Shown: one piece after another, positions 1 through 64,000 of the stretch
Position numbering within the stretch: the stretch's first letter is position 1
How the letters are laid out: every line of letters starts with the position of its first letter
Assembly (NCBI GenBank): GCA_021799085.1
Contig: JAJZBD010000005.1
Location: 4,498 to 68,497 of the forward strand
From: Nanobdellota archaeon
Lineage (GTDB): Archaea > Nanobdellota > Nanobdellia > Parvarchaeales > Parvarchaeaceae
DNA length: 64,000 nucleotides
Direction: 5' to 3'
The notes under the pieces: model-generated
Told to the model about the DNA's origin: nothing
Database searches by the model: none
Seen by the model: the letters and a program-made list of their open reading frames with translations, nothing else
Made by a program: the position numbers and the translations under genes

Positions 1-106
1 ATTCAAACGATAATAAAATTTACAGTAAAAATTACACCCTAAAGAAAGGAACCATTAATACCTTGAATATAAACTGAGTAGTTCTTCCTTAGAAAAGAAA
101 TAATAA

Positions 107-1783
107 TTACATTACTTTTTCTGCGCCCTTTGCAACTCCGTGTTTTGTAAACGCTGAAAGTATGGCTGCAGCTATTAGTATAATTATACTTATATATAGT
201 GCGGTTCTTAATCCCTGCATAAACGGAGAAGCAATCAATTTAGGGATAAAACTGCTTGCGTTCATAATCTTTAAGGATGAATTGGGTATAAGCGAAGTTA
301 ACGAAGCTGGGACCTGGGATAAAAATGTAGATACTGGATTTATCCCAAGAAACGCTGAAAACAGAAAAGAAGAAGCAGGTATTGCTGCGAACTGTGAAGA
401 CAGCGCAGATGGGACATTTAATGAGGTTAACTGCGTTGAGATTATAGAAGGCAATGCATATGAGAATACAGTTATGGCTATTGTAAAGAATATCGCCATA
501 CTTATCATCTGACCTATATTGGCAAAGGTTGTTCTTATCCCATTCCCTACTCCACGATCTTTCCAAGGCAAGGCATCCATTGCTCTCTTTGTATTTGGAG
601 CGGCAAACATTCCGTTTCCTGCACCTATAACAAACAAGACTATGGCAAACGGAATATAAGAGAAATTTGCAGAGAAGGTGGTTAAAAGAAACAAACCTAA
701 AGCTGTTATCAAAAGACCAACAGTACTAAATACTCTTGCACCAAATCTATCCGTTAAAACGCCACTTACCGGTCCAAGGCCTATAAAACCTACCATTAAT
801 GGTATCATGTATATTCCTGCCCAAAATGGTGTCTGAGCAATCGTGAAATTATGCAATGGAAGATAAACACCCTGCAACCATATTATAACCAAAAACATTA
901 CTGCTCCTCTAGCAAGAGCACTCAAAAATAAGGCAAGAGAACTAAAAAGAAACTGTATGTTTCTGAATAAAGATAATTTAAACAATGGATTCTTTATTTT
1001 ACGCTCTATTGGAATGAACAGTATTATAAGCAAAATGCCCATAACAAGGCTTGCAATCACCCAGGGATTTGCCCAACCCAATGGATTGCTCTTGTAGGGA
1101 GTAAGGGCATATGTAAAGCCTAATGCAACAAGAATTAAACCTAAAGAAAGAGCAAGGTTTCCTTTCCAATCCAATCCTTTTTTCTTGCCCCCAGTCTTTT
1201 CTTCCTTCAACTTGTAATAAGACCAAAAAGCACCTAAAACTGCAAAAGGAATGTTGACTATGAATATTAGGTGGAAATCAAACGGGGCCAACAAACCGCC
1301 GGCTACCAGTCCTATAAATGACCCTGCAAGGAAAGCAACCTGATTAGTTCCCAATGCTTTTCCTCTTTCATTGTCAGGAAAAGCATCCGTAAGAAGGGCG
1401 GTGCTGTTAACCATTATAAACCCGCCACCTACCCCCTGTACCAGCCTGAAGATTATTATGAACAAAACGCCGTCTGTTCCGGAATTATACGGCGTAAACG
1501 AAAGAGCTATTGACGCTACAGCAAATACCGCAAATCCTATTGTATAAAATCTCTTTCTTCCATAGTCATCGGATAACCTGCCGAAAGTAACGAGAAGAGA
1601 AGCCGTTACTACCATGTAACCCAGAAGGACCCAAAGAAGCAAAGTAAAATTACCGGGCGCTATTGGATTAACGTTTAAACCGCGGAATATTGAAGGCAGA
1701 GAGATAAGTATTATTGTGGCGTTTATAGAAGCCATCAAGCCACCCATTGTTGTATTAGCTAGAACTGTCCATTTATACTGCAT
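107..1783 (-). CDS. MFS transporter (DHA2-like, ~14 TM helices)
   Basis: 558 aa, alternating hydrophobic helices, MFS-type G-x-L-x-D-x-x-G-R-K/R loop (GRLSDDYGRKR). Confidence 0.7.
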   Translation of the reverse strand: MQYKWTVLANTTMGGLMASINATIILISLPSIFRGLNVNPIAPGNFTLLLWVLLGYMVVTASLLVTFGRLSDDYGRKRFYTIGFAVFAVASIALSFTPYNSGTDGVLFIIIFRLVQGVGGGFIMVNSTALLTDAFPDNERGKALGTNQVAFLAGSFIGLVAGGLLAPFDFHLIFIVNIPFAVLGAFWSYYKLKEEKTGGKKKGLDWKGNLALSLGLILVALGFTYALTPYKSNPLGWANPWVIASLVMGILLIILFIPIERKIKNPLFKLSLFRNIQFLFSSLALFLSALARGAVMFLVIIWLQGVYLPLHNFTIAQTPFWAGIYMIPLMVGFIGLGPVSGVLTDRFGARVFSTVGLLITALGLFLLTTFSANFSYIPFAIVLFVIGAGNGMFAAPNTKRAMDALPWKDRGVGNGIRTTFANIGQMISMAIFFTIAITVFSYALPSIISTQLTSLNVPSALSSQFAAIPASSFLFSAFLGINPVSTFLSQVPASLTSLIPNSSLKIMNASSFIPKLIASPFMQGLRTALYISIIILIAAAILSAFTKHGVAKGAEKVM

Positions 1784-1807
1784 CCGATATTTTACTTTTT
1801 CTTGTAT

Positions 1808-2938
1808 TTAAATATTCGCCAGACTACGCAGTTTTTCTATCTTATATATTGACCTTTTCTTGTTTTTATCCTCAATTTTTGAATTTATCACTATTTGTTT
1901 CATGCTTTCTATGACTTCTTCCGCTACTTTTCTGTTTACTGGATAAGGTACGCCGTCCTTTCCGCCTATGGTAAAAGCGTATTTGAATGGATCATAGGGA
2001 TAATCAACAGGATCAAGAAACGATGGTGGCTCATTGTATATCAAATCAGCTATTAAAAATATCGCTCTTGCCGTAGATGCTGTCAACCCTCCTAAAAGAG
2101 AATCTGAGAGACTGGAAAAACTGTCATTTTTTATTTTTTCCAGGTTTCTCTTAAGTTTCTGTATGCTTATGGGCCTGTAATACTCTATCCTTTTTGACCT
2201 GTCAAATCCGGATATTGCAGCGCTTTTTTCAAACAGCTCTAAAGTAGCGTTACCTTTCAACGTGTTCAAAGCCTTGCTGTAATCTTTTATTATTTTGTCC
2301 TTGCCGTTGTTCACTTCCTCAAGAACAACTTTCCTAGTTTTACCTACGCCTCTATCCAAGAGGTTTATAGCTGTTCCATTTATACCACTTATTGCAGAAT
2401 TCGGCTCGCATTCAAAGTTATCTACGTCCAATAGGTGGTACCTTCTGGCATACTTTGTGTAAGGATTCATGCCCTGCTGTACAACAAGCCACCTGCCGGT
2501 TTTAGAAACAAGCACGTAATGTATGTAAAGATTGTAGCCGTCCTGCAAAAGTACTGAATCCGCCTTTGCCGACAAGGAACTGTACTGCATTAGTTTTTCT
2601 GTTTCTATGTCAAATGACCTCGCTGACACTAGCTCGTCTTTCACCGACAAAGAGGCCTTTCCCTTTCCACCGAAAATTGCGATGCCATCTTTTGGTTTTA
2701 CCACCTGCTTTAAAATTGAAAGTAGAACTGTTGTAGAACCACTTGAATCCCAGTCCATGCCTATAGCATTGTTCAAAGCCTGAAACCACATCGGATTGGA
2801 AAGCCTTTCAAGCAATTTATCTTCTCCGTATTCATAGAGCATTGTATGCACTATCGCATCGCACATTCCTTTCATTGTCTTCAATAAGTAATCCGGCACA
2901 TGGCCGTAATGCAATGGTAAGTCTGCTATGCCTGTCAT
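1808..2938 (-). CDS. DUF763-family protein (conserved archaeal protein of unknown function)
   Basis: 376 aa; N-terminal ADLPLHYGHVPDYL resembles the DUF763 signature as I recall it. Confidence 0.45.
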   Translation of the reverse strand: MTGIADLPLHYGHVPDYLLKTMKGMCDAIVHTMLYEYGEDKLLERLSNPMWFQALNNAIGMDWDSSGSTTVLLSILKQVVKPKDGIAIFGGKGKASLSVKDELVSARSFDIETEKLMQYSSLSAKADSVLLQDGYNLYIHYVLVSKTGRWLVVQQGMNPYTKYARRYHLLDVDNFECEPNSAISGINGTAINLLDRGVGKTRKVVLEEVNNGKDKIIKDYSKALNTLKGNATLELFEKSAAISGFDRSKRIEYYRPISIQKLKRNLEKIKNDSFSSLSDSLLGGLTASTARAIFLIADLIYNEPPSFLDPVDYPYDPFKYAFTIGGKDGVPYPVNRKVAEEVIESMKQIVINSKIEDKNKKRSIYKIEKLRSLANI

Positions 2939-3032
2939 ATAAAATAGTAAATTAGCTATTATTTATACAAATATCATATGGGCCACAATTAAAAATAAAA
3001 AGCTTTTATGAATTGGCAGGTATAAATTAAAA

Positions 3033-3551
3033 ATGCAAGGTATGCGGGGATTAAAGGTATTTGTCAGCTTATTAAAACAAAACAAGTTTTTTGCTGCTGT
3101 TCCTGTTGTAATCTTCTTTGCTTATGTTTATCTGTTTATACACGACAAAGTAGAGATATCGGCATTTTTTTCCTTTTACCCATTGTTTGACATTGCAAGT
3201 GCATTTTTGCTCAGCTTTACAATAAGTTTTATCATAGCTATTAATTATTACATAATAAAAGCAAGAAAGGATGCAAATAAAAGAAACACGGCATGGGCCA
3301 TATTCTTCAGCTTACTGTCCACGCCTTTCTGCTGCAACGTTTTAATTCCATTGTTTATCGCTTTTATATTCGGATCTGCAGCTCTTTCACCTATATATGA
3401 TACTGCACAGCGTTTACTCGTTGATTATGACCCCTTGATAATTGCAGTATCAATAGCTATTATATACTTTTTTTATCAGAGATCTGTGAATGCTTTCATA
3501 GACTGCAGAATAAAACTACCTACGAATAAAAATCAAAGAAACGTTAAATAA
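3033..3551 (+). CDS. hypothetical membrane protein
   Basis: 172 aa, 4-5 hydrophobic helices, no recognisable motif. Confidence 0.3.
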   Translation: MQGMRGLKVFVSLLKQNKFFAAVPVVIFFAYVYLFIHDKVEISAFFSFYPLFDIASAFLLSFTISFIIAINYYIIKARKDANKRNTAWAIFFSLLSTPFCCNVLIPLFIAFIFGSAALSPIYDTAQRLLVDYDPLIIAVSIAIIYFFYQRSVNAFIDCRIKLPTNKNQRNVK

Positions 3552-3558
3552 AAGCTAA

Positions 3559-4539
3559 TTACCTTAACTTTAATCTGCCTTTTTTAAATGGGCTTTTAGC
3601 AGTCGTTTTTATTCCTTTTTTCTGTGGCAAAAATATCTCTGCAAGCATGCACCTTATGCTGCCGCCACCGCATTCCTCTATTGTGCTGACGTCTATACTT
3701 ATTATGTCACAGTATTTTTCTATCTCAGCTTTTTGTTCCTTTGATAAGGAACTTAAAGCTTTTTTGGATATTACGAGCTTCTTGTTTCCGCTTGAATCCA
3801 ACAATTCCAAGGCATTTCCCGCAAAATCCAATATCTGTTTGAATGTTAACTCAATTAGGGTTTTTCCAGAGCCATTAATAGCTGAAACAACAGCATTCCT
3901 CTCGTCTTCATCCTTTATTGAATCCAGGCAAACCATGGCAAATTTTTCTCCCAACGCCATCATAACGTTTGTATGGTATATTGGGAAACCTGTTTCATCA
4001 AAAGCATGAAACTTTACGGGCTTGTATTTCATTTCACTGCAAAACTTATTTAATACTTCCTCATTGGTTCTCTCTGAGATACAAGCATAGGCTATTTTAT
4101 TATCACGGTCAAGCACCAAGCTACCAGTGCCCTCGAGAAATTTATTCTTGTTTTCGTAATAAGTGAGGTCTATTACTCTGGAACAGGAAAAACCATAAAG
4201 CATAGAAAGGCTTTGAATTATATCTGCTCTTCTTTCATTTCTTCTGTTTAATGCTAACATCGGATAAACTACTGCAGTTCCATCTGGATGAAAGGATATC
4301 CAGTTATTTGGAAATATTGAATCGGGAGTGTCAACTTCCTTTAAATCATCAAAAACGAACACGTTTATGCCGTTCATTCTAAGCGTTTCTACGGCACTGT
4401 TGAATTCCTTCAACGCCTGCAGATTAACTGAAGAATTTGTTTTTTTCTGGAATCTATTGGTTTTTGCGGTTTGCTCATTGAAGCCGAAATTATGCGGCCG
4501 TATCATCATTACATTGTTGGTCAATGCCTTCTCTTCCAT
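3559..4539 (-). CDS. amidinotransferase / DDAH-arginine deiminase superfamily hydrolase
   Basis: 326 aa; C-terminal ...ECGGGSIRCML (active-site Cys region typical of this superfamily). Confidence 0.5.
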   Translation of the reverse strand: MEEKALTNNVMMIRPHNFGFNEQTAKTNRFQKKTNSSVNLQALKEFNSAVETLRMNGINVFVFDDLKEVDTPDSIFPNNWISFHPDGTAVVYPMLALNRRNERRADIIQSLSMLYGFSCSRVIDLTYYENKNKFLEGTGSLVLDRDNKIAYACISERTNEEVLNKFCSEMKYKPVKFHAFDETGFPIYHTNVMMALGEKFAMVCLDSIKDEDERNAVVSAINGSGKTLIELTFKQILDFAGNALELLDSSGNKKLVISKKALSSLSKEQKAEIEKYCDIISIDVSTIEECGGGSIRCMLAEIFLPQKKGIKTTAKSPFKKGRLKLR

Positions 4540-4682
4540 TTGCAGTTTTTAAGCAAATAATCTAGCAACTGCTAAAAACTATTTAAAGAATCGAACTTAT
4601 ATTTAAATGTTTAAACCGCTTTTGAATGGCCTTTTTAGAGTTAACAAATTGAAAGCGGCATTAATGAATAAAAATGAAAACT

Positions 4683-4794
4683 TGGGGTTGCCAGGATTTG
4701 AACCTGGGTCAAGCGGTTTCTTCTTAATCATCCTTAACGTCATTTTTCCAGACAAGCTGGAGCCGCCTATTCTGCCTGGTTAGACTACAACCCC
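4683..4794 (-). tRNA. tRNA-Trp (anticodon CCA) with ~39-nt intron in the anticodon loop (approx 4718..4756)
   Basis: Acceptor GGGGTTG/CAACCCC, T-arm CCAGG-TTCAAAT-CCTGG. Anticodon stem GGCGG/CCGCT with loop CTCCAG|intron|A. CCA not encoded. Confidence 0.7.
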
Positions 4795-5325
4795 TTAAGT
4801 GAATATTTTATACTTATCCTTATTTTCGAGTTCTTCTTCTATTCTTGCTTCTATGCTTTTTGCTATGCCCGATGTAAAACCCACTCTTTCATCAAAATCA
4901 CTGTAGGATTTGAATTCTCCCTTATTCCGTTCTTCTATGATTTTCTGTACCATTTTTTTACCAGCACCAGGTATAAGTGACAATGAATGCAGTCTTACGT
5001 TTATAGGCCCCAACCTATTTATTATTGATATGTAATTTGCCTCATTCTGGCTTACAATCTCATGCACCTTATCCGTGAGCATTTGAAGGCCATTTCCATT
5101 TAGTTTATCAGGGGTTATCCTTTGTATTATATGGTGTACTTCATCCCTTTTGTTTTCTCCTATGTAGACTTTCATTCCCGGTTCTACTTTTACGTCTTTT
5201 TTGAGGGCCACAAGCAATAATCCAAGTGAATCTGTAAGAACTATTGCAGTAGCTTTCCTATCCTTTGAATCTTGCAGACCAAAGGGAAGGTATTCTAAAA
5301 CATAAGCGTATTCGTCTTTTCCCAT
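4795..5325 (-). CDS. DUF655-family nucleic-acid-binding protein (conserved neighbour of rpoF)
   Basis: 176 aa; position downstream of L21e-RpoF as in many archaea; HhH-like GAGKKM segment. Confidence 0.55.
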   Translation of the reverse strand: MGKDEYAYVLEYLPFGLQDSKDRKATAIVLTDSLGLLLVALKKDVKVEPGMKVYIGENKRDEVHHIIQRITPDKLNGNGLQMLTDKVHEIVSQNEANYISIINRLGPINVRLHSLSLIPGAGKKMVQKIIEERNKGEFKSYSDFDERVGFTSGIAKSIEARIEEELENKDKYKIFT

Positions 5326-5347
5326 AGTATTAAGGATTATTTCAAAG

Positions 5348-5671
5348 TTATAAATGCTTTTTTAGCACCGTTAGAATGGCTTTTAGATCCTCTTCCTTTA
5401 CATTCAATTTTAAAGGTGAGATAATTGCCCTTATTTGATCAATAGAAGCTGGAGAAACGTCGATTATCATCCTTAAGTAATCATCCCTTATATTAAGATT
5501 TAAAGCGGAAAGTTCTTCAAATACGCTATCAAAGCTATCTATCTTTATGTTCTTCTGTGTATGATCCAGCAGTTTTTTACCTATTTCTGAGCCCTTGTCT
5601 ACAAAATCAAGATATTTCTCCTTTACCTCTGTTTCGCTTAAAAACTTCTCATCGATTATTTGGTATTCCAT
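5348..5671 (-). CDS. rpoF: DNA-directed RNA polymerase subunit F (Rpb4 homologue)
   Basis: 107 aa acidic helical protein in the conserved L21e-rpoF-DUF655 arrangement. Confidence 0.5.
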   Translation of the reverse strand: MEYQIIDEKFLSETEVKEKYLDFVDKGSEIGKKLLDHTQKNIKIDSFDSVFEELSALNLNIRDDYLRMIIDVSPASIDQIRAIISPLKLNVKEEDLKAILTVLKKHL

Positions 5672-5672
5672 A

Positions 5673-5966
5673 TCAGAGCCTTTTCATATGAACTGGTAAA
5701 AGGTCTATCCTTTTAAGGTTTTTACCCTGTTGTTTTACCTCCACAGTATATGCTTTTCCCTTCTTTTCTACTATTCTACCAACCGAACCGAAAAAGCTTC
5801 TCTGGGGGAGGTTTCTCTGCACCCTTGAATCTGGGTCTACTATGATTTTATCGCCTATCTCAAAGGACTGCAAGGCTTTCTTTATGTCTACCTTTCCTTT
5901 TTCTTTTACATCAAGCTTAAGCCTTTTCCTTGAACGTTTGTGCAAACCATTTCCTGTTATTGACAT
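5673..5966 (-). CDS. rpl21e: 50S ribosomal protein L21e
   Basis: 97 aa; KRSRKRLKLDVKEKGKV...GDKIIVDPDS...FFGSVGRIVEKKGKAYTV matches the L21e fold and motifs. Confidence 0.8.
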   Translation of the reverse strand: MSITGNGLHKRSRKRLKLDVKEKGKVDIKKALQSFEIGDKIIVDPDSRVQRNLPQRSFFGSVGRIVEKKGKAYTVEVKQQGKNLKRIDLLPVHMKRL

Positions 5967-6045
5967 AATTCTATTTTATAAAGCTCCTTAGTATTTATAC
6001 TTTTTTAAGCGCGAGTACAAGTGCGGATTTGAACTGGCAGTAAAG

Positions 6046-6128
6046 TGCAGAGGGAGGGATTTGAACCCTCGAAGGCCTAAGCCATAAGGTCCTTAGCCTT
6101 ACACGTTTGACCGCTTCGCTACCTCTGC
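6046..6128 (-). tRNA. tRNA-Leu, type II (long variable arm), anticodon read as AAG
   Basis: Acceptor GCAGAGG/CCTCTGC, T-arm GAGGG-TTCAAAT-CCCTC. Anticodon stem TAAGG/CCTTA with loop CTAAGGA. Near-identical copy at 33204..33286. Confidence 0.7.
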
Positions 6129-6226
6129 ATGATAGTTTAAAATAAGCTTATAATAAAACGCTTACTATTTGATAACCTATTTATAATATAAAAATAGTTT
6201 TATACGTTTAAAACGATTTTAAAATC

Positions 6227-7387
6227 ATGGTATTGAACATAATAATAGAGATTCTTGTAGTATTATCAGTATCGATAATAATGGGGGAGCTGTTTGAACA
6301 GCTTAAATTTCCGTCGGTTGTCGGCTACCTTATAGCAGGTCTAATGATAGGTCCATTCATTTTTAATTTCATACAGAATAATAGTGAATTGCAGGCCCTT
6401 TCTTCCCTTTCGCTTTTCTTCATAATCTTTTTGTTGGGAATAGAGATGAAAACGGAATCGGTTATAAAATACCTTAAGCCTTCCATTAAAATGTCAACTA
6501 CAGGTTTTATTCTGCCATTAGTTCTTTCTACGCTTCTTTCTGTTGTTTTATTGCACTTTGGATTAAGGCAGGACTTTATAGTTTCGCTGTCAATAGCAGT
6601 ACCCTCAATATCAATCGTATCTGTCCTTGTAATGAGGTACCGACTTGCAAGGGATCCGAAAGGAATAACAATTATAGGCTCAGTGGTTATAACGGATGTA
6701 ATAGCATTTCTACTGCTTGGGATAACCTACAAAACGGCATTGAACGCAATATTGGTAGTGATCTATTTCATAATTTTCCTTATGGTATTCTTGAATGTAG
6801 ACAAGATACTTAACAGAGGAAGCAAGAAACTAAGAATGCGGCTTACAAAATCAAGAAAGATACTGAAAAGCGAGCACTTCGGATATGCAATGATAATAAT
6901 CATAGGATTGCTGATCGGAGGGATATCCCAGCTCATAGGTATAAACTACATAATAGGGGTTTTCTTTGCCGGCTTGATAATACATGAAGGACTTATAGGA
7001 AGAACTCTGTTCAGAAAGGTTAGGAAGACAATAAAAAGGATGAACGATGGATTCTTCATACCTCTTTTTTTCAGCATAGCTGGAATCAACGTTGCATCAT
7101 TTCACTCTTTGGAAGGTTTCCTTCCGGCAATACTGGCCATATCTCTTGCCGTGATAACTTTTTCAATAGTGCTAAACTACTTTTCATCTGGAAGAATCAT
7201 GAAAATAAAGAAAAAGCCCTGGAAGATAAAAACCAGCGCAATAATAAATGGGAGGGGGGCAGTAGGTATAGCAATTGCAACAGTCGCATTTGAGATAGGC
7301 GTAATAACAAATTCAGCTTATTCAATAGCAATACTTGCAACCATAATCATATCAATAGTAGCCACTTCGCTTCTACGCAATGCTTGA
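6227..7387 (+). CDS. cation:proton antiporter (CPA/Kef-type Na+/H+ exchanger family)
   Basis: 386 aa, ~11-12 TM helices, typical CPA N-terminal architecture. Confidence 0.55.
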   Translation: MVLNIIIEILVVLSVSIIMGELFEQLKFPSVVGYLIAGLMIGPFIFNFIQNNSELQALSSLSLFFIIFLLGIEMKTESVIKYLKPSIKMSTTGFILPLVLSTLLSVVLLHFGLRQDFIVSLSIAVPSISIVSVLVMRYRLARDPKGITIIGSVVITDVIAFLLLGITYKTALNAILVVIYFIIFLMVFLNVDKILNRGSKKLRMRLTKSRKILKSEHFGYAMIIIIGLLIGGISQLIGINYIIGVFFAGLIIHEGLIGRTLFRKVRKTIKRMNDGFFIPLFFSIAGINVASFHSLEGFLPAILAISLAVITFSIVLNYFSSGRIMKIKKKPWKIKTSAIINGRGAVGIAIATVAFEIGVITNSAYSIAILATIIISIVATSLLRNA

Positions 7388-7493
7388 TAGTCGCTAGATA
7401 ATAATCATACAAAAAATATAATCTCCTAAAATTAAAAATGGCTATTTGCGGATTAATTCAATGCTGACTTGCGCAAAGTACTTTTTATGTATT

Positions 7494-7784
7494 TTATAAC
7501 TTCATTATAGTTGGTAGATTTACTATAGTCTGTGAAAGCTCTTCTTTCCACAGTTTTGGACCAATTACCCCAATTTTGTCTTCAAATGCTTTATTGGAGA
7601 ATTTTACGTTACCAAGCTTCTTGTTTATAATGTCAAAATCAAATTGCAGCTTATTACGGTTAAGTATGAAATATACATCATAAAGGTCTCTTGATTTATT
7701 CCTCGAGTATATTGCTCTAACTTTTTCTGCTAGTATCTGGGGGCAGTATGAAATTAACAGATATTTTGACCTCTTTTGATGCAT
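7494..7784 (-). CDS. hypothetical protein with AbiEii/DUF1814-like motif; possibly a 5'-truncated remnant
   Basis: 96 aa; ...AEKVRAIYSRNKSRDLYDVYFIL resembles the conserved EKL...R..RDLYDL core of AbiEii nucleotidyltransferase toxins. The expected N-terminal part is absent; the ORF abuts tRNA-Pro. Confidence 0.3.
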   Translation of the reverse strand: MHQKRSKYLLISYCPQILAEKVRAIYSRNKSRDLYDVYFILNRNKLQFDFDIINKKLGNVKFSNKAFEDKIGVIGPKLWKEELSQTIVNLPTIMKL

Positions 7785-7798
7785 GCAAAATAAATAAT

Positions 7799-7872
7799 TG
7801 GGGTGGCTGGGATTTGAACCCAGGTCAACTAACCCCCGAAGCTAGCATCATACCAAGCTAGATCACCACCCC
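7799..7872 (-). tRNA. tRNA-Pro (anticodon CGG)
   Basis: Acceptor GGGGTGG/CCACCCC, T-arm CTGGG-TTCAAAT-CCCAG. Anticodon stem CTAGC/GTTAG with loop TTCGGGG. Confidence 0.8.
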
Positions 7873-7898
7873 ATATAGCATACTTATTATATAAATCC

Positions 7899-8930
7899 CT
7901 AATTAATCTTTCTGTATTCAGGGTAAGTACCGATTTGCATTATTACACTATCAGTTTTAACTGCTACTCCTTTTTTAACGGTTTTTATTTCCTCTGTCGA
8001 CAATACAGATTTGCCGAGTGCTATAAGCTCTCCTTTCAGTGTCATTATCCCTATGATTTCATCTTTTTCGAAATTAGTAAGTTTAACTATACCTGGAACA
8101 GCAAGTGGAGAACCATGACATATTGGATCTACTGCTGTATCGGAGATGAAAACCTTTGGTAAAAAGTCTATCGCTGACTCTATGCTGCCAAGGCATTTGT
8201 TTAACAGCCTATCATCATTTTCCTTTTCATAAAAATAGACTGCATCCTCTAAATCTTGCAGTGTAACCAAGTTGTCTTTTTCTGACAACGTTGAAACCTT
8301 TGTTCTTCTTAGCTCCGTCATGTGTGCACCAACTTTTAGCTCTTCCCCCATGTCATGTATGAGCTTTCTTATGTATGTTCCAGATTCAACGCCAACTTTA
8401 AAAAGTACATTCTTTCCGTCTATCTCTAATATCTCGGAATAGTATATTTCTCTCTGTCGATACTGCCTTTTAACATGCGATCTAACGGGAGGCAACTGCA
8501 TTATTTTTCCTATGAATTTATTGAACGTATCTCTAAGTAGTTGCTCATCAACTTCACTGTGCAGATGCATCAGAGCTATGTATTCCTTTCCTCCAAAAAG
8601 AAGCACTGGGAGAACCTTCGTAGCGTTGTTTATGGCCAGCGGCAAAAGACCGGTTACGTTGGGATTTCTTCAATCTTCTAAAGTCCCTGAGTAACCCATC
8701 TTCTTGGCACCTAATGTTGCCATAAGGTTCTTTGCTATGTAGGCTGCGGTCTTTGACCTTATACCTGATGGCTTGTCCAGCAGTATAAAACCGTAGTTTA
8801 TCCTCTCCTTTATGCTTCTGTCCTTTGGAGCTTTGCCGTATCTGCTGTCGGTTTCTTCCTCTCTCAAGGAAAAGATTTCATGCTTGAAATCCTCCAAAGG
8901 CAGTTTCATTTCATTTAATCGTAGGTTCAA
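7899..8930 (-). CDS. cbf5: H/ACA RNP pseudouridine synthase Cbf5 (TruB + PUA domains), interrupted by in-frame TGA at 8670..8672
   Basis: N-terminal part (8670..8930) ends KKMGYSGTLED*. The same frame continues RNPNVTGLLPLAINNATK...EYIALMHLH... and into a PUA domain. Matches Cbf5 GHxGTLDPKVTGxLPVAL...KEYxxLMHLH. Confidence 0.75.
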
Positions 8931-9019
8931 AGATTAAAACCTTGCTTTTTATGTTATCTGTCAATTTATCCTCAAAAAATGGAATTTAATGCGCTTCAGT
9001 TAAAATTGCAAATCTGTTC

Positions 9020-9580
9020 TCAATTATTCGTCTTTTGCTGGTGCATTATGTAATCGGAGCAGAGCTGCACAACACTCTCTAAGTCTATATTCGAAGAATC
9101 AATAACCAAATCAAAGGGAGTAAAATCTTTGTCTATTTCTATCCCGTATATTTTTTTGTAGATTTGTTTTGTAAGCAAGTCCTTCTGCTTCATAAACTTC
9201 AAGGCTTCGCTGAAGCTTATCTTGTCGCGGATACTTACTCTTTTTGCCCTAACATTTTCGTCCGCTTTTATGTATATTTTTATAGTATCCTTATCCTTTA
9301 TCTTCCAAGGTGCTACCCAGCTATCAAGAACTACATCCTTTTTTGTCTTAAAAAATGAAAGAATAAACGAATCAAGCCTTTTGTCATACTGCGGGTTTTT
9401 CAGCCTGAACTTCACCGCTTCTATCCCTTTTTTTGACTCCCAAACCATAAAATCTTTTTTAGGAAGCAAATTCTTCAGTTTAGAACTTGCGGAAAAATAT
9501 TCAATCCCAAAGTTAAGAGCAAGAGTGGTTGCAACGCTTGATTTACCTGAAGCTGTTAGTCCTGAAACTATCACTTTCAT
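9020..9580 (-). CDS. cmk: cytidylate kinase (archaeal type)
   Basis: 186 aa; P-loop SGLTASGKSS; C-terminal YGIEIDKDFTPFDLVIDS like archaeal Cmk; conserved cmk-cbf5 neighbourhood. Confidence 0.7.
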   Translation of the reverse strand: MKVIVSGLTASGKSSVATTLALNFGIEYFSASSKLKNLLPKKDFMVWESKKGIEAVKFRLKNPQYDKRLDSFILSFFKTKKDVVLDSWVAPWKIKDKDTIKIYIKADENVRAKRVSIRDKISFSEALKFMKQKDLLTKQIYKKIYGIEIDKDFTPFDLVIDSSNIDLESVVQLCSDYIMHQQKTNN

Positions 9581-12500
9581 GATTGATTAATGGGCGTATT
9601 ATTTATAAGTTTGCTGTAGTTTGAAAATACTGCAGGTAGGTAGCTTAAATTAGCGCAGTAGTTTTGAGCTGAGGGCGAAACAGAACATTCTCCTGTAAGC
9701 ATGTATTTGCTAAGCACAGTATAGTTTATCTGATAAACATTTACGTTTGTGAGCACCTGGTTTTCTATGCTTAACAAAGAGTTTACCGGCAGGTTATCAC
9801 TGTAAAGTAACTTGAAGCCGGGTATGCTTTCATTTAGCAAATAAAGCTTGTCAAACAATGTATCCAGCGTTTCATTCGGCATGTACAACAAAGCAGGGCC
9901 GTTACCAAACTGTGACATGTTTATTGGGAGAATCTCATAGCCACCTGGCGCTTGAGGTACACCTCCGATGTGGAGATCGACTGAATTTGTAGCATTCAAA
10001 AGCATCATCCCACCCGGTATGTCGTTATTTGCGACTTCTTTACAACCTACACTGTAAACACAGTTGTAATCCAAAGGCAACGGATTAGAGAACTGCGCAG
10101 TAAGCTCATCATATATTATACCGTATGGATTGCCCATGCTTGTGATTACTCCATTGCTGCTTGCATTAAGCGGCAGAAGTATCTCGACTAAAAGATCATT
10201 ATTTGCATTGCCCGGCAAACCAGGTATTGTTACATTTGAGTATAAAGGAGCTATCTGTCCATTTACGTTTCCAAATTCAAGTAGGTACCTGTAACTTTCG
10301 TTTCCTATGTTTTGACTGTTTACAGTTACATTGGTTTCCGTCATTGGAGTAAAAGATGTTGGCTTCAAAGCGATAGTTGATATGGCAGAGAACTTCTCTA
10401 CTTCACTGCCACTTATTACAGCATAAGTAGGCTGATGAATGAAGTGAAGATAAGTTGAATAGATGTAAGGTGAGGTTGCCTCAAAGAAGTATTTAGCTAT
10501 CATTGATTGGTAACCATAAGCATTACTTCCGTCGGCTACAGCCGTTCTATTGGCTATTGCTTCTTCCCAATAACCATAATCCCACCATGAGATTATTGAG
10601 GTATTGACAGGAGTATTCTGGCTAATCCACTGCATGGTAGGCCCCCAAAGCAGCAATCCGCTACCGCTGGATTGTGCAGTTTGATACGATAATGAAAGAC
10701 TGGAATGAAGATCTGCAGCAACGAAAGCTATTGCTATTATGATTATAACTGCTGAAACAACTGCCATGTTCCTTGGAGAATTCTTAAGGAATCTGTTCGT
10801 AAGGTCTATTGAGCCTCTGAAGAAATAAACTATTGCAAACGGTATTATTATTGCAGCCGCTAATTCAGTCGGCTCAAGAAGCCTGCTCTCAACGTTTGAA
10901 AGTATAACTGTTGCAACAAAGAAAAAGAATGGTACTATCGCAAGCAAAGAAAGCAAATTCACGTCTTCCTGCTTGTCAAATGCAAACTCCAGTAGGAATA
11001 TGACTACAAGTGCCACAGCGCCGTATTTGTAGTTGTTTGCAGATGAATTCATGTTCCATATAACAATAAGCATTATCAACGAAATAAAGGTAAGGAATAA
11101 CACAAGGCTTAGCAATCTCTTTGATTCTATCTCATTTTTATGCAGGAACATGTAACCTAAAGGTATAAAATCCAAAGCTATGAATATAAACAGGAATGAA
11201 TATGAAGTTGCATTATAGCTGAATGTTCCCCCGTTAAGCATGAGTATAAAAGGAACGCTTAAAAGGAAAGGTATATACCAATGCTTAAACCGTTTCAGTA
11301 CAATATAAAGAAGAAATACCGCACCTGCACAGAATAAAAGGAAATTTATGCCTAATGAACCTATAAGAAAATTGAAATCCTGTACTCTCTGAGTTAAATC
11401 CAGTGGTGCATATTCGGCAATTGTTTCTGTAACTGGATTTACTATACCCACCCCTAATGGATGAATGAATTCGGATGCAATTCTTGAAAATGCATGCTTT
11501 AAAGTATTCAGGCCAGTGAGAGCAACCAAAACAAAGGAAAGAATCAAACTGTAGATGGCAACTGAAAAGCCGTTGTTTATAAGCGGTATTTTAAGCTTAT
11601 GCTTGTATCTGTCATAAACTATCAGCTTAAAGAGCACTAAAACGTAAGAAAACAACATTGGGTAATAAAGAGCACTGTGTATAACATCGGAGAAAGTAAA
11701 AGTAACAAAGCTTACCTTTATAGGGACCCATATTGCAAATAGAATGTAGGCAAGCAGGTCTCCTTTTTTTGCATAACCTAGCAAAACAATTATTATATAT
11801 ATTATTGGTATCACAAGTATAAGATACTCGCTGTATCCACTTGCAGCAGTCGCTAATCCTGTAGCTATTCCTGTAGCCAAACCGTAAATCATTTTGCTCT
11901 TAGTCCTTTTTGATTTTAGTGATTTTGACAGGAAGAAAATTGCCAGCAGGATAAACATAAAACCAAGAGATGTTTTCTGCGTAAATCCAGCAGTAGAACG
12001 GCTTAAAAAAGTAAGAAAAGCTGGTAGAATAAATGCACTTATGCTTGCCACCCAGTAATCGCCAAACAGCTCCAACGCTATAAGGAAAAGAAGCAGGGCC
12101 GAAAAGATAGCAAAGAATGCCGGTAGGAACATGAAGGATGTCATTGGTACTGCGCCTTTCACTATTGGATCAACAAGCCTTGCAGAATACGCACCAAAGA
12201 ATGATACCAAGAGTTCATCTCCTCTGGAAGGAAGACCTATTGGTAGATACTCCAAATAGTTTACTGCTGGAACGTTACCAGTTTTAAGGACATTCTGCAT
12301 TTGTATGTAAAACGTGTAAGGATCCAAACCTGAAAGAGAACCTCCCATACCTAGATAATTATTCCCTATCAGCGGAGAGTTTGACTGCAAGGGATTTAGC
12401 AAAGCCGGGATACTTGCAGTGTGTATATACCAGCCTACTGTTACGGCAAGTATAAGAAGCAAGTAAAATAAGACTTTTTTCTTTATTAGAATATTGTAAG

Positions 12501-12759
12501 CGGCATTGCCGAAACTTTTAAGACCAGATAAATTCAATTCTATCTCTACTTCACTCACTTTTTTCTTGGAAACTTCTTCTTTTACCTGCTCTAGTTTTTC
12601 TGATTCCTTTTTCAGCAGGTTTATCTTCTCTTCCTCTTTCTTTAACTCTGCTTCCTCTCTTTTAACCTGAACTTCCTCCTTTTTTATTTCCTGCTCTATC
12701 TTTCTTTCCTCTTTGGAAGCATCCTGCTCGATTCTCTTAAGTTCGTCATTTTCGGCCAT
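9577..12759 (-). CDS. aglB: oligosaccharyltransferase AglB (STT3 family)
   Basis: 1060 aa, 13 TM N-terminal domain, WWDYGYW motif, long N/S-rich C-terminal domain. Unusual E/K-rich ~75-aa N-terminal extension. Confidence 0.8.
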   Translation of the reverse strand: MAENDELKRIEQDASKEERKIEQEIKKEEVQVKREEAELKKEEEKINLLKKESEKLEQVKEEVSKKKVSEVEIELNLSGLKSFGNAAYNILIKKKVLFYLLLILAVTVGWYIHTASIPALLNPLQSNSPLIGNNYLGMGGSLSGLDPYTFYIQMQNVLKTGNVPAVNYLEYLPIGLPSRGDELLVSFFGAYSARLVDPIVKGAVPMTSFMFLPAFFAIFSALLLFLIALELFGDYWVASISAFILPAFLTFLSRSTAGFTQKTSLGFMFILLAIFFLSKSLKSKRTKSKMIYGLATGIATGLATAASGYSEYLILVIPIIYIIIVLLGYAKKGDLLAYILFAIWVPIKVSFVTFTFSDVIHSALYYPMLFSYVLVLFKLIVYDRYKHKLKIPLINNGFSVAIYSLILSFVLVALTGLNTLKHAFSRIASEFIHPLGVGIVNPVTETIAEYAPLDLTQRVQDFNFLIGSLGINFLLFCAGAVFLLYIVLKRFKHWYIPFLLSVPFILMLNGGTFSYNATSYSFLFIFIALDFIPLGYMFLHKNEIESKRLLSLVLFLTFISLIMLIVIWNMNSSANNYKYGAVALVVIFLLEFAFDKQEDVNLLSLLAIVPFFFFVATVILSNVESRLLEPTELAAAIIIPFAIVYFFRGSIDLTNRFLKNSPRNMAVVSAVIIIIAIAFVAADLHSSLSLSYQTAQSSGSGLLLWGPTMQWISQNTPVNTSIISWWDYGYWEEAIANRTAVADGSNAYGYQSMIAKYFFEATSPYIYSTYLHFIHQPTYAVISGSEVEKFSAISTIALKPTSFTPMTETNVTVNSQNIGNESYRYLLEFGNVNGQIAPLYSNVTIPGLPGNANNDLLVEILLPLNASSNGVITSMGNPYGIIYDELTAQFSNPLPLDYNCVYSVGCKEVANNDIPGGMMLLNATNSVDLHIGGVPQAPGGYEILPINMSQFGNGPALLYMPNETLDTLFDKLYLLNESIPGFKLLYSDNLPVNSLLSIENQVLTNVNVYQINYTVLSKYMLTGECSVSPSAQNYCANLSYLPAVFSNYSKLINNTPINQS

Positions 12760-12806
12760 AATTCAAATATATAGAGAAATTACTACTGATTATTAAACCT
12801 TTCGAA

Positions 12807-13586
12807 TCAAAAATCCTGCGATTCTATGTCCCAGGAATCATGCTTCCAAAGCAGAAATTCCGGTTTATTCAAGAAAATAAAATGTTCGGGGTGGGCTATA
12901 TACTCATCATATATGCTCTTTGAATAATCAAGAAAAGGCAGTTTCTCTGCTTCGCTGTGCTTAAGCGTAGTTTCCTTGTAATTTTTGTTTAAAACTATAT
13001 TCCCGTTCCTTAAAAGGAAGAGGGCCCCTCCGCCCATTGCCTGCACTGACTTATAATCGGAATCAAAAGTTGAATTAACAAGATTTGCCTCTATTAAAAG
13101 GCCTTTCCCGACATTGATTGAAAAATGGCCATAATTGGGAAGCATTATGACTTTATCCCCTGCTTTTGCATGCACAAGCTCTAAATCAAAGCTTCCATTG
13201 TCGTTCTTTTTTTGAAGCAAGTACACAGCTTCTCCACTTATTACCTCATACAGCTCTGGGTAAGCTAGTCCCTTTTCAACTAATGGATGATAGTGCCCAA
13301 GAGTCTTTGTAAACTCCCCACCTAAATCATAATTTTCAATGACAGTAACGTCATACCTTATTTTATGTGCAGAGAAAACAGTGGCGTTCTTTGAAACTCC
13401 CGCTGCCCTATACATTCTGTATATTACATCATTCCTGTTTTTGCTGTTTATGAATTCCTTGTTGAACAATACTTCCTTCATCTCGCTTACCTTACGCACG
13501 GAAAAAGGCACTTCATTACCGTCGGCAAACAGCTTTCTTTCTTTTTCGTCAAATTCTAAATCAACTGCTTTAACGTTAAGTTTCAT
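12807..13586 (-). CDS. cupin-type glucose-6-phosphate isomerase (cPGI)-like protein
   Basis: TLGHYHP...E and PNYGHFSINVG match the two cupin metal motifs of archaeal cPGI (TKGHFH...E, PPYWAHRTVNIG). Confidence 0.45.
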   Translation of the reverse strand: MKLNVKAVDLEFDEKERKLFADGNEVPFSVRKVSEMKEVLFNKEFINSKNRNDVIYRMYRAAGVSKNATVFSAHKIRYDVTVIENYDLGGEFTKTLGHYHPLVEKGLAYPELYEVISGEAVYLLQKKNDNGSFDLELVHAKAGDKVIMLPNYGHFSINVGKGLLIEANLVNSTFDSDYKSVQAMGGGALFLLRNGNIVLNKNYKETTLKHSEAEKLPFLDYSKSIYDEYIAHPEHFIFLNKPEFLLWKHDSWDIESQDF

Positions 13587-13610
13587 ATTATTACATATGC
13601 TTTATCAAGT

Positions 13611-15155
13611 TTAATACTTTTTATATAACATCCTAACAAACTTGTCAGCTTTAAACAGCTTGATTATAAATCTCAGTTCTTTATTGCTAACGGCCCTTGT
13701 AACATATAGCATTAAAACATAGAAAACTAGCGCAGCAATCAGAAGCAGTGGCAGGTATGCCAACCTTGTAACAAACTTTAGAAGAAAGTACAGGAAAAGG
13801 CCCATTAATAAAACAGATAATGTAGCTTTGAGCAGTTCTTTATAAGGCAATTTTATCTGGATGTACCTTGAAACCAAAATAAGATTTACTGCCAGGGTAG
13901 ACAGTGTAACCGCAAGATACGCAATTGCTGCACCTACAGAATACAGAAGCGGGACTAAGATGATAGTAAGGGTTATTCCGACCACTGCCCCTGTTATTAC
14001 TGAGTACATTGCATATTTTTGTTTCCCTGTTGCGCTTAAAACCTGTGTAATCGGTCCGAATATACTAGATATAAGAACAGGTATAAGAAGAATTATAAAA
14101 GGGGTTTCAGCGCCGAGAAAGCTAGATTTATAAAGATATGAAATAAGCCTCGGTGCCGATATCATAGAAGCTATAACAAGCGGAAAGGTAAGCAGAAAGG
14201 AATATTTTATAAGGCTATGCTGAAGTCTGTAAAATCCCTCAAACTGTTTTCTTTCAAAAAACTTTGTTATCGATGCAAAGAATGCAGACCCTACCGCGGC
14301 AGCGGGCAGCCCAAGCATACCTGCCATTATGAGCCCTACTCTGTAAAAACTCACTGATGAAATATCTGGAGAAACCGCCCCTAGGAACAAAGCTATCACG
14401 GGCCCATAAGACAGCGAGATCATTGCCATGACATACGAAAAATTCCTATAACTGTAGAAATGTGCCAAATCCTCCTTTTCCGGCTTGGCTGATTTGGGGA
14501 ACCCCCTCATTGAGCGATACAAAAGGAAAAGGCCAACTGTTGCAGTTACAAGGTAAACTACGTCATAAAATTTAATTGCGCCTATTAAACCAAACCCTAA
14601 GTAAATTACTACTAGTTGCATTATACGCAGAAAATCGTACAAAACACCAGTAATAAAGCTATTGTTCATCTTCTGGAATCCTACAAATGAAGGCTCTGTG
14701 AAATTCCCCGAAATAGAATAGAAAACAAGCCCGAAAGCCAATATCTTTATAAGATAGCCCACTTCTGCTGAATGATATATTGATGCAATTACTCCAGAAA
14801 GAGAGAATAAGACTATCGAAGCAATAAGAGATGAGACTATTACTATAACAAAATAATGCTTAACTGCCCACATCAGCCTAGAAGCAGAGTTTTGCGCACG
14901 GTATTTTGATATAGCGTACTGCACTGCCGAATTTATTCCCAAACCGGCAATAGTCGAGGCAAACCCCCAGTAGAGAACGACTACTGTATAATAACCATAG
15001 TTGGTGGGCCCAAGAAACCTCACAAGAAGAACACTGACCAGGAAAGAAACAAAGAATTTTGAGCCTGAGCGAAGAAACCCATATACACTATTTGAAGCGA
15101 CCAATCCCTGTTCTTCTTCTATGTTTATTTCATCACTGTTGACAGGTTGTTCCAT
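13611..15155 (-). CDS. polysaccharide/oligosaccharide flippase (MOP/Wzx-like)
   Basis: 514 aa, ~14 TM helices; adjacent to aglB. Confidence 0.6.
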   Translation of the reverse strand: MEQPVNSDEINIEEEQGLVASNSVYGFLRSGSKFFVSFLVSVLLVRFLGPTNYGYYTVVVLYWGFASTIAGLGINSAVQYAISKYRAQNSASRLMWAVKHYFVIVIVSSLIASIVLFSLSGVIASIYHSAEVGYLIKILAFGLVFYSISGNFTEPSFVGFQKMNNSFITGVLYDFLRIMQLVVIYLGFGLIGAIKFYDVVYLVTATVGLFLLYRSMRGFPKSAKPEKEDLAHFYSYRNFSYVMAMISLSYGPVIALFLGAVSPDISSVSFYRVGLIMAGMLGLPAAAVGSAFFASITKFFERKQFEGFYRLQHSLIKYSFLLTFPLVIASMISAPRLISYLYKSSFLGAETPFIILLIPVLISSIFGPITQVLSATGKQKYAMYSVITGAVVGITLTIILVPLLYSVGAAIAYLAVTLSTLAVNLILVSRYIQIKLPYKELLKATLSVLLMGLFLYFLLKFVTRLAYLPLLLIAALVFYVLMLYVTRAVSNKELRFIIKLFKADKFVRMLYKKY

Positions 15156-15241
15156 TGATATACTAAGGTTTACTAGCTTGTATTATAATGCACTCAATTT
15201 ATGTATTTAAATAAATAATAATTAAGCAATAGTAATTAAAT

Positions 15242-15595
15242 ATGGTTTTGCTCACACAAGAAACTGGATTATATGTAATAATAGCCTTAGCCATGGTTAT
15301 AGGATATTTTATAGGGGTATCAACGCAGGAAGAAATAGAAAACCTAGCAAAAAAACTTGTGGCAGAAAAAATCTTTTCTTATCCTTCAATAATTATAGAA
15401 ATTGCGGCGATCTCTTTGGTATTATACTTATACAGTGGTTACTATTTCGCAGTTTCTGCGATAATAATGCTTTTTAACCTTTGCTTTTCAGCGCTTTACA
15501 ACGCAGAGAAATCCGATTTACAAAGAACGATAAGTTATGTAATTACATTTTTAGTTCCCTCTTTAATAATTGGAACTATAATAATTATATTATGA
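15242..15595 (+). CDS. small hypothetical membrane protein
   Basis: 117 aa, 3 hydrophobic helices; ends at the start of the downstream GTPase gene. Confidence 0.3.
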   Translation: MVLLTQETGLYVIIALAMVIGYFIGVSTQEEIENLAKKLVAEKIFSYPSIIIEIAAISLVLYLYSGYYFAVSAIIMLFNLCFSALYNAEKSDLQRTISYVITFLVPSLIIGTIIIIL

Positions 15596-16731
15596 AAATA
15601 GGGATAATAGGAAGAACTAATGTAGGAAAAAGCACACTTTTCAAGGCGCTTACACTTGAAGAAGTGGAGATAGAAGATCGGCCGTTTACAACTATAGAAC
15701 CTAACAAAGGGGTTGGATATGTTACTGTTGAATGCCCTGAAAAATACTTCAATGTAAAATGCAATCCACACAATGCCCCATGTGTTGATGGCATAAGATT
15801 TGTACCGATTAATATAATAGACGTTGCCGGATTAGTAGAAGGCGCAAGCGAGGGAAAAGGCCTTGGCAATAAATTCCTAAGCGACATAATGGAAGCCGAT
15901 GCAATAATAGAAGTAATAGACATATCTGGTAACACTGACAGTAGCGGCAATAAAGCGAAGGATTTTGACCCTGCTATAGACATAGAGATGGTTGATAATG
16001 AAATAAGGAAATGGATAGCTTCAATAATCTCTAGATCCCGGTACATAGGAAAGGAGGATATTGCAGATATAATATTCAAAAATGTATCTGGAATAAACAT
16101 AAAGTACTCAACTGTAAAAGAAGTAGTAAAGGAGCTTAACATAAAAGAAATAAACGAGGATACCGCATTAAAGATGGCTTCTTTACTGATGAAGAAGGAC
16201 AAACCAATGCTTATTTTATGCAACAAGATGGATTCTGTTGAAGACTTGGATGAACGAATCAAAAAACTGAAGGAAAGATTTGACTATGATTTTATGGCCT
16301 GTTCCGCAGCTGCCGAGCTTACAATAAGAGAGGCAGAGAAAAACGGATTCATACGCTTTAAAGACGGCAGGCTTGAAAGATTAAAGGAATTGAGCAACGA
16401 CCAGGAAAAAGCCATAAACATAATAGAGAAAATAATAAAAAAATACGGCGGAACGGGGGTAAGAGAAGCTTTAAACCACCTTGTATTCGAATTAAAGGGT
16501 TATAAGGTAGTCTTCCCTGTAGAGGATGAAAAGAAGCTTACCGATGGGTTCGGAAGAATCCTACCGGATGCATATCTTGTGGAGAAAAACGCAACTCCTA
16601 AGGATGTAGCAGCAATGATACACAGTGACATAGCTAAAAACTACAAGGGCGCTATCGACTGCAAAACAGGGTTAAAGGTAAAGAACGACTCTCCTGTCAA
16701 AAACGGGCAGGTCCTAAAGATACTGGTATGA
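15592..16731 (+). CDS. Obg-like ATPase / YchF-family GTP-binding protein with C-terminal TGS domain
   Basis: Start moved to MKIGIIGRTNVGKST (G1 P-loop). DRPFTTIEPNKG (G2), DVAGLV (G3), NKMD (G4); C-terminal TGS-like ...NGQVLKILV. Confidence 0.65.
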   Translation: MKIGIIGRTNVGKSTLFKALTLEEVEIEDRPFTTIEPNKGVGYVTVECPEKYFNVKCNPHNAPCVDGIRFVPINIIDVAGLVEGASEGKGLGNKFLSDIMEADAIIEVIDISGNTDSSGNKAKDFDPAIDIEMVDNEIRKWIASIISRSRYIGKEDIADIIFKNVSGINIKYSTVKEVVKELNIKEINEDTALKMASLLMKKDKPMLILCNKMDSVEDLDERIKKLKERFDYDFMACSAAAELTIREAEKNGFIRFKDGRLERLKELSNDQEKAINIIEKIIKKYGGTGVREALNHLVFELKGYKVVFPVEDEKKLTDGFGRILPDAYLVEKNATPKDVAAMIHSDIAKNYKGAIDCKTGLKVKNDSPVKNGQVLKILV

Positions 16732-17522
16732 ACAATACAAAGGTATTCCTCAAAGACGAAAAAACGTTTGAGAAGATAATAGAAGCTTCAGAACTTAAAA
16801 AAGACGATATAGTAATAGAGATAGGAAGCGGCGATGGAAGGCTGACAAAACGCATTGCCCCTTACGTAAAAAAAGTTTATGCTATAGAAATAGACACGAA
16901 TCTTTTTGATTCTGCAAGAACAATGCTCGAAGAAATAAAAAACATAGAATTCATAAACGGAGATGCATTGAAAGTGGAATTTCCAAGTGATGCAAATAAG
17001 ATAATATCAAATTTACCGTATGCTATTTCTTCTCCAATAACGGAAAAGATTATATATTTTATGAATGGCAGAAAAGATTCTCTGGCTGTATTGATGTATC
17101 AATTGGAATTCGGCGAAAGGATGCTTGCATTTCCTGGGATAAGGGACTATTCAATGATATCTGTTTTCACACAGTACGCGTGCAACATAGAGCTTGTTTC
17201 TAGGGTCAGCAAGAATGCATTCAGGCCAAGGCCTGCTGTTGAATCCATAATCCTGAGGATAAAACCGAAAAATATCAAAATAGATGAAGATTTCCTTGCT
17301 TTTGCAAGGCTTCTTTTCCAGCACAAGAAGAAAAACCTGTATTCCGCTATAATGGACAGCAGAGGAAAACTAAATGCAAAATCAAAAGAAGAATTAAGAA
17401 ACAAACTTCAGGGATTCAAAGAAAAGGATAAGCTAAAGCAGAAAGTATTCTATCTTGAGATAAAAGAATTAGAAGATATATATGATGAAATGCTAAGGAT
17501 AGGGATATGCAAAAAGAAGTAA
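16728..17522 (+). CDS. ksgA: 16S rRNA (adenine1518/1519-N6)-dimethyltransferase KsgA/Dim1
   Basis: VIEIGSGDGRLT SAM motif; NLPYAISSPI catalytic motif. Confidence 0.8.
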   Translation: MNNTKVFLKDEKTFEKIIEASELKKDDIVIEIGSGDGRLTKRIAPYVKKVYAIEIDTNLFDSARTMLEEIKNIEFINGDALKVEFPSDANKIISNLPYAISSPITEKIIYFMNGRKDSLAVLMYQLEFGERMLAFPGIRDYSMISVFTQYACNIELVSRVSKNAFRPRPAVESIILRIKPKNIKIDEDFLAFARLLFQHKKKNLYSAIMDSRGKLNAKSKEELRNKLQGFKEKDKLKQKVFYLEIKELEDIYDEMLRIGICKKK

Positions 17523-18331
17523 AGGTTATCAAAAGGGGGAATCCCTCGGTCAGGATATACCGGAAGAAAAAGGCCTGGGAGTTCATACCATTTAAATCAA
17601 ACTTAGGTTATAATCAAAACAAACAAAAAAGATTCAAAAATTTTGCGTCAAGGTTTTCCTTGAGAGAAATAGAGGACATACTCATAGCCTGGTTGGCATT
17701 GAGCTTTGCATTTGCAGTTGTTCTCTATCCACTGGAGAATAGCGGCTTTTTGCTATACTTTTTGGCTTCCTTTATAGTTCTGGGAGCCGCATTTATAATG
17801 CATGAACTAATGCATAAGTTTGTCGCTCAAAGCTACGGCTATGAAGCACAGTTCAGGATGTTCCCATTCTTTTTGATACTTGCTGTAGTTATGGCCCTGC
17901 TTATCGGATTTGTATTTGCATTGCCTGGTGCAACAATATTTGAACCTGATCCGAGAGAGCCATACACAGACCCAAAGGGATTTACTGAAAGATATGGAAA
18001 GATATCGCTTGCCGGGCCATTGATTGACATAGCATTTGGATTTATATTCCTAGCCTTGTTTTTGCTTATCTACGTATTTGTAGGATCCAATGTTACCAAC
18101 TTATTGACAGCCTTCGGCTACATAGTAACGGGATTAGGAACGTTCATAAGCTTTTACCTTGGTGCATTTAACATGCTACCCTTGGGATCCGCATCATTTA
18201 TAGGATTGGATGGATATAAGGTGTGGAGGTGGAACAAGGTTTACTGGGCCATTTTCTTCGTAATACCAGTTGCAATGACTGCTTTAATCTACATCGGTTA
18301 CATACCTGTTCTTGGAGTAATCGGCCTGTAA
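17507..18331 (+). CDS. membrane zinc metalloprotease-like protein (HExxH in TM helix; M50/S2P-like, no PDZ)
   Basis: 274 aa, multiple TM helices, HELMH motif. Confidence 0.4.
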   Translation: MQKEVKVIKRGNPSVRIYRKKKAWEFIPFKSNLGYNQNKQKRFKNFASRFSLREIEDILIAWLALSFAFAVVLYPLENSGFLLYFLASFIVLGAAFIMHELMHKFVAQSYGYEAQFRMFPFFLILAVVMALLIGFVFALPGATIFEPDPREPYTDPKGFTERYGKISLAGPLIDIAFGFIFLALFLLIYVFVGSNVTNLLTAFGYIVTGLGTFISFYLGAFNMLPLGSASFIGLDGYKVWRWNKVYWAIFFVIPVAMTALIYIGYIPVLGVIGL

Positions 18332-18373
18332 CCACTATGGCAGTTATTTAAATAAGCAGGTTTAATAATAAAT

Positions 18374-19048
18374 ATGGCTGAAAAAAACAAAATAATAACC
18401 GCTTTTCAAACCGCAGGTTACATATCAATATTAGCAGCGAGGTTCCTTGAAGAAAAGGGGATTGTGAAAGATGTTAGTGGAATAGATATTGATGAACTTG
18501 CGCAATTTGCTGTAGTCAAAGACGGAAACCTTCTCTCCCCAATAAGGATACTGGAAGGAAAAGACTTTACAATGATAACATCACAAATACCTCTACCACT
18601 AAAAGCAATAAACGAGCTAGCAGACAAAATAATGCAGATTTACAAAGAAAGAAAAGCTGACCAGATAATAGCATTGGACGGACTTGCGATTGATGAAGCA
18701 AAAGACAAGAGCGATGTTTATTTTGCAAGCACTTACAATGAAAAAGAGATAAAAAATTGCAAAAGATTACCTGAAGGAGCAATGATGGGCTTTAATTCCT
18801 ACTTCGCCCACAAGGCAAGAAAGAGTAAGATACCCTTTATAGTTTTAATGGCGGAAACACATGCAGAGATACCCGATGGCATAGCAGCCGCAGCTCTCAT
18901 TTCCGTATTGGAAGGTGTTCTTGGCATACAGGTAGACACTTCTGAACTTATATCAGAATACAAGAAAACGCTTGGACAGATAAACAACCTATTGAAAAGA
19001 GTAAGTCAAGCGCCAAAAAGTCAGGAAGAACAGAATATGTACGTTTAA
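18374..19048 (+). CDS. PAC2-family proteasome assembly chaperone-like protein (PbaA/PbaB-like)
   Basis: 224 aa; N-terminal ITAFQTAGYISILAARFL resembles the PAC2 fold start; C-terminus ...NMYV ends in a hydrophobic-Tyr-X (HbYX-like) tripeptide. Confidence 0.4.
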   Translation: MAEKNKIITAFQTAGYISILAARFLEEKGIVKDVSGIDIDELAQFAVVKDGNLLSPIRILEGKDFTMITSQIPLPLKAINELADKIMQIYKERKADQIIALDGLAIDEAKDKSDVYFASTYNEKEIKNCKRLPEGAMMGFNSYFAHKARKSKIPFIVLMAETHAEIPDGIAAAALISVLEGVLGIQVDTSELISEYKKTLGQINNLLKRVSQAPKSQEEQNMYV

Positions 19049-19449
19049 TTCTGGTTGTATTCTTTTGCTTTTTCTTCCAAAAACCTTGAAACGTTGTTGT
19101 CCATAAAAGAGGTTGAATAAGCAGTTATATCGGTCATAGGTACCCATTTGTAGCTTTGGAAAAAGGACAGAACTTCCGGTTCTCCGTTTACATGCTCCAT
19201 TACATAAAGAAAATACAGCAACTTTGGATTTTCACTTGGGTAATACTTGAATACTTTCCCTGTAAGATTAACTTTTATATTGAATTTTTCCATCAGTGAA
19301 ATAATCTCTCTTCTGGGGCTTTTTTCTTCATCCAAATCAAGAAATGGAAAGACCCATGTCGCCCTTGGCATGTATTTATCTTGTTCCTTGAGCTTTACCA
19401 TCAATACTTTGTTTCCCCTTATAACCAATGCGGATACTCTTTTTGCCAT
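19045..19449 (-). CDS. NUDIX-family hydrolase (degenerate Nudix box)
   Basis: 134 aa; ...EEKSPRREIISLMEKFNI partial GX5EX7REUXEEXGU. Confidence 0.4.
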   Translation of the reverse strand: MAKRVSALVIRGNKVLMVKLKEQDKYMPRATWVFPFLDLDEEKSPRREIISLMEKFNIKVNLTGKVFKYYPSENPKLLYFLYVMEHVNGEPEVLSFFQSYKWVPMTDITAYSTSFMDNNVSRFLEEKAKEYNQN

Positions 19450-19520
19450 ATGATTATTAACATTTTTTACATTTTAAACGCTTTTTTATATGAGGTTAGA
19501 TATAATATTATTAAAAAGAT

Positions 19521-19811
19521 ATGGATAAAGGATATTATGCTGTGTTGATAATCATTGTTGCATTAGTGATAGTGGCAGCAATATTCTACACAAACCCTTA
19601 TGAGAACCACAGACAGATAGCCATAGGAATATGCGAATTGGAATGCCACAACATAATAACCAACTCTACGTTGACAAGCAATACCTGCATAAAAGAGAAT
19701 GCGAGTTTCGGCTATTCATGTGCAGCGGTAAATTCCACTGCTTCTACAGTCTGCTCAAATACAAATGAGATAAATTTAAATTATAACTGCGTTTTGGAAA
19801 GCGTAAAATAA
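19521..19811 (+). CDS. small Cys-rich secreted/membrane-anchored protein
   Basis: 96 aa, N-terminal hydrophobic anchor, 8 Cys, several N-x-S/T sequons. Confidence 0.3.
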   Translation: MDKGYYAVLIIIVALVIVAAIFYTNPYENHRQIAIGICELECHNIITNSTLTSNTCIKENASFGYSCAAVNSTASTVCSNTNEINLNYNCVLESVK

Positions 19812-20450
19812 TTACTTAACAAGCTGATCCAATGCATGCAATTTCTTGTTAAGAAAGTCTATCCTGCTCTGCTTGTCTTCCAGTATCTTACCAGATTCGA
19901 TGTGTGTAAGTACTCCACCATCATTCTTGCACCTAAAGTCATTTTGAAGGGCCTCATTTACATCGTATCTTCTGTTGCAGATATCACAGACGTAAAAGTC
20001 TTCCGCCTTGTTTAACTCCATTGATTTTTTGGTTTGTTTTATCTCTTCTTCATACATCTCTCTTATTATGAATACCAGCTTTCCCGGATTTGCGCTCCAA
20101 AAATAGGTATACCATGCTTTGTTGTTCTTTCTTACCTTTCTGTAGGAAACAAGATTTTTATTGTAAAGCCTATACAGGAATTTTCTTATTGCATTTGCCT
20201 TTTCAAACTTAAGTTTTTTTGCAAGCAGGTTCTCCTCCATTTCTCCCTTGGAAATAAGAAACTCAAAAACTTCCAGGCCTTTTTCTCCAGCAACGTCAAT
20301 AACGTATTTTCTTGCTTCCTCTAATTTCAAAAGCTTATTGGTGTCGATTACTATCTTTTTTTCTCGTTTTACAACCGCCTTTTTTGTCTTTTTTATCTTG
20401 GCCTTGGCCTTAACTTTTTTCACTTTATTCTTCGCTTTTTTCGTAGCCAT
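19812..20450 (-). CDS. tfe: transcription factor E (TFIIE-alpha homologue) with lysine-rich N-terminal tail
   Basis: Winged-helix region plus C-terminal zinc ribbon CDICNRRYDVNEALQNDFRC; first ~32 aa are K/A-rich (KKAKNKVKKVKAKAKIKKTKK). Confidence 0.6.
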   Translation of the reverse strand: MATKKAKNKVKKVKAKAKIKKTKKAVVKREKKIVIDTNKLLKLEEARKYVIDVAGEKGLEVFEFLISKGEMEENLLAKKLKFEKANAIRKFLYRLYNKNLVSYRKVRKNNKAWYTYFWSANPGKLVFIIREMYEEEIKQTKKSMELNKAEDFYVCDICNRRYDVNEALQNDFRCKNDGGVLTHIESGKILEDKQSRIDFLNKKLHALDQLVK

Positions 20451-20501
20451 TTTTATATATAGTAAATTAGAGATTTAACCTTTTCCATTAAGGATAAAAT
20501 T

Positions 20502-21755
20502 CTACTTTAAGGACGCAAATATTATTGAGCCTATTGGACTTAAAAGAACTAAAAGCAGGATAAAAAGAAATGCAACGGTATTCAGGATTGCAAGTGCTTT
20601 CTTCTCATTTTTAACAACGTAACCCAAAGCATCGAAAAATATCTTACCCCCATCTACAAGATAAGACAATGGGAGTATGTTTACTATCGCAAGGCTGAAG
20701 GATATAACCCATAACCACAAGAAAAGTCCATCTATCCAGTAAAGAGATTGAGAAGGAAAAGAATTATTTGGAAATGCCGTGACGGAGATTGGTTCTATTA
20801 TAAATGCGGGTGGCTTTGCAAGCGAGAAAAACCCGCCAACTCCGATGTAACTGTGATATGTATTGTTTATTGATGAATTATAGGTAGTTTTCATGGAATA
20901 AACTTTTCCACTAGTTAAGGTAAAATTAACATACTGCCCGGGCTTGACATTGAGATCAGACAAGGCCTGCTGCTCCGAATAAAACTTGTGACCGTTTATT
21001 TCTGAAACCGTGGAATTTACCGGTAAAGAAACCAAGCTTGCCGGACTGTTATTTACAACCGTTGAAACATCGAGGTAATATGGAGAATATGAAACTAAAT
21101 TAGCCGAAACCATAAAATGGGAAAGCAAAAGATATGCTCCCAAAAATATGAAGCCTAAAACAACATTTGTAAAAGCACCTGCGGCAAATATCCTCAAACG
21201 ATCCATTCTCTTCGCTTTTATCACTTTCTTTTCATCCGGTTCTACAAAAGCCAGAGGAAGAACTCCAAATAGAAAGCCGAACCCAGTAGATTTTATTTTT
21301 ATGTTTTTTGAAAGTGCAACTACGCCGTGAGAAGCTTCATGCAAAGCTGCCAATACAATTACAGCTATAAGTATGTAAAGTATGGGAACACCTATTAAAA
21401 CAGGTATCCCCCCTACTGATATTGAAACTGGAAACAAGGGTGCTACGGCCGGAAAAGTAGTTTTTGGACTCGTTATCATAAGATAAAGATAAGGCAGGAA
21501 AAGGTATAGGACAAAGCCTATGCCTGCAAGTGCAACAAACACCCCTATTGTTGAATAGATGTTTATTAGCCGTTTAAACCTTGCCAGCTTCTTCATCACT
21601 TTCAATCCTATCTTTGTTTTGTAAAGAAAAACTACCTTTCCTTCTACATCAAACTTTTTTCTCTCTATAATTACGAATAGGCCGAATATTAAGAGTATTA
21701 TGATTGTTAAAAGTAAATTATCTCCATTTGCTAAGAGCACACTTAAAACTGACAT
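20502..21755 (-). CDS. site-2 protease (M50 family) with PDZ-like domain
   Basis: LHEASHGVVALSKNIKIKSTGFGFLFGVLPLAFVEPDE matches M50 HExxH...LxxGG..FVEPDE; multiple TM helices. Confidence 0.65.
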   Translation of the reverse strand: MSVLSVLLANGDNLLLTIIILLIFGLFVIIERKKFDVEGKVVFLYKTKIGLKVMKKLARFKRLINIYSTIGVFVALAGIGFVLYLFLPYLYLMITSPKTTFPAVAPLFPVSISVGGIPVLIGVPILYILIAVIVLAALHEASHGVVALSKNIKIKSTGFGFLFGVLPLAFVEPDEKKVIKAKRMDRLRIFAAGAFTNVVLGFIFLGAYLLLSHFMVSANLVSYSPYYLDVSTVVNNSPASLVSLPVNSTVSEINGHKFYSEQQALSDLNVKPGQYVNFTLTSGKVYSMKTTYNSSINNTYHSYIGVGGFFSLAKPPAFIIEPISVTAFPNNSFPSQSLYWIDGLFLWLWVISFSLAIVNILPLSYLVDGGKIFFDALGYVVKNEKKALAILNTVAFLFILLLVLLSPIGSIIFASLK

Positions 21756-21762
21756 TATATAC

Positions 21763-21951
21763 TTACACCTTTAACTTTCTTAACTCTTTGTGTTTAGGCC
21801 TCAATGCTGAAGAACCGCAGTTCCTGCACCTTACTTCATTCCTTCTAAGAACTTTCTGGCTGGAAACGCGTATCTTTGCATTGCAGTTTCTGCATACGTA
21901 TACGTTATAGAACAGCCTGCTATCAGCAACCGGATTGGATCTCTCTGCCAT
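21763..21951 (-). CDS. rpl40e: 50S ribosomal protein L40e
   Basis: 62 aa; RLFYNVYVCRNCNA...CRNCGSSALRPKHK matches archaeal L40e C4 zinc-ribbon pattern. Confidence 0.65.
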   Translation of the reverse strand: MAERSNPVADSRLFYNVYVCRNCNAKIRVSSQKVLRRNEVRCRNCGSSALRPKHKELRKLKV

Positions 21952-22014
21952 AATCTTATAGGTTTCTATTTACTTATATATAAAGTTTTATTTAGTGCAT
22001 AATTAGTATAGTTA

Positions 22015-22515
22015 ATGAAAATTGACGTTATAAGGAAGGACTCAAAAGAGATTGCAGAAAAGCTAAAGGGCCTTGGCTTTGAAAGGGTATTACTTCTAAA
22101 AGACCAGAGCATAAAGGACATCACAAATGATGAAAACGTTGAATTCAAAGCTTATTCTGGAAAGGACTATGATTTTGTCATCAGAAAGGGGAAGGCAAAG
22201 TTCATATATGATTTAGAGGTGAACGGCTTTCTTCTGAACAAGGGATTGTGCAGCAAGTTGAAGGAAAACAATATGATAGTGGTATTCAGCTTTTCAGCGC
22301 TTGAAAAAAGCGAAAACATGTTTAAAGTCTACAAGAACTTGTTGATAAACGGAAAGCTTTGCAATGACTATGGGATAAACTGTTTATACTCCTCAGGCTC
22401 AGAAAATAGAAACGATGTAAAGTCATTTTTCCAGCTTTGCTCATTTGCGGAAGAATTCGGTTACAACTACAAGAACCTGATTAAAAGCATGAAAGCCGTA
22501 GCGGAATTAACTTAA
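22015..22515 (+). CDS. hypothetical protein, possibly a short RNase P protein subunit Rpp30/Rnp3-like
   Basis: 166 aa; weak colinear resemblance to Pyrococcus Rpp30; low confidence. Confidence 0.25.
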   Translation: MKIDVIRKDSKEIAEKLKGLGFERVLLLKDQSIKDITNDENVEFKAYSGKDYDFVIRKGKAKFIYDLEVNGFLLNKGLCSKLKENNMIVVFSFSALEKSENMFKVYKNLLINGKLCNDYGINCLYSSGSENRNDVKSFFQLCSFAEEFGYNYKNLIKSMKAVAELT

Positions 22516-22521
22516 TCAAAT

Positions 22522-23613
22522 ATGCTGAAAAACCGAGGAAATGCTTTCAGAATATCAATTTACGCTGCAGTTATACTTTTGTCTGCATACATTATATTTT
22601 CTGGAAAAGTTGAATTATATCCAGTCTATACAAGAGCCTTCGTAATAATAACCTCTCTTATAATAGCAAACACCGGAATACTTGCATCTAGGGAGATAGA
22701 TGTCATTGCTGCGAAAATGACAAAAAAATTCAAAAGCATTAAAAAGATATCTCTGTTACTAGTTGCAATAACTTTTCTGGTGTCCATTGCAATGACAAAC
22801 GATGCTTCCCTCTTGATACTTATACCCATAACTGTAGAGATAGGAATAATATCCAGAAAGAGCCTATTAAACACCATAATAATGCAGATCATCGCTGCGA
22901 ATGTGGGTTCAATGCTTACCCCTTTCGGCAACCCACAAAACATAATAATATTCTTACGCTACCACTTAACTGCTATCAATTTTATTGCGGGGGCATTTCC
23001 AGCATTTGCAATATCAACCATCCTTCTTTTTGCATTCACTTTCTTCCTAGTAAAGGACGGCAAATTAAAAACAAATTACAAGGCAAAGAAACCGCATATG
23101 CCACTTTTTTACTCCTCTCTTTTTATCTTTGTAATAGAAGTTATCGGCATGCTTTTAGGTTATAGTGAGTATTTTTTTGTAGCTATGATTGCCTTTTCAA
23201 TAATTATACTTGCATTTGTAAGAATCCCTGGTTCAAAAAGGATTGGGACTCTCAGCAAGATAGACCTGCTGCTTATACTAATTTTTTTCATAGTCTTCAT
23301 GATATTCGGCTCTCTTAGCTCCATAATTCCACTGCCCAAAAGCAACTCACTTTTGTACCAATTTATATATGCAGTTTTGATCTCACAAGTCATAAGCAAT
23401 GTGCCGGCTTCTGTTTTGCTGAAAACATTTAATTTCATACCATTGTTATGGGGAGTCAACATAGGCGGAAACGGCAGTGTTATTGCTTCGCTTGCAAATG
23501 TTATAGGGCTCAGACAGACAAAAGACAAGGGAAAATATACTTTATTCCTAAAAACTTCCTTTCTTTTCCTGGTCATTAATGCTACTCTAGCTGCAATTAT
23601 CATGTCTTTGTGA
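22522..23613 (+). CDS. anion permease (ArsB/NhaD/DASS-type ion transporter superfamily)
   Basis: 363 aa, ~10-11 TM helices with internal repeat architecture. Confidence 0.45.
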   Translation: MLKNRGNAFRISIYAAVILLSAYIIFSGKVELYPVYTRAFVIITSLIIANTGILASREIDVIAAKMTKKFKSIKKISLLLVAITFLVSIAMTNDASLLILIPITVEIGIISRKSLLNTIIMQIIAANVGSMLTPFGNPQNIIIFLRYHLTAINFIAGAFPAFAISTILLFAFTFFLVKDGKLKTNYKAKKPHMPLFYSSLFIFVIEVIGMLLGYSEYFFVAMIAFSIIILAFVRIPGSKRIGTLSKIDLLLILIFFIVFMIFGSLSSIIPLPKSNSLLYQFIYAVLISQVISNVPASVLLKTFNFIPLLWGVNIGGNGSVIASLANVIGLRQTKDKGKYTLFLKTSFLFLVINATLAAIIMSL

Positions 23614-23646
23614 TTTATTTTGCTTAAATAGAACATTAAAAATAGA

Positions 23647-23719
23647 TGGGCCCGAAGGGATTCGAACCCTTGGTCTTCTGCACGTCAAGCAGACGTCATA
23701 ACCGCTGGACCACGGGCCC
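23647..23719 (-). tRNA. tRNA-Val (anticodon GAC)
   Basis: GGGCCCG acceptor, D-arm GTCC-AGCGGTTA, T-arm AAGGG-TTCGAAT-CCCTT. Anticodon stem TCTGC/GCAGA with loop TTGACGT. Confidence 0.85.
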
Positions 23720-23806
23720 ATAATTACTAACAACTGCAGGTAAAATATAAAAACTTATTTAAAATGAAATAAAAAAGCTTTTATTGATAAATTATAATAT
23801 TTCCAT

Positions 23807-25099
23807 ATGAATTACGACTTGAATTATGTAAAAGACCATAGGGATGAACTTGTGTCGTCTATAAAGAAGAGATTTTTAACGCCCCCAATAGAAAATCCTG
23901 TTGATAGGTTGATTGAATTGAACGAGCTCATAAAAAAGACAAGAAGCAATGTAGATGAATTAAGGCACAAAAGAAATACGATAAGCAGAGAATTCGCTGA
24001 AAACAAGGGAAATGCAGAGGAAAAGGAAAATGAAAGAAAAAATGTAAGAGAGATAATGCAGCAGATAAAGGCCATGGAGGATGATATAGCAAAATACGAA
24101 GAAGAAGCGAAAAACCTGTTTTTATGGCTGCCTAATGTAGTGAGCTCTGACGCTCCTGAAGGAAAGGATGACAATGACAACGTTGAAATAAGGAAATTCG
24201 GAGAAATCAAAAAAAGGGACTTTGCAACTAAAAGCCACATTGATTTAGGGCAGGAAAGAAGGCTCTTAGACGTTGAAAAGGCGGCAAAGATCGCAGGAAG
24301 CAGGTTTGTATTCATAAGGGGCAAGCTAGTACAATTGGAACTTGCACTAGAGATGTACTCCATTCAAAAAATAGCCTCGAAGGGTTATACGCCCATCATC
24401 CCACCTTTTATGATAAGAAGAGACATCTACAGCGGAATAGCGCACATGGCAACATTTGAAGATGCTCTTTACAAAGTTACCGGTGTGGAAGAAGAAGGTG
24501 AAGAGGAGCGTTTTCTTATTTCTACAACAGAACATCCAATGATAGCGCAGTATTCAAATGAAGTAATACCTGAAGAAGAACTCCCTATAAAAATGGTTGG
24601 GGTAAGTCCTGCTTTCAGAAAAGAAGCTGGAGCACATGGAAAAGACACGAAAGGGATATTCAGGCTACACCAATTTGATCAGACTGAACAGATAGTGCTG
24701 TGCAAACCTGAAGACTCAAAACGCTTTCACGAAGAAATGCTGGGCAATATTGAAGAGATATGGAAAGAGCTAAATATACCTTACAGGGTTGTAAGCTGCT
24801 CTACTGGGGATATGGGCGTTAGAGACGTAAAGCAATATGACATAGAGGCTTACCTTTATTCGCAAGGAAAATATAGAGAGGTAGGCTCATTTGATAATAC
24901 CACAGACTGGATATCTAGAAGATTAAACATAAAATATGTGGATAAACGGGGAAACAAGGATTATGTTTACACTTTAGATGGGACAGGACTACCGATGCAG
25001 AGAGCAATGATAGCGATAATCGACACTTACCAGCAGAAAGACGGAACCATAATTATTCCAGAAGTGCTTAGAAAATACACAGGTTTCAGCGAAATTTAG
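23807..25099 (+). CDS. serS: seryl-tRNA synthetase
   Basis: 430 aa; N-terminal coiled-coil arm; class II motifs incl. FRKEAGAHGKDTKGIFRLHQFDQTEQ and GTGLPMQRAMIAIIDTYQ. Confidence 0.85.
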   Translation: MNYDLNYVKDHRDELVSSIKKRFLTPPIENPVDRLIELNELIKKTRSNVDELRHKRNTISREFAENKGNAEEKENERKNVREIMQQIKAMEDDIAKYEEEAKNLFLWLPNVVSSDAPEGKDDNDNVEIRKFGEIKKRDFATKSHIDLGQERRLLDVEKAAKIAGSRFVFIRGKLVQLELALEMYSIQKIASKGYTPIIPPFMIRRDIYSGIAHMATFEDALYKVTGVEEEGEEERFLISTTEHPMIAQYSNEVIPEEELPIKMVGVSPAFRKEAGAHGKDTKGIFRLHQFDQTEQIVLCKPEDSKRFHEEMLGNIEEIWKELNIPYRVVSCSTGDMGVRDVKQYDIEAYLYSQGKYREVGSFDNTTDWISRRLNIKYVDKRGNKDYVYTLDGTGLPMQRAMIAIIDTYQQKDGTIIIPEVLRKYTGFSEI

Positions 25100-25170
25100 T
25101 AATACCATAGTAATACTCACCTTTAATTTATAAAAGGAAAAATCCATTTATTATCAAGGGGGGTAATATT

Positions 25171-27351
25171 ATGGAGAATAAAACGCTTGAGGAAATAATA
25201 AAACCAAATGATGCTTCTGATTCGAAATTAAGGCTTCTTGTCATGTCCGAATTAGAGCTTGCAACTAAATTAAGCAGCAGAGAGATATTAAACAATCTTG
25301 GCCAGATGATAAAGAACTATGAGGGAAAAATCGACGGAATAGTGATAAACGGAGGGCTGGCATACATTCCTGATAAATACAGTAGATTAAGGGGGGAAAG
25401 GCTGGACTTAGTAGAGGACAGACTAAAGGAAAAGTATGGAGAAGAGGCATACAACGAAGTTAAGCGTGGTAAAAATGACTCTGATTCAGTTGACGACTTG
25501 ACAGAGGCTGCAAGGCTTGCAAAGATACAAATGAAAAGCATAGCCTACGAGGCAAGGAAAAAGGAGATACCTATATACTACATCTATGGCGTTACCGATT
25601 ACAAGAATGTAAAGATGATAATAGAAGCGCTTGAAAGACTGAGCAGAAGAAACAACAAAGAAGAAGAGAAACTAAAGGTAAACAAGAAAAACAAAAAGCA
25701 GAATAAACTTGAGAACAAAATGCCTGATGAAATAGAAAGGATAATGTCAATAATACCAGAAAGCTACAAATTCAAGGCTTCGCAGTGGAAGACCTCTGAC
25801 AAAAAGGGAATAAAAGACAAGGCAAATGATATTTACTTGCACTTAATTAATATGGTGCTCAATGATGGTAAAAACGAAGACAACATAAAGGTTTACAAAA
25901 GATTTGAAAACTTCTTGGGAGAAAAGGAAGATAACAATCCTGATGCAGAGATATTGATAAACGGCTTCAAGGTAAAGGTTTTCCACGCAATAAATGCGCT
26001 TACTGCGGGATTAAACGAAGGGAAACCAAGCGATAGGAATATAAACATGATAGTAGACTACGCCAACCTTGATGCGCAGTATGGAAGACTTGCAGATATT
26101 TACATAACCGGTAGAGGATCCGCTACTGAATTCACAGCTTTGGATTACCAAAGCAGAAAAGACCCAGTATTGATATTAAACCAAGGACCGTTAATGGACA
26201 TAGACCGACAGTTCAAACTGAGAGCCAGTCTTAACAAGACCGATGTGGCAAAAAGACTATCGCAGTTTGAAGACAGTGGGATATCTTTATTATCGGTTTA
26301 CAATGACAAAAGCGTTGAAATAGAGCATGTTGATTTAGGGGGAATCAAAAAGGGCATAAACCCATACAAAATAAACAAAGATAAGACAAAAGGATCACTT
26401 TATGAAATGGTGCAGATATCGGATTGGCACGTTGGAAATGCTGCATCGGATTATGAAGCAATGGAGAAGGTCCCGGAAATAATAAATAGAAGCCAAGTGC
26501 CTAAAGACAAAAGAATTTTATTTATAGGGGGAGATATGGTAGACGGCGGAAACGACAAGGCACAGAGGACAAAAATGTCTTTGCCAAGAGCTCCTAGCCC
26601 GGAGGAATTCTTAGGAAAGCTTGAAGATATACTAAATGACACTGACAAGGACAGAGCAAAAGAGAATTTCATGTCGGAATTACACAAGGTTGTTTACGGC
26701 AACTCAGACATTGACCTTGGCCAGCAGGAAAAAAGACTTGATAAGTACCTTAGACCATTGGGACCATTATTTGAAAAGGCCTATGTAGTTGGAGGAAACC
26801 ACTTTGAGAGAGCCACTGGAAATGGGAGTGAAGGCAGAATGATAGGGCCAAAACTTGAAAACAATGGGACTAAAGAAGTAGTTTACGTAGATGATTATCT
26901 TTTGAGGGGAGAAACGCCTTATCTTGACAGTTATGGGCTGTTGCAGGTGCACAGCGCAGGTTATAGGGGTGGAGTAGACGCAAGAACCTCTCTTATGAAC
27001 ACGGTAAAGAACACTGGAAAAGACCTAGTTGACATAGCAATGGCAGGTGACTGCCATGAACCGGGCATAAAATTTGCACTGAAAAAGAAGGATGAAGACT
27101 GGAAAACTATGGCAGCAATCACGGTGCCTGCTTTGGAGAATGAAACATTCTTTGAGAGTTACATAATACACAAACCTAACTACACGAAGGGGATAAGCGA
27201 ACTTTACATACCGACTGATACAACGGTAGGAACTTCATACTTAAAATATAAGTTAATACCATTGCAGGGCATAAGAACCGCTATGCAGGCGGAGGGCGGG
27301 TCCAGATACAATCGTTTGCTTGACAACCTTCTTAAAAAGTTTGGGAACTGA
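25171..27351 (+). CDS. large metallophosphoesterase (calcineurin-like) with long N-terminal region of unknown function
   Basis: 726 aa; C-terminal half has MPE motifs SDWHVG (DxH), GGDMVDGG (GDxxD), GGNHFE (GNHE), GDCHE. N-terminal ~400 aa contain a possibly degenerate second MPE-like segment and a K/E-rich linker. Confidence 0.55.
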   Translation: MENKTLEEIIKPNDASDSKLRLLVMSELELATKLSSREILNNLGQMIKNYEGKIDGIVINGGLAYIPDKYSRLRGERLDLVEDRLKEKYGEEAYNEVKRGKNDSDSVDDLTEAARLAKIQMKSIAYEARKKEIPIYYIYGVTDYKNVKMIIEALERLSRRNNKEEEKLKVNKKNKKQNKLENKMPDEIERIMSIIPESYKFKASQWKTSDKKGIKDKANDIYLHLINMVLNDGKNEDNIKVYKRFENFLGEKEDNNPDAEILINGFKVKVFHAINALTAGLNEGKPSDRNINMIVDYANLDAQYGRLADIYITGRGSATEFTALDYQSRKDPVLILNQGPLMDIDRQFKLRASLNKTDVAKRLSQFEDSGISLLSVYNDKSVEIEHVDLGGIKKGINPYKINKDKTKGSLYEMVQISDWHVGNAASDYEAMEKVPEIINRSQVPKDKRILFIGGDMVDGGNDKAQRTKMSLPRAPSPEEFLGKLEDILNDTDKDRAKENFMSELHKVVYGNSDIDLGQQEKRLDKYLRPLGPLFEKAYVVGGNHFERATGNGSEGRMIGPKLENNGTKEVVYVDDYLLRGETPYLDSYGLLQVHSAGYRGGVDARTSLMNTVKNTGKDLVDIAMAGDCHEPGIKFALKKKDEDWKTMAAITVPALENETFFESYIIHKPNYTKGISELYIPTDTTVGTSYLKYKLIPLQGIRTAMQAEGGSRYNRLLDNLLKKFGN

Positions 27352-27389
27352 ATGCAATAATATTAGTAGTATAACCTACAGATATTCTT

Positions 27390-28448
27390 ATGGATGAAGC
27401 TAAGAAAGAGGAAAGCATAAAGAGTGTAAGGGATTTTGTGTCGAAAAACAATGATTTTACCATTTTTTATCACCTTGACACCGACGGTATAGTAAGCGCA
27501 GCACTTCTTACCTCCGCACTTAAAAAGATCAACAAAGGCATTTACTACTACAGGCCTACGAACTATGAAGATTACAAGGATATGGACCTGCAGGAATACA
27601 GTAAGAACATAATAGTATGTGACATGCAAATAAGAGAAGACCAGCTGCCATTGTTCAAGGACAAGAACCTCTGTATAATAGACCACCACCAGGTAATAAA
27701 CGCGGATCTACTGGCTTACGCAAATCCTAAAATATGGGGGGATAACACGTACACCCCTTGTTCATTAGTAGTTTACAGGATATTTGAGCAGGAAATAAAG
27801 GAACTTGACTGGGCTTCTGCAATAGGCCTTGTTGGAGATTCCGGCGGAAAGGAAAATTCCGATTTTGTGAAAAAAACTGCGGAGAAATATGGAATAAAGA
27901 TAGGAAAAGATGAATTCATGTATGATAATGACTTTGGGAAGGCTGCCGGAATGATAGGTTCAATGACTACCTTGTATAATAGAGAAGGCGCGGATGAAGC
28001 CTTAGGGATATTAATTAACAGCAATTCCATTTCTGACATTATCAACAACCAAAAACTTGTTTTTGCTGATAAGAAGGTAAGGGAAGAACTTGAAAAACTC
28101 AAGAAGGATTTCAAGGAAAACGCGCAGAAATACGGGAGGATATACTTTTATGAATTGGACCAGAAAAAGAAAAGGTATTCCTCTACGCTGGTTACAGAGC
28201 TCAGCTTTGACAAGGAATACTACGGCAATGTCCTTGTGTTCATGACAAAGATAAATGCAAGGACTATGAGACTTAATTTAAGAGCAAATGGGGTAGAGAT
28301 AAAACTGCCAATAATGCTTAACAATATATTCAAAAACATGAAGGGAGAAGGCGGGGGGCATGATAAAGCATCCGGTGGCTCAATAGATTACAAAGACAGG
28401 GAAAAATTCAAGAAGCTGTTTTTGGAAGAAGCCAGTAATCTTAAATAA
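27390..28448 (+). CDS. DHH-family phosphoesterase (NrnA-like, DHH + DHHA1)
   Basis: 352 aa; HLDTDG, IIDHH (DHH motif), C-terminal GEGGGHDKASGG (DHHA1 GGGH). Confidence 0.65.
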   Translation: MDEAKKEESIKSVRDFVSKNNDFTIFYHLDTDGIVSAALLTSALKKINKGIYYYRPTNYEDYKDMDLQEYSKNIIVCDMQIREDQLPLFKDKNLCIIDHHQVINADLLAYANPKIWGDNTYTPCSLVVYRIFEQEIKELDWASAIGLVGDSGGKENSDFVKKTAEKYGIKIGKDEFMYDNDFGKAAGMIGSMTTLYNREGADEALGILINSNSISDIINNQKLVFADKKVREELEKLKKDFKENAQKYGRIYFYELDQKKKRYSSTLVTELSFDKEYYGNVLVFMTKINARTMRLNLRANGVEIKLPIMLNNIFKNMKGEGGGHDKASGGSIDYKDREKFKKLFLEEASNLK

Positions 28449-28718
28449 CTAGAAATCAGGTGCTCTGCTTACCTCTGATATGCTAAGGCTTGCATCTGTA
28501 AATGAAGAAAATGCCTCTTCAATCTTTGAAGTTCCTTGCTCTTCGTCTGCTACAAGCGTTACCATTATGACTGTTAAGCCGAATGCAAGAGGCTGAACTT
28601 CCATTTTGTATATTGAACCGTATTTTGAAAGAAATGACTTTATTTTTTCCGATGTATCATTTAAATCAGATGAAGTGTCCTTCGGAAGCGCCTTTATTTT
28701 TATCACTACTTTTCCCAT
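28449..28718 (-). CDS. ef1b: elongation factor 1-beta (aEF-1beta)
   Basis: Start moved to MGKVVIKIKALP (ATG 28716..28718). ...VQPLAFGLTVIMVTLVADEEQG... matches aEF1B. The ORF-track N-terminal extension is read-through from the upstream gene frame. Confidence 0.75.
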   Translation of the reverse strand: MGKVVIKIKALPKDTSSDLNDTSEKIKSFLSKYGSIYKMEVQPLAFGLTVIMVTLVADEEQGTSKIEEAFSSFTDASLSISEVSRAPDF

Positions 28719-28719
28719 A

Positions 28720-28905
28720 TCAAGGCCCCACAAAACCGCACACTTTGCAGGTGTAATTGACTCCTCTCCCCCTACATTTTCCGCATCTTGAAATTTTAGT
28801 ACCGCAGTTTGGGCAGTTGAATACCACCGAATCACCTATTATGGATATGTCCCTTTCACATGATATACAGAAATTCTTTTCTGTTTCAACCAACTCTTCT
28901 GCCAT
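28720..28905 (-). CDS. small zinc-ribbon protein (conserved partner upstream of aEF-1beta)
   Basis: 61 aa; CISCE...CPNCG...CGKCRG...CKVCG. Stop TGA 1 nt before ef1b ATG. Confidence 0.5.
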   Translation of the reverse strand: MAEELVETEKNFCISCERDISIIGDSVVFNCPNCGTKISRCGKCRGRGVNYTCKVCGFVGP

Positions 28906-28986
28906 TTGTTAGTTTATTATCAGATTCATATTTATATGTTTCTGTTATAAATAATATATGGAAAAAGAGATAAAACAGGTGATAAC

Positions 28987-29382
28987 ATGATTATGAGGGG
29001 CGTAAAAACAAGAAATGACAGTAAACAAAAAGAGATTAAACAAGTGATAATACTTAGGAAGGATATAGACATGGGAACTGGAAAGATGGTAGCGCAGGGC
29101 TCTCATGCAAGCCTTATGAGTTTTCTTCATACCGAAAAAAGCCACCCTGAGATTGCCAGAAAATGGCTTGCGGAAGGGGAAACAAAAATAGTGCTAAAGG
29201 TAAACAAACAGGTTGAATTTGAGGAACTGAAAAATAGGCTTAAAACGAGCGGCATACCCTTCCAAGTCGTAAAAGACGCAGGCCAGACGCAGGTTCCTCC
29301 TGGAACTGAAACTGCAATAGGTGTAGGGCCTTACTATGCAGATGACATAAATAAGATAACTGCAAAGCTAAAACTTTTATGA
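28987..29382 (+). CDS. pth2: peptidyl-tRNA hydrolase, archaeal type (Pth2)
   Basis: GKMVAQGSHAS and DAGQTQVPPGTETAIGVGP signatures. Confidence 0.75.
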   Translation: MIMRGVKTRNDSKQKEIKQVIILRKDIDMGTGKMVAQGSHASLMSFLHTEKSHPEIARKWLAEGETKIVLKVNKQVEFEELKNRLKTSGIPFQVVKDAGQTQVPPGTETAIGVGPYYADDINKITAKLKLL

Positions 29383-29699
29383 CAAATATATTATATGTAA
29401 TGATAAATTCGATGATGCAGACAGACCCTTACATAGCATACTTATTCTTTGCAATGATAATAGCCGGCGTAGGGATAACCTACTTTTACAGAAAAGAAGT
29501 AGGATTCATAATAACTATAATAATTTCGATTATACTTGGTTATATGGACATACTTTATCCATTTATATATGTAATAACTGCAGTCTGTGCAGCGCTTCTT
29601 GTGCTCTCGCTGTTTGGGGGAGGGTCGATAACAAGGCCGATAAAAAACCTGGAAAGTTGGTTATATATAAAATTCATGTTAAAAAAACAGAAGAAGTAA
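29379..29699 (+). CDS. small hypothetical membrane protein
   Basis: 106 aa, 3 TM helices. Confidence 0.3.
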   Translation: MTNILYVMINSMMQTDPYIAYLFFAMIIAGVGITYFYRKEVGFIITIIISIILGYMDILYPFIYVITAVCAALLVLSLFGGGSITRPIKNLESWLYIKFMLKKQKK

Positions 29700-29770
29700 T
29701 GCATCGGCCGGGATTCGAACCCGGGTCTCCACCGTGGCAGGGTAGTGTCTTACCACTGGACTACCGATGC
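29700..29770 (-). tRNA. tRNA-Gly (anticodon GCC)
   Basis: GCATCGG acceptor, T-arm CCGGG-TTCGAAT-CCCGG. Anticodon stem CTACC/GGTGG with loop CTGCCAC. Confidence 0.85.
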
Positions 29771-29808
29771 TTGATACCATTTATTAATATGCCTCTTTTA
29801 TATATTTT

Positions 29809-30246
29809 ATGTATTTCGGAACGGAATTTAAAAAAGAGAATAATCAATGGAAGAAGTTTGAGAATGACACTGCAGACATATTTGAAAAATTCGATTATAC
29901 TGTAGACAGAGACATAAGATTCAAGACATATCGATGGTTTCAGATTGATTTTATAGCTCAAGACAACAGCAGAAGATTTTTTGTGGACTGCAAAAACCAT
30001 TCTTACATTCCGCCTGAGAAAGAAAAGGAATTCGTAAAAAGTCAACTTACGAGGGCTTACAATTTCATAGAGAAAAAAGGGGAAAAGAAGAAAAAGGATA
30101 TAATTCTGCTGGTTACCAAGAATAAAACCAATTCATTGCTTATGCATAAAGAAGGGGGTGAAAAGATACTTGCTGTGGATTTTTATTCGTTGCCAGCTCT
30201 TCTTAAAAACATAGACATTTATGAAGATGAACTTTACGTTTTCTAA
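29809..30246 (+). CDS. hypothetical protein with possible PD-(D/E)xK (restriction-endonuclease-like) core
   Basis: 145 aa; ...QIDFIAQDNSRRFFVDCKNH... fits a D...(D/E)xK pattern; immediately downstream of tRNA-Gly. Confidence 0.3.
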   Translation: MYFGTEFKKENNQWKKFENDTADIFEKFDYTVDRDIRFKTYRWFQIDFIAQDNSRRFFVDCKNHSYIPPEKEKEFVKSQLTRAYNFIEKKGEKKKKDIILLVTKNKTNSLLMHKEGGEKILAVDFYSLPALLKNIDIYEDELYVF

Positions 30247-30987
30247 TTACTCAAGTCTGTTTGCAAGAATAAACGACATCATTGCATCGGAATTTATCTC
30301 ATAATCCATTTTAAGGGGATAATTGTTTGAAAATGACAGCTTTATAGGCTTTTCAGGGTCGACTGCATACATGAACTTTGAAAGGTAGTCTATTGAATAT
30401 TTCGACCTTGTTGTAGATTCTGACTTCAAATCAAATATCTCTTTGTTATCGTTTATAGATAACTCCTGTGAAAACTCTTTTTCCTCGCTTTTTGAGCTTA
30501 TTATGAACCTCGGCCTGTCAACTGTAAAGTAGATTGAATCGTCAACTAGAGAGGCTGCTTTTACGGAATCCTTTATAAGTGAGCTCAAAACAGTTACCTC
30601 TGAAGTAAACTTGAGTTGGGGAACCTTCTGTGCTGTGTAATTCTCATCAATTAAAGGGATGCCAAAATGCTGCTTGTTCTTGCCGTTTATATCTATTATC
30701 AACCGATTCTTTGAGTCTGACATCTTTATTTTATCTTCTTTCTTTGCCAGCCTAAGTATCCCATTTAGATCATCCAATGAAACAGATATTTTTACAGGCT
30801 TTTCTATGTTGAAATTTGAAAAAATGGATCTTTTAGCCTCAAAAAGGACCATTGCTATATTGGCAGGATCCATTGCCTTTATCGCAAATCCCTCCTCATT
30901 AAAGTCTATGGAAACATCAGACATTAAACTGCCTATTGTATCCATCATCTTCTTAAAAACTTCTGCATCCTTGAATTCAGCTTCCAT
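30247..30987 (-). CDS. pcn: DNA polymerase sliding clamp PCNA
   Basis: 246 aa; N-terminal FKA..ADAFKKM-type start, two-domain length and charge pattern typical of PCNA. Confidence 0.75.
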   Translation of the reverse strand: MEAEFKDAEVFKKMMDTIGSLMSDVSIDFNEEGFAIKAMDPANIAMVLFEAKRSIFSNFNIEKPVKISVSLDDLNGILRLAKKEDKIKMSDSKNRLIIDINGKNKQHFGIPLIDENYTAQKVPQLKFTSEVTVLSSLIKDSVKAASLVDDSIYFTVDRPRFIISSKSEEKEFSQELSINDNKEIFDLKSESTTRSKYSIDYLSKFMYAVDPEKPIKLSFSNNYPLKMDYEINSDAMMSFILANRLE

Positions 30988-31312
30988 TGCTACTTAATAG
31001 ATCATTTCTTATTATTAAATACTTTTTATAATTGTTATAATCATTTATATTTATCTTTTCTGCTTTGTCTGCCCTGACCTCAAATGATGAATCTGCAGCA
31101 ATACTCCGTCCCGTAACAAGGACAAGTTCTGCCGGTTCTAACTTTACGTTTTCCTGATAATTTGGAAGACAAGTTATCTTTTGGCCACCATCTTCTACTT
31201 CAAACATACCTGTTTTATCATCAAAAGAAAGGACTTTTCCGACAAACCTGACCCTTGCACTGTCCTCTTTTATCCCCTTGATTTCAGTGTCATTTATTAC
31301 CTGGTTTTCCAT
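30977..31312 (-). CDS. hypothetical OB-fold-like protein (co-oriented with PCNA)
   Basis: 111 aa; beta-rich; overlaps PCNA start and upstream gene stop (operon). Confidence 0.3.
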   Translation of the reverse strand: MENQVINDTEIKGIKEDSARVRFVGKVLSFDDKTGMFEVEDGGQKITCLPNYQENVKLEPAELVLVTGRSIAADSSFEVRADKAEKININDYNNYKKYLIIRNDLLSSNGS

Positions 31313-31779
31313 TAACTGGTGGAGTTTACGACTGTTACATTTATAGGTATTACTTTATAATTTACGCAGTTAAGATAGCTTGCTGACAGATTTGCAATAA
31401 CCGAGTAATTTCCAGTTTTTGATGGCGAATAAACTCCAAAACTTGTGTACCCTTTTGCACTTGCATTTAGCTCCGTAGAATTGGCAACCCTAATGAAAAA
31501 TGGCACACTTCCTAAAGGCTTTACAGCCAAGGCAAGGTTTTCGGTTACATTGCCAGTATTATTTACCCCTATAGTGAAAAATGTATTGGTGTTTTCAGGC
31601 GCTTTTACACTCGTACTTGTAGCATAATTAAATCCGAGATTGACGGAATTGCAGTTTATAGCCTGAACTACTGGCGCTTTATAAACGGGGGAGGTCTTTC
31701 CAGCTGCAATAAACCCGATTAAAAACACTATTAACAAAGCAAGCAATAAATAATTCCTGATGCCTTTCATATTTATCAT
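31312..31779 (-). CDS. secreted/surface protein with multiple N-glycosylation sequons
   Basis: 155 aa; signal/anchor LLLALLIVFLIGFIAAG; >8 N-x-S/T sequons. Confidence 0.35.
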   Translation of the reverse strand: MINMKGIRNYLLLALLIVFLIGFIAAGKTSPVYKAPVVQAINCNSVNLGFNYATSTSVKAPENTNTFFTIGVNNTGNVTENLALAVKPLGSVPFFIRVANSTELNASAKGYTSFGVYSPSKTGNYSVIANLSASYLNCVNYKVIPINVTVVNSTS

Positions 31780-31790
31780 TTAATCTGGTA

Positions 31791-32456
31791 TTGATTGTTA
31801 ATAAGTGTTTCGATATGGTAGATATAAAGGAATTTAAGGATGTTTATCCCCCTGCTGAAGACAGCTTTCTCCTTTTAAGCGCAGTAAAATATGCGCATGG
31901 TGAAGTACTTGACATGTTTGCAGGCAGCGGCATAATAGGATTAAATGCTGCGAGAAAATCAGAAAGAGTTACATTTGTAGATATAAATCCAAATGCGATA
32001 AAGGCAATAAAATTCAACGCAAAAAGAAATAGGATTAAAAATTTTGAATGCATACTTTCAGATTTATTCTCTGCTCTTGATAATAAGAAATTTGACGTTA
32101 TATATGCAAATCCGCCTTACCTGCCTGAAAAGAAAGAAAGCAATTGGGTAAATCGTGCTTTAAGCGGCGGAAAGGAAGGGAGCGAACTGACAATAAAGCT
32201 GGTACATTCTCTAAAAGCGCATCTTAAAGAAGGGGGAAATGCATTTGTTATCCTGTCAAGTGTTTACAATACGGATAAAGTATATAAGGAGATAAAGCGT
32301 TTAAGACTTAGCTTTGAGAAGTTATCTTCAGTTAATTTTTTCTTCGAGGAGCTTATCCTTATAAAAATATATGACGAGAGCAGGAATAGCGGTAAATCAG
32401 GGCAGAATTATAGTGGCAGTAATCATAAACAACTCGGTCCAGGTACACAGAGTTAA
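31791..32456 (+). CDS. class I SAM methyltransferase, HemK/Mtq2-like (NPPY motif)
   Basis: DMFAGSGIIGLNAA (motif I) and YANPPY; C-terminal ~30 aa low-complexity tail overlaps the next ORF and may be read-through. Confidence 0.6.
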   Translation: MIVNKCFDMVDIKEFKDVYPPAEDSFLLLSAVKYAHGEVLDMFAGSGIIGLNAARKSERVTFVDINPNAIKAIKFNAKRNRIKNFECILSDLFSALDNKKFDVIYANPPYLPEKKESNWVNRALSGGKEGSELTIKLVHSLKAHLKEGGNAFVILSSVYNTDKVYKEIKRLRLSFEKLSSVNFFFEELILIKIYDESRNSGKSGQNYSGSNHKQLGPGTQS

Positions 32457-32697
32457 AAGCCTAAGCGAAGTTAAAGACATACTAAACACTGCAAAACCAA
32501 ACGTAGTTGGAGTGGATAAAAGCGCCGCAGAATTCTTTGAAGATCTTTCTTTTTCATTCAGCACAGTAAAAATTGACGGAGAGAAAGAAGACGATGGCCC
32601 CGTTAAATCGCTTACTATGTTAAGCATAACAAAGGACTCGGATAGGGGAGCTATAAACTCAGCGTATTATTCAAAAGAAGCTGAGAACAACGAGTAA
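32371..32697 (+). CDS. hypothetical protein
   Basis: 108 aa ORF overlapping the 3' end of the methyltransferase ORF in another frame; true start uncertain. Confidence 0.25.
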   Translation: MTRAGIAVNQGRIIVAVIINNSVQVHRVKSLSEVKDILNTAKPNVVGVDKSAAEFFEDLSFSFSTVKIDGEKEDDGPVKSLTMLSITKDSDRGAINSAYYSKEAENNE

Positions 32698-32698
32698 A

Positions 32699-33109
32699 TC
32701 AGGCTTTATTGTCTTGACCGCTTAATACTTCTCCTTTTTCAACCTTTACGAAATCAGGCACTACCAAGAGGTAATCCTCATCTACGCCTATTATCTGGGC
32801 CTCTGCAGCATCTGCACTTTTCTTTAATTTGGAAATCGTTCTTTTTAATTCGTCTACTCCGCCTTTTTCACGTATCTCCTTAACCTTTATGAAAGATAAA
32901 GTATAACCAGAACGGATGTCATTTAATATGGCACTGGCATCTTCAAATTTATTAAGATTATAGTATTTCACATATATCTTAGCCATCGGCTTATCGCCTT
33001 GTTCAACCTCCAGTTCAACGTAGTCGCTGCCCTGACTAGAGGAATCCACATTTACATTCTTCTTGAATATATTCAAGAAATTATCAAACGGAAGATTTAC
33101 CATGTTCAC
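32699..33109 (-). CDS. SepF-like (DUF552) cell-division protein
   Basis: 136 aa; C-terminal ...YNLNKFEDASAILNDIRSGYTLSFIKV...IIGVDEDYLLVVPDFVKV resembles SepF core. Confidence 0.4.
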   Translation of the reverse strand: MNMVNLPFDNFLNIFKKNVNVDSSSQGSDYVELEVEQGDKPMAKIYVKYYNLNKFEDASAILNDIRSGYTLSFIKVKEIREKGGVDELKRTISKLKKSADAAEAQIIGVDEDYLLVVPDFVKVEKGEVLSGQDNKA

Positions 33110-33203
33110 ACCTCACAACTTAATTTTAATGCTATAAGAAGATAAGCAAATTTTAGTATTTAAGTTTATCATTAAGCTTTTTGCATGAAATAACCAAAAG
33201 AAA

Positions 33204-33286
33204 TGCAGAGGGAGGGATTTGAACCCTCGAAGGCCTAAGCCATAAGGTCCTAAGCCTTACACGTTTGACCGCTTCGTTACCTCTGC
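33204..33286 (-). tRNA. tRNA-Leu, type II, anticodon UAG
   Basis: Identical to 6046..6128 except loop CTTAGGA (U34 instead of A34) and one D-stem base. Confidence 0.8.
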
Positions 33287-33290
33287 TAGG

Positions 33291-33746
33291 TTATTTTTTG
33301 ATTCTTTTAATGTCAACTACATCTCCAAATGACAGCTGCTCTGTGTCTTTTTTGAAAGTTGAGTCGGAAACAAAATTCATTTCATACAAGGATATGTTAA
33401 GTAATCTTTCAAGCCACACCGTTATTTTTTCATCCGGCAATATTTCGCCGTTAACTACCTTTTTCAGGTCTTTGGGAGAACAGTTTATCTTTTCTGCTAC
33501 CTCTTCAATTGAAAGCCCGCTTTCCTGCAATGAATGCTTTATTTCATTTAAATAATCATATTTCAACTGCCTTTCACTTTCCACAGTTCTCTGTACTTGT
33601 TTACTCGACTGAACATCTGTTCCAATTACCCTGCCATATTTTGAACAGTTTTTACAAAGGTTCATTACTGCCCCTTCTACTTCGGTCTTTAAAAGGTTCT
33701 CTTCAAACGCACCACATATCTCGCAATTCATTTTATAACACCTCAA
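33291..33746 (-). CDS. archaeal multiprotein-bridging factor 1 (aMBF1): N-terminal zinc ribbon + C-terminal XRE-type HTH
   Basis: CEICG...(17)...CKNCSKYG zinc ribbon; HTH LSIEEVAEKINCSPKDLKKVVNGEILP. Confidence 0.65.
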   Translation of the reverse strand: MRCYKMNCEICGAFEENLLKTEVEGAVMNLCKNCSKYGRVIGTDVQSSKQVQRTVESERQLKYDYLNEIKHSLQESGLSIEEVAEKINCSPKDLKKVVNGEILPDEKITVWLERLLNISLYEMNFVSDSTFKKDTEQLSFGDVVDIKRIKK

Positions 33747-35370
33747 TATATACCTCTGCCAATGAAACCGGCAGTTCTATTCCAAAAGAATTCATAACTC
33801 TAGGATGAAGTTCACCGGCGAACCCTATCTTTTTTTCATCGGCAAGTATGTTGTAAGCTCTCCCGTTTATAAATGTCTTGGCGTATTCCTTGTCTACATA
33901 ATTTGTGGATATGGCCTTGACAGAAAGGGCATCGGAAAGCACTTTCTTGATTATTGACAAAGTATCCGTTACATTTGCATCTTTTTCGCACGATACAAAT
34001 GAAAGTTTTAGCCTGTTTTCGAATATAACATCGGAACTCCCTCCCTGCACTATTTCCGACAATGAGAATATCTTCTGGGGAAATTTCTTGTGCAGATTGT
34101 TCGAAATAAGTCTTAATAACTCGGGAAAGACATACTTGCTGACCATAGTAACATCGCCGCTCTTAAGCTGCAGCAAACTTACATAGTCCTCTCCTTCGAT
34201 GAATGTGTTTGTAAATTGGTATTTTTCATTTGTAAGCGCGTTTATGTCTATTTCCTGATAGCCGAAACCCACGAGTATCTCTTTTATGTTCTGTATAAGA
34301 TAATGGTTGAACAGAAAACTGCCCTCGGTATAAGAATGCGGAACTTTTTCATTTATATTATCAACCCCAAAGGACCGCATTATATCATCAATTATGTCAA
34401 CTTGATGCATAACGTCCTGTCTATAAAAAGGCGGCTTGACAAAAATATCCTTTCCAAGCATTTTAATGCTATAATCCATCGCTGAAAGTATTTTTACTGC
34501 CTGCTCTTTTGCTATTCTTTTCCCTAGCAAGGATTCTATGGAATCCTCATTTAAATAAAAGCCATGCATTTCCAATGACAAATTAGTAGATATTGCATTG
34601 CTTTTGTATTTTGCTTCGATTATGGATACTTTACCAAGAAACTGGAAGTTGTATATTAATATTTTAGTCACTGCATTTACAGTTTCCTTGTCAGTTCCTG
34701 TTATGTCTATAAACAATTCTTTTGTATTTTCAGTTATAGAATAATTATCTGCGTTTATTATCGGCGGCATAGCAATTATGTTATTGCTACCATCAATCCA
34801 CACTATCGGTTTTTTGGGGATTAAATCCCTGTATTCTGTTGCCTGCTTGACTTCTTTCATTATCTGATTGTAGTTTTTTGAAGAAGAATCGCCAAGAGGT
34901 ATAAAGTTTACTTGCTCCTTTTGAATTTCACAGTATTTTATAGGGAATGATATTTTTCCATAGTCAAAAAACCCTATAGCAGATTTTTTCCGATTTCTTC
35001 CAACATTTCTGTCTAGCCTATCTTGGATAGCCAAAATCTCATTTAAGTCATCTCCAACTTTATCATCAAGAATTACATGTAGAACATTAACGAACTTTCT
35101 TTCGGTATTCTCAACTGAAACTCCAGGTTTTTCTATTCCAACCAAAAGGTTTCTTTTCATCTTTATTCCAAGTTGGCTGGCGAATACGTGTGCAAGCGAG
35201 TATTTTGAAACTATGTCTGTTCTATCTGAAGTAAGCTCAAAATTAAGCACATTCTCCCCTTCATCTAAATCCAATCCAAACTTAAGCGCTATCTTTTCAT
35301 AATCTGCAAGCTTCAATTTTTTCCCGATTGCTTTATTCATTTCATCAAGGCTATAATTTAGCATTACCAT
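33733..35370 (-). CDS. pheT: phenylalanyl-tRNA synthetase beta subunit (archaeal type)
   Basis: 545 aa; B3/4 and B5 domain order; directly downstream of pheS with overlap. Confidence 0.8.
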   Translation of the reverse strand: MVMLNYSLDEMNKAIGKKLKLADYEKIALKFGLDLDEGENVLNFELTSDRTDIVSKYSLAHVFASQLGIKMKRNLLVGIEKPGVSVENTERKFVNVLHVILDDKVGDDLNEILAIQDRLDRNVGRNRKKSAIGFFDYGKISFPIKYCEIQKEQVNFIPLGDSSSKNYNQIMKEVKQATEYRDLIPKKPIVWIDGSNNIIAMPPIINADNYSITENTKELFIDITGTDKETVNAVTKILIYNFQFLGKVSIIEAKYKSNAISTNLSLEMHGFYLNEDSIESLLGKRIAKEQAVKILSAMDYSIKMLGKDIFVKPPFYRQDVMHQVDIIDDIMRSFGVDNINEKVPHSYTEGSFLFNHYLIQNIKEILVGFGYQEIDINALTNEKYQFTNTFIEGEDYVSLLQLKSGDVTMVSKYVFPELLRLISNNLHKKFPQKIFSLSEIVQGGSSDVIFENRLKLSFVSCEKDANVTDTLSIIKKVLSDALSVKAISTNYVDKEYAKTFINGRAYNILADEKKIGFAGELHPRVMNSFGIELPVSLAEVYIEVL

Positions 35371-36897
35371 TTAAAACTCACCAAAGACCCTGGCAGATTC
35401 TATCTCTCTTAGGAGATCTAAGTCTGTATATGCGCCGTAAAGATCCCTAATATCCGCCATGCCAAGTTTTAGATTCAACATTCTTTCCATTCCAAAACCC
35501 CATGCCACTATGTTTTTGTTTATACCAAAGGGTTTAAGGGTTTCTGGTCTAAATACGCCCGAATTCCCCACTTCAAGCCACCTTTTAAGCTTGGGACTGA
35601 AAGCTTGTATCTCCAGACTGGGTTCTGTATAAGGATTGTAGGTCGGTTTAAGCCTTATTTTTTCTATCCCTATTTTTTTGTAGAATTGTTTTATGTAACC
35701 AATGAGATCAGAGACGGAAAGGTTGTCATCGTATACGACTCCCTCTATCTGATAAAGCTCCAGCAGATGGGTATTGTCCATTGTTTCATTCCTAAATCCT
35801 TTGTCAACTGAAAAAAACTTTGCAGGCTTATCCTTGTTTTTTGATATAAATTCATAGATATATCTAAAAGTTGTTGCGGTAGTATGCCCACGCATTATAA
35901 GCGAATCGCTCTTAGATTTATCAAACTTTCTCCTATATCCTATAGATTCATTGTACTTGGAAGAAAAAAACCCGTGCTCATAAACCTGCTTTACATTTTT
36001 GAGAAGCTTTGCCGGTATAACGGCCTTTCCTCCATTTAAGTAAACCGTGTCCTGTATGTCCCTATCAGGGTGATCTTGTCTGAACATCATAACATCAAAA
36101 TTCCAAAAGGTTGACTCAACGTAATTGCTGTGCATTTCAGAGAAGCCCATTGAAACCATTGCATCTTTTATCAATGAGATAAATTTGGTCTTCACATTCA
36201 TTTTGCCGGATAAAGAATCGAGTATCTCGGGCTTTTCGCTGTATTCCCTAAATCTCAACCCACTCCAATTTTTAATATTATTTGGAGAAAGTTTGTCTAT
36301 ATACTCTGCTTTGAATTCACTGTTTTTTAGCAATTTTATTCCTGCCGGAGTTATGGAGAATTTTTCCCTTATTTCGTTTACCTGCTCGATTATCCCGCGT
36401 CTTATAAGATCTGCTGTACCATCATAGTTTACATTCTGTTCTTTCTCCACTATTTGCAAAACTCTATTCTGCTCTTCGACTTTTGCAGATTTATCTGGAT
36501 TTACGGTTATTTTGCCGCCTTCGATATTTATTGCAAGCATTCTTTTTAGCACACCTATGGCTGCATTTAGCTCATCTTTTTCCATTGGAACGCTGGAAAA
36601 AAGCTGCTTATATTCCACCGTTTTATTGCGTTTTAGAAATTCGAATACATTGTATTCGGGAAGACCTTCCTTCAGATATTTATGCCCAAGGGAGGTAAGT
36701 CTGGTAGTATTTGCAGTTATGTTATCAATTTTTATCAAGCCCAAAGAAAAAAGTTTTCTTGCCGAGTTTATTACTGCCGCTCTCTCCAAGGCGTATTTTA
36801 GCTCTAATTCGCTTGAAAACATTTCCCCTTTTTCAAGAGCAGATAGAACAATCTTGTCAGTCTTGCTCAGCATTCTTATAATATCTTCTCCTTCCAT
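35371..36897 (-). CDS. pheS: phenylalanyl-tRNA synthetase alpha subunit
   Basis: 508 aa; class II motifs incl. FRPETLKPFGI... and GFGMERMLNLKLG (motif 3). Confidence 0.85.
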   Translation of the reverse strand: MEGEDIIRMLSKTDKIVLSALEKGEMFSSELELKYALERAAVINSARKLFSLGLIKIDNITANTTRLTSLGHKYLKEGLPEYNVFEFLKRNKTVEYKQLFSSVPMEKDELNAAIGVLKRMLAINIEGGKITVNPDKSAKVEEQNRVLQIVEKEQNVNYDGTADLIRRGIIEQVNEIREKFSITPAGIKLLKNSEFKAEYIDKLSPNNIKNWSGLRFREYSEKPEILDSLSGKMNVKTKFISLIKDAMVSMGFSEMHSNYVESTFWNFDVMMFRQDHPDRDIQDTVYLNGGKAVIPAKLLKNVKQVYEHGFFSSKYNESIGYRRKFDKSKSDSLIMRGHTTATTFRYIYEFISKNKDKPAKFFSVDKGFRNETMDNTHLLELYQIEGVVYDDNLSVSDLIGYIKQFYKKIGIEKIRLKPTYNPYTEPSLEIQAFSPKLKRWLEVGNSGVFRPETLKPFGINKNIVAWGFGMERMLNLKLGMADIRDLYGAYTDLDLLREIESARVFGEF

Positions 36898-36924
36898 CTA
36901 CGATAAAAATAAATCTTGTATAAA

Positions 36925-38298
36925 TTAAAAGGTTTTAATTAAGCCTTTTTCAACAATCTTTTTGGCAAGGTAAGGTCCGGAGGCATAAAGTCCTGAGAAC
37001 TTTGATTCTATTAACCCCCCATATATAGCTTCGTTCACAGGAAATGTTACAGAGAACATCGGATTGAAGCTGTAATTGAACGATTCCTTTACAAAACGCG
37101 GAAGATTTAATTTCTCGAGTTCAGAAAGAAAATCTGTATTGGACTTAAATTTTCTAGCGAGGGCAGAAATTGCCGATTCTAGCCTGTTAACTGAAAGGAA
37201 AAGGTCATAGCCTTCTAATGGAAAATCATTCTTCATAGAATCCATGGCCTTTTCGGCATAGTAGCTTGCCATTTGCTCTGTAGTTGCGCCTGCTCCATGC
37301 GCTAACTCATGAAAAAGCGCAAAAAGATACTCTGGGACGGCATTTAATCTTTCTGTGTTCAGGAAAACCGGGCTGTATGAATTCTTTTTTATAAGCTTGC
37401 CCAAAAGCGAATTATAAATCAAAGTAAATCCGCCAACGCCCTTTGGAGAGTGATGAATGATCAACTTGTAATTTATCCTTTTTTTAAGTACATTAGAAAT
37501 GTAGGGTAGCATTGATTTTTCATATTTTCTTAAGCTTTCCTCTGAACCGCTTGCACTAGCATATGCCCTGCTAGAAGACAGCATGTAAATTGCATTTATG
37601 TTCTCTAAAGACGGTTCTATCTTCGAGCTAAATAACGCTTTATTGTAATGTTCAAATGTTTTCTTGAATTCTCTGCTGTACTTTTTAATGTCATCTTCTA
37701 TTTCTTCTATCGTCAGTTTTTTAGGGTTGAATAGCCTAGAAGTTCCCCCCACTATAAAAGCAATTGACAAAGCAGATATCAATCCAGTTATTATTGGCAC
37801 CTGTACAAGGGATGGCCAATTTACCATGAATTCCTCGGCAAAAAGGCTTGCAAATGGAAGGTGCAGTGAATATGAGAAATACACTGTTTCGCCAATAAAT
37901 GTCGCAAGCCCGGCGACGCCCCCGATGAGCGTTCCCATCGAAGTTGTTGATATAAAGTGACTGTTTGTCTTCCCTAGAATATAATCGTATGCTTTTGCAA
38001 CAAATTTTGCAGGAGACAAAAGTATTCTTGATAAAATGTGCTTCTGTTTAATATCTGGATTATTTATATAGTCATTGCTGCCATAATCATCCCAGTAATC
38101 AAGAACACTCCTTAAGTACCTTTCCAAACCCTCTTTGCCGTATTTTTGGTATATAAAATCTTTTTTAAGTTTTTTGACGGCATTTACTGTAGATTTGTCT
38201 GTGTTGTCTTTTAATATGCGGTTTATGGACTTGTTATCGCCCGAGTCTAGACTTGATAAAATAGAATACAGTTTCGACCTGTTTTCAACAGAGCCCAT
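36925..38298 (-). CDS. hypothetical membrane-associated protein with HExxH motif
   Basis: 457 aa; cytoplasmic N-domain, 2-3 central TM helices, C-domain with ALFHELAHGAG. Confidence 0.35.
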   Translation of the reverse strand: MGSVENRSKLYSILSSLDSGDNKSINRILKDNTDKSTVNAVKKLKKDFIYQKYGKEGLERYLRSVLDYWDDYGSNDYINNPDIKQKHILSRILLSPAKFVAKAYDYILGKTNSHFISTTSMGTLIGGVAGLATFIGETVYFSYSLHLPFASLFAEEFMVNWPSLVQVPIITGLISALSIAFIVGGTSRLFNPKKLTIEEIEDDIKKYSREFKKTFEHYNKALFSSKIEPSLENINAIYMLSSSRAYASASGSEESLRKYEKSMLPYISNVLKKRINYKLIIHHSPKGVGGFTLIYNSLLGKLIKKNSYSPVFLNTERLNAVPEYLFALFHELAHGAGATTEQMASYYAEKAMDSMKNDFPLEGYDLFLSVNRLESAISALARKFKSNTDFLSELEKLNLPRFVKESFNYSFNPMFSVTFPVNEAIYGGLIESKFSGLYASGPYLAKKIVEKGLIKTF

Positions 38299-38350
38299 CT
38301 TATTTTATGGTTGATATCAATATAAATATATTAAAAATTTTCATAACCTA

Positions 38351-38908
38351 ATGATAATAGCAATATCCGGCACACCTGGAACGGGCAAACACACTCTAGC
38401 AAAAGCACTTGCAAGAAAAATCAATTATAAGATACTGGATTTAAACCAAATCCTTAAAAAGGGGAAGAAAGAACGGGAAGTAACACTTGAAGAGGTAAAT
38501 AAAGCATTTAAAAAGAATAAAAAAGACAATTTACTTGTAGTTTCCCATTTGTCCCATTTTATAAAATCAAAAGACATAAGTTTTGTTATTGTGCTTAGAA
38601 CGGATCCTATAATACTCATAAAAAGACTCGAAAAAAGACGATACAAAAAAGAAAAAATCTATGATAATGCCATTTTTGAGGCAATGAATGGAACCTATGC
38701 AGAGGCATTGCAAATGAAAAGGAAAGTTTTTCAGGTAGACAACACAAAGAACATAAACAATACTGTAAAAAAGGCTATGTTAATAATCGCTGGAAAGGGA
38801 AAGGGAGAAAAAGTTGATTTTTCAGGTAAGATACTGAAAGTAGAAAAATGTTTAAATAAAATGAAATTATACAATAAAAATGGAAATAAAAGAGATAAAA
38901 GCGCTTAA
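38351..38908 (+). CDS. Fap7/AK6-like adenylate kinase (archaeal 'putative adenylate kinase')
   Basis: 185 aa; MIIAISGTPGTGKHTLAKALA P-loop at extreme N-terminus, typical of Fap7 homologues. Confidence 0.6.
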   Translation: MIIAISGTPGTGKHTLAKALARKINYKILDLNQILKKGKKEREVTLEEVNKAFKKNKKDNLLVVSHLSHFIKSKDISFVIVLRTDPIILIKRLEKRRYKKEKIYDNAIFEAMNGTYAEALQMKRKVFQVDNTKNINNTVKKAMLIIAGKGKGEKVDFSGKILKVEKCLNKMKLYNKNGNKRDKSA

Positions 38909-40046
38909 AATATTAAATGCGAATTCTAACTTCACAGTTGAAGTAATGCTTACTACTGAGAAGGGCAAATTCCGCGGTTCATCTCCTGCAGGGGAAAGCA
39001 ACAGCAAATATGAAGTAAACCAGTTCAGCAAAGGTATAGATGACGAGATAAAAAACTTCAATGAATATCTGAAAAAGCTGGTTGGAAGAAAGGTAAATAC
39101 TTTAGAAGACATCTTTTCAATAGAAAAAGAAATCCCCCAAGAATTTATAGGCGGCCCGTCACTTTCGCTTTCTTATGCATTGATGTATGGTCTAAGTGCA
39201 GATCTGAACAAGGAACCGTATGAGCTTTTTGGCAGCAAAAACAAGGTTATGCCAGTATGTAAGATGATAGGCGGTGGAATGCACGCCTCCGGCTTGGGAA
39301 TGGATATACAGGAAATACTTGTGACAACAATCACTGATAGTAACTTAGAAAGTATAAACACAACTTTGAAGGTATACAAAAAAGTAAAAGAACTTCTAGA
39401 GAACAGAACAGACAGTTTTATAGGAGGAGTTGACCCAGAAGGAGGATTCATAAGCGAGTTGGACAATTATGAATCAATAAAAATAGTAAGAGAAGCGATA
39501 GAGAGCATAATAAAAGAAAGCGGCATGGACATAAGATTAGGATTAGACTTTGCCGCATCGACATTTTACAAAAACGGAAAATATGTGTATAAACGGCCAA
39601 TATACGGAAAGAAAGAGGTTGACAGAGGAGAACAAATAGATTTGACGAAAAAACTGGCGGATGAATTTGACATATTCTATGTGGAGGACCCTGTTGATGA
39701 GACGCTTGCAGAGGACTATGGAGAAGTAATGAAACAGCTTAGCGGTTCCATTATAGTGGGAGATGACCTTACTGCAACTACCCCAGAAAGGCTTGAAAAA
39801 GTGCATGAATATATAAATTCAACGCTTATAAAACCAAATCAAGTAGGGCTTATGTACAAGGTAAAGGAATACTCGGAACTTGCCGATAAATTCAAGATAG
39901 ACAAGGTAGTGTCACACAGATCAGAGGAAACCTCCATACCAGTAATAGCGGACTTAGCAACTGGCCTAAACGCAAAGTATTTAAAAGTTGGAATCAATAG
40001 AGGAGAAAGGATAGAGAAAATAAATAGGCTAATCGAATTGAATTAA
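38880..40046 (+). CDS. eno: enolase
   Basis: ALKILNANSNFTVEVML...GSSPAGES (N-terminal barrel) and SHRSEETSIPVIADLATG (SHRSGETED-like); conserved eno-rps2 pair. Confidence 0.8.
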   Translation: MEIKEIKALKILNANSNFTVEVMLTTEKGKFRGSSPAGESNSKYEVNQFSKGIDDEIKNFNEYLKKLVGRKVNTLEDIFSIEKEIPQEFIGGPSLSLSYALMYGLSADLNKEPYELFGSKNKVMPVCKMIGGGMHASGLGMDIQEILVTTITDSNLESINTTLKVYKKVKELLENRTDSFIGGVDPEGGFISELDNYESIKIVREAIESIIKESGMDIRLGLDFAASTFYKNGKYVYKRPIYGKKEVDRGEQIDLTKKLADEFDIFYVEDPVDETLAEDYGEVMKQLSGSIIVGDDLTATTPERLEKVHEYINSTLIKPNQVGLMYKVKEYSELADKFKIDKVVSHRSEETSIPVIADLATGLNAKYLKVGINRGERIEKINRLIELN

Positions 40047-40048
40047 AC

Positions 40049-40648
40049 ATGGTATTTAAAAAAATAGACAAATTAGAGGCGTATAAGACCTACGGAACTA
40101 GGATAGGAGCGAACGCCAATAACAAGGAGTTTGAAAGGTTCGTTTTCAAGAAAATCCCAAACAAGTTTACCATACTCAACATAAAATTAATAGACGAAAG
40201 AATAAAACTGGCTGCGAAATTCCTAAATGGCTACAAGAGAAAAAACATTCTGCTGGTGTCAACACTGGACAGTGCGTATTACTCTGTTTATAATTTTTCC
40301 AAGCTTATGGGAATAAGTGTAAATTTCGGAAGATACCTTGCCGGATCACTTACAAATATAAGCTATAAGAATTTCTTTGAACCCAAAGTCCTGTTGATAA
40401 CTGATCCTAAATCAAACAGAAGGGCGATAAATGACGCAAAGAAGATAAACATCCCTATAGTTGGAATAACGAACACAGATAACAGCACAGCATTTATTGA
40501 TTTGATAATACCTGGAAACAACAAAAGTGGAAATAGCATAGGGCTGATATTGTTCCTGCTTGCAATGAACATGGCCAAAAAAGAAGAAAAAGAAAAACTT
40601 GAAAAAGTAAGTCTTGAAGATTTCGTGTCAAAAGAGCTTGAATTTTAA
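40049..40648 (+). CDS. rps2: 30S ribosomal protein S2
   Basis: 199 aa; NILLVSTLDSAYYSV...ITDPKSNRRAINDAKKINIPIVGITNTDNS matches S2/SA family. Confidence 0.85.
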   Translation: MVFKKIDKLEAYKTYGTRIGANANNKEFERFVFKKIPNKFTILNIKLIDERIKLAAKFLNGYKRKNILLVSTLDSAYYSVYNFSKLMGISVNFGRYLAGSLTNISYKNFFEPKVLLITDPKSNRRAINDAKKINIPIVGITNTDNSTAFIDLIIPGNNKSGNSIGLILFLLAMNMAKKEEKEKLEKVSLEDFVSKELEF

Positions 40649-40715
40649 AATAATATGAATAGCAAAAAGTCAACTGAAAACATAAATATACTGTGCACGA
40701 ACTGGAGAAAAAACA

Positions 40716-41066
40716 ATGAAAGAAAAATGTGACTTCTACAAAAACGGAAAGCTTATAGCAAAGAACGTAAAATACTGCAGAACACTTTCAAGCAAGATTT
40801 TAGGTTTAATGTTTGTTTCGAGCCCTAAAGATGGTGCATTCCTGCCAGATGTGAAGGATATACACATGAACTTCGTAAGATTCGAATTAAGGGTTATATG
40901 GCTTGACAAGAACCTAAAGGTATTGCATCAAACTATCGCTAGGAAATGGCGGCTTTACAATGGGCCTGAAGATGCACAGCATGTTTTGGAGCTTCCTGTA
41001 GACAAAAAATATGAAATAAAGGTGGGAGACAAACTACAGATGAAAATATATGAAAAACAGAAATGA
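40716..41066 (+). CDS. DUF192-family protein
   Basis: 116 aa; ...ILGLMFVSSPKDGAF...IHMNFVRFELRVIWLDKN... resembles DUF192 (LMF...IHM.FM.F..D..FLD) signature. Confidence 0.55.
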   Translation: MKEKCDFYKNGKLIAKNVKYCRTLSSKILGLMFVSSPKDGAFLPDVKDIHMNFVRFELRVIWLDKNLKVLHQTIARKWRLYNGPEDAQHVLELPVDKKYEIKVGDKLQMKIYEKQK

Positions 41067-41964
41067 CACATTACTTATCAACAGAATAAATTCGACTTCC
41101 AAAAATGAAAAGATATTTGACTTCAGGTTTATATTTCCGGGAGGCGCAGCTATAAATCTTTTCGGTAATGCTATAAATGTAAAATTGGGTAATAACGAAA
41201 AAACTGGGCAGTATAATGTAGAACAGGCATTAAAAGACAGCATTATAAGATTTAAACCTGATTCGGTTCTTGTTTCGGGAGGGATAGACTCATCTGTTCT
41301 TGCGGCCATCGCTGTTAAAAAATTCGGTGATGTAAAGTTGATATCTGCAGGCACTGAAGGCAGTGAAGACCTTGATTATGCAAGCATTTTAAGCAGCGAA
41401 TTGAACAGCTATTTGTATAATGTAACAATAACTGAGGAGAATTTAATTCATGCCGTCAAGGAGCTTAAAGTACTTGGACTTGACACCTATAATGTAATTA
41501 TGGGGATAACTGAATTCTTAGCAGTTGAAAAGGCAAAGGAGATAGGAACACGAAGGATAATAAGTGGGATAGGCAGCGATGAACTGTTTTTCGGATTCCA
41601 AAGGCATAAAACAATCAAAAAAGAGGAGCTTGAAGAATTCAGAGAATGCAGACTTTTCTACATGCCAGCACTGGATTTATGGAGATTAAATTCAATTGCA
41701 GATACGTTAAATGTATCAATTGGATTCCCTTATCTTGATGACAAGGTTATAGAAGCGGCTCTTTCAAAAGATATAAAAGAGTTGGCTGAAAATTATGATA
41801 AATTTCCGGTTCGTTCGATCGGCAAATCGCTCGGACTAAGCGGAAAATTAACGGAAAGAAGAAAAAAAGCTATGCAGTATGGCAGTGGAACTGTCAAACT
41901 TCTTAGGGATCTTTCCAAAAAAAGGAAATATGAAAACGTAGGTGAGTTTATAAAAGAAATATGA
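41050..41964 (+). CDS. asparagine-synthase-domain PP-loop ATPase (no glutaminase domain)
   Basis: SVLVSGGIDSSVLAAIA PP-loop (SGGxDS); AsnB C-terminal-domain-like. Confidence 0.5.
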   Translation: MKNRNDTLLINRINSTSKNEKIFDFRFIFPGGAAINLFGNAINVKLGNNEKTGQYNVEQALKDSIIRFKPDSVLVSGGIDSSVLAAIAVKKFGDVKLISAGTEGSEDLDYASILSSELNSYLYNVTITEENLIHAVKELKVLGLDTYNVIMGITEFLAVEKAKEIGTRRIISGIGSDELFFGFQRHKTIKKEELEEFRECRLFYMPALDLWRLNSIADTLNVSIGFPYLDDKVIEAALSKDIKELAENYDKFPVRSIGKSLGLSGKLTERRKKAMQYGSGTVKLLRDLSKKRKYENVGEFIKEI

Positions 41965-43292
41965 TAAAGGTAAAAGCATTTGGAGGATATAGTAAAATAG
42001 GAAAAAGCATGACTGCAATAGAAGTTGACGGTGAAATAATATTGACCGACATGGGTGCAGACATAGAAAAACTGGTTAATTTTGAGGAGGACAAAAACGA
42101 CATAACTGTAAATGACCTTACAGCGCTTATAGACAATGGAGTTATCCCTGATGACAGGAGTTTCTTTCTAGAAGAAGGCAAAAAGGTAAAGGCAATCGTG
42201 CTTACGCACGGTCACTTAGACCATATCTGGGCAGTTCCTTTTCTGAGCCAAAAGTATAAATGCCCAATTATAGCAACGCCTTTTACAATAAAGGTAATAG
42301 AAAATCTGATGAAAAACTTCAAGGTCAGGTCGCTTAATCTCGTACAACTAAATACTGGTACAATGTACAAGATATCGGAGAACATAAAATTGGAGCTTGT
42401 GAATATAACGCATTCCATACCAAATAGTTCGATGATAGCACTGCACACCAAGTATGGAGTAATAGTATATGCGAATGACTGGAAATTCGACAATACGCCG
42501 ACGCTCGGAAAGAAGCCGGATTATGAAAGGTTAGAAGAACTTAGAAAGGAGGGGGTATTCATCCTAATATCCGATTCTACAAACGCAGAAGTTGACGGAT
42601 ACACTTTTTCAGAAAGCGTCGTAAAGATAATGCTTGAAGATGTAATCAAGAAAAGCCTGGACAACAAAACAATTTTCATATCGACATTTTCTTCTCATAT
42701 AGCAAGGATAAAGAACATTGTAGAAATAAGCAGGAAAATGAACAGAAACGTGATGATATTCGGCAGAAGCATGGACATGTACATAAAGGCCGCAATAAAC
42801 ACGGGTATAATAAACAAAGGGACTTTACCAGAAGTTACCGTAAGAAGAGAGCAGATAAACAGCGCACTTAAATATGTCGCAGAAAGGCCTGGAAAATACG
42901 TAATCATATGTACTGGCCACCAGGGAGAAAAAGGTGCATTCTTGGACAAGCTTGTAACCGGCCAGTACCAATATCACCTTTCAAACGAGGATGCCGTGAT
43001 ATTTTCTTCCAGAACAATACCCACACCGATAAATGAGGCAAACAAAGGAATGCTGAAAAGCGCACTTGAAAGCCTAAACGTTAATGTTGCCGATGACGTA
43101 CATGTATCCGGTCACGCGTCAAAGAACGACCACAAACTGCTTATAAAGATGCTAATGCCCAAGCATTTGATACCATCGCATGGTGGGATAGAAAAACTAA
43201 GCGCAAACATAGAGCTGGCAAGAGAGTTTGGATATGAGCTTAACAAGAATTCGCATATAATCCTTGACGGCCAGGAAATAACTTTCGAGTAA
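41961..43292 (+). CDS. beta-CASP ribonuclease, archaeal RNase J
   Basis: 443 aa; metallo-beta-lactamase VLTHGHLDH motif, beta-CASP length/architecture of aRNase J. Confidence 0.7.
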   Translation: MIKVKAFGGYSKIGKSMTAIEVDGEIILTDMGADIEKLVNFEEDKNDITVNDLTALIDNGVIPDDRSFFLEEGKKVKAIVLTHGHLDHIWAVPFLSQKYKCPIIATPFTIKVIENLMKNFKVRSLNLVQLNTGTMYKISENIKLELVNITHSIPNSSMIALHTKYGVIVYANDWKFDNTPTLGKKPDYERLEELRKEGVFILISDSTNAEVDGYTFSESVVKIMLEDVIKKSLDNKTIFISTFSSHIARIKNIVEISRKMNRNVMIFGRSMDMYIKAAINTGIINKGTLPEVTVRREQINSALKYVAERPGKYVIICTGHQGEKGAFLDKLVTGQYQYHLSNEDAVIFSSRTIPTPINEANKGMLKSALESLNVNVADDVHVSGHASKNDHKLLIKMLMPKHLIPSHGGIEKLSANIELAREFGYELNKNSHIILDGQEITFE

Positions 43293-43323
43293 AGGATAAA
43301 AACGAAAACAATCTTGTATTAGA

Positions 43324-45672
43324 ATGGCCGAAGACAGTAAGATATTTGAAGAAAATAAGAATTGGGACAGAAGACTGGAGAAAGAAGCAGAAGAAGAGGT
43401 AAATTCGCTTAAATGGAATTTTTCCCCATCCTCTGGAAAGAAAATATTTTCCATTGACACTCCTCCTCCTTATACCTCTGGAAGACCATGGCATCTGGGT
43501 GCAGCAGCACAGTACTCAAAGATAGACGCAATTGCAAGATCACAGAGAATGCTTGGAAAGGAAGTTCTGTTTCCGGTTGGAATGGACAGAAACGGAATAC
43601 CTGTTGAAAGGTACGCTGAAAAGAAATACGGCATAAGAATGAGAGACACTCCTCGGGAGAAGTTCATAGACCTGTGCAGGGAATCGCTTGATGAGCTAGA
43701 AAAAGAGATGTTTGATATTTTGAGGTCATTCGCATATTCAGCAGATTTTGACCATGTTTACAGAACCGACTCTGAAGAATACAGAAAACTTACACAAAGC
43801 ACTTTCATAGAGATGTGGAAAACGGGGAGGATAATAAGAGGCACACGTCCAAGCAATTACTGCATAGACTGCGGCACGACAATAGCCGATGCAGAGATAG
43901 AGTACAAGGAAATGGAGACTAACCTAGTATATTTCTATTTTAAGATAAAGGATTCAGATAAAAGAATACTGGTTGCAAGCACACGTCCCGAGCTTTTAGG
44001 AGCATGCTCTGCAATTCTTGTAAATCCCGAAGATGAAAGATTTAAAGACTTTGTTAATAAAACGGCTATTACTCCAATATACAACAGGGAAGTAAAGATA
44101 ATAGCGCACAGCTATGCAAAGGCCGAATTCGGCAGCGGCGCTGTTATGATATGCAGCTATGGTGATTACAATGACGTGATGATAATAAAGGAACTGCAGC
44201 TTCCAGAAAACATAATAATAGACACAAATGGAAGGATGAATGAGAACGCAGGAGATAAACTTAAAGGAATGAAAGTAAAAGAAGCAAGAAAAGAAATAAT
44301 CTCGATGCTTCAAGAAGCAGGCTGTGTAGAAAAGGTGGAGAATATACAACATAGGACGCCGATGTGTGAAAGAAGTAAAACGCCCATAGAAATAATCCCT
44401 CTTGACGAGTATTACCTTAAAGTCACTGACATAAAAAATAAATTAGAAGAACTTGCCAATGAGCTTACAATGATTCCCGAACAGCACAAGCAAATACTGA
44501 TAAACTGGCTTAAGGTCTCCACGGACTGGCCCATTTCCAGAAGAAGGTACTACGGGACAGAGATACCATTATGGTACTGCAAAAAATGCAACGAACCCTA
44601 CGTACCTGAAGAAGGCAGATATTACCAACCTTGGAAGGAGAACCCCCCAGAAGGAGCAGTATGCGCAAAATGCGGCGGAAAAGAATTCATAGGAGATGAC
44701 AGAACTTTTGACACATGGATGGATTCAAGTGTTTCCGCTTTGTATGTTACAAAATACTTATCAGACAGAGATTTCTATGAAAAAACATACCCGCTTAGCT
44801 TGAGGACGCAGGGAATCGACATAATAAGAACATGGCTTAATTACAGCATACTGCGCTGTTATCTTTTAACAGATAAGTTACCGTGGGAGAAGGCCTGGAT
44901 AGATGGCATGGGCCTAGATGAGCATGGAGAAAAGATGTCAAAATCAAAGGGCAATGGAATAGACCCCACAATCGTAATAGAAAAATACGGAGCTGACGCA
45001 TTTAGGTTCTGGGCTGCTTCGGAAGCACTGCCTGGAAGCAATTTCCTTTTCTCTGAGAGCAGGATGCAAGGAAGCGCTAAATTCTTGACAAAGCTGTGGA
45101 ATGTTGCAAGGCTTATAAACAAATTTGGAAATTCGGAGGATACCGGTGAGATACAGCTTAATGAAAGCGACAAGTGGATAATTGCTTATACGGAAAAACT
45201 GACAGAAGAATGCAGAAAAGGCTATGAAGAATTAAACCCCTTTATTCCTGCAAATAGAGTGAGGGAATTCGTGTGGAATGTGTTCGCGCCACATTATATA
45301 GAATTGGTAAAGGCAAGAGCGTACGGCGAAAACTTTTCCGAAAATGAGAGAAAATCTGCAATTTATGCTCTCAATTACGTTCTTAGAAGAATACTCCTAT
45401 TGATGTCCCCTATAACTCCCTTCATAACACAAACTCTGTGGAATACGCTTTACGGCGATGAATCCATACATTACCAAACAATACCGGAAGCAAAAGACCG
45501 TGATGACAAACTCCTCATCCTTGGGGATAAAATAATGGAATTTAATAGCAAGGTTTGGAACGCAAAAAAGGAGCAAAAGCTTTCTTTGAGGGACGCAATA
45601 AAAATCGAAATACCCCCGGATCTGAAACCATTTGAAAAGGATTTAAAGAGCATGCACAACATAATCAATTGA
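43324..45672 (+). CDS. valS: valyl-tRNA synthetase (class I) with degenerate HIGH motif
   Basis: 782 aa; FSIDTPPPYTSGRPWHLGAAAQY...RMLGKEVLFPVGMDRNGIPVE (ValRS N-terminus); KMSKSKGNGIDP; HIGH replaced by HLGA. Confidence 0.7.
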   Translation: MAEDSKIFEENKNWDRRLEKEAEEEVNSLKWNFSPSSGKKIFSIDTPPPYTSGRPWHLGAAAQYSKIDAIARSQRMLGKEVLFPVGMDRNGIPVERYAEKKYGIRMRDTPREKFIDLCRESLDELEKEMFDILRSFAYSADFDHVYRTDSEEYRKLTQSTFIEMWKTGRIIRGTRPSNYCIDCGTTIADAEIEYKEMETNLVYFYFKIKDSDKRILVASTRPELLGACSAILVNPEDERFKDFVNKTAITPIYNREVKIIAHSYAKAEFGSGAVMICSYGDYNDVMIIKELQLPENIIIDTNGRMNENAGDKLKGMKVKEARKEIISMLQEAGCVEKVENIQHRTPMCERSKTPIEIIPLDEYYLKVTDIKNKLEELANELTMIPEQHKQILINWLKVSTDWPISRRRYYGTEIPLWYCKKCNEPYVPEEGRYYQPWKENPPEGAVCAKCGGKEFIGDDRTFDTWMDSSVSALYVTKYLSDRDFYEKTYPLSLRTQGIDIIRTWLNYSILRCYLLTDKLPWEKAWIDGMGLDEHGEKMSKSKGNGIDPTIVIEKYGADAFRFWAASEALPGSNFLFSESRMQGSAKFLTKLWNVARLINKFGNSEDTGEIQLNESDKWIIAYTEKLTEECRKGYEELNPFIPANRVREFVWNVFAPHYIELVKARAYGENFSENERKSAIYALNYVLRRILLLMSPITPFITQTLWNTLYGDESIHYQTIPEAKDRDDKLLILGDKIMEFNSKVWNAKKEQKLSLRDAIKIEIPPDLKPFEKDLKSMHNIIN

Positions 45673-45876
45673 ATGGAAATAAAGTTAAATAACATAAATT
45701 TTGGAGAAAAACTCGTAAAAATCGACAATGACTCTGTGACAGAGCTGCTCGAAAAACTTTCACTTAATGATGATTCAGTAATACTTATAGGAAAAGACGG
45801 AAAAATATACACAAAAGACCAAAGAATAAGGGAAGGGGATGAAATAAACGTAGTAGAGGTGTTTTCGGGGGGATAA
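45673..45876 (+). CDS. ubiquitin-like sulfur-carrier protein (SAMP/TtuB/ThiS-MoaD family), C-terminal GG
   Basis: 67 aa ending ...VVEVFSGG*; stop overlaps ncsA ATG by 1 nt. Confidence 0.6.
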   Translation: MEIKLNNINFGEKLVKIDNDSVTELLEKLSLNDDSVILIGKDGKIYTKDQRIREGDEINVVEVFSGG

Positions 45877-46787
45877 TGGAATGCGAAATCTGCGGCTCAG
45901 AAGCAGTGATATCAACTAACAATGGCACGCTTTGCGCTGAGCACTTCAAGCAAAGATTTGAGGAAATAACTCTTTCTACAATCAAAAAATACAAGCTTAT
46001 TCAAAATGGAGAAAAAATAGCGGTAGCAAATTCCGGCGGAAAAGATTCCTTATCTCTTCTATACATACTTTCGAAATACTTCAAAAAATCAAATGAGATT
46101 GTTTCAATAACCATAGATGAGGGTATAAAAGGCTACAGAGACAAAACGATAGAAATAATGAAGGATTACTGCAACAGATACGGGGTAGAATACAGGATAT
46201 ACTCCTATAAGGATTTTGCGGGTAGGACCATGGATTCAATAACAAAAACAAGGGCAGGCATACCATGTTCTGCATGCGGAGTGCTTAGAAGGTATCTTAT
46301 AAACTACGCTGCCTCGGAAGTCCATGCAGACAAAGTTGCAACAGCCCATAACATGGACGATGAAGCGGAAAATGTAATAATGAATCTTGTACAGAATGAC
46401 ATTGAGAAGATGGTAAGACTTGGTGCTTACTCCGGGATTATAAAGGAAGAAGGGTTTGTTCCCAGAATAAAACCTTTCCTTTTTCTCAGTGAGAAAGAAA
46501 CGATGCTTTTTTCCATGTTAAATGGAATAAATGCCATTCATACTCCTTGTCCATATGCAGGAATGGGCTTTAGAGGCCTTATTTCCAGAAAAATAAAGGA
46601 GGTAGAAAGCGAATTCATAGGGTCAAAAAGGAATGTAATAGATGCAATGCTAGAGATAAAGAAAGCATATAATACAAAAACTGGCATAAAAATTAACAAG
46701 TGCAGGTACTGCGGTTTCCCCTCTGCAAACGACATTTGCGAGGCATGTAAGCTAAAGAAAGAGCTTGTAAAAAGCCCTACAATTTAA
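45876..46787 (+). CDS. ncsA: tRNA 2-thiouridine synthetase NcsA/TtuA (PP-loop, Zn-finger)
   Basis: SGGKDS PP-loop; N-terminal CEICGS..C and C-terminal CRYCG...CEAC zinc fingers; internal CSACG. Confidence 0.7.
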   Translation: MECEICGSEAVISTNNGTLCAEHFKQRFEEITLSTIKKYKLIQNGEKIAVANSGGKDSLSLLYILSKYFKKSNEIVSITIDEGIKGYRDKTIEIMKDYCNRYGVEYRIYSYKDFAGRTMDSITKTRAGIPCSACGVLRRYLINYAASEVHADKVATAHNMDDEAENVIMNLVQNDIEKMVRLGAYSGIIKEEGFVPRIKPFLFLSEKETMLFSMLNGINAIHTPCPYAGMGFRGLISRKIKEVESEFIGSKRNVIDAMLEIKKAYNTKTGIKINKCRYCGFPSANDICEACKLKKELVKSPTI

Positions 46788-46821
46788 AAGTTTAAATATA
46801 AAAAAGAGCAGTAAGCTTTAT

Positions 46822-48111
46822 ATGGAAAGCGATGATAGCCAAAACACAGCAAAAGACTATGAGTCTTATCTTACAGGAATTGATAAATTTAATAGCTCCA
46901 TAAGTACCTTGATTTCAGATTTATATAAAAAGATAGACATGCTGAACCAGCAGAATATAGCACTGGACAACAAAATAAGCAGAATTGACAATACAACCGA
47001 GCTTGAAGGCAGGATCTCCAAGATAAACTCTGATGTATCTTCCCTTTCAAACGCTGTAAACAGCGCAATATCTGCATTTAATTCTTCAATAGAAAAAATG
47101 AATGATGCTTACAATGACTCAGCGGCAAAAATAAACAAATTGAATGAATCCTTTAATTTTATACACTCTAACATGGAGGAGCTTTCCGATAACGTAAATA
47201 AGGCAATAGAAAACTTTAATGGTGTGGCAAAGGCCATAAACCTAAAAGATAAGGATTATAATGACAACATTAAAAGGATAGAAGAAGGTATAACAGCTAT
47301 TTCACGCCAATACGAAGTAGCAATGACAAACATGAAGGAAACGGCTTCAAACCTGTCGGCGGTAGACAATGAACTGCAGGAAAAGCTCGATAAACTGAAT
47401 GAAACGGTATACTCCTCCTTACCGAGCATAAATTCATTTTCTGACGACATAAATGAGCTTAAAAAATATAAGGTAGAATCAGAAAGCAAATTTGACAAAG
47501 TGATTAACACAGTAAACTCTCTAACAGTAGAAATAAACGGTCTTAATCTAAAGATGGAGACAGTAAGCAGTGAATTCGAGAATATACAGAAGGGAATAAA
47601 TGACACGCAAAACCACATTAATGACTTCATGAACAGTGCAAGATCGACTTTGTCCACAATAACCTCTTATAATCCTGCAGAACTTGTTATAGAGCTTAGA
47701 AAAACACAGGATAAAACAGAGGTTATGTCCGGAGAAATTGAAAAAATAATAGACACAAACAACAATCTTTCAAAATCAATTACTGAGCTTTCAAATAGGG
47801 TGAATTCACTTTCAGTAGTAAAGAATGCTTCAAAGCTGTTTGAAAACGTGGAAAACGTGTATAAAAACGTAGAGGACAGTGAAAATAGAGTCAATTCACA
47901 GACTTCTAAGATTGAAGTAATGTTCAACCAGATAAATTCTAACATGAATAAGTTCGTGGACTTAAGCACTAAGATAAATGATTTAAACAAAAGACTGTCG
48001 GAGATGGAAGGCACGGTCAACAAGATAAATAGTGGCCTTTCGCTTTTTGCAACCAAGGACGATGTAGTCGAACTACAAAACAAGCTATACTCACAAGATG
48101 CAAAGAAATAA
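46822..48111 (+). CDS. long coiled-coil protein (N/S/E/K-rich), function unknown
   Basis: 429 aa with continuous heptad-like pattern, no enzymatic motif. Confidence 0.4.
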   Translation: MESDDSQNTAKDYESYLTGIDKFNSSISTLISDLYKKIDMLNQQNIALDNKISRIDNTTELEGRISKINSDVSSLSNAVNSAISAFNSSIEKMNDAYNDSAAKINKLNESFNFIHSNMEELSDNVNKAIENFNGVAKAINLKDKDYNDNIKRIEEGITAISRQYEVAMTNMKETASNLSAVDNELQEKLDKLNETVYSSLPSINSFSDDINELKKYKVESESKFDKVINTVNSLTVEINGLNLKMETVSSEFENIQKGINDTQNHINDFMNSARSTLSTITSYNPAELVIELRKTQDKTEVMSGEIEKIIDTNNNLSKSITELSNRVNSLSVVKNASKLFENVENVYKNVEDSENRVNSQTSKIEVMFNQINSNMNKFVDLSTKINDLNKRLSEMEGTVNKINSGLSLFATKDDVVELQNKLYSQDAKK

Positions 48112-48117
48112 AGATTC

Positions 48118-48585
48118 ATGGACAATAAAGGAAATAAAAAATTAAGGGAAAGACTGTTCAGAGACCGGCCATTGAGCGGTATATCATTAAATGAATTTGA
48201 AAGGCCGACAAATGATTACAATACTAACTTAAGGAGATTCTGCATCTCATTGGGGCTTATAAGCCCCGGAGAAAGCAGGATAGCGATAGTATATCTGCTT
48301 GACATACTGCTTAAGGCAAGGAAAAAGAGGCCGGATGGTTTGGATAGCTATGAAATAATTAAGGAACTTTACAAGAGAAAAGTAAAGATAGTTTATGCAA
48401 ACATACTCAGAGATCTAAGAAAGCTAATAGCTGTAGGATTGGTTGAAAAAAGGAACAGCCTTTATAGAATAAAGGAAAACATGAAACTCAATGAAATAAT
48501 ATCTAGTTTTATAAAGCCGTACATAATAGATAGAATGCTGAGCAAAATAGAGGAATACGCTAAATCGATAGACAAAGCAGATTAA
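48118..48585 (+). CDS. hypothetical winged-helix-like protein
   Basis: 155 aa; basic/helical, possible wHTH around IAIVYLLDILLKARKKRPDGLDSYEI. Confidence 0.3.
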   Translation: MDNKGNKKLRERLFRDRPLSGISLNEFERPTNDYNTNLRRFCISLGLISPGESRIAIVYLLDILLKARKKRPDGLDSYEIIKELYKRKVKIVYANILRDLRKLIAVGLVEKRNSLYRIKENMKLNEIISSFIKPYIIDRMLSKIEEYAKSIDKAD

Positions 48586-48858
48586 TTAGTCTATTTCTGA
48601 CAAAAGCTTGAATATTTTCTTACCTTTCTGTGTAAGATTTATTATTTTCTTATGATTGCTTCCGTCAAAATATACTAGATCCATCTTTTTCATTACCTTT
48701 ATCAATCTTACTATGTAAGCATAGCTGCAGTCTATTTTCTTTGATATCATTGTAGCATAGACAGGCTGCCGGCTTTCATTTATGGCCTTCAGCAGAAGGA
48801 AAGGCTTATCATGAAGAAACAATTTGGCCACACTCTTTTTCGAATCATCTGAACCCAT
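48586..48858 (-). CDS. small wHTH transcriptional regulator (ArsR/TrmB-like)
   Basis: 90 aa; ...LLLKAINESRQPVYATMISKKIDCSYAYIVRLIKVMKKMDLVYF... Confidence 0.45.
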   Translation of the reverse strand: MGSDDSKKSVAKLFLHDKPFLLLKAINESRQPVYATMISKKIDCSYAYIVRLIKVMKKMDLVYFDGSNHKKIINLTQKGKKIFKLLSEID

Positions 48859-48882
48859 AACTACAAAACGATTGGTAAGTAT

Positions 48883-49440
48883 TTATAATTTTTTATAGGT
48901 TATAATCTTCAATCCTTTTGCAAAATCAATGCTTTCCTCCAGATCGCATACAAACTCAGTTGAGTACTCTATTTCAGTTATCTCCTTGAGAATTTTCCCT
49001 AAGCTTTCCTTTTTACTGTTCTCTTTGTAACTTCCTTTACTATTATTTACATTTAAAAACAGATTATTTGAGTTATCCAAGTTTATTTTGTATACGTTAG
49101 CTATATCGTCTAGGGTATTATCTAAAACATCCAAAATGCCTTCTTTAAGGTACGGCCTTACAAAATACTGCCTTAGCCCATTTTGCATTTTATTACCAAA
49201 TGAGAGCTTGTCGCATTCATAGATGTATTGTTTTAATGTTTCTGCTATTCCCTGCAGAGAATTCTCAAGGCTGTATTTCCTGCTATTTAATCCTGTCTTT
49301 TCCAGACTTTTGTAATTAAAATCCGAACCGTCTACAACTGCATGCATGTAGGCAAGGCCCTCCTTCCTGCTTTCAAGAAGAAGCTTGAGAATCTCTGATG
49401 CCTCCCACCTCAATTCTATTTTCTCATCAAGGTTTTCCAT
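48883..49440 (-). CDS. hypothetical protein
   Basis: 185 aa, no recognisable motif. Confidence 0.3.
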   Translation of the reverse strand: MENLDEKIELRWEASEILKLLLESRKEGLAYMHAVVDGSDFNYKSLEKTGLNSRKYSLENSLQGIAETLKQYIYECDKLSFGNKMQNGLRQYFVRPYLKEGILDVLDNTLDDIANVYKINLDNSNNLFLNVNNSKGSYKENSKKESLGKILKEITEIEYSTEFVCDLEESIDFAKGLKIITYKKL

Positions 49441-49501
49441 ATCTTAATATTCAGAATTAGCATAATATAAAAACATTAGGTTCATCTGCAAAGAAGTAAA
49501 A

Positions 49502-49594
49502 AGGGCCCAAGGGGATTTGAACCCCTGTCAGATGGTTACTTCCAACTGAAGGCATTCGAAGCCATCAGTCCTATCCGGACTAGACTATAGGCCC
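49502..49594 (-). tRNA. tRNA-Arg (anticodon UCG) with ~19-nt intron (approx 49537..49555)
   Basis: Acceptor GGGCCTA/TGGGCCC, T-arm AGGGG-TTCAAAT-CCCCT. Anticodon stem GATGG...CCATC separated by 26 nt; canonical 37/38 splice gives loop CTTCGAA. Confidence 0.65.
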
Positions 49595-49755
49595 AAATTT
49601 TTATAGGCTTTCCAACAATTTATTTGTTTATCGGAGAAGTTAACTGCGTACTAATTATAATACCCCCCTAATAATCGATAGTATTTAACTTTAACACCGA
49701 CATCATTAATAGATTATTCATAAAAATTTAGGCTGATAATTTTATACTAACTAAA

Positions 49756-50223
49756 TTATTTTTGTGAGCCAAATTCTTTAATGAGCCTTTTACTGAATTC
49801 TTCCATTATTCTAAGCAGGTATTCTGTTTCCGGGCTCTTAATATCTGATAAAACTCTTATGACCCCTCCCTTACTTGAATTTTCTATTTTAGGTAAATCC
49901 ACAGAAACGAAATCTAAGATAACATTTACAACCTTGATTAAGGACTCCCATTGGATACTGGATATTTTATTCTGTAGTTCATCAAAATCTATATTATCGG
50001 ATATTTTGCTTAATATCGGGAGCAATTTTACAAATGCAGAAAATGCACCAAGGATAGTCATCGTTGTAGCATAATTAAAGATATTGTCTGACTGCTCTGA
50101 AATTGCATCGACGGCCCCCATTAAGCCTGATTCTTGTAGTTTTTTTAGAGAATTAATTGTAGGTTCCAAATCATTTAATTCATCTAATAAGTGTTCAATC
50201 TTGCCTATATTTTTACTGTCCAT
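49756..50223 (-). CDS. DUF1641-family protein (SQR-associated)
   Basis: Start tentatively at MDSKNIG (ATG 50221..50223); typical partner of SQR-type flavoproteins; overlaps SQR stop. Confidence 0.5.
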   Translation of the reverse strand: MDSKNIGKIEHLLDELNDLEPTINSLKKLQESGLMGAVDAISEQSDNIFNYATTMTILGAFSAFVKLLPILSKISDNIDFDELQNKISSIQWESLIKVVNVILDFVSVDLPKIENSSKGGVIRVLSDIKSPETEYLLRIMEEFSKRLIKEFGSQK

Positions 50224-51394
50224 AATACCAGCCCCCATAAACATTTGCCAGAAAGTATTTCTCATATATAGCATGAGCAAACTTAAGCATCTTATCCGGA
50301 GGTACAAGCCTGCAATCTGGAAATAAAGTGTCTGGTTTAGTCAACTTATCACCAAAATCACAGTATGCAAACATGCCCGCATCACCGGTATCACCTGCAC
50401 AAAGACCTACTGTATTGTATGGAATTGGAGCATGTATCCCCATTACATCACCTGCGATAAGAGATGCAACAGTATCTGCTTGAAAATGAGCGAAAACACC
50501 TGCCATACCTAAACCAACTGTTGGTGCAATAGAATCTCCAAGTCCATAAATATCATCAAATTTACTGTTTCTAAAGTTTTTTATGTTTGAATCAAGCCAA
50601 CCTTGCTTAGATAAAAGGTCCGGATTTTTAGCTATAAAATCCTGTGGTTTATGGGGTGGTGCGATTATTGCAAGATCATAGTCTATAGTTTCATTAGCTT
50701 CTCCAATTATTTTTTTATTTTCGCCATCGATATTTTTAGGATTAAAATTATTCACTGTGTGGATATCTCTCTCTTCAAACCACTTTGTAACTGGATTTGA
50801 TAGAACGGGACCAAACATTTCAAATGGTTTACTAGCAAAATGTGCTACGGTTATATTTACCTTATCGCGCATTCCTTTGTTTCTAAAATAATCATCAAGA
50901 ATCATGGCCATTTCCCAAGGGACCGGTGGGCATTTATATACCTTTGTAGTAACTCCAATAACAATGTTGCCACCTTTGAAAGTAGAAAGTTTGCTCCTTA
51001 AAGATATAGCCCCTTCTAAATCCCAAAATTGCTCTACATTGTTGTAACCAGGAAAAGATTGCTTATCAAACTTAACGCCAGGTGAAAGCACAAGAATGTC
51101 ATATGGTATTTTTTGACTAGAAAGTACAACATTACGGTTTGCAGCGTCTACATCTGTTACTTCTCCTTTTATTGGTTTTATCCCTCTCTTATAAAAATTT
51201 GAAATGTCTGTGCTTATTTGCTCAGGCAACCTGCTACCAATAGAAACGAGAGTTTGAGAAGGCTGAAAAACGGTTTTACCATATTTATCTATGATAGTTA
51301 TATGTGCTTTATCTTCAGGGATTAATCTTCTTAATTTACTAGCAACTAATCCGCCACCAGCTCCTGCACCAACTATGACAATTTCTTTCGTCAT
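50213..51394 (-). CDS. FAD-dependent pyridine nucleotide-disulfide oxidoreductase, sulfide:quinone oxidoreductase (SQR)-like
   Basis: 393 aa; IVIVGAGAGG FAD motif, second dinucleotide-binding region, Cys residues in C-terminal part; DUF1641 neighbour. Confidence 0.6.
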   Translation of the reverse strand: MTKEIVIVGAGAGGGLVASKLRRLIPEDKAHITIIDKYGKTVFQPSQTLVSIGSRLPEQISTDISNFYKRGIKPIKGEVTDVDAANRNVVLSSQKIPYDILVLSPGVKFDKQSFPGYNNVEQFWDLEGAISLRSKLSTFKGGNIVIGVTTKVYKCPPVPWEMAMILDDYFRNKGMRDKVNITVAHFASKPFEMFGPVLSNPVTKWFEERDIHTVNNFNPKNIDGENKKIIGEANETIDYDLAIIAPPHKPQDFIAKNPDLLSKQGWLDSNIKNFRNSKFDDIYGLGDSIAPTVGLGMAGVFAHFQADTVASLIAGDVMGIHAPIPYNTVGLCAGDTGDAGMFAYCDFGDKLTKPDTLFPDCRLVPPDKMLKFAHAIYEKYFLANVYGGWYYGQ

Positions 51395-51447
51395 ATAAAT
51401 TTATAATATTATAAATATTTAATATAATATAAACACTAAGTTAAAAA

Positions 51448-52059
51448 TCAAATCTCAATTATCTTCCCCTTTGGCCCGGCATTTATTATGTTTGTTTTAC
51501 CTAGCTTGTCTTCAAGTCCAAAAGTTTCATGCACATGTCCGCATATGCAGGCATCCGGCTTCGTTTTTTCTATCATATCTCTTACTGCAGTGCTTCCTAT
51601 CTTCATGTTATTCCCGATCTTGTCAAGCTTGGTATTGTACGGAGGAACATGCACTACCATTATCTTCTTCTTTGAGTTTTTTATGTAGTTGTAAGAGGAC
51701 TGTATTTTCTTGTAAAGCTCGTCCTCTGAAAGCTCGTTTGGACCGATGTTAGCTAGCCCGCATCCAAAGAAGCCGACATCTCCGATTTTAAATGAATAGT
51801 TGTGTAAGTCATAGATTGTATCTGGATAACGTTTCTTGAGCATGAAAATATCGGCTTCGCTATCGTGATTTCCTGGAATCAATGCAACCTTCTTATCTGC
51901 ATCCTTGAACGGCTTAAGCAGGCCCTCCAAGCCGTTACCAAATATTGAAAGGTCGCCAGCAAGTATTATCAAATCTGCTTTTTCCTTCTTTGCTTTCTTT
52001 GCAAGGGCCTCTGCAGCCTGTAAATCCCCGTGAATGTCTGAAGCAGCAAGTATTTTCAT
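51448..52059 (-). CDS. metallophosphoesterase (YfcE/MJ0936 family)
   Basis: 203 aa; SDIHGD, LAGDLS, GNHDSE, VHVPP, GHVH motifs. Confidence 0.7.
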   Translation of the reverse strand: MKILAASDIHGDLQAAEALAKKAKKEKADLIILAGDLSIFGNGLEGLLKPFKDADKKVALIPGNHDSEADIFMLKKRYPDTIYDLHNYSFKIGDVGFFGCGLANIGPNELSEDELYKKIQSSYNYIKNSKKKIMVVHVPPYNTKLDKIGNNMKIGSTAVRDMIEKTKPDACICGHVHETFGLEDKLGKTNIINAGPKGKIIEI

Positions 52060-52077
52060 AAGTTATTTACATAAGCG

Positions 52078-54213
52078 TTAAACAAATACCTTTCTGTCAA
52101 GCAAGGTATTCTCATTTTTATGAAGATACGAGTAAACCTTCTGTGCAACACCCCTGCCTAACAAGGAGCTTAAGCGTTCCAGCCCTGCTTCCTTTAATAA
52201 TTTTAAGGAGGTTATTCCTGCCGAATAAAGCTTTCTTGCTCTTACTCTTCCTATCTCTGGCATGGATACTAAAGGTATCAGCTCTGCCTTTATACCGTTT
52301 TTTATCCTTATGCTGATCTCATTTATTTCTCTTTTTCTTAGCTGCATTACCTTGCTGATTTCGCTTAATGAGTATACAAGCCATTTTGTGTTCTCAAGTA
52401 TATTGTAGAACTCTCCGGGCAAAAGGCCGTATTCCTCTTCCATGTATTTTTCATTCTTCTCAGAGATCCAGTCCTGCATAACATGTGCCATCTTTATTGC
52501 AGATACAAACCTGTCATAATCCACAATATTCTCATCTGCTGATAAGTCAAGCTCATAGCTTTCCTCTTCATATTTCTGGAATTCTTTTTGGTTTACCCGT
52601 ATGTTCCTGAATTCCTCGCTGCAGAATATTACGTGCAACAAATCTAATTCATCTATCTTTTCCTTCTTCTTTATCCTTTCAATGAATTTTATGAACAACG
52701 AACCAGTCAATGGATCTATGTAAAGTGAGTTTACAAGCTTGCCCATCCTAGTAACCTCAATTTTGTCTTTATTGCCTGTTATAAAATCATTTTCTTCCAA
52801 AAATGAGATGGCATCGTCTATCTTGTCGTATACATCTATTCCGCTGAAATGCATAAATGTTTCATTAAAGAAGTTTGAAACGCTGTCTTCTTTGTCGTAT
52901 ATTCCCAGGCAGAATAGATTCAAGGTGTACTTCCTTATCGCTATCTCGCTGTTGAATTTTGATGTTATGGGCTCTATCTCTCCGCTGAAGTACTTTTCTT
53001 CTATTATGTCTAGTTCTCCTTCGTTCCTTGCAACTACTATTGCATTCCCTTCCTTATCGTATTTCGGCCTTCCTGCCCTGCCCATCATCTGCTCAACTTC
53101 TATGGCAGGAAGCAGTTCCATACCATAATCCCCGTATCTTCGTATTGAATTTATTATAACTGTATTAGCGGGGAGGTTTACGCCCATAGCAAGAGTAGGG
53201 GTAGCCACTATGAATTTTATCAGCCCGTTTTTGAAGTTGTCCTCAATCAGCTTCCTCTGCTTATTTACTAGGCCGGCGTGATGGAATGCAACACCCTGCT
53301 TTACAAGATCACTTAGAAGTTCGCACTGCGTTGTGGGCCTTTCAAGCACATTCAACACTTCTTTTGAAACGGAAATAAGCATTTTCTTGTCATCATCTGA
53401 AAGCTTGTTTCCTATTATTGATCCAATCGTCTTTGCATTCGCAACAACTGTTCTTTTGTTCTGCGAGAATACTAGAGCCTGTTTGTTGTTTTTAAAAAGC
53501 CATGAAATTATATTTGAAAGCGGATCTTCGTAACCACTGTTTAATTTTTCCACGCTTCCGTTTATAAGCTCACCTTCAAAGTATTTTTTCTTTGAAAGCT
53601 TGACCGGCCTGAAATCGCTCTTTACAAGCTCGGCCTTCAGCCATTCTGCCAGCTCATCTGCATTCCCTATAGTGGCGCTTAATCCAATTGTCTGTGCATT
53701 CGGGAATAACAGCTTGTTTAATGTCACAAGAAACTCCAGAGTAGGCCCCCTTCCAATGTCTGAAAGCAAATGCACCTCATCGTAGACTATGCAGCCAATA
53801 TTACCTATCTTATGCAGTGAGTTCCTTATTATGCTGTCGAACTTCTCTGTGGAAGCGAAGATTACATCGTATTTATCTATATTGTAATCCTTTTCATTGT
53901 AATCTCCGATTGAAAGTATTGCCTTTATATCACTGTTCTCCTTCACAAAATCCTCATATTTTTCGGAAATCAATGCCCTTAAAGGTGCAAGGTAGATCGA
54001 TTTTTTGCCTGACAAAAAAGAATTCAGTATAGCCATCTCTGCTATCAGCGTTTTACCGGAAGCGGTCGGCGCTGAAACTACCATGCTCTTTCCAGTAAAA
54101 AGCCCTCTCTTCACAGCATCTGACTGTGGGGGCATGAAATATTCTATTTTTTTCTCCAGTCTTTGGTATATTCTCTCTGGAATGTAACTCTTGAGTTCAC
54201 TTAATTTATCCAT
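52078..54213 (-). CDS. hel308: Hel308/Hjm (Ski2-like) DNA helicase
   Basis: 711 aa; Walker A APTASGKT, DEVH box, helicase C motifs QMMGRAGR, C-terminal HhH-like domain. Confidence 0.8.
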   Translation of the reverse strand: MDKLSELKSYIPERIYQRLEKKIEYFMPPQSDAVKRGLFTGKSMVVSAPTASGKTLIAEMAILNSFLSGKKSIYLAPLRALISEKYEDFVKENSDIKAILSIGDYNEKDYNIDKYDVIFASTEKFDSIIRNSLHKIGNIGCIVYDEVHLLSDIGRGPTLEFLVTLNKLLFPNAQTIGLSATIGNADELAEWLKAELVKSDFRPVKLSKKKYFEGELINGSVEKLNSGYEDPLSNIISWLFKNNKQALVFSQNKRTVVANAKTIGSIIGNKLSDDDKKMLISVSKEVLNVLERPTTQCELLSDLVKQGVAFHHAGLVNKQRKLIEDNFKNGLIKFIVATPTLAMGVNLPANTVIINSIRRYGDYGMELLPAIEVEQMMGRAGRPKYDKEGNAIVVARNEGELDIIEEKYFSGEIEPITSKFNSEIAIRKYTLNLFCLGIYDKEDSVSNFFNETFMHFSGIDVYDKIDDAISFLEENDFITGNKDKIEVTRMGKLVNSLYIDPLTGSLFIKFIERIKKKEKIDELDLLHVIFCSEEFRNIRVNQKEFQKYEEESYELDLSADENIVDYDRFVSAIKMAHVMQDWISEKNEKYMEEEYGLLPGEFYNILENTKWLVYSLSEISKVMQLRKREINEISIRIKNGIKAELIPLVSMPEIGRVRARKLYSAGITSLKLLKEAGLERLSSLLGRGVAQKVYSYLHKNENTLLDRKVFV

Positions 54214-54284
54214 TAATTTTATTGTATTTAAAGAATAAAAAACATATTATTTTAAGTAATAATACACAAAATTGCAAAAACAAT

Positions 54285-55424
54285 ATGAAAGTTCTTTTCT
54301 TAGGATGGGAGTTTCCTCCGCACTCAGTGGGGGGTTTGGGTACTCATTCGTATAATATTGTAAAGGCACTTTCTGAGAAGGGAGTAATAGTAAACGTAAT
54401 ACTTCCGTTCAAGGAGCACAGTGAAATAAAAGGCGTAAATTTCTTGACGTTTGAAAGCGAGCTTTTTGAAAGCATGTACAACCTAAGCACTAAAAAAGAG
54501 ATAAATGAAACAAGTGAAAAAAGCCTTTACAAAGATGTTTTTAATGAAGTAGAAGAATACAAAAACAAAGCTTTAGAGCTTTCTTCCCAAGTAGAGTTTG
54601 ACGTTATACATGCAAATGACTGGGTAACTGGAAAAGCAGCCATAGAAATTAAAAAAAGAACTGGTAAAAAACTGGTGGCAACTATACACAGCACGGAATA
54701 CGACAGAACCGCTGGCAAGCCTTGGGAAAGGATAGCAAAGGAGGAAAAAGAACTTATAGACAATGCAGATGTTGTCGTAACTGTAAGCAGACGGCTCAAA
54801 GAAGAACTTATTGCTTTATACAATGCTGATGGAAAAAAGGTAAGTGTTATCTATAATGCTATTAACCGGGAAAAATTCAATGGAATAAAAAGAGACAGCA
54901 ACAGAAAGGTGGTACTCTATGTTGGAAGGTTGTCTGTACAAAAGGGAATAGACAACTTGATAAGGGCATTCAAAATAGTATCTAAGAAAAATGATGATGC
55001 TCTGCTGTACATAATAGGGGAAGGGCCAGAACTTTCAAATTTGATAAACCTATCAATAAACCTTGATCTTTCCGATAAAGTAATCTTCTTAGGAAGAGTT
55101 CCGGATGCAGAAATGGAAATGCTGTATTCTATTGCAAATGTATTCGTAATGCCTTCAGTATCTGAACCTTTTGGGATAGTGGCACTTGAAGCAATAGCCT
55201 CAAACGTTCCAACCATAGTGTCTTCTCAGTCAGGGGTTTCTGAGATTATAAAAAACACCCTTACAGTGAATTTCTGGGACACGGAACAGATGGCTGATTT
55301 AATACTTGGACTGTTGGAATACAGTGAAATAAACAAAGAAATGGCAAAAAATGCATATAAAGAGCTTGACAGCATTACTTGGGAAAAAGCCGCAGAAAAA
55401 TTCATAGAAACGTACAATAAATAA
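54285..55424 (+). CDS. glycosyltransferase family 4 (GT-B)
   Basis: Start moved to MKVLFLGWEFPPHSVGGLG; C-terminal E-x7-E-type GT4 region (SEPFGIVALEA). Confidence 0.7.
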   Translation: MKVLFLGWEFPPHSVGGLGTHSYNIVKALSEKGVIVNVILPFKEHSEIKGVNFLTFESELFESMYNLSTKKEINETSEKSLYKDVFNEVEEYKNKALELSSQVEFDVIHANDWVTGKAAIEIKKRTGKKLVATIHSTEYDRTAGKPWERIAKEEKELIDNADVVVTVSRRLKEELIALYNADGKKVSVIYNAINREKFNGIKRDSNRKVVLYVGRLSVQKGIDNLIRAFKIVSKKNDDALLYIIGEGPELSNLINLSINLDLSDKVIFLGRVPDAEMEMLYSIANVFVMPSVSEPFGIVALEAIASNVPTIVSSQSGVSEIIKNTLTVNFWDTEQMADLILGLLEYSEINKEMAKNAYKELDSITWEKAAEKFIETYNK

Positions 55425-55451
55425 AGCGGTCTAAACAAACTTTATTAATAC

Positions 55452-56726
55452 TTGTTTCTTAGAATAATAATGAATATAGACTTAACGTTTGAATACATAG
55501 TCCTTTCGATAGCATTGGGCGCAGTATTCGGCCTTGAAAATGAATACAGAATGCAAAAAGGCGTAAAGATATTCATGGGCTTCAGAACATCAATATTCAT
55601 TGCCCTTTTGGGTGACATCTTTGCCATTTTCTATGAGATTTTTGGATACCCTTCCATTATAATAACAGGATTTGCAGTTATGATTGCCTTTTCAAGCGCA
55701 ATCTACTTTGAAAAGAATGCAAAGACAAGGAATCCGGGCGCAACGACGTATATAAGCTCGATGATACTTTTTTTGTCGGGAATGCTTGTGGGGTTAGGTT
55801 ACTATGAATATGCAATAGTCATAGTTATACTAATAACTGCAATAAGCTTCTACAAAAGAGAATTCCTTTATTTCATAACATCAATAAAGAAAAGCGAGAT
55901 AATAGCAGCTATAAACTTATTGATAATATCCTTTGTTATACTTCCGCTGCTTCCAAACACATATATGGGGCCCTATGGCTTCTTTAATCCCTTCCAGTTC
56001 TGGCTTCTTGTGGCATTAGTAGGAACCGTCTTTTTCTTGCAGTATGCTCTGCTTAGAGTATCAAAATCCGGCCTGCTCGTTTCAACTGTAATAGGCAGTT
56101 TAATAACAGGCACAACTATAACCTTTGCTCTCATAAATTTAGGAAACAGGTTCAGAAAACTTGGAAAAGCGGTTGTTTACAATGTTGTAGTAGCAGCAAA
56201 CATACCTATGATTCTTATCCAGGCCCTCCTTATAATATATATAGTGACACTCTCATCAAAAGTCATTTATTATATGATACCCGTTACTGCAGTTTCAATA
56301 ATAAGCCTTTTAATGATTTATCTGATTGGCAAAGGTGAAATAAACAAGAAGGCAGAAAGGCCAAACAATCCATTTCCTCTTGTAAAAACACTTGAATTCG
56401 CTGCCGTCTTCTTCGTAGTTCTTTCAGTTTCAAGAATAGTTGCAGTCGTAGCGCCGAATCTGCTTATAGTTGACATGTTTTTGTCTGCGCTTGCAAATAT
56501 AGTGGGTGCTGCATTTGCGTTGGGAACACTTTTATTGGATCACCAGATAAGTGCAAGCTACACTGCAATGCTTTTAGGGGTATCAATATTTGCGGCAATA
56601 ATAGAAAAAGGATTTATAGGGTTGATATCAAGGGACAAAAGCACAAGAAAGGGAATATTTGGTTATTCTATGCTTGTAGGCCTCATCCTTTTGATAACCC
56701 TATTTGTGCAATACCATGGAATTTAA
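55452..56726 (+). CDS. MgtC-family / DUF4010 membrane protein
   Basis: 424 aa, ~11 TM; N-terminal LSIALGAVFGLENEY resembles MgtC GxxxGxERE region. Confidence 0.5.
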   Translation: MFLRIIMNIDLTFEYIVLSIALGAVFGLENEYRMQKGVKIFMGFRTSIFIALLGDIFAIFYEIFGYPSIIITGFAVMIAFSSAIYFEKNAKTRNPGATTYISSMILFLSGMLVGLGYYEYAIVIVILITAISFYKREFLYFITSIKKSEIIAAINLLIISFVILPLLPNTYMGPYGFFNPFQFWLLVALVGTVFFLQYALLRVSKSGLLVSTVIGSLITGTTITFALINLGNRFRKLGKAVVYNVVVAANIPMILIQALLIIYIVTLSSKVIYYMIPVTAVSIISLLMIYLIGKGEINKKAERPNNPFPLVKTLEFAAVFFVVLSVSRIVAVVAPNLLIVDMFLSALANIVGAAFALGTLLLDHQISASYTAMLLGVSIFAAIIEKGFIGLISRDKSTRKGIFGYSMLVGLILLITLFVQYHGI

Positions 56727-58149
56727 ATTTGACAAGGAAAGGCTGGAAAAGCTCGAAAGGCTGAAAAAGGAAGGAATAGAGCCATACGGCAGCAGATTTG
56801 ATGCCGAGATGCATTCCATTGATATAAAAGAAAACTTTGAAAAACTTGAGGGAAAAGAAACTACAGTAGCAGGAAGGATAATGGCGAAGAGAGACCATGG
56901 GAAGATAAAATTCATAGACCTGCAGGATGAGGAAGGCAGCATACAAATATACTTTTCAGAAAAACACGTTGATGAAGAGTCAATAAAAATTGCCGAGGAA
57001 CTTGATACTGGGGATATAATAGGAGTAAAGGGCACAATCGTTAAAACAAAGACAAATGAAATATCAGTTGATGCAAAAAAAATAACCATGCTTAGCAAAT
57101 CTCTACTGCCAATGCCTTCCAGATGGTATGGGCTTGAGGACACGGAAAAAAGGTACAGGAAAAGATACCTTGATTTCATAATAAACAGAGAATCACTGGA
57201 AAAGATAAAAAAAGGGAGCGTAATGCTTTCCAAGGTAAGAGAAATAATGGAGAAAAGGGGATTTACTGAAGTCACAGTACCAATACTTCAACCGATACCT
57301 GGTGGTGCAAATGCAAAGCCCTTTATAACCCATTACAATTCATTAGACAGGGATTTTTACCTTAAGATAGCATCAGAGCTATACCTTAAACGTCTTCTTG
57401 TGGGGGGTTTTGAAAGGGTATTTGACATAAGCAAGAACTTTAGAAATGAAGGTGTAGATACCAGGCACAATCCAGAATTCATAATGCTGGAGGTATACCA
57501 AGCATATGGTGATTTAAGTACAATGCTTGAGCTTACTGAAGAAATAGTAAAAGAATCCATTTATGCAGCAAATAAAACTTATAAAGTCAAATTTGGAGAA
57601 AAAATGATAGACCTATCAAAATTCCAGATAAAAACAATGGAAGAAATGGTAAAGGAAAACACTGGAATAAACAGCGAAGAAGAGATTATAAAGAGGGGGA
57701 AGCAGCTTGACAGCAAGGTAAGTTCATACGGCGAAGCCATAAATGCCATATTTGAGGCAAAGATATCAGACAACATAATGGATCCAATATTTGTCACAAG
57801 GTTCCCGATTGAGGTATCGCCTCTCGCAAAGAAAACATCCGATGATCCAAGGTTTGTATACAGATTTGAACTCTACATAGCGGGCATGGAGATAGCGAAT
57901 GCCTTTTCGGAATTAAACGACCCCATAGACCAGATAAGCAGATTTGAGGAAGAAGCTAGAAGAAAGAACAGGGGAATTGATGAAACACAAGAGTTTGATA
58001 TGGATTTCATAGAAGCGATGAGTTATGGAATGCCTCCAGCAGGCGGTGTAGGCATAGGGATAGATAGACTGCAAATGATAGGAACCGACTCTAAAAGCAT
58101 AAAGGAAGTTATACCTTTCCCACAACTTAGAACATTTGAAGATCAATAA
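56704..58149 (+). CDS. lysS: lysyl-tRNA synthetase, class II
   Basis: N-terminal OB anticodon-binding domain; class II motifs FRNEG and GGVGIGIDRLQM. Confidence 0.85.
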   Translation: MCNTMEFKFDKERLEKLERLKKEGIEPYGSRFDAEMHSIDIKENFEKLEGKETTVAGRIMAKRDHGKIKFIDLQDEEGSIQIYFSEKHVDEESIKIAEELDTGDIIGVKGTIVKTKTNEISVDAKKITMLSKSLLPMPSRWYGLEDTEKRYRKRYLDFIINRESLEKIKKGSVMLSKVREIMEKRGFTEVTVPILQPIPGGANAKPFITHYNSLDRDFYLKIASELYLKRLLVGGFERVFDISKNFRNEGVDTRHNPEFIMLEVYQAYGDLSTMLELTEEIVKESIYAANKTYKVKFGEKMIDLSKFQIKTMEEMVKENTGINSEEEIIKRGKQLDSKVSSYGEAINAIFEAKISDNIMDPIFVTRFPIEVSPLAKKTSDDPRFVYRFELYIAGMEIANAFSELNDPIDQISRFEEEARRKNRGIDETQEFDMDFIEAMSYGMPPAGGVGIGIDRLQMIGTDSKSIKEVIPFPQLRTFEDQ

Positions 58150-58201
58150 ATAAAAAAAATAAAAAATAATTAATGTTTTGCTATTTAACTAAAAATAGGA
58201 A

Positions 58202-58339
58202 TTACTGTGTTCCTTTTCTCTTGTTATAGCAGTCTCTGCAGTAAACTGGTCTGCCCTCTTGTGGCTGGAAAGGAACCTCAGTCTCTTTCCCACAATCGGA
58301 ACATACAGCTTTATACATTCTTCTTTCGAATTTTGCCAT
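58202..58339 (-). CDS. small zinc-ribbon protein (45 aa), not in ORF track
   Basis: MAKFERRMYKAVCSDCGKETEVPFQPQEGRPVYCRDCYNKRKGTQ; two CxxC pairs; GGAGG Shine-Dalgarno 5 nt upstream of ATG. Confidence 0.5.
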   Translation of the reverse strand: MAKFERRMYKAVCSDCGKETEVPFQPQEGRPVYCRDCYNKRKGTQ

Positions 58340-58464
58340 ATTCCTCCTTAAGAACGAAGTTTAGAAATCCAATAAGAGAAAGTTTGAATAAACAATAAAC
58401 TCCTACTAGAACCCCCTAACATCATTCCTCTACCTTATGTATAAGAACCAGTCTATTTATAAAC

Positions 58465-58791
58465 TTATCTATTGTGGCTAATTAAGTAAAAAACCCAGTT
58501 TTTACCTGGTTCATTCTCTTTACTCTCGTAAGAAGCACTCATAGATTTTATCTCATTATACAGACCTAGGTAGTTTATTATCTTAACAGTACCGCTTATC
58601 GTTTTAAGGTTATCTAAAGTAAGGATTGATTCTGACTTACTTTCCAGAATCTTACTTGCAAGATCCAAAGCTGCCTTCTCGCCGAATTTATTGTAGGTGG
58701 AGTAAAGCTCCTTTTCTAGGTTTACAGAGTAATCCGCTGCATCCAATGACTTTATTGCGTCCACTATTTTTTCCAAAGAATTCTTTTCCAT
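58465..58791 (-). CDS. hypothetical protein
   Basis: 108 aa, helical, no motif. Confidence 0.3.
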   Translation of the reverse strand: MEKNSLEKIVDAIKSLDAADYSVNLEKELYSTYNKFGEKAALDLASKILESKSESILTLDNLKTISGTVKIINYLGLYNEIKSMSASYESKENEPGKNWVFYLISHNR

Positions 58792-58857
58792 TTTTCCTCC
58801 GTTATTTAACAGATAAAAAATAGAACAGCAATATTATTTAAGCTTTGTGAATAATAT

Positions 58858-58956
58858 TGGCCTGGCCGAGATTTGGACTCGGGACCCCTGCTTTTCCTAA
58901 AATGTTGGAGCATACTCATATAAGAGCAGTGCTCTACCGGGCTAAGCTACCAGGCC
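58858..58956 (-). tRNA. tRNA-Ile, anticodon read as UAU, with ~25-nt intron (approx 58894..58918)
   Basis: Acceptor GGCCTGG/CCAGGCC, T-arm CCGAG-TCCAAAT-CTCGG. Anticodon stem CTGCT...AGCAG separated by 32 nt; every splice choice I tried gives TAT at 34-36. Confidence 0.6.
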
Positions 58957-59006
58957 ACAATGACTACTTTAATAGATACTTCAAATATTTATAATTACCT
59001 GATAGT

Positions 59007-59480
59007 TTAAATGTATTCTTTAACTGCACTGCCAGCAATGGCTTTCACAGACAGCTTTTTCACAGAAAATTCAAGTGCTTCTCCAAGAACCGGAACTTCA
59101 TAGAATCCTGCTTCTGTGCCCCTGAAACCATAACTTTCTTCAAGCTCTTTCTTGATTTTATTGACCTTATCTGCCTGATAACCATAGTTCAACAGTATCT
59201 CAATGTTTCCCTTTCCGCTGCTCTTGTAATCCCTAAAAGCGCCTTTAATAATCGAATAAACCACTCTTCTAAGCTTGTTGTCGTTTTCAAAGTACTTTGG
59301 ATTTATGCAATATTTTACTGAACTGCCAAAAGAAAACTTGGCGTATTTTCTATTGATACTTACCGAGTCATTGCCGCTTCTTTTAGCGGCAGTTAGCAGC
59401 AGATCGTATAGAGAATTGTCCAACCCCATGATTGCACTTCCACCTGAATTCATTAAAAGATCCTTTAATCGCTGTTCCAT
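59007..59480 (-). CDS. hypothetical protein (third gene of RHH/PAPS-reductase-like operon)
   Basis: 157 aa, no motif; start 1 nt after upstream stop. Confidence 0.3.
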   Translation of the reverse strand: MEQRLKDLLMNSGGSAIMGLDNSLYDLLLTAAKRSGNDSVSINRKYAKFSFGSSVKYCINPKYFENDNKLRRVVYSIIKGAFRDYKSSGKGNIEILLNYGYQADKVNKIKKELEESYGFRGTEAGFYEVPVLGEALEFSVKKLSVKAIAGSAVKEYI

Positions 59481-59481
59481 C

Positions 59482-60312
59482 TTACATGTAGCCGAAAAGC
59501 CTGAGTTTTTCCATTACTCCTTCCTTGTCCTGTGATCTGCCTGCTCTTTCTTTTGTATGCTCTAAGTCCTGTTCCCATGCAGGCAAATCGCTTGTCTTCT
59601 TTGAATCCAATTTACCATCTATTGACCTATATCCGAGCTTGTACAAAGGATGCATTGGCAATTTGTACTTGAAAATATATCCCCAAACGTTCCTTTCAGT
59701 AAAAGGCAGTATCGGCTGTACCCTTACATGATCCGGATGCGTTCTCGGGCTTATGAAAACCTCCATAGACCTTGCTTCATTTTCATCCCACCTAACACCA
59801 GTAAATAGCGCATCGAACCTGTACTTTTCGATTGCCATGTTCATCGCAACTGTTTTCAATAAATGGTTTCCGACCTCTGTTTCTAAGCTGTAATCAAACT
59901 CTTCTCCGTTGAATCCTATTCTTCTAGCTTCATCCTGGTTAACCTTGTTAAGACTGCTGAGCTTTATTTTGTTGTCCTTCCCTACATTTTTTATAACGTC
60001 CTCATTCTTTGCATATACCATCTTAAAGCCCCATTCATTGCTTATGTCTTCAAGCATCTTCATGGTTTCATCGTAATGCTGTCCGTGGTCTATAAATAAT
60101 GCAGGAGGCAACTGCATCCCCAAATCCTTACATGCCCGTCTTACAAGGTCCAAAACCACTGTGCTGTCTTTTCCAGCACTCCAAACAACCGTAGGCCGGT
60201 TGTATCTTTTCAATGCATCCTTTATTACTATAAGCGCAATTTCTTCCTTTGCTTCTAAACTCAACCCACCTTCTATTCTTTGTTTTTTTACAGAATATTG
60301 TTCATTTTCCAT
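59482..60312 (-). CDS. PAPS-reductase-family PP-loop protein (Cys-less variant)
   Basis: VVWSAGKDSTVVLDLV PP-loop; ...HPLYKLGYRSIDG corresponds to the PAPS-reductase PLxxWxxxDVWxYI/GYxSIGC region but lacks the Cys; ends ...MEKLRLFGYM. Confidence 0.55.
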   Translation of the reverse strand: MENEQYSVKKQRIEGGLSLEAKEEIALIVIKDALKRYNRPTVVWSAGKDSTVVLDLVRRACKDLGMQLPPALFIDHGQHYDETMKMLEDISNEWGFKMVYAKNEDVIKNVGKDNKIKLSSLNKVNQDEARRIGFNGEEFDYSLETEVGNHLLKTVAMNMAIEKYRFDALFTGVRWDENEARSMEVFISPRTHPDHVRVQPILPFTERNVWGYIFKYKLPMHPLYKLGYRSIDGKLDSKKTSDLPAWEQDLEHTKERAGRSQDKEGVMEKLRLFGYM

Positions 60313-60321
60313 GTTTACCTC

Positions 60322-60543
60322 CTACATATAACCCAGTTTCCTGAGCTTATCCTCAAGATCAAGCACCCGCTCGTCTTTTTCTTCCCTTCTCTTTTTTTCT
60401 TCGTTGCTTTCCGAGACCAGCTCTCTAAGCAGGTATTCTACAAAGCTTGAAAGCGATGTGAAACCCGTTTTCTCTATAAGCTTTTTGGCCTTATCAGCCA
60501 AAGGCTTAGGTATCGAAACCGTTGTAAATTTTTGTTCATCCAT
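60322..60543 (-). CDS. ribbon-helix-helix (CopG/Arc-like) DNA-binding protein
   Basis: 73 aa; TTVSIPKPLADKAKKLIEKTGFTSLSSFVEYLLRELV = beta-strand + two helices; ends ...LEDKLRKLGYM. Confidence 0.55.
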   Translation of the reverse strand: MDEQKFTTVSIPKPLADKAKKLIEKTGFTSLSSFVEYLLRELVSESNEEKKRREEKDERVLDLEDKLRKLGYM

Positions 60544-60546
60544 AAT

Positions 60547-60574
60547 TACTAATAATTATATATAATTATTAGTA
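60547..60574. promoter_or_regulatory. 28-bp perfect palindrome TACTAATAATTATATATAATTATTAGTA immediately upstream of the RHH gene start; candidate operator overlapping TATA box
   Basis: Read directly from sequence; reverse complement identical; centre TATATATA 4-30 nt upstream of the RHH ATG (60543). Confidence 0.45.
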
Positions 60575-60615
60575 TAAATACTTTTCCTTTTAAAAAATAG
60601 CGAAATAAAAAATGA

Positions 60616-60945
60616 TTACATTGAAAACAGAATAAAACCTAGAACAATCAGTGGCAATGCAATTGCATCGCCGTAGAACCCTGAGATGTAAGTACCTTGT
60701 ATAAACGAAGATGTAACCAATGCCGGATTCAAAACATACTGAACCAATGTAGCTATATAGCTGGCTGAAATAGCGAGCATTCCTGCAAATATAATAATCA
60801 AACCAATTACCTTCTTCTTCGGATTTGCAAAAAATAGAACCAAAAACCGTTCCATCTTTCGCATGTTAAAATAGAACATAAAGAAGGTAAGTACCCACGC
60901 GGCTGCAATTAAAAGCGCAATAGGAAGCGGAATGCTGAAACTCAT
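60616..60945 (-). CDS. small hypothetical membrane protein
   Basis: 109 aa, 3 TM helices; start overlaps (ATGA) stop of upstream gene. Confidence 0.3.
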   Translation of the reverse strand: MSFSIPLPIALLIAAAWVLTFFMFYFNMRKMERFLVLFFANPKKKVIGLIIIFAGMLAISASYIATLVQYVLNPALVTSSFIQGTYISGFYGDAIALPLIVLGFILFSM

Positions 60946-61430
60946 GAGAACCTCCGAAAGTAATTAAAGTAAAGATCATATGAAAAACCCGCCACCAAAA
61001 GAGATAAAATAGCTAGAAGCCAAAAGGCTGCAACTAAACCATACGCTAGAAATATCTGTGTAACCGCATTTACTGCAAAAACCACCGTAGCCAAGAAGCC
61101 GAATAGAAGCAGAATCTCTATTCTCTTAATAAAAACCTTAGACCGCCCTTTATTCAGAAAAAAACCGGCCCATGGAGCCCTATCCTTTGCATGCTTAGCA
61201 TTGACAAGTAATATCAATGCTATAAAAATAACTGTCACTAATGCGCCTATCAAAGTTACTACCCTTGCAGTTATCAATGCAATTTCAACGAAGTATGTAA
61301 AACTGACGATGGTTATTGGCTTGAATACAACTGAGAAAGACGCGCCTATATCTCCGCCTATAGCTATGACCGCAATTATGCTTACTATTATAAGAACAAT
61401 CAAATTAAGCTTTGTTTGATTAAACTGCAT
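60942..61430 (-). CDS. hypothetical membrane protein
   Basis: 162 aa, 4 TM helices. Confidence 0.3.
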   Translation of the reverse strand: MQFNQTKLNLIVLIIVSIIAVIAIGGDIGASFSVVFKPITIVSFTYFVEIALITARVVTLIGALVTVIFIALILLVNAKHAKDRAPWAGFFLNKGRSKVFIKRIEILLLFGFLATVVFAVNAVTQIFLAYGLVAAFWLLAILSLLVAGFSYDLYFNYFRRFS

Positions 61431-61480
61431 ATTACCAATTGTCTTTCTAGCAATATAAATTTTAAAATCGAATAAAAATG

Positions 61481-62629
61481 TTAGTTATAATGCTTTATTT
61501 TTTCTGGATCGAACAGGTAATCTCCAACCTTGTCCTTCATTCCTTCCTTTTTAGTCTTCAATGACTCCAAGAAATTGGATATTGTTTCAGCTGCCATTTC
61601 CTTCATCTCGCCGCTTAGCATCTTGCCTGATTTGTATTCTTGGTACACTTTGTCTACTTTGCTTTGGTCTTCTTCTAAAAAGCTGTATTCTAGGAATGCA
61701 AAGTCTATATCGGGATTTGCCCCGTACTTTCTCTGCTCCTCCAATGTGTCCTTGCCGCCGGAAAATGCATATTTCATTAATTTCTTTCTTACTTGCTCTT
61801 TACTGTCCTCTAAAAATATTGCGCTTTCTTCCTTTGAAGACGACATCTTTGCCGAATTGCCCTGAAGAGCTGGAAGAAACTTTGAGATTATTGCAGATGG
61901 CTTGTAATACCCCAATTTAGGAAGCACGTCCCTTGCAACCCTGAAATAAGGGTCCTGATCTATTGCATATGGTATTAGACACCTCATTTTCTTTCCGGCT
62001 AAGGCTGAAAGAAGGAAAGCAGGAGTTATCTGCATTGAAGGAAAGAAGAGCTTCCCTATATTATCGCTGTCATTAACACCAAAAACGGCCTTTACGGTTG
62101 ATACTGTAATGTGCTTTGCGACGTCTGTTGCGTAATAATATAGAGTTTTAGCGCTTTCGTAATCCGCTATTATGTGTGTCTTCTTTGGATCAAAACCCAA
62201 GCTTATTATATCAAGTATGTTGTCATTTGTAAATTTCTCTATCTCACTCTTTTCCTTGCTGCCTACGAGAAACTTCTCGTCGTCCGTCAGCTGTATCAGT
62301 AAATCAACATTGAATGTTTTCTGCAGCCAAAGCGTGAATGTGAATGGCAGCAAGTGACCTATGTGCATCTTTCCCGAAGGACCCCTGCCAGTGTAAAGAT
62401 AGAAAGGCCTGCCGCTTTCATAATCATCTAAAACAAGGTTAAGCTCCCTGTGTGCAAAGAAAACCTTTCTGCTAAGAAGAGGATGCAGCTTTCCATTTGC
62501 AATCTTTTTTATTCTATTCAATAGGTTATCGCTTATTAAATCAACACCGAATTTCTCAACTAATTTAGAGTAAGCATTATCGTTTAGCTCCCCGCTTACT
62601 TCCCAAGGCGTTACATTGAGCTTTTCCAT
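61481..62629 (-). CDS. trpS: tryptophanyl-tRNA synthetase (archaeal/eukaryotic type)
   Basis: FYLYTGRGPSGKMHIGHLLPF (HIGH), AIDQDPYFRVARD, KMSSSK; colinear with eukaryotic TrpRS. Confidence 0.85.
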   Translation of the reverse strand: MEKLNVTPWEVSGELNDNAYSKLVEKFGVDLISDNLLNRIKKIANGKLHPLLSRKVFFAHRELNLVLDDYESGRPFYLYTGRGPSGKMHIGHLLPFTFTLWLQKTFNVDLLIQLTDDEKFLVGSKEKSEIEKFTNDNILDIISLGFDPKKTHIIADYESAKTLYYYATDVAKHITVSTVKAVFGVNDSDNIGKLFFPSMQITPAFLLSALAGKKMRCLIPYAIDQDPYFRVARDVLPKLGYYKPSAIISKFLPALQGNSAKMSSSKEESAIFLEDSKEQVRKKLMKYAFSGGKDTLEEQRKYGANPDIDFAFLEYSFLEEDQSKVDKVYQEYKSGKMLSGEMKEMAAETISNFLESLKTKKEGMKDKVGDYLFDPEKIKHYN

Positions 62630-62662
62630 CCAATTTAAAAGCCATCCAAATATTAATAATGA

Positions 62663-63379
62663 TTAACCCACTACCTCTAAGAGCTGCTTAAGCTCGTGTA
62701 TAACTGCATCTGGTTCATGAACTCCTGTGTTAGGTGGTAAATATTTGTCTATAAGAACTGCTTTCATTCCTGCTTCTTTTGCATTGTCTATGTCTGCATC
62801 CATTCTGTCTCCTATTACCAGCGTATCTTCTGGCCCTACATCCAAAAGCCTAGCAAGCTCAATAAAAGGTATGGGGCTGTTTTTCCTCTGCGGTATGTCT
62901 TCTCCAGCTATCAAAACAGCATCAAACAACTTTGTAAAGTTTAGGCTGTTTAGCCTTCTCCTCTTCAAACCAGGCCGTACATCTGTGTCTGTCAAAAGCC
63001 CTAATTTTTTGCCCATTGATTTTAAGGCCTTGAGAACCTCCTCCGTATCTTTTGGGTATTCTATTTTTTCCAGTATGAAATCATAGAATATCTGTGCTAG
63101 CTTTTCCACCTGCATTTCATCCATGTTAAGTGATAGGTTCTCGTTCAATTTCTTTATAACTGCCTTCCTATCATACTGCCTTGAAACCAATGGAACATCG
63201 TCGATTACTTCCTTCTGTGCCTTTAAAAGCTGCTGCATCAAGTAACCGCTATCAAGTCCAGAGCTTGAAGAAATCAATTCAACAACCTTTGAATATGCAC
63301 CACTTATCGCAGAATGCGTATCTACTAGAGTATTGTCAAAATCAAATATCAATGCCTTTGCTTTAATCTTCTCTGACAT
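62663..63379 (-). CDS. HAD-superfamily hydrolase
   Basis: ALIFDFDNTLVDT (motif I DxDxT); GDRMDAD late motif. Confidence 0.7.
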   Translation of the reverse strand: MSEKIKAKALIFDFDNTLVDTHSAISGAYSKVVELISSSSGLDSGYLMQQLLKAQKEVIDDVPLVSRQYDRKAVIKKLNENLSLNMDEMQVEKLAQIFYDFILEKIEYPKDTEEVLKALKSMGKKLGLLTDTDVRPGLKRRRLNSLNFTKLFDAVLIAGEDIPQRKNSPIPFIELARLLDVGPEDTLVIGDRMDADIDNAKEAGMKAVLIDKYLPPNTGVHEPDAVIHELKQLLEVVG

Positions 63380-63383
63380 TTAA

Positions 63384-63566
63384 TCAGTCTTTTCTTTTAC
63401 CGTTTACGGTTTTATTGTTCCAGGCATAAGCCTTAAGTTTTGAACTTCTTCCGTAGCCGCAATGTGAACAGTAATGCTTCCTTTTAAGGTAAGACTCCTT
63501 GCCGCATCTTCTACACGTTACATGCGGCTGTTTTCTATTGTGCAAACCCATTGATGCTGTGCTCAT
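63384..63566 (-). CDS. rpl37e: 50S ribosomal protein L37e
   Basis: 60 aa; GLHNRKQPHVTCRRCGKESYLKRKHYCSHCGY zinc ribbon typical of L37e. Confidence 0.8.
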   Translation of the reverse strand: MSTASMGLHNRKQPHVTCRRCGKESYLKRKHYCSHCGYGRSSKLKAYAWNNKTVNGKRKD

Positions 63567-63799
63567 ATAGTTGGAGAGATAAGGATTATCGTGTCACCCC
63601 TTACAAATACGTTTCCCAGCTTTCTAAGAGTATCTGCGTCTTTCTTTTCTTCTGCATTCTCCAAAGTAACGTTTATATGAACGTCAAACGCTACTAATTT
63701 GCCGGTTATAGCATGACCATTCTTAAGCTCTACCAAAACCATTTTTCCCTTTGCTGAATTCAACAGATCCAAAGGCCTACTCAAAACATTTTCTGACAT
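63563..63799 (-). CDS. Sm-like archaeal protein (LSm/SmAP)
   Basis: 78 aa; Sm1/Sm2 motifs ...VELKNGHAITGKLVAFDVHINVTLENAEE...VFVRGDTIILI; conserved L37e-LSm pair. Confidence 0.8.
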   Translation of the reverse strand: MSENVLSRPLDLLNSAKGKMVLVELKNGHAITGKLVAFDVHINVTLENAEEKKDADTLRKLGNVFVRGDTIILISPTI

Positions 63800-63802
63800 A
63801 AC

Positions 63803-64000
63803 TAATCTCCATAACCTCCCATTCCACCAGGCGGCATCTGCGGCTGCTGATTTGCAGACTTGCCTGCTGCTATTATATCGTCTATCCTAAGGATCATAAC
63901 AGCGACTTCGCTTGCACTCTTTATCGCCTGTTTTTTTGTCCTTAAAGGCTCGATTACTCCTTCTTTATACATATCAGACACCTGAGGTTTATATACATCT
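63803..64000 (-). CDS. ths: thermosome (group II chaperonin) subunit, C-terminal part; gene continues beyond window
   Basis: Minus-strand translation ends ...[29 protein letters not shown] = thermosome C-terminal GGM tail. Confidence 0.7.

What the first reader, a model, noticed from the sequence alone, without database searches (positions are those of the whole stretch)
8664..8678. cbf5 carries an in-frame TGA inside a 12-nt insertion that sits exactly in the catalytic GTLDP motif
The Cbf5 (H/ACA pseudouridine synthase) gene is split by a single in-frame TGA at 8670..8672. In mRNA sense the region reads GGG ACU UUA GAA GAU UGA AGA AAU CCC AAC GUA ACC GGU = G T L E D * R N P N V T G. Deleting the 12 nt AGAUUGAAGAAA restores GGG ACU UUA GAU CCC AAC GUA ACC GGU = GTLDPNVTG, the canonical TruB/Cbf5 catalytic motif followed by LLPLA...KEYIALMHLH. 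So the gene is intact apart from a 12-nt, stop-containing insert with a short GAAGA..GAAGA direct repeat. TGA acts as a normal stop elsewhere in the window (all long ORFs are TGA-free), so genome-wide recoding is unlikely. Possibilities: (i) a small element removed at RNA level; cbf5 pre-mRNA introns spliced by the tRNA endonuclease are known in some Crenarchaeota, but 12 nt is at or below the BHB minimum; (ii) a split gene, with the downstream part starting at TTG 8645; (iii) a recent pseudogene; (iv) an assembly or tandem-duplication artefact. Any of these is notable for an otherwise near-universal archaeal gene.
Basis: partly seen in the sequence, partly recalled or inferred. Interest (0 to 1): 0.75.

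Follow-up and report, generated by a model that had tools for sequence, protein, structure and literature searches.

The report
Twelve-base intron inside archaeal cbf5 gene
The stop codon that seems to break this archaeon's pseudouridine-synthase gene lies in a 12-base RNA intron of the type removed by the tRNA-splicing enzyme; this intron was known only from some Crenarchaeota, and this is the smallest copy seen and apparently the first reported outside that group.

Summary
cbf5 (minus strand, 8909..7899) has an in-frame TGA at 8670-8672 inside a 12-nt insert in the GTLDP catalytic motif.

The window is from Candidatus Parvarchaeum (ARMAN-4 lineage, DPANN). The insert is a miniature bulge-helix-bulge-type intron, not an artefact, pseudogene or split gene.
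- It lies between letters 1 and 2 of the catalytic Asp codon, the published site of the crenarchaeal cbf5 pre-mRNA intron.
- Cutting after the second nucleotide of each bulge removes AAGAUUGAAGAA (8677..8666) and restores a complete 332-aa Cbf5.
- All 13 Parvarchaeum species genomes keep it, and both exons are under purifying selection (dN/dS 0.02-0.17).
- 74 distinct junctions (inserts 12-39 nt; DPANN, Bathyarchaeota, others) share the site. The 4-bp central helix is fully paired in 68 of them, with U-A/C-G swaps.
- Longer copies form a textbook hBHBh' motif. The 12-nt copy has lost the inner hairpin.

Splicing itself is inferred; no transcript data were available.

The literature searched places this intron only in Sulfolobales/Desulfurococcales (16-44 nt). 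The ARMAN-4 endonuclease is reported as an alpha4 type lacking the loops linked to relaxed substrates, so it should not cut this motif. That is testable.

Verdict: new member of a known kind, moderate interest.

The parts
8678..8909 (-). cbf5 exon 1: from ATG at 8909 to the G that is the first letter of the catalytic Asp codon (8678). Encodes MKLPLEDF...GYSGTL plus the first letter of the Asp codon.
   Evidence: NCBIfam Cbf5 model positions 3-67 match this piece.
8666..8677 (-). 12-nt intron AAGAUUGAAGAA, which contains the in-frame UGA (8672..8670).
   Evidence: Coordinates. It is conserved in L001-L013, with only its third nucleotide (in the loop) varying, through G, A, C and U.
7899..8665 (-). 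cbf5 exon 2: from AU (letters 2 and 3 of the Asp codon) through to the TAG stop.
   Evidence: The spliced product aligns without a gap across the junction to P. abyssi Cbf5 2aus_C. It scores 362 bits on the Cbf5 equivalog model, whose cutoff is 242.
8680..8683 (-). Central helix H, 5' strand (CUUU, in exon 1). It pairs with 8668-8671.
   Evidence: Covariation across 74 junctions is, and in alignment A2.
8668..8671 (-). Central helix H, 3' strand (GAAG, inside the intron). It supplies the G and A of the UGA stop.
8677..8679 (-). 5' splice-site 'bulge' AG|A, with the cut predicted between 8678 and 8677. In this 12-nt copy it is part of the terminal loop, because there is no inner helix h'.
   Evidence: The cleavage rule (between bulge nucleotides 2 and 3) is from PMC2738675.
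8665..8667 (-). 3' splice-site bulge AA|A, with the cut predicted between 8666 and 8665.
   Evidence: AAA is the 3' bulge in 55 of 74 junctions.
8684..8687 (-). Outer helix h, 5' strand (GGGA; the Gly codon plus the first letter of the Thr codon). It pairs with 8661-8664.
   Evidence: The intron-less relatives L147 and L148 use GGT...CCA here instead.
8661..8664 (-). Outer helix h, 3' strand (UCCC; the last letter of the Asp codon plus the Pro codon).
   Evidence: The CCC-to-CCU change in L011 and L012 keeps a G-U pair.
8691..8696 (-). Possible extension of the exon-exon helix (GGUUAC), paired with 8652-8657 (GUAACC) across a 3x3 internal loop.
   Evidence: Predicted. Covariation is not distinguishable from codon constraint: 35 of 82 junctions are fully paired, against a permuted mean of 31 and maximum of 40.
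8652..8657 (-). Partner strand of the possible outer helix extension.

Best explanation
The 12 nt at 8677..8666 are a miniature archaeal bulge-helix-bulge-type (BHB) intron in the cbf5 pre-mRNA.

Structure (shown by folding and comparison): exon-1 bases CUUU pair with intron bases GAAG to form the 4-bp central helix H. Exon bases GGGA and UCCC form the flanking helix h. A 3-nt bulge AAA carries the 3' splice site. The 5' splice site (AG|A) lies at the equivalent position, two nucleotides 3' of helix H, but in the terminal loop, because the inner hairpin h' found in longer homologues has been lost. This makes it a bulge-helix-loop form.

Mechanism (inferred): the tRNA-splicing endonuclease EndA cuts after the second nucleotide of each bulge. 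The RtcB-type ligase joins G to AU, recreating the catalytic Asp codon. The spliced mRNA then encodes a normal 332-aa Cbf5. Unspliced mRNA would yield only a 79-aa fragment.

The intron is orthologous in position to the cbf5 intron of Sulfolobales and Desulfurococcales. It appears ancestral within Parvarchaeota, with at least one later loss.
For: (1) Site. The excision needed to restore GTLDP lies between letters 1 and 2 of the catalytic Asp codon. That is the published crenarchaeal cbf5 exon-intron boundary, with cleavage between bulge nucleotides 2 and 3 (PMC2738675).

(2) Fold. The minimum-energy and consensus folds give h (4 bp), a 3-nt bulge, then H and a loop. The z-scores are -3.8 for 81 nt and -2.8 for 51 nt.

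(3) Conservation. The insert is present in 13 species-level Parvarchaeum genomes and varies only at one loop position. dN/dS is 0.08-0.17 for exon 1 and 0.02-0.065 for exon 2, with synonymous divergence up to about 0.7.

(4) Homologous inserts found through protein hits, so unbiased at the DNA level. They are 12, 14, 16 and 21 nt long, and H occurs as CUUU/GAAG, CUUU/AAAG, CCCU/GGGG, CUCU/GGAG, CCUU/GAGG and CUCU/AGAG.

(5) Wider sample, 74 unique junctions. H is fully paired in 68. Shifted registers give 0-1 fully paired junctions. Permuted partners give a mean of 40 and a maximum of 49.

(6) Inner hairpin. Introns of about 17 nt or more mostly carry an inner hairpin lying exactly between the bulge nucleotide and H.

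(7) Unguided prediction. RNAalifold returns a textbook hBHBh' for the 17-21-nt class. On that alignment 97.1% of cells are paired against 90.3% when shuffled (0 of 500 shuffles reach it). There are 17 double-change cells against 4.1 expected (0 of 500). Slid controls reach at most 60%.

(8) Insert lengths in relatives are often not multiples of 3, so the insert must be excised. Splicing restores a full-length reading frame in every locus.

(9) The spliced product aligns without a gap to solved Cbf5 structures and passes the Cbf5 equivalog cutoff.

(10) Intron-less relatives lack the GGGA/UCCC helix, using GGT...CCA instead.
Against: There is no transcript evidence. No spliced, full-length protein of this clade exists in the protein database: every hit at 73% identity or more is 260 aa or shorter.

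The 12-nt copy has no h' helix, so its 5' site lies in a loop. Bulge-helix-loop substrates without a tRNA body were not cut by the model alpha4 (M. jannaschii) or alpha'2 (A. fulgidus) enzymes (PMC2724299).

The ARMAN-4/5 EndA is reported as a typical alpha4 of 177 aa (PMC3239211). It is also reported to lack the L1, L2 and L3 specificity loops (PMC5829648).

Neither EndA nor RtcB is encoded in this window.

In the metagenome sample the search pattern fixed GGGAC and ATCC, so helix h and the first H pair were not tested independently there.
Confidence: 0.87

Rival explanations
1. The 12 nt are removed or skipped at RNA or translation level, but not by the canonical EndA/RtcB pathway. Examples would be an unknown nuclease, or a helper factor needed because the alpha4 enzyme cannot handle a bulge-helix-loop.
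For: The ARMAN-4 EndA is reported as alpha4 without any specificity loop. Model alpha4 enzymes do not cut a mini bulge-helix-loop substrate.
Against: The geometry is exactly that of EndA substrates, with a 4-bp H, 3-nt bulges and cuts after bulge nucleotide 2. It grades continuously into canonical hBHBh' in homologues. No other archaeal mechanism is known that uses this geometry.
Confidence: 0.06
2. Split gene: two polypeptides (79 aa, and 248 aa from TTG 8645) are made separately and assemble into an active Cbf5, as with Nanoarchaeum-type split genes.
For: Two ORFs are called in every genome. DPANN archaea are known for split genes (background knowledge).
Against: The catalytic Asp would be lost or displaced: the fragments end GTLED*, GTLV*, GTLEA*, GTLE* or GTLEQ* in different lineages. 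The downstream start codon and its position are not conserved. The gap is only 12-39 nt and carries a covarying RNA structure that a split gene does not need. Synonymous sites in GGGACUUUAG...AUCCC are frozen.
Confidence: 0.03
3. Stop-codon read-through or recoding of UGA gives a Cbf5 with a 4-residue insertion (GTLEDxRNP).
For: In this genome the insert is in frame (12 nt).
Against: UGA is a normal stop here. Four extra residues would sit in the catalytic loop, which aligns without a gap to solved Cbf5 structures only after excision. Homologous inserts of 13, 14, 16, 17, 19 and 20 nt cannot be read through. The insert's 'codons' are conserved as RNA pairs, not as amino acids.
Confidence: 0.02
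4. Pseudogene, or an assembly or tandem-duplication artefact.
For: There is an in-frame stop in an essential gene and a short GAAGA..GAAGA repeat.
Against: The same insert occurs in 13 independently assembled species-level genomes, including the ARMAN-4 scaffold GG730049.1. dN/dS is 0.02-0.17 in both exons.
Confidence: 0.01

Closest known systems
Crenarchaeal cbf5 pre-mRNA intron (Aeropyrum, Sulfolobus and other Sulfolobales/Desulfurococcales; Watanabe 2002, Yoshinari 2006, Yokobori 2009 PMC2738675)
   Same: It is in the same gene and at the same site, between letters 1 and 2 of the catalytic Asp codon. It has the same BHB-like structure with cuts between bulge nucleotides 2 and 3. Its distribution is also patchy, with secondary loss.
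   Different: The host is a DPANN archaeon (Parvarchaeota), not a crenarchaeote. The length is 12 nt, against 16-44 nt in the published table. The inner helix h' is absent. The host EndA is reported as alpha4 without specificity loops, whereas the crenarchaeal intron was linked to the hetero-oligomeric (alpha-beta)2 enzyme. Splicing here is not shown experimentally.
Archaeal tRNA BHB introns and their relaxed bulge-helix-loop forms (Marck and Grosjean 2003; reviews PMC6379350 and PMC5829648)
   Same: It has a 4-bp central helix, 3-nt bulges and cleavage after the second bulge nucleotide. The same genome has a tRNA-Ile(UAU) intron with an AA|A 3' bulge.
   Different: It lies in an mRNA with no tRNA body. 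Its flanking helix is made of coding sequence. At 12 nt it is at the lower end of intron size.
Haloferax volcanii HVO_1309 5'-UTR BHB intron (PMC7714728)
   Same: It is another mRNA processed at a BHB by EndA.
   Different: That intron is in an untranslated region and does not interrupt a codon. It is in a different gene and lineage.
Split protein genes of Nanoarchaeum and other DPANN
   Same: Gene callers produce two adjacent or separate ORFs for one protein.
   Different: Here the two parts are 12 nt apart, in one transcript context, and separated by a conserved RNA structure. The break removes the catalytic codon rather than falling between domains.

Membership tests
cbf5 pre-mRNA BHB intron | The intron interrupts the catalytic Asp codon of Cbf5 between its first and second letters. 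| tested here: met
   Searches give G|AAGAUUGAAGAA|AU. The definition is from PMC2738675.
cbf5 pre-mRNA BHB intron | Excision restores an intact, full-length Cbf5 reading frame. | tested here: met
   The spliced product is 332 aa. It aligns without a gap to 2aus_C and scores 362 bits against a 242-bit cutoff.
cbf5 pre-mRNA BHB intron | The intron is absent from mature mRNA (cDNA evidence). | not testable with these tools
   No transcript data were available. No full-length protein of this clade is in the protein database.
Archaeal BHB intron (EndA substrate), strict hBHBh' form | Two 3-nt bulges on opposite strands, separated by a 4-bp helix and flanked by helices h and h'. | tested here: not met
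   h, the 3' bulge and H are present. There is no h', and the 5' site lies in an 8-nt loop (6-nt in the minimum-energy fold). Homologues with introns of about 17 nt or more do meet the strict form.
Archaeal BHB intron (EndA substrate), relaxed bulge-helix-loop form | One canonical bulge plus a 4-bp helix, with the second cut site at the symmetric position in a loop. | tested here: met
   The 3' bulge is AA|A. H is CUUU/GAAG. The 5' site AG|A begins directly 3' of the H strand. The definition is from PMC6379350 and PMC5829648.
Archaeal BHB intron (EndA substrate) | The structure is maintained by compensatory changes among homologues. | tested here: met
   H is fully paired in 68 of 74 junctions. 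Pair 2 is U-A in 30 and C-G in 43; pair 3 is U-A in 18 and C-G in 53. Shifted registers give 0-1. Alignment A2 has 17 double-change cells against 4.1 expected, reached by 0 of 500 shuffles.
Archaeal BHB intron (EndA substrate) | The host encodes an endonuclease able to cut this motif; for relaxed motifs, an (alpha-beta)2 or epsilon2 type or an enzyme with a specificity loop. | not tested
   EndA is not in the window. The literature reports ARMAN-4/5 EndA as alpha4, 177 aa, lacking the L1, L2 and L3 loops. On published criteria this feature would not be met.
Archaeal BHB intron (EndA substrate) | Cleavage at the predicted sites by EndA in vitro, and ligation by RtcB. | not testable with these tools
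   This needs an experiment.
Split gene (two polypeptides) | Each part has its own conserved start and the parts together keep all catalytic residues. | tested here: not met
   The starts differ among relatives. The catalytic Asp is not conserved in either fragment.
UGA recoding or read-through | The insert is in frame and conserved as amino acids across homologues. | tested here: not met
   Homologous inserts have lengths of 13, 14, 16, 17, 19, 20 nt and so on. UGA ends 12 of 61 long ORFs in the window.

The most novel reading that the evidence does not exclude
Parvarchaeum keeps, under strong selection, a 12-nt bulge-helix-loop intron in an essential mRNA, while its only known splicing endonuclease is an alpha4 enzyme without any of the loops thought to permit relaxed substrates. 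If that enzyme alone splices this intron, the current rule that links endonuclease architecture or loops to substrate range is incomplete. The same-site intron in DPANN, Bathyarchaeota and Crenarchaeota would then point either to an ancient cbf5 intron predating the DPANN/TACK split, or to a site uniquely prone to intron gain. It might also couple Cbf5 production to the activity of the tRNA-splicing machinery.
Probability: 0.3. Interest if true: 0.7.

Novelty: new member of a known kind. Interest (0 to 1): 0.55.

Why it matters
Annotation. In these genomes Cbf5 is called as a 248-aa protein lacking its catalytic Asp, plus an orphan 79-aa ORF. This could wrongly suggest that RNA-guided pseudouridylation is lost in these DPANN lineages.

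Biology. Reviews from 2020 and 2023 still treat protein-coding BHB introns in archaea as a curiosity of a small crenarchaeal group. This window, with the 74 junctions collected, shows the same cbf5 site occupied in Parvarchaeota, other DPANN-like lineages and Bathyarchaeota. The size series runs from 39 down to 12 nt.

Enzymology. The 12-nt Parvarchaeum copy is a natural minimal substrate in an organism whose endonuclease is predicted to be strict. That gives a direct test of the models of endonuclease specificity.

Tried and rejected
- Canonical BHB read directly from the minimum-energy fold (5' cut in the UCA internal loop, 3' cut in AAA). This would remove 23 nt, shift the frame and delete GTLD, so it was rejected in favour of the register in which H is CUUU/GAAG.
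- Outer exon helix GGUUAC/GUAACC as a selected element. It could not be told apart from codon constraint.
- EndA, RtcB, Nop10, Gar1 and L7Ae in the window. None was found among 50 ORFs scanned against Pfam.
- Rfam. No family matches the junction region; the best E-values are 1.9 and 2.3.
- Translational bypass of the T4 gene 60 kind. No take-off and landing codon pair restores GTLDP, and the idea does not transfer to relatives whose inserts have different sequences (reasoned).
- DUF655 called as two ORFs in L025, as a possible second mRNA intron. It is a frameshift in an A8 homopolymer.
- ARAGORN intron mode on the two long tRNAs. It placed the introns ambiguously and called tRNA-Ile(UAU) as Ser(tga).
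- About 45% of the metagenome pattern hits were chance matches, including a recurrent tRNA-gene match (the 27-nt insert CTCAGTTGGTAGAGCAGCGGACTTTTA). They were filtered out by requiring a Cbf5 exon 2.
- Source names for distant carriers were truncated and gave no taxonomy. Only the Bathyarchaeota assignment of the main metagenome group was obtained.

Full report
OBSERVATION. On the minus strand the Cbf5 gene reads ...GGG ACU UUA GAA GAU UGA AGA AAU CCC AAC GUA ACC GGU..., which translates as GTLED*RNPNVTG. The UGA is at 8672..8670. The ORF table shows an 86-aa ORF ending at that stop and a 248-aa ORF starting at TTG 8645. Deleting 12 nt restores GTLDPNVTG and a 332-aa protein that starts at ATG 8909. 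TGA ends 12 of the 61 ORFs of at least 150 aa in the window, so it is an ordinary stop codon.

ORGANISM, AND WHETHER THE INSERT IS REAL. A scan of one genome per species found 13 close relatives at 79-97% protein identity. They are labelled Candidatus Parvarchaeum, Parvarchaeota or 'Nanoarchaeota' MAGs, and they include the original ARMAN-4 scaffold GG730049.1. In 12 of them the match spans 1008 nt for 332 residues, which is 996 nt plus 12; the thirteenth, L011, is cut off by the end of its contig but also carries the insert. At the DNA level all 13 carry the same 12-nt insert with its TGA. The only variable position is the third intron nucleotide, where G, A, C and U all occur. Against these relatives, dN/dS is 0.08-0.17 for exon 1 and 0.02-0.065 for exon 2, while synonymous divergence reaches about 0.3-0.7. 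This excludes an assembly artefact and a pseudogene.

STRUCTURE. The minimum-energy fold of 51 or 81 nt around the site is more stable than shuffled sequence (z = -2.8 and -3.8). It places the insert in a hairpin. From the outside in, the fold has:
- a helix GGUUAC/GUAACC;
- a 3x3 internal loop;
- helix h, GGGA/UCCC;
- a 3-nt bulge AAA on the 3' strand;
- helix H, CUUU/GAAG, extended by one A-U pair in the fold;
- a terminal loop.
Read as an archaeal splicing motif, the bulge AA|A follows the 3' strand of H, and AG|A follows the 5' strand of H. Cutting after the second nucleotide of each removes exactly AAGAUUGAAGAA (8677..8666) and joins G to AU, which recreates the Asp codon. The UGA exists because its G and A belong to the H strand GAAG.

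LINK TO THE KNOWN INTRON. Yokobori et al. [quoted passage not shown] They also state that cleavage falls between the second and third residues of the BHB bulges (PMC2738675). That is the same site and the same rule. Their table lists introns of 16-44 bp in Sulfolobales and Desulfurococcales. It lists none in Thermoproteales, the two thaumarchaea or Korarchaeum.

COMPARATIVE EVIDENCE. Many more distant Cbf5 hits (52-69% identity) were about 248 aa long and began just after the catalytic motif. DNA was fetched for seven of them. In each, a 76-79-aa ORF with the DKCLD domain sits upstream, followed by an insert at the same codon position. The inserts were:

| Locus | Insert length |
|---|---|
| L016, L022, L024, L025 | 12 nt |
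| L026 | 14 nt |
| L018 | 16 nt |
| L020 | 21 nt |

Helix H changes in a compensatory way across these loci: CUUU/GAAG, CUUU/AAAG, CCCU/GGGG, CUCU/GGAG, CCUU/GAGG and CUCU/AGAG.

A metagenome scan then fixed only the coding flanks and left the insert free. Of these, 63 passed a strict Cbf5 exon-2 filter, and 4 more were clearly Cbf5.

Over all 74 distinct junctions:
- H is fully paired in 68, and 290 of 296 cells are paired.
- Pair 2 is U-A in 30 junctions and C-G in 43. Pair 3 is U-A in 18 and C-G in 53.
- Shifted registers give 0-1 fully paired junctions.
- Permuting partners gives a mean of 40 and a maximum of 49.
- The bulges are mostly AG|A (56 of 74) and AA|A (55 of 74).

Introns of about 17 nt or more mostly contain a hairpin that starts right after the first intron nucleotide and ends right before H. 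Those of 12-16 nt have none. RNAalifold, given no hint, returns an exact hBHBh' for sixteen 17-21-nt examples. On that alignment 97.1% of cells pair, against 90.3% when shuffled (0 of 500 shuffles reach it). There are 17 double-change cells against 4.1 expected (0 of 500). Slid controls reach at most 60%. Many insert lengths are not multiples of three, yet splicing restores a full-length reading frame in every locus.

One caveat applies to the metagenome set. The search pattern fixed GGGAC and ATCC, so helix h and the first H pair are not independent evidence there. The protein-derived loci do not have that bias.

THE SPLICED PROTEIN. It aligns from residue 7 to 327 with Pyrococcus abyssi Cbf5 (2aus_C, E = 5e-90), with no gap at GYSGTLDPNVTGLLPLA / GHGGTLDPKVSGVLPVA. 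It scores 362 bits on the NCBIfam Cbf5 equivalog model, whose cutoff is 242. Exon 1 alone scores 39 bits.

SELECTION ON THE EXONS FOR RNA STRUCTURE. Within Parvarchaeum the synonymous positions of GGG ACU UUA G and AU CCC never vary, apart from CCC to CCU, which keeps a G-U pair. Neighbouring codons vary freely. Two intron-less Parvarchaeota relatives with the same gene order (AglB-cmk-cbf5) read GGT ACG TTG GAC CCA and GGT ACC TTA GAT CCA. They therefore lack the GGGA/UCCC helix.

DISTRIBUTION. A rough neighbour-joining tree of the exon-2 region puts a single intron-less clade (P0019-P0035) inside several intron-bearing Parvarchaeota clades. This suggests an ancestral intron with at least one loss. 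In that tree, intron status was inferred from protein length, and it was checked on DNA for six sequences. The largest metagenome group is Bathyarchaeota, and its nearest database relatives are intron-less at 74-83% identity, so presence is patchy there too.

MECHANISM.
- Shown here by computation: the site, the structure, its conservation and covariation, and the restoration of the reading frame.
- Inferred from established knowledge of archaeal BHB introns: EndA cuts at both bulges, RtcB joins the exons, and only spliced mRNA yields active Cbf5.
- Not shown: any transcript or enzymatic evidence for Parvarchaeum.

THE OPEN PROBLEM. Fujishima et al. 2011 describe the ARMAN-4/5 endonuclease as a single 177-aa subunit, a 'typical alpha4'. 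Kaneta et al. [quoted passage not shown] A mini bulge-helix-loop substrate without a tRNA body is cut by the S. solfataricus heterotetramer. It is not cut by the M. jannaschii alpha4 or the A. fulgidus alpha'2 enzymes (PMC2724299). On published criteria, then, the Parvarchaeum enzyme should not cut this mini-intron, and yet the intron is conserved in an essential gene. Either the enzyme is broader than predicted, or a partner has been missed, or the loop mimics h'. A25 and U29 are conserved in most 12-nt copies and could form a single closing pair. This is the most interesting unresolved point, and it can be tested directly.

PRIOR KNOWLEDGE. Full-text searches found no paper combining cbf5, intron and DPANN. 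None reports cbf5 or protein-coding introns in Parvarchaeum or Bathyarchaeota. A 2020 paper and a 2023 review still describe the cbf5 intron as crenarchaeal and restricted to a small group of related archaea. The library is incomplete, so an earlier report cannot be excluded.

VERDICT. The insert is real and functional. It is best explained as the smallest known member of the cbf5 BHB-intron family, here in a DPANN archaeon. It is a new member of a known kind. Interest is moderate, raised by the mismatch with the predicted endonuclease specificity and by the unexpectedly wide occurrence of the same-site intron.

Noticed in passing
L028-L143 (metagenome loci), L016-L026: The same cbf5 codon position carries inserts of 12-39 nt in many uncultivated archaea. 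The largest group is Bathyarchaeota, and several are DPANN-like lineages (57-66% identical to Woesearchaeota-type Cbf5). This is far beyond the Sulfolobales/Desulfurococcales range given in the literature. Gene callers split all of these genes into a DKCLD mini-ORF and a truncated Cbf5.
   Followed up: partly
L049, L089, L094, L106, L114: Five related junctions end in ...GGGAAG or ...GGGAAA. Under the standard register they show a C-A mismatch in the first H pair. They probably have a 3-bp H or a shifted or 4-nt 3' bulge.
   Followed up: no
window 58858-58956 (-): An intron-containing tRNA found by Rfam but missed by default ARAGORN. By the BHB rule it is tRNA-Ile(UAU) with a 25-nt intron at 37/38, with H = CUUA/UAGG and a 3' bulge AA|A, the same bulge as in cbf5. 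ARAGORN's intron mode misplaces the intron and calls it Ser(tga).
   Followed up: partly
window 4683-4794 (-): tRNA-Trp(CCA) with a 39-nt intron. Its 3' end, ...GAAGAA|A, is identical to the 3' end of the cbf5 intron. Under the canonical 37/38 reading its H helix has one C-A mismatch.
   Followed up: partly
window 6045-6128 (-): tRNA-Leu with anticodon AAG (adenine at the wobble position). Fujishima et al. 2011 already reported this oddity for ARMAN-4/5, and it fits the assignment of the window to Parvarchaeum.
   Followed up: no
window 7494-7784 (-): A 96-aa ORF matching only positions 139-186 of the 238-position AbiEii toxin (nucleotidyltransferase) profile. It looks like a truncated remnant just downstream of tRNA-Pro and cbf5.
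   Followed up: no
L025 4151-4682: The DUF655 gene is called as two ORFs (46 and 141 aa). The break is a frameshift in an A8 homopolymer, probably a sequencing or assembly error, and not a second intron. The window's own copy (4795-5325) is intact.
   Followed up: yes
L147, L148: Intron-less Parvarchaeota relatives with the same AglB-cmk-cbf5 gene order use GGT...CCA at the site. They form one clade nested among intron-bearing clades, which suggests a precise secondary loss of the intron.
   Followed up: partly
L118: Upstream of the intron-containing cbf5, an ORF runs in frame for about 370 further codons. It contains a LAGLIDADG-like stretch (LDGILNAEGGAG) and may be a homing-endonuclease-like gene next to cbf5.
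   Followed up: no
window 9577-12759 (-): The 1060-aa membrane protein upstream of cmk-cbf5 was not itself scanned against Pfam. Its counterparts in most relatives have no Pfam hit on record. The counterpart in L025 hits STT3, the oligosaccharyltransferase family, so it is probably a divergent AglB.
   Followed up: no

What the first reader, a model, noticed from the sequence alone, without database searches (positions are those of the whole stretch)
59007..60574. tRNA-Ile-adjacent operon: RHH regulator + Cys-less PAPS-reductase-family protein + unknown 157-aa protein
Three tightly spaced minus-strand genes (60322..60543 RHH, 59482..60312 PP-loop/PAPS-reductase-like, 59007..59480 unknown) lie in a short variable-looking islet between core genes lysS and trpS, directly next to an intron-containing tRNA-Ile. 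The RHH and enzyme genes are separated by 9 nt and preceded by a perfect palindrome, suggesting an autoregulated module. PAPS-reductase-like PP-loop domains recur in DNA-modification and defence systems (DndC-, SspD-, IbrA-type) and in sulfur-transfer or tRNA-modification enzymes. Here the protein is short (276 aa) and has lost the conserved Cys residues. The function is not inferable from sequence alone and may be a distinct, undescribed module.
Basis: partly seen in the sequence, partly recalled or inferred. Interest (0 to 1): 0.65.

Follow-up and report, generated by a model that had tools for sequence, protein, structure and literature searches.

The report
Archaeal sulfate-activation operon with own repressor
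The three genes are real, but they are not a mobile defence islet: they are a conserved chromosomal operon in which a small DNA-binding repressor controls a CysD-type enzyme that most likely activates sulfate (makes APS) so that cell-surface sugars can be sulfated.

Summary
All three minus-strand genes, the 9-nt and 1-nt spacers, the 28-nt palindrome and the intron-containing tRNA are present.

The window comes from an ARMAN-4-like Parvarchaeum, an acidophilic DPANN archaeon. The 276-aa protein is not a degenerate PAPS reductase. It belongs to a highly conserved archaeal CysD-like family with an SxGKDS PP-loop and a CysD-type C-terminus; dN/dS is about 0.02.

Outside Parvarchaeum this family lies next to, or is fused with, sulfatase/phosphodiesterase-fold proteins in glycan-biosynthesis clusters.

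Orthologues of the RHH protein carry the same TAATTA-N4-TAATTA operator. In Thermoproteales and Bathyarchaeota they sit directly upstream of ATP sulfurylase–phosphodiesterase–APS kinase operons.

I therefore read the pair as an autorepressed sulfate-adenylylation module that works without CysN and feeds glycan sulfation. This is inferred, not shown.

A syntenic Parvarchaeota relative has a sulfatase-like gene in the third slot. In this lineage the slot holds p157, a fast-evolving, clade-restricted gene of unknown function. The sulfatase-like orthologue sits elsewhere, in a glycan cluster.

One feature is unexplained: the RHH protein, the enzyme and some archaeal APS kinases share an invariant C-terminal L-x-x-L-G-Y-M/L tail.

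The defence, DNA-modification and islet readings are not supported.

The parts
60573..60585 (-). Archaeal promoter element. In gene orientation it reads AAAAG-TATTTATA (BRE-like plus TATA box). The TATA box ends 29 nt upstream of the RHH ATG, so the 5' UTR is very short or absent.
   Evidence: Sequence. The string AAAGTATTTATA is conserved at the same distance upstream of the RHH gene in most Parvarchaeota loci. Its role as a promoter is inferred from the archaeal TATA/BRE consensus (my own knowledge), not measured.
60543..60574 (.). Putative RHH operator. It consists of three TAATTA boxes at a 10-bp period (60543-48, 60553-58, 60563-68) inside a 28-nt perfect palindrome (60547-60574). It lies between the TATA box and the start codon, and the first box overlaps the A of the ATG.
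   Evidence: The motif is unique in the window (2 matches, 0.04 expected). In 33 of 97 fetched loci it is found only immediately upstream of the RHH gene. These include Thermoproteales (L094/95), Bathyarchaeota (L096/97) and Nanohalarchaeota (L081).
60322..60543 (-). A 73-aa ribbon-helix-helix protein. It has an N-terminal beta-alpha-alpha DNA-binding core (FTTVSIPKPL...TGFTSLSSFVEYLLRE), an acidic/basic linker and an invariant C-terminal tail, KLRKLGYM. I read it as the autorepressor of the operon.
   Evidence: Searches give RHH/NikR-type hits. One search finds 61 homologues. In one search the only invariant columns are M1, T8, L67, L70, G71 and Y72. dN/dS is 0.05-0.16. The gene is adjacent to the enzyme gene in 21 of 25 Parvarchaeota-like species loci, and 3 of the remaining 4 lack upstream sequence.
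59482..60312 (-). A 276-aa CysD-like PP-loop enzyme of the PAPS_reduct fold. The PP-loop is W44-SAGKDS-50, the R174-W-D-E-N...R181...E184 motif is present, and the C-terminus is ERAGRSQDKEGVMEKLRLFGYM. It is the proposed sulfate adenylyltransferase, forming APS without CysN.
   Evidence: AF2 gives pLDDT 88.8. The fold matches APS/PAPS reductase, FAD synthase and CysD about equally. dN/dS is 0.02-0.03.
59007..59480 (-). p157, a 157-aa protein restricted to the Parvarchaeum clade. It is translationally coupled to the enzyme gene (1-nt gap). It occupies the slot that holds a sulfatase-like gene in a syntenic relative. Its function is unknown.

Best explanation
The locus is an autorepressed sulfate-activation operon of an ARMAN-4-like Parvarchaeum.

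The 276-aa protein is a stand-alone CysD-type PP-loop adenylyltransferase with no CysN partner. It most likely makes adenosine 5'-phosphosulfate (APS) from ATP and sulfate. The activated sulfate is then used by alkaline-phosphatase-fold, 'sulfatase-like' enzymes with a Thr nucleophile to sulfate cell-surface glycans. In ARMAN-4-type genomes that partner is encoded elsewhere, in a glycan-biosynthesis cluster.

The 73-aa RHH protein binds the three TAATTA boxes that lie between the TATA box and its own start codon. By doing so it represses the RHH-enzyme-p157 transcript.

p157 is a lineage-specific, co-translated accessory gene of unknown role. It occupies the slot held by the sulfatase-like gene in a syntenic relative (L098).

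Shown here: gene structure, family membership at fold and motif level, operator conservation, gene neighbourhoods and fusions, and selection.

Inferred: sulfate as the substrate, sulfation as the destination, repression as the regulatory logic, and whether APS or PAPS is the donor.
For: 1. CysD-like identity.
- The top NCBIfam hits are the three CysD models, and the top PDB sequence hit is CysD 1zun.
- The PP-loop is the ATP-using SxGKDS form, and the R-x-D-E...R...E motif is present.
- The C-terminal ER.GR..D....ME.L...GY[MF] aligns with CysD (domain 4).

2. Link to alkaline-phosphatase-fold partners.
- In 80 species-representative loci, the gene lies within 2.5 kb of an alkaline-phosphatase-superfamily gene (PF00884 or PF01663) in 34 loci and is fused to one in 4.
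- There are two fusion architectures, each with a different class of partner domain: sulfatase-like::CysD-like in Thermoplasmata (L068/70/71) and PDE-like::CysD-like in Nanohalalkaliarchaeum (L079).
- The neighbouring genes are glycosyltransferases, a flippase, epimerases and NDP-sugar enzymes.

3. Link to sulfate activation through the RHH protein.
- RHH orthologues are about 50% identical to the window protein, have the same tail and, in L094-L097, the same operator. They lie directly upstream of Sat-PDE-APS kinase in Thermoproteales and Bathyarchaeota, and upstream of Sat in a third contig, L099.
- The Sat gene is bona fide (538 bits against a cut-off of 387).
- The PDE in those operons is homologous to the PDE domain fused to CysD-like in L079 (E=1e-10 to 1e-12).
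- Sat and CysD-like therefore occupy the same regulatory and operonic slot, which is non-orthologous displacement.

4. The syntenic Parvarchaeota locus L098 reads trpS-...-RHH-CysD-like-sulfatase-like-...-lysS.

5. The ARMAN-4 sulfatase-like orthologue (EEZ93119.1) sits between GT4 and GT1 genes, next to a UDP-sugar dehydrogenase, epimerases and an NTP-transferase.

6. Precedent: the sulfatase-like proteins Agl30 and Agl31 of Halobacterium salinarum sulfate uronic acids of the N-glycan (PMC11980604).

7. The operator is unique in the window, lies between the TATA box and the ATG, and is conserved across phyla.

8. Very strong purifying selection acts on the enzyme.
Against: - There is no biochemical evidence for any member of this family.
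- The protein scores below every curated CysD cut-off (111.5 against 195).
- Canonical CysD needs the CysN GTPase, but no EF-Tu/CysN-like ORF occurs in the window or in any of the 102 loci. APS synthesis is thermodynamically uphill without such coupling.
- No APS kinase, Sat or sulfate transporter is linked to the CysD-like gene.
- The fold search does not separate CysD from APS/PAPS reductases or eukaryote-type FMN adenylyltransferase.
- The sulfatase-like partners have T-x-P-S-H instead of the sulfatase C-x-P-x-R motif. This is the usual signature of phosphoryl-transferring rather than sulfuryl-transferring members of the superfamily.
- In this window the partner gene is absent.
- The operator is not found in the ARMAN-4 glycan cluster.
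- Sulfated glycans have not been reported for ARMAN, as far as I know.
Confidence: 0.6

Rival explanations
1. The enzyme is a PP-loop adenylyltransferase for something other than sulfate, for example a phosphorylated sugar, lipid or cofactor, as in eukaryote-type FMN adenylyltransferase. The alkaline-phosphatase-fold partner, with its Thr nucleophile, would then transfer a phospho-group onto glycans or lipids, as LtaS and EptA do. On this view the module is a phospho-modification system, not a sulfation system.
For: The partners carry T-x-P-S-H, typical of phosphoryl transferases, and give weak LtaS, YejM and PehA hits. FAD synthase structures match the model as well as CysD does. The protein scores below the CysD cut-offs. 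No CysN is present.
Against: The same RHH protein and operator control bona fide Sat (plus APS kinase) operons that contain the homologous PDE. The C-terminal ER.GR...GY[FM] and R.DE...R...E motifs are CysD-specific features. Sulfatase-fold proteins are documented sulfotransferases in an archaeon (PMC11980604).
Confidence: 0.18
2. The enzyme activates sulfate, but for assimilation (cysteine and methionine synthesis) rather than for sulfation. The RHH protein would then be a sulfur-status regulator.
For: CysD-type and Sat-type enzymes are classically assimilatory (PMC6286981). The Sat-PDE-APSK operons make PAPS, which can also feed PAPS reductase.
Against: No APS/PAPS reductase or sulfite reductase is linked in any of the loci whose called genes were listed with Pfam families. 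The constant partners are alkaline-phosphatase-fold proteins and glycan genes, including fusions. DPANN genomes are small and biosynthetically poor (my own knowledge).
Confidence: 0.1
3. This is the first reader's leaning: a defence or DNA/RNA-modification module of the DndC, SspD, BrxP or IbrA type, or a tRNA-modification enzyme, carried on a variable islet next to a tRNA gene.
Against: The hits cover only the generic PP-loop domain. No Dnd, Ssp or BREX partners are present. There is no integrase, no direct repeat and no GC anomaly. The RHH-enzyme pair is syntenic across Parvarchaeota and under very strong purifying selection. Neighbourhoods elsewhere concern sulfate and glycans.
Confidence: 0.02
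4. The RHH protein is the antitoxin of a toxin-antitoxin pair, and the downstream gene or genes are the toxin.
For: There are weak CcdA (18.7 bits) and Arc-like repressor hits. The gene is small, tightly coupled to the next gene and preceded by a palindromic operator.
Against: The hits are below cut-off. The partner is a 276-aa metabolic enzyme conserved at 60-80% identity across phyla. Orthologous RHH proteins precede ATP sulfurylase.
Confidence: 0.01

Closest known systems
CysD, the catalytic subunit of the bacterial CysDN (or NodPQ) GTP-coupled ATP sulfurylase (PDB 1ZUN; NCBIfam TIGR02039/PRK05253)
   Same: It shares the PAPS_reduct/PP-loop fold, the SxGKDS loop, the R.DE...R...E motif and the C-terminal ER.GR...GY[F/M] tail. 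CysD gives the best sequence matches. The proposed chemistry is the same: ATP + sulfate -> APS + PPi.
   Different: It scores far below the CysD cut-offs. It is about 25-50 aa shorter. No CysN GTPase is encoded nearby in any locus. Its partners are alkaline-phosphatase-fold proteins and an RHH regulator. Its distribution is archaeal (DPANN, Thermoplasmata, Nitrososphaeria, Thermoprotei).
RHH-Sat-phosphodiesterase-APS kinase operons of Thermoproteales and Bathyarchaeota
   Same: The RHH family is orthologous (about 50% identity), with the same L..LGY tail and, in L094-L097, the same TAATTA-N4-TAATTA operator. These operons also contain a homologous alkaline-phosphatase-fold PDE.
   Different: Sulfate is activated by the unrelated homo-oligomeric ATP sulfurylase, and an APS kinase is present, so PAPS is the product. 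In the window's type the CysD-like enzyme replaces Sat and no APS kinase is linked.
Agl30 (VNG1056C) and Agl31 (VNG1057C), sulfatase-like N-glycan sulfotransferases of Halobacterium salinarum (PMC11980604)
   Same: They are alkaline-phosphatase/sulfatase-fold proteins encoded in glycosylation clusters and act as sulfotransferases on uronic acids. The ARMAN-4 sulfatase-like gene likewise lies among GT genes next to a UDP-sugar dehydrogenase.
   Different: I could not test direct sequence relatedness to the partners found here, because I had no sequences for them. That paper contains no mention of a sulfate donor or of a CysD-like gene (0 hits for the terms searched). These proteins are partners of the enzyme, not homologues of anything in the window.
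Arc/Mnt/CopG/NikR-type ribbon-helix-helix autorepressors
   Same: The protein is small, has an N-terminal beta-alpha-alpha core, and has a palindromic or repeated operator overlapping its own promoter. Its profile hits the NikR RHH domain.
   Different: It falls below the Pfam RHH_1 cut-off. It has a distinctive invariant C-terminal L..LGY[MLI] tail that is also found on the enzyme it precedes. No effector domain is present.
PAPS/APS reductases (CysH) and DndC/BrxP-type PAPS-reductase domains
   Same: They share the fold.
   Different: There is no catalytic C-terminal Cys. The PP-loop is intact and ATP-type rather than degenerate. The protein scores below the CysH cut-offs (69.8 against 154). 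No defence partners are present.

Membership tests
CysD (sulfate adenylyltransferase subunit 2) | Score at or above the curated family cut-off (NCBIfam PRK05253, TIGR02039, PRK12563) | tested here: not met
   111.5 bits against a cut-off of 195; 83.9 against 396.6; 86.1 against 413.
CysD (sulfate adenylyltransferase subunit 2) | ATP-type PP-loop (SxGKDS) in a PAPS_reduct fold | tested here: met
   PF01507 at E=7e-32. W44-S-A-G-K-D-S50 is invariant in 41 homologues apart from the x position (A46, which is A, G or T). The AF2 model has pLDDT 88.8.
CysD (sulfate adenylyltransferase subunit 2) | CysD-type C-terminal segment (ER.GR ... GY[F]) | tested here: met
   phmmer aligns residues 226-275 to the C-terminus of 1zun_A (TSERQGRVID...MEEKKRQGY), but this stretch is not significant on its own (2.2 bits). 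Over the whole protein the 1zun match has E=1.1e-14. E255, R256, G258, R259, G274, Y275 and M276 are invariant.
CysD (sulfate adenylyltransferase subunit 2) | Partner GTPase CysN/NodQ encoded alongside | tested here: not met
   phmmer with EF-Tu finds no ORF at E<=1e-4 in the window or in the 102 loci.
CysD (sulfate adenylyltransferase subunit 2) | Catalyses ATP + sulfate -> APS + PPi | not testable with these tools
   This is inferred only from homology and from the same RHH-controlled slot being occupied by Sat in other archaea.
PAPS/APS reductase (CysH) | Catalytic Cys in a C-terminal ECGLH-type tail; score above the family cut-off | tested here: not met
   The C-terminus is RLFGYM. The only Cys is C61 and it is not conserved. 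The score is 69.8 bits against a cut-off of 154.
DndC / SspD / BrxP defence PP-loop proteins | Full-length match and the cognate partner genes (DndABDE, Ssp, BREX) | tested here: not met
   BrxP matches only residues 31-105 (profile positions 122-200 of 779). DndC gives E=0.003-0.01 over about 35 aa. No such partner genes appear among the ORFs and called genes around the locus.
Eukaryote-type FMN adenylyltransferase (FAD synthase PAPS domain) | Flavin-binding motifs and a role in FAD synthesis | not tested
   Only fold-level and weak sequence similarity is seen (E=2e-5 to 8e-3; Foldseek about 1e-12, the same as CysD). The gene context gives no support for this role.
Ribbon-helix-helix (CopG/Arc/MetJ/NikR) DNA-binding proteins | RHH domain recognised by profile | tested here: inconclusive
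   RHH_1 scores 17.1 bits against a cut-off of 20.5. CcdA, DUF6364, NikR and CdrS are all below cut-off. The family profile hits the NikR RHH domains at E=0.003. The beta-alpha-alpha pattern and the palindromic operator fit an RHH protein.
Ribbon-helix-helix (CopG/Arc/MetJ/NikR) DNA-binding proteins | Binds an inverted or tandem repeat operator at its own promoter | not testable with these tools
   An operator candidate is conserved upstream of RHH orthologues in Parvarchaeota, Thermoproteales and Bathyarchaeota, and in one Nanohalarchaeota locus. Binding has not been measured.
Formylglycine sulfatases (this test concerns the partner gene found in relatives) | C/S-x-P-x-R formylglycine motif | tested here: not met
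   The partners have an invariant T50-x-P52-S53-H54 at that position. They score below all NCBIfam sulfatase cut-offs (99 against 481).

The most novel reading that the evidence does not exclude
Archaea may possess a previously unrecognised sulfation pathway with three features. First, a CysD-type enzyme activates sulfate without a dedicated CysN GTPase. Second, it hands APS directly, without an APS kinase and hence without PAPS, to alkaline-phosphatase-fold, Thr-nucleophile sulfotransferases. This would explain why the two are adjacent or fused. Third, the invariant C-terminal L-x-x-L-G-Y-[MLI] tail is a common docking peptide. It is shared by the CysD-like enzyme, by bacterial CysD, by some archaeal APS kinases and by the RHH repressor. 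Through it the repressor would physically sense the state of the sulfate-activating enzyme, giving an enzyme-coupled feedback switch.
Probability: 0.15. Interest if true: 0.8.

Novelty: new variant of a known kind. Interest (0 to 1): 0.5.

Why it matters
Archaeal glycan sulfotransferases of the sulfatase fold have only just been identified, in Halobacterium salinarum. The paper describing them does not mention the sulfate donor or where it comes from.

This locus points to a conserved CysD-like enzyme as the likely supplier of activated sulfate. The enzyme has no CysN partner and is found in acidophilic and halophilic archaea: Parvarchaeota, Thermoplasmata, Conexivisphaera, Thermocladium and Nanohaloarchaea. 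The locus also points to a dedicated RHH repressor, with a defined operator, that controls either type of ATP sulfurylase in DPANN archaea, Thermoproteales and Bathyarchaeota.

This gives directly testable reagents. The enzyme family occurs in cultured Oxyplasma meridianum and Thermocladium modestius, and the binding site is 16 bp long.

It also corrects a frequent annotation ('PAPS reductase family protein') that wrongly suggests assimilatory sulfate reduction in DPANN metabolic reconstructions.

For the scan itself, the finding should be re-filed from 'possible defence islet' to 'conserved metabolic operon with an uncharacterised accessory gene'.

Tried and rejected
- Defence reading. PADLOC and PHROGs gave only generic PAPS-reductase domain hits.
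- Toxin-antitoxin reading. The CcdA hit is below cut-off and the partner is a conserved enzyme.
- Mobile islet. There is no GC anomaly and synteny is conserved.
- p157 as a decayed remnant of the sulfatase-like gene. hhalign gave probability 0.9% and E=0.06, and tblastn of sulfatase-like proteins against the window gave only E>0.01 noise.
- The p157 hit P0192 is a spurious match to a repeat protein.
- Fold search to separate CysD, CysH and FMNAT. All three match at about E=1e-12.
- Search for a Sat, APS kinase, alkaline-phosphatase-fold or CysN gene in the window. None was found.
- Search for further operator copies as a sign of a regulon. None was found in the window, even with 1 mismatch, and none in the ARMAN-4 glycan cluster.
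- A PDB search using only the tail peptide returned designed proteins, which is noise.
- Literature searches for this enzyme family, RHH family or operon type returned nothing relevant.
- ARAGORN with intron mode calls the neighbouring tRNA Ser(TGA), using a non-canonical intron position. I rejected this. The tRNA has a short variable arm, and a canonical 37/38 intron gives a bulge-helix-bulge (worked out by hand) and anticodon UAU.
Full report
**1. The observation**

The first gap is 9 nt and contains GGAGGT. The second gap is 1 nt.

Rfam finds a tRNA at 58858-58956(-), scoring 53 bits, with a 25/26-nt insertion in the anticodon loop. ARAGORN in default mode misses it. With a canonical 37/38 intron the anticodon is UAU (Ile). 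I could draw a bulge-helix-bulge for that cut by hand. ARAGORN -i instead proposes Ser(TGA) with a shifted intron. I reject that because the variable arm is short.

The flanking genes are true lysS (class II) and trpS.

The palindrome is real: it is a 28-nt perfect palindrome at 60547-60574.

All three genes have homologues and are under purifying selection. Against 11 related genomes, dN/dS is 0.02-0.03 for the enzyme, 0.05-0.16 for the RHH protein and 0.20-0.30 for p157.

**2. Source organism**

The enzyme is 96-98% identical to proteins from 'Candidatus Parvarchaeum acidiphilum ARMAN-4' and related acid-mine-drainage MAGs. The same contig structure recurs in several ENA assemblies.

**3. 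The enzyme**

- Pfam gives PAPS_reduct at E=7e-32.
- The best NCBIfam models are the three CysD models, all below their cut-offs. CysH models come next.
- The best PDB sequence hit is CysD 1zun, followed by a plant APS reductase-type protein (4bwv, deposited as PAPS reductase / APR-B) and eukaryotic FAD synthase.
- The AF2 model is confident (pLDDT 88.8). Foldseek, however, cannot separate APS/PAPS reductases, FAD synthase and CysD, which all match at about E=1e-12.
- The motifs do separate them. The PP-loop is the intact ATP-type W-S-A-G-K-D-S. The R174-W-D-E-N-x-A-R181-x-x-E184 block and the C-terminal ER-A-GR...ME-KLR-x-F-GYM are invariant in 41 homologues. phmmer aligns the C-terminal segment onto the C-terminus of CysD 1zun.
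- There is no C-terminal catalytic Cys. The single Cys, C61, is not conserved.

'Cys-less PAPS reductase' is therefore better described as 'CysD-like'.

The family is conserved at 60-80% identity between Parvarchaeota, Thermoplasmata and Nitrososphaerota/Conexivisphaera. It reaches Thermocladium and Nanohaloarchaea at 40-48%.

**4. Gene neighbourhoods of the enzyme**

I examined 80 species-representative loci with my own ORF and HMM analysis.

| Group | Loci | RHH gene | Alkaline-phosphatase-superfamily gene (PF00884 Sulfatase / PF01663 Phosphodiest) |
|---|---|---|---|
| Parvarchaeota-like | 25 | Directly upstream in 21; within 1.3 kb in 1; 3 lack upstream sequence | Within 2.5 kb in 1 |
| Thermoplasmata | 26 | None | Within 2.5 kb in 18; fused in 3 |
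| Nitrososphaeria/Conexivisphaera | 9 | None | Within 2.5 kb in 4 |
| Thermoprotei | 2 | None | Within 2.5 kb in 2 |
| Nanohaloarchaea-type | 16 | Directly upstream in 1; within 1.3 kb in 6 | Within 2.5 kb in 9; fused in 1 |

The remaining 2 of the 80 loci are labelled as bacterial MAGs and have neither an RHH gene nor a partner gene.

The fusions are of two kinds, each involving a different class of partner domain:
- sulfatase-like::CysD-like (L068, L070, L071; about 730 aa);
- PDE-like::CysD-like (L079; 570 aa).

The surrounding genes are glycosyltransferases, a Wzx-like flippase, epimerases/dehydratases, sugar nucleotidyltransferases, a formyltransferase-like gene, and DsrE and TauE.

No EF-Tu/CysN-like GTPase, Sat or APS kinase occurs in any CysD-like locus.

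**5. The RHH protein and its operator**

The RHH family has 61 detectable members. In a 30-sequence alignment spanning four phyla, the only invariant columns are M1, T8 and the tail residues L67, L70, G71 and Y72.

Orthologues at about 50% identity from Thermoproteales (P0166), Bathyarchaeota (P0171) and an unassigned metagenome contig (P0158) were traced to their contigs. In all three cases the next gene is ATP sulfurylase. The Sat assignment scores 538 bits against a cut-off of 387 for the L094 gene, the only one scored against NCBIfam. In the two complete cases the order is RHH-Sat-Phosphodiest-APS kinase, with a further sulfatase-like gene beside it. That PDE is homologous to the PDE domain fused to CysD-like in L079 (E=1e-10 to 1e-12).

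Upstream of the window's RHH gene lie three TAATTA boxes 10 bp apart, between a conserved AAAGTATTTATA (BRE/TATA) element and the ATG. TAATTANNNNTAATTA is unique in the 64 kb (0.04 expected). In the 97 loci held at that point, it occurs in 33 and always immediately upstream of the RHH gene. This includes the GC-richer Bathyarchaeota and Thermoproteales Sat operons and one Nanohalarchaeota locus.

This is strong comparative evidence for three points: the RHH protein binds this site, it autoregulates, and the CysD-like gene and Sat occupy the same regulated slot. The last point is non-orthologous displacement.

**6. History of the third slot**

A Parvarchaeota contig (L098) has the same backbone as the window: thermosome-LSM-HAD-trpS-...-lysS-MgtC-GT4-Hel308. 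There the operon reads RHH-CysD-like-sulfatase-like (442 aa).

In the window's clade that slot holds p157. In the clade at 80% identity it holds a 78-aa membrane ORF.

The window contains no alkaline-phosphatase-fold, Sat or APS kinase gene. ARMAN-4 does, however, encode the sulfatase-like orthologue (EEZ93119.1). It lies in a cluster with two epimerase/dehydratases, a UDP-sugar dehydrogenase, an NTP-transferase, a GT4 and a GT1. That cluster has no TAATTA operator.

**7. Mechanism proposed**

The operon makes a repressor and a sulfate-adenylylating enzyme. The APS supplies sulfatase-fold transferases that decorate glycans. The direct precedent for such transferases is Agl30 and Agl31 of Halobacterium salinarum. 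These are sulfatase-like proteins required for sulfation of iduronic and glucuronic acid in the N-glycan, and they are sufficient to sulfate a Haloferax glycan (PMC11980604). That paper contains no mention of a sulfate donor.

The recurrent adjacency and fusion with the alkaline-phosphatase-fold protein would make sense as a way to pull the unfavourable APS-forming reaction by immediate consumption. The same logic applies to Sat-APS kinase fusions (my own knowledge). This step is inferred.

Several weak points must be stated:
- There is no biochemistry for this family.
- No CysN is present.
- The scores are below the CysD cut-offs.
- The partners have T-x-P-S-H instead of the sulfatase C-x-P-x-R motif. 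This is more typical of phosphoryl-transfer members, so a phospho-modification system is the main rival.

**8. The unexplained tail**

- The RHH protein ends ...EDKLRKLGYM and the enzyme ends ...MEKLRLFGYM.
- hhalign of the two family profiles aligns exactly these 20 C-terminal residues (E=9.7e-5, probability 58%).
- Bacterial CysD ends ...KKRQGY(F).
- Two archaeal-type APS kinases in PDB end the same way: 7yq0 ends ...KKLMELGYL and the Methanothermococcus thermolithotrophicus enzyme 8a8h ends ...AQKLGYL. A bacterial Sat/APSK (3cr8) has ...LEHEGYL near its end.
- Additional RHH paralogues with the tail flank the operons in Thermoproteales and Nanohaloarchaea.
- Among 5364 ORFs from the window and all loci, the motif hits 136. 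In the loci I listed, every hit is an RHH or CysD-like protein.
- AF2 models the enzyme tail as a low-confidence terminal helix.

The tail could be a simple oligomerisation helix, like the one that tetramerises Mnt, allowing RHH dimers to span three boxes. Alternatively it could be a docking peptide common to components of sulfate-activating complexes. I could not test either idea.

**9. Comparison and novelty**

At fold and motif level the enzyme is a CysD relative, but it fails two defining CysD features: the family score and the CysN partner. I therefore file it as 'works like CysD' (inferred) and not as CysD.

It is not a CysH, because it has no catalytic Cys. It is not a DndC- or BrxP-type defence protein, because it has only a domain-level hit and no partners.

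I found no paper describing this family, the RHH family, the operator or the operon type. Archaeal CysD in the literature is the canonical CysDN (PMC6286981).

I rate it a new variant of a known kind. It is moderately interesting for archaeal glycobiology and sulfur metabolism. It also serves as an annotation correction for DPANN metabolic reconstructions.

The specific suggestion that prompted the finding, a defence or modification islet, is not supported.

Noticed in passing
window 58858-58956 (-): This tRNA has a 25-nt intron. A canonical 37/38 splice gives anticodon UAU (tRNA-Ile reading AUA), which is unusual for archaea; most use CAU plus agmatidine (my own knowledge). ARAGORN in default mode misses the gene. 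ARAGORN -i calls it Ser(TGA) using a shifted intron. A TATA-like TTATAAATA lies about 35 nt upstream of the tRNA, right after the p157 stop codon.
   Followed up: partly
PDB chains 7yq0_A and 8a8h_A (C-termini); window 59482-59510 and 60322-60350: Archaeal-type APS kinases end in ...KKLMELGYL and ...AQKLGYL. This is the same L..LGY[LM] tail as on the RHH repressor and the CysD-like enzyme, and it resembles the ...QGYF end of bacterial CysD. It may be a shared docking or oligomerisation motif among sulfate-activation proteins.
   Followed up: partly
L068 3585-5786, L070 2375-4540, L071 3528-5807 (Thermoplasmata); L079 4158-5870 (Nanohalalkaliarchaeum): There are two kinds of gene fusion between an alkaline-phosphatase-fold domain (sulfatase-like or PDE-like) and the CysD-like domain.
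   Followed up: yes
L098 4920-7329: This Parvarchaeota contig has the same trpS...lysS synteny as the window but carries RHH-CysD-like-sulfatase-like. This shows what sits in the slot that p157 occupies in the window lineage.
   Followed up: yes
Alignment A4 (sulfatase-like partners, e.g. P0201 residues 45-60): The 'sulfatase' partners have an invariant T-x-P-S-H where formylglycine sulfatases have C/S-x-P-x-R. They are therefore Thr-nucleophile members of the alkaline phosphatase superfamily, not classical sulfatases.
   Followed up: partly
window 60616-60945 and 60942-61430 (-): Two overlapping small multi-pass membrane ORFs (109 and 162 aa) lie directly upstream of the operon promoter. They have no family hit and are conserved only in the closest relatives. 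In the clade at 80% identity other small ORFs take their place.
   Followed up: partly
window 58465-58791 (-): A 108-aa ORF lies beyond the tRNA. It has no family hit and is conserved but fast-diverging within the Parvarchaeum clade (phmmer E from 1e-66 down to 1e-5 across loci).
   Followed up: no
window 56704-58149 (+): The lysS gene here is the bacterial-type class II LysRS (TIGR00499, 548 bits). Most archaea use class I LysRS (my own knowledge).
   Followed up: no
L094 7255-7467; L081 647-862; L089 617-829; L084 2618-2842; L091 327-542: Second, more divergent RHH paralogues with the same acidic linker and [KR]L[KR].LGY[IL] tail lie a few kb from the sulfate-activation genes in Thermoproteales and Nanohaloarchaea. 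By eye, L089 7864-8604 also looks like an RHH-like N-terminus fused to a sugar nucleotidyltransferase.
   Followed up: no
L050 4953-5851: In one Parvarchaeota MAG the CysD-like gene is split into 86-aa and 213-aa ORFs. This is either a frameshift pseudogene or an assembly error.
   Followed up: no
L058 and L082: Two MAGs labelled as bacteria ('bacterium KM4348-15' and 'Bacteroidota SCS3bin.55') carry close homologues of this otherwise archaeal gene on short contigs. The likely explanations are binning contamination or a transfer.
   Followed up: no
L009 9346-10473: In Thermoplasmata the CysD-like-sulfatase-like-GT cluster is followed by a DsrE-family gene and a TauE/SafE-family anion permease gene. 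The permease is a possible sulfur-oxyanion transporter.
   Followed up: no

Follow-up and report, generated by a model that had tools for sequence, protein, structure and literature searches.

A C-terminal helix motif common to an RHH regulator and a CysD-like enzyme at the head of an archaeal sulfate-activation operon

Introduction

In sulfur metabolism, the nearest conceptual precedent for a short C-terminal peptide common to unrelated proteins is the cysteine synthase complex, in which the tail of CysE sits in the active site of CysK and is mimicked there by other proteins. This docking depends on the carboxylate of the terminal Ile. The enzyme of sulfate activation that is closest to the one described here is CysD, the catalytic subunit of CysDN, a GTP-regulated ATP sulfurylase, for which 204 of the 325 residues are modelled in the structure with PDB code 1ZUN. 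On the side of the regulators, the closest described proteins are MetJ, Arc and CopG, the type II antitoxins ParD, CcdA and RelB, and CdbA, an RHH protein whose C-terminal tail makes dimer-dimer contacts (PMC7156744). Proteins with a Tyr in the penultimate position are further known from the HbYX motif, in which a hydrophobic residue occupies position -3 and the terminal carboxylate binds alpha-K66 (PMC12352868). A search of the full-text literature found no account of an RHH or CopG protein that regulates sulfate activation in archaea.

The window (the whole stretch of DNA analysed, 64 kb) contains an RHH gene followed by a gene for a PP-loop enzyme, and the original prediction held that the C-terminal tails of the two proteins are unlikely to be alike by chance. 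Both ORFs and both tails were found exactly as described (Table 1). Here we report on how widely the tail is conserved, on the operons in which it occurs, and on what its role may be.

Results

The RHH protein and the CysD-like enzyme

The RHH protein ends in LEDKLRKLGYM, that is, with VLDLEDKLRKLGYM before the stop codon. Pfam returned weak CcdA and RHH_1 matches, the latter at 17.1, below the cut-off of 20.5 that is passed by its relative P0182 (27.5), and homologues are labelled RHH/Arc/MetJ-type in their source annotations. The N-terminal beta-strand, helix, G-x-S/T turn and helix pattern of RHH proteins is present, laid out as an FTTVSIPK strand, a helix at residues 13-24, a T-G-F-T-S turn and a helix from residue 31. 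The nearest folds are those of the RHH antitoxins ParD and PrpA and the top neighbours are all RHH, with E-values above 1 for what is a small domain. In the AF2 monomer model the helix extends to residue 70, and the tail is of low to medium confidence and mobile. The family is large (1469 cluster representatives at E<=1e-3), and its tails follow a pattern of a variable charged linker, an S/T N-cap, an acidic start and then V/I..[KR]L[RK].LGY[ILM], with L67, L70, G71 and Y72 invariant and R68 nearly so. The tail is a module common to the whole RHH family.

The C-terminus of the enzyme reads GVMEKLRLFGYM, the last residues before the stop codon being QDKEGVMEKLRLFGYM. Given its SAGKDS loop and the Foldseek matches of its AF2 model to 1zun_A, 4bwv and 2oq2 (E 1e-12 to 1e-13), it was assigned to the PP-loop ATP-pyrophosphatase fold of the PAPS_reduct type. 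Its best NCBIfam match is the CysD subfamily, under the cut-off: NF003587 gave 111.5 bits where 195 are required, and TIGR02039 gave 83.9 where the cut-off is 396.6. We regard its ATP-sulfurylase activity as putative.

The pLDDT of the enzyme model is 57-64 in the C-terminal segment versus >90 in the core, with a helix at residues 263-272. This segment aligns to the C-terminus of CysD (1zun_A), as does the CysD-type end, ER.GR ... ME..+..GY[FM], which is invariant in 46 relatives; within the tail, E264, M267, L270, R271, G274, Y275 and M276 are invariant. The same tail is already seen in CysD of Pseudomonas, a bacterium that is not known to have a 20S proteasome. The enzyme tail is the ancestral C-terminal segment of CysD-type PP-loop enzymes. 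Canonical archaeal CysD tails read ...EDRKKEGYF, and the archaeal CysD-like tail (..LR.LGYM) is nearer to the RHH tail than to this canonical form (..KK+.GYF). The literature consulted, with the paper on the CysD-CysN crystal structure (PubMed 16387658) outside its scope, says nothing about the CysD tail.

No ORF for a CysN/EF-Tu-like GTPase was found in the 64-kb window or in Parvarchaeum-type loci, nor was there a gene for CysC or a member of the AP superfamily in either. A CysN-like GTPase gene adjoins related CysD-like genes in loci L025, L028, L055, L061, L069, L072, L082 and L084. There are also orphan CysD-like genes that encode the GYM tail without an RHH gene, and these lie in glycosyltransferase clusters beside a sulfatase-family gene.

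Table 1. Features of the locus, in positions of the window
Feature	Position	Strand	Description
RHH regulator gene	60322..60543	-	73 aa; ORF; first gene of the operon
RHH tail, VLDLEDKLRKLGYM	60325..60366	-	Amphipathic helix, Gly C-cap, Tyr-Met anchor; preceded by a charged E/K/R linker
CysD-like PP-loop enzyme (PAPS_reduct domain)	59482..60312	-	276 aa; ORF; PF01507 7.4e-32
Mobile C-terminal segment of the enzyme (residues 251-276)	59485..59562	-	ERAGRSQDKEG, then tail helix VMEKLRLFGYM
AGGAGGT, Shine-Dalgarno-like element for the enzyme gene	60317..60323	-	Overlaps the RHH stop codon; read from sequence
Candidate operator, TAATTA-tata-TAATTA-ttag-TAATTA	60543..60568	.	10-bp phase; the A of the RHH start codon lies in the last hexamer
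TATA-box-like TTTATA	60573..60578	-	~30 nt upstream of the RHH start codon; read from sequence
157-aa lineage-specific ORF	59007..59480	-	Start codon 1 nt past the enzyme stop codon

The two tails are alike and conserved

Within the window, two of the 620 stop-to-stop ORFs (>=40 aa) have the tail motif, namely the RHH protein and the enzyme. The tail is retained in the orthologues of both proteins, being kept in 59/61 RHH homologues and 120/120 enzyme homologues across archaeal phyla. When the alignments of the two families were compared with hhalign, the sole match was over the last 22 columns (E 1.3e-5, probability 81%). HMMs built from the tails only and run against 3856 ORFs from 87 sources found the tail of the other family as the best non-self match, in both directions. 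In 749 unrelated ORFs, the pattern L..[LFM]GY[LIMVF] has a background frequency of ~4e-5 per residue, and at the C-terminus it was seen there solely in APS kinases of the same operons; the corresponding background for a C-terminal occurrence is ~1.6e-4 per protein. By the hhalign match, the conservation, the reciprocal tail HMMs and the background rate, the sharing of the tail is more than chance, as originally predicted.

The genes head a sulfate-activation operon

The enzyme gene lies downstream of the RHH gene at a spacing of 9 nt, with AGGAGGT in between. The 157-aa ORF is probably the third gene of the operon; Pfam and NCBIfam searches with it gave no match, and its homologues are restricted to Parvarchaeum-type loci, where its position is unchanged. 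Its end, ...KEYI, was considered as a third tail and rejected, as it is not kept in the ORF's own homologues.

Operons for sulfate activation or sulfation start with the RHH gene in 80 genomes, which belong to DPANN, Thermoplasmatota, Thermoproteota and other groups. The gene orders seen were RHH-CysD-like, RHH-CysD-like-CysN-like, RHH-CysD-CysN-DHH-CysC-sulfotransferase-sulfate symporter, RHH-Sat-DHH-CysC-sulfotransferase and RHH-Sat-Phosphodiest-CysC, and all RHH ORFs of this operon survey (92/92) keep the tail. We conclude that an archaeal sulfate-activation operon begins with the RHH and CysD-like genes. Among the genes downstream of RHH there was no toxin family; these encode CysD-like enzymes, Sat, CysC and related enzymes instead.

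Just two matches to TAATTA-N4-TAATTA occur in the 64 kb, where 0.04 are expected, and both are at the RHH start. The same motif lies directly upstream of the RHH start in 60/89 loci from several phyla, and in RHH-headed operons the phased TAATTA hexamers are located between the TATA box and the RHH start codon. At the place of the TATA-box-like element, related loci again have AAAGTATTTATA. TTTATA is a putative promoter element, and the RHH protein is a likely autorepressor of the sulfate-activation operon.

Each family carries the tail without the other

Conservation of the RHH tail is just as strong in loci whose downstream gene encodes the sulfurylase Sat, which is of unrelated fold and has no such tail. 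In a haloarchaeal-type clade, whose loci were taken from a metagenome scan, the RHH protein ends in ...QLxDLGYL[ED] in 80/80 loci, with no Sat, CysD, CysN or CysC gene within 5 kb. That the tail is kept where the other family is absent argues against a tag with a purpose common to the gene pair. Neither is a free C-terminus necessary, because an internal tail is present in the RHH relative P0182 and two in tandem are present in P0210; moreover, two residues follow GY in 59/113 tail-bearing RHH relatives. The Arg of L-R-x-L is swapped for Q, E, A, H, N or T in distant RHH members.

Similar ends are found in APS kinases (...KELGYLEA; ...NKGYLQA in Arabidopsis; ...TKGYLPA in Penicillium), and the tail weakly matches PG_binding_2. 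The motif is a common unit of helix, Gly-cap and Tyr-anchor, which is also seen at APS-kinase C-termini and in PG-binding helices. Since each family carries the tail independently, the most likely reading is a docking helix of general use, not a proteasome tag common to both proteins. An hhalign match of the RHH family to APS kinase (57 columns, E 0.003, probability 11%) was taken as probably spurious, and the CysD-like tail has no profile similarity to APS kinase.

Selection and gene conversion

At residues that are identical between the two tails, the codons are identical in 71/178 cases (40%). With so few of them identical, selection acts on the protein and not on the DNA, which is what the original prediction had argued from the window alone. 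It had also raised the possibility that a 3' module was shared by recombination. In loci L061 and L072, a patch of ~20 nt is identical in the RHH tail and the enzyme tail and, relative to the L055 enzyme gene, the differences are densest in the tail, where every one is synonymous. This pattern shows micro gene conversion between the tails in the L061/L072 lineage. Recombinational sharing is therefore borne out for that lineage, but not as a general process, which we reject on the overall codon identity and because conversion is seen in no other lineage. Where the tail copies are adjacent and co-oriented, they are occasionally homogenised by micro gene conversion.

Discussion

The tail probably functions as a tethered docking or cooperativity helix. 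More specifically, we lean towards the reading that the RHH tail is a dimer-docking cooperativity helix and the enzyme tail a mobile lid, the two being the same structural solution without a common partner. The RHH tail would join neighbouring dimers on the 10-bp-phased hexamers, and the joined dimers would repress the operon cooperatively; the models for this are the CdbA tetramer, which forms through the tail, and repressor arrays of the MetJ type. The enzyme tail would be a C-terminal lid or clamp of the kind typical of the PAPS-reductase superfamily. The likeness of the tails would then reflect a structural solution arrived at in both families, possibly through ancient capture of a 3' end, and not a tag read by one partner.

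Some observations sit uneasily with the preference for a docking helix and a lid. The C-terminal motif occurs in three unrelated folds of one pathway (RHH, CysD-type and many APS kinases) and in none of ~700 other ORFs, which is more than the view of a generic motif comfortably predicts. A 73-aa repressor of a metabolic operon needs an effector input, and the model names none. The archaeal CysD-like tail is, as noted above, closer to the RHH tail than to its canonical CysD counterpart.

The best of the alternatives, which we nevertheless consider unlikely, is tail mimicry, or a common partner in the pathway. The RHH tail would compete with, or copy, the CysD-type (and APS-kinase) tail for one docking site on the enzyme core, the CysN-like GTPase or another pathway protein, so that the amount or state of the machinery would set repression, much as the helix of a type II antitoxin binds the toxin encoded downstream or as mimics of the CysE tail bind CysK. 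In its favour are the adjacency and probable translational coupling of the genes, a reciprocal-best similarity confined to the tail, the mobility of both tails in the AF2 models and, among the surveyed ORFs, the restriction of the C-terminal motif to RHH, CysD-type and APS-kinase proteins. The build of the repressor (RHH, linker, short helix) is also antitoxin-like, with ParD and PrpA as the nearest folds. Tail pairs taken from one genome are also slightly more alike than shuffled pairs (129 versus 123 +/- 3, p 0.046, uncorrected for phylogeny), but this covariation signal is marginal and we do not rely on it. Against mimicry, the RHH tail is no less conserved with Sat, and it is kept in the 80 haloarchaeal-type loci without a sulfate-activation gene nearby. 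The operon types do not all have one candidate partner in common: CysN, CysC and the AP-superfamily gene are missing from the window and the Parvarchaeum-type loci, and the Arg of L-R-x-L is replaced in distant members.

A bolder version, which we find quite doubtful, would make the L-x-x-L-G-Y-h helix a recognition module of the sulfate-activation pathway in particular, present in the repressor, the CysD-type sulfurylase and many APS kinases, with the repressor tail mimicking those of the enzymes. Were it true, repression would follow the state of the sulfate-activating machinery, in its assembly or its ligands (APS/PAPS), through an enzyme-coupled circuit of archaeal metabolism that resembles 'conditional cooperativity' and in which the tails are kept alike by occasional gene conversion.

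Pure coincidence, in which two unrelated families share a common helix-cap end and are linked solely as regulator and target, also strikes us as a poor explanation. The motif is of a generic type, found in PG_binding helices, at APS-kinase ends and past the P-loop helix of APS kinase, and each family has the tail without the other. Yet the hhalign E-value, the reciprocal-best ranking among all 3856 ORFs and the low C-terminal background all speak against it, as does the DNA exchange between the tails that is demonstrable in one lineage.

We give still less credence to a ligand-sensing lid, in which sulfate, APS or PAPS would bind at a site built in part from the helix, with its conserved basic residue and Tyr. 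In the enzyme, the helix, coming after the ER.GR motif, would fold down over the active site; in the repressor, it would create a site for a co-repressor or inducer where two dimers meet, comparable to that of SAM in MetJ. The mobile enzyme tail comes directly after the ER.GR motif common to PAPS reductases, APS is handled by CysD as well as by APS kinase, each of which has a GY[LFM] end, and the repressor has no other candidate sensor domain; nucleotide binding by a small RHH protein has a precedent in CdbA, which binds c-di-GMP (PMC7156744). Against this, the basic residue is not conserved over the wider RHH family, the haloarchaeal-type clade is unlinked to sulfate genes, and ~15 residues are too few for a pocket unaided.

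Finally, the original suggestion, a C-terminal tag of the HbYX or another type through which both proteins would bind an assembly factor, an AAA unfoldase or the 20S proteasome, is highly improbable and, on the sequences compared, already largely refuted: both window proteins do have a penultimate Tyr, a 'partial HbYX' (Tyr without the Hb residue) is known in Rpt1 (PMC12352868), and the PAC2-family protein encoded in the window does end in a true HbYX, M-Y-V, but GYM is not one, with Gly at the Hb position (-3) in every member (both window proteins and all homologues listed), the Tyr is itself at -3 in the RHH relatives with two residues past GY, the internal and tandem tails put the terminal carboxylate at no fixed distance, and the same tail occurs in a bacterial CysD.

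The widespread archaeal RHH family, together with a candidate operator that spans phyla, offers a testable entry to archaeal sulfur regulation. Our analysis also identifies the conserved ...GY[FM] end of CysD-type enzymes as a mobile element, the only CysD structure having no model for about a third of its residues, and it documents micro gene conversion between the 3' ends of neighbouring, otherwise unrelated genes. Tail mimicry, if true, would be a new way to couple the state of an enzyme to transcription.

Comparison with known systems

The enzyme resembles CysD of CysDN in its PAPS_reduct/PP-loop fold, its SxGxDS loop, its ER.GR motif and its C-terminal ...ME..[KR]..GY[FM], and a CysN-like GTPase gene follows some archaeal relatives. 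It differs in that it falls under every NCBIfam CysD cut-off, is without CysN in the window, and has a tail of the form ..LR.[LF]GYM in place of ..KK+.GYF; in addition, its close relatives adjoin a sulfatase-family gene in glycosyltransferase clusters. APS kinase (CysC; PDB 3UIE and 1M7G) likewise has a helix followed by a [KE].GYL end, in plants and fungi as well as in the RHH-headed operons. Its profile similarity to RHH is weak, however, and its last helix presumably belongs to the kinase fold. Compared with the CysE/CysK pair, the RHH and enzyme tails have no fixed terminus, and compared with the HbYX proteins PAN, PbaB and PA200, they share the penultimate Tyr in the window but have Gly at Hb and, over the family, no fixed position for the Tyr.

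Like the type II antitoxins ParD, CcdA and RelB, the RHH protein has an N-terminal RHH domain, a flexible linker and a short C-terminal helix, and it is encoded by the first gene of an operon that is predicted to be autoregulated. Unlike theirs, its downstream genes encode metabolic enzymes of two unrelated folds, and its tail is unchanged when the downstream gene changes. Like MetJ, Arc and CopG, it is a small protein that faces a row of two to four short repeats, spaced by roughly one turn of the DNA helix, at its own promoter, and we liken its tail to that of CdbA, with cooperativity predicted here. What sets it apart from these four regulators is the TAATTA-N4-TAATTA element, a sulfate-activation regulon and a tail of unrelated sequence.

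A common C-terminal tail in neighbouring genes

According to the original prediction, two neighbouring ORFs of the window, encoding a ribbon-helix-helix (RHH) protein and a CysD-like PP-loop enzyme, have near-identical C-terminal tails. This was correct as written, because both ORFs and their tails were located and these two are the sole carriers of the motif among the window's 620 stop-to-stop ORFs. The 9 nt between the genes include an AGGAGGT that overlaps the RHH stop codon. The smaller protein is an RHH protein, with an FTTVSIPK strand and two helices separated by a T-G-F-T-S turn; its own matches to CcdA and RHH_1 are weak, one relative passes the RHH_1 cut-off, homologues carry the source names RHH/Arc/MetJ, and in fold it comes closest to the RHH antitoxins ParD and PrpA. 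The enzyme contains a PAPS_reduct domain (PF01507, 7e-32); its best NCBIfam matches are CysD models, far under their cut-offs (111 vs 195 bits), and the nearest solved structures are CysD (1ZUN), PAPS/APS reductases and FAD synthase. The 157-aa ORF that follows has no match in Pfam or NCBIfam; its homologues occur only in Parvarchaeum-type loci, in unchanged position, and its place is taken by a sulfatase-family gene in related lineages. Two further features lie near the pair: a span of 99 nt matching Rfam RF00005 (53 bits), in which ARAGORN found no tRNA and which is probably an intron-containing archaeal tRNA, and a 45-aa ORF whose product contains two CxxC pairs (MAKFERRMYKAVCSDCGKETEVPFQPQEGRPVYCRDCYNKRKGTQ) and looks like a zinc ribbon.

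Features of the gene pair, its surroundings and the loci compared with it
Feature	Position	Strand	Remarks
RHH ORF, 73 aa	60322..60543	-	C-terminus ...VLDLEDKLRKLGYM*
CysD-like enzyme ORF, 276 aa	59482..60312	-	C-terminus ...QDKEGVMEKLRLFGYM*
Third ORF, 157 aa	59007-59480	-	Start 1 nt past CysD-like stop codon
Three TAATTA hexamers, 10-bp phase	60543..60568		Directly upstream of RHH start; last overlaps A of ATG
TTTATA box			~30 nt upstream of RHH start
Probable tRNA	58858-58956	-	
45-aa CxxC ORF	58202-58339	-	
PAC2-family protein	18374-19048	+	
CysD-like gene, locus L061	2516-3316		
CysD-like gene, locus L072	6211-7011		
CysD-like gene, locus L055	459-1268		
Three phased TAATTA hexamers, locus L026	324-349		Directly before Na_H_Exchanger-family (Na/H-exchanger) gene

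Orthologues, in which the original prediction had suggested looking for the tail, keep it: [ED][KR]L[RK].LGY[MLI], with zero or one further residue, ends 59 of 61 RHH homologues, and E[KR]LR..GYM ends all 120 homologues of the enzyme, both sets spanning several archaeal phyla. A profile search covering 1.84 billion representatives returned 1469 RHH relatives (312 at E<=1e-10). Nearly all complete relatives keep L..LGY[LIM], in which the residue past the first Leu is usually R/K (H, Q, E, M or T also occur), and the tail is a trait of the RHH family. One relative (P0210) has a single RHH with two tandem tails, and another (P0182) has three RHH modules and an internal tail directly followed by another module. 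Five proteins of ~210 aa (P0185, P0236, P0241, P0249 and P0278) consist of an RHH, a ~100-aa middle domain, and then an RHH with the tail.

Genomic context of the two families

A scan with the RHH alignment, taking one genome per species, gave 80 loci, which were annotated with purpose-built HMMs and Pfam. Every locus of sufficient length shows a sulfate-activation/sulfation operon headed by the tail-bearing RHH, laid out as RHH-CysD-like (the Parvarchaeum type, window included), RHH-CysD-like-CysN-like GTPase, RHH-CysD-CysN-DHH phosphoesterase-APS kinase-sulfotransferase-sulfate symporter, RHH-Sat-DHH-APS kinase-sulfotransferase (~35 Thermoplasmatota loci), or RHH-Sat-phosphodiesterase-APS kinase, with a second RHH copy in some (Thermoproteota/Bathyarchaeia). 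The tail is present in 92/92 RHH ORFs of these loci, including those preceding Sat, a sulfurylase of unrelated fold without such a tail. In Thermoplasmata and Nitrososphaerota, close relatives of the enzyme are encoded in glycosyltransferase clusters together with a sulfatase-family gene; these relatives keep the C-terminal GYM and have no RHH in the vicinity. At four loci (L001, L087, L088 and L089), close relatives of the enzyme are paired with a sulfatase/alkaline-phosphatase-superfamily gene in glycosyltransferase clusters that lack both CysN and APS kinase, which suggests glycan modification as a possible function instead of classical sulfate assimilation. A haloarchaeal-type RHH clade from hypersaline metagenomes (L092-L171) carries ...QL.DLGYL[ED] in all 80 of its loci, with varying neighbours and no Sat, CysD, CysN or CysC within 5 kb. 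Since the tail is kept by RHH proteins before Sat or without sulfate genes, and by the enzyme without RHH, each family holds it independently.

Wider occurrence of the motif

Many APS kinases in the surveyed operons end ...KLKELGYLEA or ...YLDENGYL, and those of Arabidopsis and Penicillium end ...NKGYLQA and ...TKGYLPA; the RHH tail weakly matches the PG_binding_2 helix, and when APS kinase is compared with the CysD-like family by hhalign, the match falls on an internal helix-G-Y element. Because the motif recurs in these settings, a helix with a Gly cap, a Tyr and an aliphatic residue is a common structural unit. A separate hhalign comparison matched 57 RHH columns (alignment A1) to the C-terminal third of APS kinase (alignment A3; E 0.003, probability 11%), from the lid KGLYKKA..G.I..FTG through the last helix ..LGYL; this alignment is probably spurious.

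Among the surveyed ORFs, the C-terminal form of the motif was found in RHH, CysD-type and APS-kinase proteins only, a restriction not fully explained by a generic unit. It would suit tail mimicry or a common pathway partner, which we regard as unlikely given the independence of the two families. That the repressor tail mimics the enzymes' tails as a pathway-specific module is decidedly unlikely; should this mimicry reading hold, its interest would be considerably greater. Coincidence, which the generic unit could accommodate, is improbable. In a permutation test, the likeness of the two tails within genomes was marginal (p 0.046, phylogeny uncorrected). The earlier view that chance is a poor explanation was borne out: the single hhalign match between the RHH and enzyme family alignments covers their final 22 columns (E 1.3e-5, probability 81%), tail-only HMMs are reciprocal best non-self matches among 3856 ORFs, and across 749 unrelated ORFs the 7-mer L..[LFM]GY[LIMVF] has a background of ~4e-5 per residue. 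Judged from these comparisons, the common tail exceeds chance. It is real, but a shared tag it most likely is not.

Codon usage and local gene conversion

Where the two tails have the same residue, the codon also agrees in only 71/178 cases, in support of the predicted selection at the protein level. The same count speaks against the suggested recombinational sharing of a 3' module as a general explanation, but sharing did find support in L061/L072, where a 20-nt patch is identical between the enzyme and RHH tails. Overall identity between the L055 and L061 CysD-like genes is 90.4%, and nowhere along the gene do differences cluster as densely as in the tail (9 in 21 nt). Since all nine differences are synonymous (a TCA/AGC serine switch among them) and L061 has here the sequence of the RHH tail 0.8 kb upstream, we take the cluster to indicate micro gene conversion between the 3' ends of the two genes in the L061/L072 lineage. 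The L055 enzyme gene has lost the stop codon past GYM and reads GYMIIF.

The enzyme tail

The enzyme tail is the ancestral CysD C-terminus; the C-terminal end of Pseudomonas CysD (1zun_A) aligns with ...TKERAGRSQDKEGVMEKLRLFGYM, and canonical archaeal CysD proteins end ...TAMEDRKKEGYF. In the AF2 model, the core has pLDDT >90 and residues 251-276 only 57-64, with a helix placed at 263-272. Mobile C-terminal lids are typical of the PAPS-reductase superfamily, and the tail may be such a lid. Only 204/325 residues are modelled in 1ZUN, and the role of the tail is therefore not readable from the only CysD structure. A ligand-sensing lid for APS, PAPS or sulfate is quite improbable. An HbYX-type proteasome docking tag (hydrophobic-Tyr-any at the extreme C-terminus, its carboxylate bound by 20S alpha-K66; PMC12352868), to which the original prediction had likened the penultimate Tyr, is not supported and is highly implausible, given that the Hb position is always Gly in the tails, about half of the RHH family has the Tyr elsewhere than at the penultimate position, some tails of RHH relatives are internal, and a bacterial CysD ends alike. 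The PAC2-family protein (8.8e-24) also invoked there does end in a genuine Hb-Y-X (...NMYV), unlike GYM, but its M-Y-V end is unrelated to the GYM tails.

A putative operator and the role of the RHH tail

TAATTA-N4-TAATTA has two overlapping matches in 64 kb (0.04 expected), nowhere but at the RHH start, and in 60 of 89 loci, from different phyla, it immediately precedes that start. Such phased hexamers are the hallmark of an autoregulatory RHH repressor, which would bind as a dimer array. The second cluster in L026 suggests that the RHH regulon may reach past its own operon. Literature searches found no description of the RHH family or its operator. We infer that the RHH protein acts at sulfate-activation operons of archaea as an autorepressor that carries an effector tail, which would be a variant of the known RHH repressor type. 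Its tail may serve as a tethered docking helix through which each dimer on the phased hexamers is coupled to its neighbours. MetJ-type repressor arrays offer an analogy. The precedent for the proposed role is CdbA, whose C-terminal tail makes dimer-dimer contacts (PMC7156744).
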